Origin: Promethearchaeota archaeon
GTDB taxonomy: Archaea > Asgardarchaeota > Lokiarchaeia > Sigyniarchaeales > SOKP01
Direction of reading: 5' to 3'
DNA: 13,226 bases
NCBI GenBank assembly: GCA_048940445.1
Contig: JBHLON010000062.1
Coordinates: 1-13,226, forward strand
In this document: positions 1 to 13,226 of the stretch, piece by piece
Layout of the letters: each line of letters opens with the position of its first letter
Position numbering within the stretch: the stretch's first letter is position 1
Program-made: the position numbers and the translations under genes
The notes under the pieces: model-generated
Databases searched by the model: none
Told to the model about the DNA's origin: nothing
Seen by the model: only the letters and a program-made list of their open reading frames with translations

Positions 1-2
1 CA

Positions 3-1355
3 ATGAAATTATCCAAATTAATAATACTACTAGCTGGAATTTCAATATTTATAATTGGAGCTATTTTAATTGGATTTACTATTTGGAATATTATCATTCC
101 TACACCTAAAGCAGAGATAATTGAGTGGAATAGTACATGGGGTGGTGACGGAAATGATTATGGCAATGGAATAGCAATAGATTCATTAGATAATGTGTAT
201 ATAGTGGGATCTACAGGGAGCTTCGGAGCGGGAAGTTCTGATATTGTTTTAGTGAAATACAATGAAAATGGTCAAGAACAATGGAATTGCACTTGGGGTG
301 GTGACGGAAATGATTATGGCAATGGAATAGCAATAGATTCATTAGATAATATATATATAGTGGGATCTACAGGGAGCTTCGGAGCGGAAAATAATGATTT
401 TGTATTAGTAAAATATGATAACAATGGCGTGCAACAATGGAATCGCACATGGGATGGAGGTTATGATGATTATGCTAGAGATGTGGCAGTGGATTCATCA
501 GGCAATATATTTATTGTAGGTGATAAATTTAAATTAGCAGAAGACATTGTTGATATTTTGCTGGTAAAATATGATAACAATGGTGTTCAGCAATGGAATT
601 GCACATGGGATAGAGGTTATTATGATTATGGCAATGGAGTGGCAATAGATTCATCAAACGACGTATTTATTGTGGGAGATACGGCGACGAAGAATGGGGA
701 TGGTATGTATAGTTCAGTAGTCCTTGTGAAATATGACCAAAATGGTATCCAACAATGGAATCACACATTGGGCAAAAAAGAAGAAGACAATTTTGGAAAT
801 GCAGTAATAGTGGACACATCAGATAATGTATATCTTGTGGGAACTACCCCGGGTCCAGTGTCAATTTGTGCATTACTGGTAAAATATAATGGAAGTGGCA
901 TAAAAAAATGGAATCGTATATGGGGTGAGTTCTACACTTATAATAGTGGTAATGATGTAGCAGTAGATTTGTTTGGCAATGTATATCTTGTAGGGGCTGC
1001 AGAAAGTGGTTTTGAACCGGGCAATTATGATGCTATATTATTGAAATATGACGGAAACGGCACTTTACAAAACAATTATACATGGGGTGGAGATCAAGTT
1101 GATATTGGCTATGGAGTGGCAGTGAATTCATTAGGTAACGTATATATAGTAGGATATACAAATAGTTTTGGAGCTGGAGAGATTGATATGTTTCTGGTGA
1201 AATATAGGAATATTGGATTATCTTTTAATAATGTTGTAATGATCCAAATTATTGTACCAATAGAGAGTTTACTAGGAGTAATTATAATTTTTATAAAAAA
1301 TCATAACCTTAACTTCATAAACAAGACTAGTATAAAAGATTGTTTTAAGGAGTAG
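3..1355 (+). CDS. Membrane-anchored/secreted SBBP-type beta-propeller repeat protein (7 repeats of about 52 aa)
   Basis: N-terminal hydrophobic segment (LIILLAGISIFIIGAILIGFTIW). Seven repeats of WNxTWGG..D.G.GxAxDS.xNVYIVG..D..LVKYDxNG. Second hydrophobic stretch near the C-terminus (VVMIQIIVPIESLLGVIIIFI). Confidence 0.88.
   Translation: MKLSKLIILLAGISIFIIGAILIGFTIWNIIIPTPKAEIIEWNSTWGGDGNDYGNGIAIDSLDNVYIVGSTGSFGAGSSDIVLVKYNENGQEQWNCTWGGDGNDYGNGIAIDSLDNIYIVGSTGSFGAENNDFVLVKYDNNGVQQWNRTWDGGYDDYARDVAVDSSGNIFIVGDKFKLAEDIVDILLVKYDNNGVQQWNCTWDRGYYDYGNGVAIDSSNDVFIVGDTATKNGDGMYSSVVLVKYDQNGIQQWNHTLGKKEEDNFGNAVIVDTSDNVYLVGTTPGPVSICALLVKYNGSGIKKWNRIWGEFYTYNSGNDVAVDLFGNVYLVGAAESGFEPGNYDAILLKYDGNGTLQNNYTWGGDQVDIGYGVAVNSLGNVYIVGYTNSFGAGEIDMFLVKYRNIGLSFNNVVMIQIIVPIESLLGVIIIFIKNHNLNFINKTSIKDCFKE
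138..387 (+). repeat. Near-identical intragenic direct repeat: 138-231 and 294-387 (94 bp, period 156 bp)
   Basis: TGGGGTGGTGACGGAAATGATTATGGC...CTTCGGAGCGG occurs twice and differs only at GTG vs ATA (2 nt). It encodes the first parts of blades 1 and 2. Confidence 0.95.
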
Positions 1356-1372
1356 AAAAGGTGATTTTTTCA

Positions 1373-1690
1373 TTATGCATAAGCTCCCTTAACAGGGAAT
1401 ATCAAACTTATAATGAGGGCTAGATACATCATAAAAATTAAAATTATACTACCAATGATAATCATAACTGAGAAAACAGATAATTTTTTAGGTAATAGCA
1501 GAAAAATTCCAAAAAAGGTACAAAAAGGTCCATAGAATAATCCAATTATAAAAAATAGTCTACCCAGCTTTCCTGCAAGAGACAATATTGTAAGTACATC
1601 GAATAAGATCCCTACTACTAATAAAAGGATCTTGAATACTAACTTTACAATCTTCTTTCTTCTATAACTGTTAGAACCCATTTTTGTCAT
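1373..1690 (-). CDS. Small hypothetical integral membrane protein (about 3 TM helices)
   Basis: Basic N-terminus (RRKKIVK) followed by three hydrophobic segments. ATG start. Convergent with the beta-propeller gene. Confidence 0.7.
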   Translation of the reverse strand: MTKMGSNSYRRKKIVKLVFKILLLVVGILFDVLTILSLAGKLGRLFFIIGLFYGPFCTFFGIFLLLPKKLSVFSVMIIIGSIILIFMMYLALIISLIFPVKGAYA

Positions 1691-1754
1691 TTATATAAAA
1701 AGAGTAATCCGTTTTTAAAAATTTGCCCATAAAAATTATATTTATAAGGGTGAC

Positions 1755-1774
1755 TTATGGATCGTTGTCCATAA
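1755..1774. promoter_or_regulatory. Perfect inverted repeat TTATGGA-N6-TCCATAA, putative operator
   Basis: Lies between a TATA-like TTTATAA (1741-1747) and the start of the 1797 gene, in a divergent intergenic region. Confidence 0.55.
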
Positions 1775-1796
1775 AAAAAATATGGATGGTGATAGT

Positions 1797-2084
1797 TTGA
1801 AAATATTTGCCTACAACATAACTAAGGAAGAAATCACAATGGATAAATTTCAACCTTTTTTAAAAGAAGTAGCTCAGCATGCTTGGGATCTTTATAAAAG
1901 AGGAATTCTTCGAGAATTTTATTTTAGAACAGATAAGCTGGGTGCTATGTTAATTCTTGAATATAAAGATGTTAATGAAGCTAAAAATTACATTAAAGAA
2001 TTACTATTCGTAAAAGAAGGACTAGTAGAGTATGAATTTGTTCCTGTAGGAGCTTTTGCTCTCTTTGAAAACCTGTTTAAATAA
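1797..2084 (+). CDS. Muconolactone delta-isomerase-like / YciI-like dimeric alpha-beta barrel protein
   Basis: Pattern AQHAWDLYKRGILREFYFR..GAMLILE..DVNEAK..I.EL.FVKEGLVEYEFVPV resembles the MIase-like family as I recall it. TTG at 1797 follows GGTGA (1788-1792); the ORF track starts at 1782. Confidence 0.65.
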   Translation: MKIFAYNITKEEITMDKFQPFLKEVAQHAWDLYKRGILREFYFRTDKLGAMLILEYKDVNEAKNYIKELLFVKEGLVEYEFVPVGAFALFENLFK

Positions 2085-2125
2085 ATTTACTATTATTTTT
2101 CTTATTTTATAATTTTATCTGAAAG

Positions 2126-2860
2126 CTATAACTTCATCTTAAATTCTTGTAAATTATCTGGAGGCCAAGCTCGTGGAGTTGACCCTTTTTTTAAAAATCG
2201 ATGGTCACATATTAGAGCACCATTCCCAATAGTTTGAGTCCGTGAAAATCCATATCCAAATATATTAGCTTGAGCAAAATCGGACAAGCATAAGAAAGGT
2301 GTGTACTTTTCTGCCCCTAACTTTTTAAAGACTTTATGAATTCCACATTCCGTAAAAGTATAACCATAATCAAATGTTTTACCATCACCTTCTACAAACT
2401 CCATAACAAAATCGTCTTGATATTTTTTTTGTTGTGTTGTTTTTGCGTAACTTTTATTAAAATTGATATAAGTGTCGTTAAAATATTGATCTACAGGATT
2501 TTGACCTGATTTTTCTAATTTATGGACTTTTATCGCGTTTACCTTTTCCCAAAACTTATAACTAAATTCCCCAATTTCACGGTAGGTCATACCTGTTTTT
2601 TCAAGAATACGAAAAATTGCTAGCATAGCAACACAATCTATCAGCATAAGTGTGGAAGGATTTTTCTTACCTCCGATATATGGTATTTCTGGGATTAGAT
2701 TCTCATATTCATTTCGCATTTTTTTAAAAATCTCTTCTATTTCCAGTTTATTGAATTTCTTTAGTAATAATTCTTTTGATATATGTAAATACTTATCAAA
2801 TTGATTGTCTAATTTTGTTTTATTTTTCAGATAATAATCATTTACTATTTTAATAGGCAT
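2126..2860 (-). CDS. L-2-amino-thiazoline-4-carboxylic acid hydrolase-family (ATC_hydrolase-like) protein
   Basis: Motifs IPYIGGKKNP, TECGIHK, FLCLSDF and SRTQTIGNGALICDHRF. ATG at 2860 with GGAG upstream; the ORF track uses TTG 2866. Confidence 0.8.
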   Translation of the reverse strand: MPIKIVNDYYLKNKTKLDNQFDKYLHISKELLLKKFNKLEIEEIFKKMRNEYENLIPEIPYIGGKKNPSTLMLIDCVAMLAIFRILEKTGMTYREIGEFSYKFWEKVNAIKVHKLEKSGQNPVDQYFNDTYINFNKSYAKTTQQKKYQDDFVMEFVEGDGKTFDYGYTFTECGIHKVFKKLGAEKYTPFLCLSDFAQANIFGYGFSRTQTIGNGALICDHRFLKKGSTPRAWPPDNLQEFKMKL

Positions 2861-3053
2861 AATCAAATTCTCTCCAATTTTTTTTAGAGTTAAATTAAGT
2901 CTACGTTAAAATATGGATAGTTTCACTTTTAAAATTTACAATGATAACAACTAATGATTTTATTATCATTTTTAATATTAGTTAGGACGTTAGAATTTAT
3001 TTATGGATATCTTGATATAATAGAATTTGTTAGAAGTTGAAAAAGATAAAGAT

Positions 3054-3112
3054 TAAGGGAGGGAAAAGGTAAAGGAAAAGTAATAAAAGATCAATCCAAC
3101 ACCCCTCCCTTA
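3054..3112. repeat. Perfect 10-bp inverted repeat TAAGGGAGGG-N39-CCCTCCCTTA
   Basis: Arms at 3054-3063 and 3103-3112. GC-rich arms in an otherwise AT-rich intergenic region. Confidence 0.8.
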
Positions 3113-3192
3113 GGTACTAATAACGGAAATGAAAAATGTGCCCGTGAAATTCGTGAAAGTTTTACAAATTTTAAAAAAATAAAAAATTTGGA

Positions 3193-3264
3193 TTAATATA
3201 CTATATATGCTGGATTATGAATAACAATTATATCAGATACTCTTAATTTTTCTTTTTTATTCAT
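3193..3264 (-). CDS. Unannotated 23-aa micropeptide MNKKEKLRVSDIIVIHNPAYIVY
   Basis: Manually translated. Strong SD GTGAGGAG just upstream of the ATG (same octamer as before the MFS gene). Starts 43 nt after the 86-aa gene and is followed by T-runs on the minus strand. Confidence 0.55.
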   Translation of the reverse strand: MNKKEKLRVSDIIVIHNPAYIVY

Positions 3265-3307
3265 GTTTCTCTCCTCACATTTTTTTTAATTTTTATTATT
3301 TGGTTTT

Positions 3308-3568
3308 TTAACCCATAAAAAATCTCCCTCTAATAGGAAGGCCGCGCTTGAGCTGGTCGATATGAACTTGCCCCTCTAATATTTTAGCGTTTGATTTGGA
3401 ATTAGCATTTATTTTTGAAAGTCTCTTAATAAATGATCGTGATTTGCTCTGCTCCTCTTTTGCCTTTGTGTATTCTATGCGTTCATCTACTACAGGGAGC
3501 GACTCTACTATACATGCTTTAACCTCTAAGAGGTCTTCTATTCCATGTTTTTCATATACTTGTACCAT
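3308..3568 (-). CDS. 86-aa hypothetical protein, divergent from the wHTH-TPR gene
   Basis: ATG preceded by GGAG with a 9-nt spacer (GGAGTTAAAAAAA-ATG). Charged helical composition. No family recognised. Confidence 0.7.
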   Translation of the reverse strand: MVQVYEKHGIEDLLEVKACIVESLPVVDERIEYTKAKEEQSKSRSFIKRLSKINANSKSNAKILEGQVHIDQLKRGLPIRGRFFMG

Positions 3569-3637
3569 TTTTTTTAACTCCTTTTTTTTAGTTTTTTTCT
3601 TAAGAATTAATAATCACTAACTGCATATTTAGTTTAC

Positions 3638-3696
3638 CTTCATGTTGTTCAGATGGAGTTCGAACTTCATATAATGTTCATATCGACTTATGAATA
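3638..3696. promoter_or_regulatory. Cluster of direct and inverted repeats in the divergent promoter, putative operator array
   Basis: TGTTCAGATGGAGTT (3646-3660) and TGTTCATATCGACTT (3675-3689) match at 12/15, each preceded by CTTCAT. Near-palindrome ATGGAGTTCGAACTTCAT (3653-3670). Inverted repeat TTCATA-N6-TATGAA (3677-3694). Confidence 0.6.
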
Positions 3697-3765
3697 AGTA
3701 ACCTTAAATTGAACTTTTAACAATAATATATTAAGGCAATAGGATAAAGTAAAAGAGTGTTTTTT

Positions 3766-6306
3766 ATGAGTAAAACAGAGCAGATAAACTTACCTCCTGA
3801 TGAAATTTTATCTGATTCTCCAATGGGTAAGAGAAATTTTGAGCATATTATACTCTGGATGTTATATAATAATGATGAATGTGAATGGTCTCATTTTACA
3901 GAAGACCCGGTAGGTATTAGTCAATCAACACTTTCGAATTACAAGAATAGGTTAGAAAGCAAAGGATATATAGAGAATGTCAAGCGAGGGTTCTATAAAA
4001 TTACAACTGCTGGGAGAGAACGATATCATGAGATATCACGAAGAAAGAAAACAAAGAGGAGATTGAATTATCCTCCTAAGGCGGTTTTGAGGAAACGTAA
4101 TTATGATCATTGGATCTTATGGATGTTATATAATAATAGTTATTGCAAATGGAGTGATTTTCTCAGGGAGAATTCACCAGTATATATAAACCAATCATCA
4201 CTTTCAAAGAACTTAAATCTATTAATGGAGAATAATTATGTTCAGAAAGATAATAAGCGTTATAAGATCACTGAAGCGGGAAAGATAGAATATTCTCGCA
4301 TGTTGCGGTTATATGATCTTGATCGTCAATCAATTTTGGAAGAAGAAAGCAAAAGAATTGAAGAGATCACCAAAAAGACTCGTGATTTTTTTAGGAAATA
4401 TAATATTGAGGATAAGGATGTAAAATTTCGTTTTTTAAATAATGTATTAAAGATGGATTATGCCAAAGTCCAGAATTCATTAGATGATGAGGAAGATTTT
4501 AAGAAAATATTATTATTTTTCTCGATAAATCATCCTGATTCATATCCAAGACACATATCTCCAGATGAATTTTCATTAAGATTTGACATAGAAGATATTA
4601 TCTTAAAATTTCATATTCATCAGATTGTAGAGAAGGAGATATATCCAATTAAGTTTTGGAGCTTAAGGTTCGATGGTGATAAAGTCTATTATTTTCAGTC
4701 AGATGAAAAGATTGAGAAAGTGTTACGGGCTATTGTAGATGATTATATTACAAAATTTACTTATTTAAATAAGTTAAGCGGATACCCTTATTATACTATG
4801 TATACCTTAATCGATGATATTATTGAGGACATTTGCAATGATTTATTTCATGGACACTTGAAGGATCCATTACGAGAATTTTTACCAGAATATATTAAAT
4901 ATTTATCTTACAAGGTAGAAACTGAAAAACAGTTAGTTGATCCTTCTGATAAGTTAGAGGGATTTATTTATGAAAATATACCTTCAATGCTTCGAACTTA
5001 TGAAGCAGAGGATTTAGATCATCCTCTTAAAAGGAGCGATGAAGTTAGATATTATTTATATCCAGATGTTTTAAAAGCATTGGCAGAATATTATATAAAA
5101 GACATTAAACCTTTATTTGAAAAAGTCTTATCTTGTATAGATAAGAAAGATGTAAATCAAGCCTTAGAATTAATAGATTCTGCAATTAAGACTGACTCAG
5201 AAAAAATAGAGTTATATATATTAAAGTCAATTGTTCTGTGTCTTTATAGTAACCTGAAAGGAGCTATTGATATTTTAAAGACTCAACTTGATAGATTGGA
5301 AGAATTAGGCCAAGAGGATCTGTTGCCAATAATTTTATTCGTCCTTAGTTTTTTACATTTATCATTAGGTGATTTTAAGAAATCCTTTGACATTTCAGAA
5401 GAAACATTAAAATCTTATACTAATCATCCTATTTCCCATTTGAATAGAGCAATGGTGTTAGGATATAACACAATTTTTGAATGGGACAAAAGTCAAGTTA
5501 AATTAGGAGATATGCTTAAAGAAACAGAGAAAGCTATTTCACTTGAATCTAGCGAATTGAATATATCACGATACTTTCAATTAAAAGCGACAATTTTATT
5601 TGAGTTAAGACAATATGAGGCAGCCTTCGAAGCGATAGATAAGGCGATTGAAATAAGACCTAAAATTATCGACTACTATTATAATAAAATTCTCGGATTT
5701 AACTTAAGCAAGAGATTCGATGAAGCGATAGAATTGATTGGAGAGATAATACCCCAATTTCCTGATGAAAGTAGACATTTATTACATAAAAAGGCATATA
5801 TCTTGGTTAAGATGGGATATTATGAAAATAACCCGAAAAGGTATGAGGAGTCTTATGAAATTTTAGCTAAACTCATAGAACTATATCATAATGATAATGA
5901 TTTAGTTAATAGTATGGTTTATGGTTTAGCTTATTTAGATCGTGAGAAGGAAGCTATAGAATTAGGTAAAAAACTAATAAGCTTAGAGCCTAACAATGGA
6001 AATTATCATGATTCTTATGGAGAGATCTTAATGATGTTCAAACACTATAAGAAAGCGATCGAGTTGTTCAAAACGGCTATAAGTCTTGAACCTTACGGAT
6101 TTTTTGTATATCAGACTTTCATAAAAATGGGGATTTGTTATTATTATCTTAAAGAGTACGATCTAGCCACGCAAATGTTAGAGCAAGGAAAGGATTACAC
6201 CCATTCATGTTTATGTGAAATGGAGAAAAAAGAACATTGGTTAAAGAAAGCAAATAATTATTTATTAAAAATCAAACAAATTGAATTAAATTCTGATGAA
6301 GATTAA
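3766..6306 (+). CDS. Large regulator-like protein: two tandem winged-helix DNA-binding domains + central helical region + C-terminal TPR repeats
   Basis: Duplicated N-terminal unit: KRNFEHIILWMLYNN..ISQSTLSNYKNRLESKGYIE..YKITTAG and KRNYDHWILWMLYNN..INQSSLSKNLNLLMENNYVQ..YKITEAG. TPR-type segments such as YEAAFEAIDKAIEIRP and YKKAIELFKTAISLEP. ATG at 3766; the ORF track uses GTG 3757. Confidence 0.88.
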   Translation: MSKTEQINLPPDEILSDSPMGKRNFEHIILWMLYNNDECEWSHFTEDPVGISQSTLSNYKNRLESKGYIENVKRGFYKITTAGRERYHEISRRKKTKRRLNYPPKAVLRKRNYDHWILWMLYNNSYCKWSDFLRENSPVYINQSSLSKNLNLLMENNYVQKDNKRYKITEAGKIEYSRMLRLYDLDRQSILEEESKRIEEITKKTRDFFRKYNIEDKDVKFRFLNNVLKMDYAKVQNSLDDEEDFKKILLFFSINHPDSYPRHISPDEFSLRFDIEDIILKFHIHQIVEKEIYPIKFWSLRFDGDKVYYFQSDEKIEKVLRAIVDDYITKFTYLNKLSGYPYYTMYTLIDDIIEDICNDLFHGHLKDPLREFLPEYIKYLSYKVETEKQLVDPSDKLEGFIYENIPSMLRTYEAEDLDHPLKRSDEVRYYLYPDVLKALAEYYIKDIKPLFEKVLSCIDKKDVNQALELIDSAIKTDSEKIELYILKSIVLCLYSNLKGAIDILKTQLDRLEELGQEDLLPIILFVLSFLHLSLGDFKKSFDISEETLKSYTNHPISHLNRAMVLGYNTIFEWDKSQVKLGDMLKETEKAISLESSELNISRYFQLKATILFELRQYEAAFEAIDKAIEIRPKIIDYYYNKILGFNLSKRFDEAIELIGEIIPQFPDESRHLLHKKAYILVKMGYYENNPKRYEESYEILAKLIELYHNDNDLVNSMVYGLAYLDREKEAIELGKKLISLEPNNGNYHDSYGEILMMFKHYKKAIELFKTAISLEPYGFFVYQTFIKMGICYYYLKEYDLATQMLEQGKDYTHSCLCEMEKKEHWLKKANNYLLKIKQIELNSDED

Positions 6307-6330
6307 GAGAAAAGAATACGTGACGACATT

Positions 6331-7047
6331 ATGGGATGCAAATTTGTTAAGGGGGTTAAAGAAGATAGCAGATTTGGTAAGGTTTTATCTGTAAATTTTA
6401 ATCCTTTTAAAGTATGTAATTTTAATTGTGTTTATTGTGGCACTGGACCAACAACGGATAAAACTATTGAAAGAAGAGAATTTTATCCACCTGGAGAAAT
6501 TTTTAGAGAAATACGAGAGTATATTGAACTTAAAGGAGAACCCGATTATGTTTGGGTCACGGGATTTGGAGAACCTACCCTCTATGCATCCTTTAAACAG
6601 TTTTCTATGCTGATAAAAAGAGTGTATCCAAATATAAAAATTGGGATTTCGACAAATGGTTCTCTCCTTTCTCGTAAGGAAGTAAGAGACGATTGTTCCC
6701 TCTGTGATTTAATGCTAATTGAAATTGTAAGTGTTTTTCCAGATGAATTTACTGAGATTTGTAGACAACATGAGGATATTTATTTAGAAGATCTGATTGA
6801 AGGTGTAAAAGTATTTCGAAAAACCTTTAGAGGTGAATTAATCATAGTAAGTGTATTTTTAGAAGGAATTAACGATAATCAGAAAAGTTTGCTTGGCTTG
6901 AAAAAATTAATATCAGAGTTACAACCAACTACATTTCTTCTAAAGAATTATGCATGTAGAGGATACAAATCGCTTAATGGGGAATTTAAGAAACTTGCGC
7001 AGAACATATTTAATGATCTACCTATTGAGGTAATCTATAAAATCTAA
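6331..7047 (+). CDS. Radical SAM Fe-S protein (COG0731 / TYW1-related short form)
   Basis: CxxxCxxC motif CNFNCVYC, preceded by SRFGKVLSVN. Also GFGEPTLY and STNGSLL. No SPASM cysteine cluster. Confidence 0.88.
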   Translation: MGCKFVKGVKEDSRFGKVLSVNFNPFKVCNFNCVYCGTGPTTDKTIERREFYPPGEIFREIREYIELKGEPDYVWVTGFGEPTLYASFKQFSMLIKRVYPNIKIGISTNGSLLSRKEVRDDCSLCDLMLIEIVSVFPDEFTEICRQHEDIYLEDLIEGVKVFRKTFRGELIIVSVFLEGINDNQKSLLGLKKLISELQPTTFLLKNYACRGYKSLNGEFKKLAQNIFNDLPIEVIYKI

Positions 7048-7084
7048 TTATTATTAATTTCTAAAATGTTAAGAATAAAGAGAA

Positions 7085-7918
7085 TTGAAGGTTGAGGCTA
7101 AATTGGAAAAGGCAAGATATGTTTATAATGAAAAGGCATCTATATTAGTAAGTATAAAGGAGTTAATAAGGAATAACTTAAAGGGATTCGCAGAATTTTT
7201 AGAACATATTCAGAAAGAAAAGCCACATTTAATAGATGCATACCTTGAAGAAGTAATTTCTAAATGTAATATAAATGAGGATTATGGAATTATTGTTGCT
7301 GGAGAGGATGAAATTTTTCAAAATAATCCTAAACTGCTCAACTCAAGCATTAATATAATATTGAATTTACTGAATTATACCAGATACCAAAAGGACTCCA
7401 ATGATGAAAAAATTAATATAAATATGGTAGATCTTGTCAAAGTATATACTAATTTTGATTATATTCAAGCTAGCTCATTATTAAGAGTCATGTCAAGAGA
7501 AGAAGCAATAAGCTTCATTAAAGAATACATTTCACAGCAAGTTAAGAAAAAAAATAACCCAAATAATTATTATAATAACTTTGAAGAGTTAATTGAAAAT
7601 TTTGTGAGTATTAATAAGACATGGCAAGCTCATGATGGGAAGATAATGATAGTTAATGGAAATAAAATGATTTTAAAAGTTAATAAATGTAGATGGGCTG
7701 AAGAGCTACTAGAACAGGGATGTGATAAAGAACTCTGCTTTTCTATGATGTGTTATCAAGATTTTGCACAAGTGAAAAACTATAATCCAAGTTTCACCTT
7801 AACAAGGACTAAAACAATAATGCAAGGAGATGATTATTGTGATTTTTGTTATCATGATAACCGTGCCCTTGAAGAGATAAATCACCCTTCTATTGAATTT
7901 TGGAAAAATTTTGATTAA
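7085..7918 (+). CDS. Protein with a C-terminal ATC_hydrolase-like domain
   Basis: KVNKCRWAE, MMCYQDF and NPSFTLTRTKTIMQGDDYCDFCY motifs. TTG start is uncertain. Confidence 0.8.
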   Translation: MKVEAKLEKARYVYNEKASILVSIKELIRNNLKGFAEFLEHIQKEKPHLIDAYLEEVISKCNINEDYGIIVAGEDEIFQNNPKLLNSSINIILNLLNYTRYQKDSNDEKININMVDLVKVYTNFDYIQASSLLRVMSREEAISFIKEYISQQVKKKNNPNNYYNNFEELIENFVSINKTWQAHDGKIMIVNGNKMILKVNKCRWAEELLEQGCDKELCFSMMCYQDFAQVKNYNPSFTLTRTKTIMQGDDYCDFCYHDNRALEEINHPSIEFWKNFD

Positions 7919-7956
7919 AATATAATCCTTTATTTTTGAAAAAAGAGAATAAGATA

Positions 7957-8526
7957 ATGAAAAATATATTATGTTATATATACAAAAAATTTGTAGATTT
8001 TGAAACTGTGTTTACTTGTTCTTACTTGAATGAAATGCAAGATTATAATCTAATATATATTGCTTATGATAGGAATCCAGTGATAAGTTCAGGAGGTCTA
8101 AAGATAATCCCGGATAAGACTGTCTCTGAAGGATCTAATGTGGAAGAAGTTTATGGTCTTTTAATACCAGGAGGATCTGAAAGAGAGCTCAAACCAGAAT
8201 TAATGTCATTAATTCAAAATCTTAATAAAGAAAAAAAATTAATTGCTGCCATATGCGCAGCGCCTGAGTTTCTAGCTAAAAGTGGTATACTTAACGATAA
8301 AAAATATACAACTACATTAATGCCTGAGTACTATGAAGAGAAGAAAGAAGTCGATCCATTTCCAAGGAACAATTATGTTGAGAGTAGATTAATAAAAGAT
8401 TCAAATTTAATTACTGCTAAAGGTCACGCTTTTATTGATTTTGCTCTAGAAGTTTGGGATTATTTTGGATTATATAGTAATAAATCAGAATTAGAGCAAG
8501 ATAGAATACTCCTAACTCCTGGTTAA
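7957..8526 (+). CDS. DJ-1/PfpI family protein (class I glutamine amidotransferase-like fold)
   Basis: FVDFE (conserved Glu), SSGGLKIIPD, LLIPGG, nucleophile elbow IAAICAAPEFLAKSG, and NLITAKG. ATG at 7957; the ORF track uses TTG 7936. Confidence 0.9.
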   Translation: MKNILCYIYKKFVDFETVFTCSYLNEMQDYNLIYIAYDRNPVISSGGLKIIPDKTVSEGSNVEEVYGLLIPGGSERELKPELMSLIQNLNKEKKLIAAICAAPEFLAKSGILNDKKYTTTLMPEYYEEKKEVDPFPRNNYVESRLIKDSNLITAKGHAFIDFALEVWDYFGLYSNKSELEQDRILLTPG

Positions 8527-8534
8527 GAATTGAA

Positions 8535-8572
8535 TCTTTTTTTTTACCTACTTTTTCTATCTTTTTTCTTTT
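8535..8572 (+). terminator. T-rich tract, probable archaeal-type terminator for the + strand operon
   Basis: Several T runs immediately after the DJ-1 stop codon, in a convergent junction. Confidence 0.4.
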
Positions 8573-8636
8573 GTATTACTCTAGCTAAACCAGACTATGT
8601 TTTAGGAAACAAAATAGGCATTTTATCTAGAAATTA

Positions 8637-8714
8637 CTACAATCGTCTAAATATAATATCATCCTCTTCTACTTTTACTATATCACCTATCTTAGAATTT
8701 TTCAATATTTTCAT
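8637..8714 (-). CDS. Possible 25-aa peptide or gene remnant MKILKNSKIGDIVKVEEDDIIFRRL
   Basis: Manually translated, directly downstream of the MFS gene on the same strand. Protein-like composition and a double stop (TAG TAA), but no SD. Confidence 0.25.
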   Translation of the reverse strand: MKILKNSKIGDIVKVEEDDIIFRRL

Positions 8715-8751
8715 TTTCAAATTGATTTAGTTTTTTAAATTTAAGAGGAAA

Positions 8752-10041
8752 TTAGACTGAGATGTTATTTATGTTCCCGCTGATTTCTTCAAGTGCCTCC
8801 TGACTATCCATATCGACTTTCCTAATACCCGTAAAACTCCAAAATCCGATAGTGCAGATCGCTCCAATCAATCCACAATAAAAGAACAAAGCCGGTATAC
8901 CTAAAATAAGCGCTAGTGGTCCTGCAATTATTGAACCTACTGGTGAAATTGCTGAAGACAAAGTATTATCAATGGAAGTGATCCTCCCAAGTTTATCTGC
9001 TGGAACCGTAGTTTGAATAAATGTTTGATAGAGCGAATTAACAATTGGTAGATTGAAACCCAATATAACACCCCCAATACCTATTATAAGAAAATATCCT
9101 GGAGGAGCTAAACCAAACATCATATACCCTAACAAAGCCAATATAAGACTAATAAAAATTACACGAATCTTATTGTTCCAATTTTTTTTAATTGAAGTAA
9201 ATAACGCTCCCGCAATCATACCGCCAGTAAAAAACATTTGTACTATTGCTATCGCTACTTCTTTACCTCCATGAACATCAATAATAAATAGAGCAAGAAG
9301 AGAATCAATTGGTCTAATTAAGAAATTCAAAAGCATCGAAAGTATAATTAAAATAACTAATCCGGGAATAAATTTTATTGTTCTAAACCCTATTTTAAAC
9401 TGCTTTATAAAGGACCCTTTACTTTTTTCTTTTTCAGTACTCATTTCTTGAACAGAAGGTATAGTAATTAATAATAAAGGTACCAGCGCTATAAAAAACG
9501 TAATAACATCTACCCAGAATATAAGATAAATTGATGAAGAAAAAATTACTAAAAAAATTGCTGCAACAAATGGCGCGAAAAATTGAACTACTCCCGTAAA
9601 TAAAAAATTTATTCCATTTATTCGTGATAAATTATCTTTTGGTACCATGGTAGGTATAATCGCATTTACTGTGGGTACATGGAATGCCTGACAAATACTT
9701 CGTAAACTAATAAAGATATAAACTATCCAAAAATTTGCTAATCCAAATTGAAATATTAGTATCAGTAAAAATGTAACAAATGCTTCAGAAGAATCTGCGA
9801 TAATAATCAACCGTTTTCGATTAATTCTGTCTGCAATTACACCAGCAAAAGGCATACAAATAGTCATCATTAATATGTATAAAAAGGAAGCAGTTGAAGA
9901 AATTACAGGATTGTTATATACTTCTGCAATCCAAAATGTTAATACAAAAAATACGACCATCGATCCAAATAGAGAAAATAATTGACCGCTCCAGAAAAAC
10001 ATGTAATGCCCAAAAGTCTTCTTTGTAGGAGTAACTTCCAT
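8752..10041 (-). CDS. MFS transporter, MefA-like (DHA3) efflux family
   Basis: FWSGQLFSLFGS, motif A GVIADRINRKRLIIIAD, RSICQAFHVP and QTTVPADKLGR; about 12 TM segments. ATG at 10041 after GTGAGGAG, which overlaps the upstream TGA stop. Confidence 0.92.
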   Translation of the reverse strand: MEVTPTKKTFGHYMFFWSGQLFSLFGSMVVFFVLTFWIAEVYNNPVISSTASFLYILMMTICMPFAGVIADRINRKRLIIIADSSEAFVTFLLILIFQFGLANFWIVYIFISLRSICQAFHVPTVNAIIPTMVPKDNLSRINGINFLFTGVVQFFAPFVAAIFLVIFSSSIYLIFWVDVITFFIALVPLLLITIPSVQEMSTEKEKSKGSFIKQFKIGFRTIKFIPGLVILIILSMLLNFLIRPIDSLLALFIIDVHGGKEVAIAIVQMFFTGGMIAGALFTSIKKNWNNKIRVIFISLILALLGYMMFGLAPPGYFLIIGIGGVILGFNLPIVNSLYQTFIQTTVPADKLGRITSIDNTLSSAISPVGSIIAGPLALILGIPALFFYCGLIGAICTIGFWSFTGIRKVDMDSQEALEEISGNINNISV

Positions 10042-10054
10042 TCCAAAACCCTCC

Positions 10055-11026
10055 TCACAATTTATCAATTAGTTTAAATAAAACTGTGATTACTCTCTCT
10101 GAATCTCCTTCAAATTGGAAGACTCCTTCTTGTAAAGTGCCTTCTATACCTTCTGCAGCTAATTCATAAATCATGTTTTCTGCTTCCTCTTGAGGAATGT
10201 TTAAAACTTGAGCTAATTTTTCTATGGGTATTGAATTCTTGAGTTTAATTAACCCTTGAATCCTCTTTTTTGCTCGTTCCTTATCTGATTGCTCAGAAAT
10301 ATCAATTTTAATTCTCGTTCCATGCTGTTTACTCTTGAATTTCTTATCCATCTCTTTGCCTATACCTTCAATACCAGATTTTTTAACGGCTTCTTCAATT
10401 CTATCTCCTAATTCATTTATACCACTGCCTTCAAAGGCTTCTTCTAAAATTGGTCCAAGCTTTTCTAACTTTCCAATATCTCCAATATTATTTTTTACAA
10501 ATTTCATTGATTTACGAACTAGCTCTGAAACTGAAGCTCCTAATCCTTCTGCCCAATCTCTCCATTCATCACTTACGTCAGGATCAACAGAAATGTTTAT
10601 TCTAGCAGCTTTCTTTGCTGCTTTCTCTACTTTCTTCTTAACTTTTTGGTTAAATTTATCCTCATGAATATCAAGTTTTTCTCTTAATTTCTTAAGTTTC
10701 TCCTTTGCATGCTCGATCCGATCTCGAGCAGACTCTCCATACTGTTCTAACTCTCCTTTGATATCTCCAACTTCTTCTAATAGTTCTTCTCGTTCTGACA
10801 TAAGGTCTTCTAATTCATCTCTTAAATCGTCTTTCACATCCTCTGCCTCATCCTTAATGTCTTCAATAGCTTCTTTTAAATCATCGTGCAACTCATCTAA
10901 TTCGAACATAAGCTCATCTCGTAGATTATGTAATTCCCAAATTACCTTTCCTGCATCTTTATCATCTTTACTTTTATCTTCCTTTTCATTTTCTTTTTTT
11001 TCATCCCATTTTTCATCAAAAGACAT
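10055..11026 (-). CDS. Acidic coiled-coil + ribbon-helix-helix + C-terminal PCI/winged-helix-like domain protein
   Basis: D/E/L-rich helical N-terminus. RHH-like RINISVDPDVSDEWRDWAEGLGASVSELVRKSM. C-terminal IQGLIKLKNSIPIEKLAQVLNIPQEEAENMIYELAAEGIEG. ATG at 11026 after GAGG. Confidence 0.75.
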   Translation of the reverse strand: MSFDEKWDEKKENEKEDKSKDDKDAGKVIWELHNLRDELMFELDELHDDLKEAIEDIKDEAEDVKDDLRDELEDLMSEREELLEEVGDIKGELEQYGESARDRIEHAKEKLKKLREKLDIHEDKFNQKVKKKVEKAAKKAARINISVDPDVSDEWRDWAEGLGASVSELVRKSMKFVKNNIGDIGKLEKLGPILEEAFEGSGINELGDRIEEAVKKSGIEGIGKEMDKKFKSKQHGTRIKIDISEQSDKERAKKRIQGLIKLKNSIPIEKLAQVLNIPQEEAENMIYELAAEGIEGTLQEGVFQFEGDSERVITVLFKLIDKL

Positions 11027-11136
11027 AATAAAACCTCTTTTAATCAAATTTTTCTAATATTTAATAAAATTTTTTTACATATTTACTTAAATCTAAAAAT
11101 CTTTTTACTATTTCTTGCAAATTAAATTCACTAATT

Positions 11137-12246
11137 TTATATTTTCCATTTACCTTCTTCATAAATTACTTGGCCATCCGCTAAAACTTTAGAGCCAGGT
11201 ACTTTCATATCTTTTAATATATCCCAATGTATACCACAATCATTCTTGGAACCTAATTCTTTAAGTCCAGCTCCAAGAGCGCAATGAATCGTACCTCCAA
11301 GCTTTTCATCAAAAAGTATGTTTTTAGTAAATATAGTGATTCCATAATTCGTACCAATAGCAAATTCCCCGAGTATATCTGCATTTTCTATTTTTAATAT
11401 TTCATCCATTAATTCACTGCCTTTATCGGCTGAAAAATTCACTACTTTTCCATCTTTAAATTCTAAATAAATATTTTGAATTTCTCTTCCTTGAAATATC
11501 CCTGGATATGTAAATCGAATATGACCATTTACTGAATCTTCTATTGGACTAGTACAGACTTCACCGTCGGGTAAATTTAAATGACCACAATCATTTTGCC
11601 AAAGCCTACCCTTTATTGACATAGAAAGATTTGTATCCTCACCAAGCACTTGGATTTTATCAACTTTATTCAAATAATTACAAAAATTTTCTTGCTTTTC
11701 TTCTACTCTTAACCACTCTTTCACAGGATCTTCTTTATCCAAGTATAATGCTTTTTCTATAAAATCAAAGTAGGAAAACAAATCCATATTTGCCTCTTGA
11801 GCCAACGAATCACAAGGATAGGGTACAATTAGATATTTTAATTCTTTACTTCCAATCCTCTGCATTAGGATATTCCAAACTTCTCTATTAGCGGGTGATC
11901 CTTGTGATGTTGCTATTAATTTTGGATCAACCACACCTAATTTTCGAGTATTATAATCTCCAGATATTATGATATAAGCATCAAATTCTTTAAGTAAGGT
12001 TTTTACAATTGGATCTACATATTGTAATTGTTCCTCTGATGCATATTTATATCTTAATTCCGTGACTCCTTCAATCCCCACAAGTAATAGAGGATGAGCT
12101 CCAGCTTTAATTGTTTCGACATATAATGTTTGGAAGAGATCCTTTGCTAAGGCTGGACCAGAAATACATACTCTATCTCCTTTTTCAATATTAGTTGAAT
12201 AATTGATTGCTAAATTAGCTAACTTTTCATAAAATGGGTTAATCAT
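11137..12246 (-). CDS. Aminopeptidase, thermophilic metalloprotease family M29 (AmpT/PepS-like)
   Basis: NLPDGEV, GEFAIGTN, ILFDEKLGGTIHCALG and IHWDI motifs. AAGGAGG RBS. Confidence 0.93.
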   Translation of the reverse strand: MINPFYEKLANLAINYSTNIEKGDRVCISGPALAKDLFQTLYVETIKAGAHPLLLVGIEGVTELRYKYASEEQLQYVDPIVKTLLKEFDAYIIISGDYNTRKLGVVDPKLIATSQGSPANREVWNILMQRIGSKELKYLIVPYPCDSLAQEANMDLFSYFDFIEKALYLDKEDPVKEWLRVEEKQENFCNYLNKVDKIQVLGEDTNLSMSIKGRLWQNDCGHLNLPDGEVCTSPIEDSVNGHIRFTYPGIFQGREIQNIYLEFKDGKVVNFSADKGSELMDEILKIENADILGEFAIGTNYGITIFTKNILFDEKLGGTIHCALGAGLKELGSKNDCGIHWDILKDMKVPGSKVLADGQVIYEEGKWKI

Positions 12247-12268
12247 CTTTTATTATTCCCTCCTTATT

Positions 12269-12952
12269 TTAATCTATTAATTCTTCTTCTTTAATTTGGA
12301 CAGGTTCATTATTAAGGACCGCATTATCATCAACTTCAATAGAATCAACATAATACACCGTTCCTAAAACTTCCGTCTTAGGTCCAATATATACATTCCG
12401 ACCTTTTACATCTTTTTCTACAAGACTATTGATTAAATTAATTTTATCTCTTCCATAAACGCTTCCATATACTTTATTGGGATGCTTATACATGCTTCTT
12501 TTAGTTAAACCTTTACGACCTAGTGAGACGTCAAATCCATTGACATCACCATGAATTGTAGATGATCCCGTAATTTTTATAAGACTCTTTGATTTAAGGC
12601 CGCCTTTTACATGGGTTGAACCTGAGATTCTAATTCCTTGAACAGCCTCAAGATTATTACCTACCCTCAATGAGCCAGAGTTTTCCAATTCCCCCTTGAC
12701 TATTATCTCTCCTTCTATTGAAGTTGTACCCGAAGATCTATAATTGCTGTCTCCATAAAGTGCCCCCATCAATCTAAATGAACCAGAAGTGTCCATTTCA
12801 CCATGAACAATCAAGTTTCCTTCCCCTCTCAAAGAACCAGAAGAATGAAATCCTTCACATTCAAAATTCCCTTTTAGTTTAACTGAACCAGAAGCATTCA
12901 GCTCATCGTTAATCCTTCCTTCAGAAAGGGTTCCTGATCCCGATATTCTCAT
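12269..12952 (-). CDS. Bactofilin-like polymer-forming beta-helix protein (CcmA/COG1664, Bacillus YhbE/YhbF-type)
   Basis: Periodic (I/T/S)SGS..(L/V).G.L repeats of about 17-18 aa. C-terminal VKGRNVYIGPKTEVLGTVYY. GGAGG RBS. Confidence 0.78.
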   Translation of the reverse strand: MRISGSGTLSEGRINDELNASGSVKLKGNFECEGFHSSGSLRGEGNLIVHGEMDTSGSFRLMGALYGDSNYRSSGTTSIEGEIIVKGELENSGSLRVGNNLEAVQGIRISGSTHVKGGLKSKSLIKITGSSTIHGDVNGFDVSLGRKGLTKRSMYKHPNKVYGSVYGRDKINLINSLVEKDVKGRNVYIGPKTEVLGTVYYVDSIEVDDNAVLNNEPVQIKEEELID

Positions 12953-12963
12953 TTTCTTCCCTC

Positions 12964-13050
12964 CTATCTGATAATATAATTAAATCTTATATATTCATAT
13001 CTAATATCTAAATCTTTATTCCAACTTTCTTTCTTTTCTTTTCTCTTCAT
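12964..13050 (-). CDS. Unannotated 28-aa micropeptide MKRKEKKESWNKDLDIRYEYIRFNYIIR
   Basis: Manually translated. GGAG with a 9-nt spacer (GGAGTTAAGTGAA-ATG). Its TAG stop overlaps the bactofilin gene's RBS (TAGGAGG). Confidence 0.55.
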   Translation of the reverse strand: MKRKEKKESWNKDLDIRYEYIRFNYIIR

Positions 13051-13142
13051 TTCACTTAACTCCAAACTATTTCCTTTCTTAATTTTTATTCTTTATACAT
13101 TAATTTTAGTTAACATAAAAAAAATTTAAAAAAAAATTATAT

Positions 13143-13226
13143 TTAATGACACATTGGGCCAGCTAGCGCTCGATTAATAGCATTTCTGGCCTTACTCTTC
13201 TTATAATATTCATAACTATTTTCCAT
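13143..13226 (-). CDS. 27-aa ORF, or 3' end of a longer gene: MENSYEYYKKSKARNAINRALAGPMCH
   Basis: Open frame from the window edge (ATG at 13226) to TAA at 13143-13145. Higher GC than its flanks, followed by long T-runs. Upstream context is outside the window. Confidence 0.55.
   Translation of the reverse strand: MENSYEYYKKSKARNAINRALAGPMCH

Follow-up and report, generated by a model that had tools for sequence, protein, structure and literature searches.

A divergent microprotein operon and its putative winged-helix/TPR activator in Lokiarchaeia

Layout of the locus and architecture of the regulator

Within the window (the whole stretch of 13,226 nt analysed here, from a Promethearchaeota archaeon), a regulator gene on the forward strand lies head-to-head with two small open reading frames (ORFs) on the reverse strand, and every part of the divergent cassette that a sequence-only reading had described was recovered with unchanged coordinates. 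The long ORF of the regulator opens at 3757 or 3766 and ends at 6306 (+); orthologues begin at the ATG at 3766, and this likely start gives the 846-aa protein of the database (3766–6306; Pfam, AlphaFold model and family alignment) in place of the 849 aa first assigned. On the other strand, an 86-aa microprotein (3308–3568, −; family comparison and AF2 model), separated from the regulator start by 197 bp, is followed as second gene of the operon, ~500 bp away, by a 23-aa micropeptide (3193–3264, −; family comparison, purifying selection and a background test). Each is preceded by a purine-rich motif resembling a ribosome-binding site (RBS), GGAG at 3578–3581 for the 86-aa ORF and GAGGAG at 3271–3276 for the 23-aa ORF, the latter having been called RBS-led from the start, and both ORFs are unbroken in four orthologous loci (L011, L012, L021 and L022; regulator identity 79–91%), related loci being found in Promethearchaeota (Loki-type Asgard) assemblies. 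An oligo-U tract 3′ of the peptide stop codon (3171–3186, −), which recurs after most peptide genes of the same class (class A, below), is probably an archaeal terminator. Beyond the regulator, after 24 nt, comes a co-oriented 238-aa radical-SAM-fold gene (6331–7047, +) that is kept in orthologues.

Structurally, the regulator is laid out as wHTH-wHTH-helical-wHTH-helical-TPR in an AlphaFold model built from 145 sequences (pLDDT 86), with winged helices at residues 25–92, 113–180 and 255–311 and a TPR superhelix at 433–845. Pfam detected winged helices and TPRs, and to the two winged helices and TPR region of the original description the model adds a predicted third winged helix at 255–311. 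In the family alignment, D749 and E753 never vary and strong conservation extends to N715 and Y719, all four facing the groove by our assignment of TPR positions, and the groove positions of two earlier TPR repeats that adjoin this patch are variable. A fixed patch beside variable repeats is as expected for a pocket that would hold an extended peptide, and the acidic pair D749/E753 may suit basic peptides. The best PDB matches (50 from Foldseek, 60 from HMMER) are generic TPR proteins only (SPY/OGT, TTC7, APC and Tom70); neither these nor the Pfam and NCBIfam matches include Rap, Rgg, NprR, PlcR, PrgX, AimR or ComR. The middle domain returned nothing usable from Pfam, NCBIfam or Atlas (best 0.78), and the PADLOC matches were generic wHTH ones.

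The family comprises at least 1,184 clusters; its regulators measure 615–992 aa and include short forms (~630 aa) without the first TPR block. Of 134 genomes of one Lokiarchaeia family, 105 encode it, in as many as 10 copies each, and the 3.6-Mb source genome has six; outside that family it occurs in 1 of 26 other members of the class, and a phylum-wide search gave just five weak outside matches. The viral contigs searched held no homologue, and a literature search that covered little subscription literature found no published description. Judged by these searches, the regulator family is undescribed and largely restricted to one Lokiarchaeia family.

Operator and promoter geometry across the family

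A de novo motif search over 104 upstream regions yielded the palindrome AACTTCA-NN-TGAAGTT, which occurs in two to three copies per locus, clustered 60–140 bp before the regulator and often 18 bp apart. At this locus, site 2 (3661–3680, PWM 15.2) is the closest match to the palindrome; site 1 (3643–3662, PWM 12.4) abuts it at the 18-bp spacing and precedes BRE/TATA by the distance that is constant in the family, and site 3 (3699–3718, PWM 9.4 with leave-out training) lies just upstream of a probable TATA box on the regulator side. With close orthologues left out of the matrix training, the array at 3643–3718 is the highest-scoring cluster in the 3.6-Mb genome (37.0; next 30.4). The repeated sites first noticed between the genes are copies of this family-wide palindrome. 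Towards the small ORFs, a TATA core stands at offset 9 from a site in 81 of 114 loci, the consensus order being operator, ~8 bp, then AAACTATATAT; here, the microprotein operon's BRE/TATA box, assigned by this consensus and its position, is AAACTAAATAT (3624–3635, −).

In archaea, a site just upstream of BRE/TATA occupies the activating position, and the wHTH activator OxsR likewise has a palindromic site directly upstream of BRE/TATA (PMC9426492). Because the operator stands in this position, at fixed spacing, we infer that the regulator probably binds the palindrome and activates the divergent microprotein operon. Site 3 probably serves autoregulation of the regulator gene, whose transcript would then be nearly leaderless, starting from a probable TATA box at 3725–3734 (+) that is partly conserved in orthologues. 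Ptr2 and TFB-RF1 are reportedly also archaeal wHTH activators that bind upstream of BRE/TATA. OxsR-type activators are, however, small single-wHTH proteins, unlike the triple-wHTH/TPR regulator, and we know of no archaeal wHTH activator that has a TPR superhelix or controls a regulon of microproteins.

Microprotein classes and a downstream RNA element

Four recurring microprotein classes (A–D) lie on the strand divergent from the regulators (~110 loci). Class A peptides (20–30 aa), which include the 23-aa peptide, combine a basic N-terminus, an (I/L)IxIxN core and a Tyr-containing tail. Class B is defined by a C-terminal NPKKYxFGLKDL, either as a free 24–30-aa peptide or as the tail of a 60–100-aa protein, and class C (~80 aa), which includes the 86-aa protein, by a C-terminal NAKYxEE...RNYG-aromatic, with class D similar to it. 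The C-terminal residue is aromatic in 65% of class C and 86% of class D, against 12% of the background; because class B motifs occur both free and as tails and classes C and D end in aromatic residues, function would appear to reside in short motifs. The 86-aa protein has an acidic, variable N-terminal half before its conserved C-terminal motif, belongs to no Pfam family, returned nothing usable from Pfam, NCBIfam or Atlas, and is probably disordered, as AF2 gave no confident fold (pLDDT 59, pTM 0.23). An operon can hold as many as four distinct microproteins as well as zinc-ribbon proteins, and convincing RBS-led members of classes A–C occur in the source genome solely beside regulators.

At least one microprotein lies opposite 75 of 107 complete regulators, a count that is descriptive because the HMMs were built from these same loci; the other 32 (~30%) face different cargo. 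Under a rule independent of the HMMs (RBS, ATG, 19–31 aa and a basic start), such ORFs accompany 50 of 103 regulators (49%) versus 9 of 1281 background genes of the genome (0.7%). With a dN/dS of 0.34 across 25 non-overlapping pairs, these comparisons indicate that the small ORFs are real genes under purifying selection. Conservation of both the small ORFs and the repeat motif among homologues, which the sequence-only reading had put forward as a check, holds across the family, which numbers over 1,000 proteins. Its picture of the 23-aa peptide survives in part: the N-terminus is basic, but the supposedly hydrophobic C-terminal half is not borne out (GRAVY −0.01, with a class A median of −0.63 and maximum of 0.19), class A having a net charge of +4 and a longest uncharged run of median 4. 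The DIIVI string, compared at first with mature SHP pheromones, was rejected as an SHP-like mature peptide because its Asp is not conserved across class A, where the core is (I/L)-I-x-I-x-N; the likeness is a local chance. Internal host-protein mimicry was also considered and dropped, with no significant HMM match.

Downstream of the peptide gene lies a conserved RNA element (3054–3136, −) that the first reading had passed over. Here, a single-stranded UUUUCAUUUCCRU motif (3123–3136) is followed by a 10-bp stem with arms at 3103–3112 and 3054–3063, and in close orthologues the region 3035–3150 exceeds the ORFs in conservation. Distant loci have a UUUYCAUUUCCRU motif followed 10–25 nt on by a GC-rich hairpin that varies in sequence from clade to clade but preserves its pairing, and compensatory changes together with G-U pairs favour the operon strand. 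The element was found in 23 of 78 cassettes versus none of 33 regulator loci without microproteins; the copy at this locus is the best in the source genome, and the motif also occurs at a few other intergenic places. Support for the hairpin is comparative, its stability against shuffles (z −1.8) being alone not exceptional, and an Rfam search of 2800–3800 gave no match. Two other explanations of the motif were discarded: as antisense to start codons, with just 1 of 24 complements at a gene start, and as an ORF on the opposite strand, conserved in its reading among close relatives only.

Related systems and readings of the cassette

The original analogy was to RRNPP quorum sensing, in which receptors of 250–500 aa lie next to a propeptide of 10–100 aa, at −60 to 400 bp (PMC10075063), and have an N-terminal single HTH or three-helix bundle (PMC9765709); SHP propeptides have a C-terminal hydrophobic stretch (PMC12445099) and the others a Sec signal (PMC10075063). 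Set against this description, the 86-aa ORF at 197 bp falls within the adjacency range and the TPRs are present (Pfam and AlphaFold model), but the regulator is too long, has three winged helices, and faces peptides whose hydropathy statistics reveal neither a Sec signal nor an SHP-type stretch. By its geometry the regulator would activate the small-ORF operon, as Rgg does shp; the pheromone part of the analogy is weak, given the missing export stretch, the chance likeness of DIIVI and the unrelated microproteins within one operon. The regulator is not an RRNPP member; its mode of action may be that of a peptide receptor, with no export step involved. With Rgg/SHP and ComR/ComS of Bacillota it shares a DNA-binding N-terminus and TPR-type C-terminus, a neighbouring short peptide gene under apparent positive control, paralogous pairs and orphans; it differs in its canonical TPRs, in the absence of RRNPP proteins from the top matches listed, and in hydrophilic peptides without export signal, several per operon, behind a BRE/TATA promoter. 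At the Arbitrium locus AimR-AimP-AimX, a TPR regulator is likewise accompanied by a small peptide and, downstream, by a small RNA element, but AimP carries a Sec signal, its gene follows aimR, and the system is phage-borne, whereas the viral contigs searched held no member of the Asgard family.

Comparison across loci establishes the architecture, operator, promoter geometry and coding conservation of the cassette. Mechanistically, its best reading, to which we give a probability of roughly 0.4, is that of an activator subject to intracellular feedback from its own microproteins. The winged helices would bind the abutting palindromes just upstream of BRE/TATA and the bound regulator would switch on the divergent operon, with the third site probably controlling the regulator's own gene. 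The microproteins would act as unstructured, cationic, cytoplasmic linear-motif peptides of ~25–30 functional residues, at least one of which would most likely dock in the TPR groove in the same cell and damp the regulator, and the downstream motif and hairpin may stabilise or end the transcript or provide a small RNA output. The outcome would be a timed feedback switch, not a cell-to-cell pheromone loop. TraM-TraR and MgrB-PhoQ are intracellular anti-activators or feedback inhibitors of this kind; there, too, the small protein whose synthesis the regulator induces could damp that regulator, without homology to the Asgard cassette. Intracellular feedback is favoured by the short free-ended motifs, the fixed acidic groove patch, a linkage kept through many duplications and, although this may be clade synteny, an oligopeptidase M3 beside 17 of 119 regulators; against it, D749/E753 stay invariant in an alignment that includes paralogues facing no microprotein, operons mix several microproteins, and orphan cassettes lie far from regulators. 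With other domains controlled, peptide similarity does not follow that of the TPR domain (partial r 0.05; 0.15 for groove columns, 0.18 for the middle domain), and the association of long TPR blocks with classes C/D (44/59 versus 5/48) comes down to just four independent pairs and is not significant. Co-folding of the complete regulator and the 86-aa protein scored 0.00 ('no answer') and carries no weight either way.

Close behind in probability is the reading that the microproteins are pure regulon outputs acting on other targets (linked Rab-like GTPases, or the translation or proteolysis machinery) while the TPR pocket senses something else, such as a metabolite, a GTPase, or a co-transcribed radical-SAM-fold or ATC-hydrolase-like partner. 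Unrelated genes, for a ubiquitin-like protein, for a wHTH protein and for secreted-type proteins, are also cargo of the same operator-promoter, a GTPase takes the cargo position at another regulator paralogue, and Rab-like GTPases adjoin 49 of 119 regulators, compared with a genome rate of 34 per 3.6 Mb. For eight class C genes in one genus, the retrieved flanking DNA (up to 5 kb) held no regulator, and orphan cassettes are probably targets in trans because five of eight with class B or C members keep the operator and TATA geometry. Tandem near-identical peptide genes, each with its own promoter, suggest dosage, and the radical-SAM-fold protein, encoded 3′ of 8 of 119 regulators, is a possible partner of the regulator, with its cluster lost in the ~990-aa regulator clade. 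For pure outputs, however, the target is only hypothetical, the clade of this locus has kept both microproteins and has no GTPase, and the tight linkage to the regulator over many duplications has to be explained, for which the shared promoter would suffice.

The remaining readings fare worse. A secreted RRNPP-like pheromone, in which the 23-aa peptide would leave the cell, mature, return through an oligopeptide permease and activate the regulator in a positive loop, would fit the divergent layout, the 197-bp gap, the peptide length of 20–30 aa, the N-terminal Lys, the activator geometry and the several paralogous pairs per genome, yet we consider it improbable given the hydrophilic class A peptides, the variable Asp of DIIVI, the absence of viral-contig copies and of any exporter conserved beside the cassette in the regulator neighbourhoods examined (MFS in 11 of 119). 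The source genome does encode many SBP_bac_5 domains and M50 proteases, both common to most prokaryotes. It is very unlikely that the small ORFs encode RiPP precursors, or leaderless peptides with antimicrobial activity, on which the radical SAM enzyme would act: although the peptides are cationic and contain Tyr, and the CxxxCxxC of the enzyme is intact in the clade of this locus, the 238-aa protein scored below all maturase cut-offs and does not qualify as a SPASM/twitch RiPP maturase, is cluster-less in most of its 8 occurrences, and is not co-conserved with the peptides, which are also found without it and without a conserved transporter, protease or immunity gene. We give equally little credence to a leader or attenuator role of the 23-aa ORF, by which its translation would govern how the downstream hairpin folds; the Ile-rich core, then U-tract, motif and hairpin, with a zinc-ribbon gene next at some loci, would suit it, but the RNA element accompanies a minority of cassettes, the next gene is not conserved in the clade of this locus, Ile codons are used in no unusual way, and conservation of the Asn and of the IxI pattern speaks for a function as protein.

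Almost nothing is known of transcription control in Asgard archaea, for which a regulator family and its exact operator and promoter layout are now defined, together with a new RNA motif and four microprotein families that lack annotation and evolve under purifying selection; all of these lend themselves to in vitro tests. Some eukaryote-like genes, for Rab-like GTPases and a ubiquitin-like protein, are hereby placed beside or under a defined regulator. A broader view, which we hold as doubtful, is that of an independently evolved archaeal peptide-sensing system in which triple-wHTH/TPR activators, a family expanded in Lokiarchaeia, would each be tuned by cognate microproteins (intracellular or non-classically exported), with a small RNA output and with Rab-like GTPases and ubiquitin-like proteins among the targets. 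If the peptides are ligands, the cassette would be what archaea have evolved convergently to the peptide-receptor circuits of bacteria and, to our knowledge, the first archaeal peptide-receptor transcription circuit.

Enzymes and GTPases beside the regulators

The radical-SAM-fold gene that lies co-oriented and 3′ of the ~980–990-aa members of the wHTH/TPR regulator family has lost the CxxxCxxC motif (regulator loci L116:2-655, L106, L124, L126 and L094 from related genomes); the motif is kept in the window's radical-SAM-fold gene (6331-7047). The cluster-less protein possibly reflects conversion of an enzyme into a sensor or partner. ATC-hydrolase-family (PF14196) genes stand on both sides of the window cassette, at 2126-2866 (−) and 7085-7918 (+), and an ATC-hydrolase-like gene is found 3′ of the regulator in nine loci. 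M3 oligopeptidase genes occur near the regulator in 17 of 119 loci (e.g., L132:8651-9967), mostly representing one syntenic island where a MalT-like TPR protein is also encoded. Rab-like small GTPases adjoin 49/119 regulator loci (e.g., L076:745-1296, and L002), a frequency far above that expected from genome density, and in most cases have their own conserved TATA region. Across the 119 loci surveyed, the clade of the window regulator had no Rab-like GTPase beside it.

Small proteins and a cysteine motif

Many cassettes carry small zinc-ribbon proteins of 45–76 aa, belonging to two families, 3′ of the peptides (L030, L036, L041, L042, L046, L074, L107 and L109; L091, L116, L124 and L126), and one family often directly follows the RNA element, the motif-plus-hairpin 3′ of the peptide gene. 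At another locus (L177, genome G000, contig C110), an 84-aa ubiquitin-like protein (1034-1285, −; weak TUG-UBL1 match, E = 9e-4) has a promoter consisting of operator and TATA, and adjoins a 447-aa regulator paralogue apparently without TPRs. The regulator itself has a CxC near its C-terminus (residues 815–817; window 6205-6220), kept in most family members, which could possibly be a metal or redox site.

RNA motif and operator sites elsewhere

The RNA-element motif TTYCATTTCCRT also occurs in other intergenic regions of many genomes (in G000, C67:15161 (+) and C73 (−)), sometimes before or within a hairpin, and may mark a wider Loki small-RNA class or a protein-binding site. At L011:872-986 (−), a diverged second motif-hairpin copy lies ~1.8 kb further on, after an unrelated 292-aa gene. 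High-scoring operator + TATA sites occur with no regulator nearby (G000 C96:30477, C110:29526, C47:107481, C110:14279 and C133:3412), and the genes that they precede, which resemble a flavodoxin-type protein, secreted proteins and aldehyde ferredoxin oxidoreductase, are candidate trans targets.
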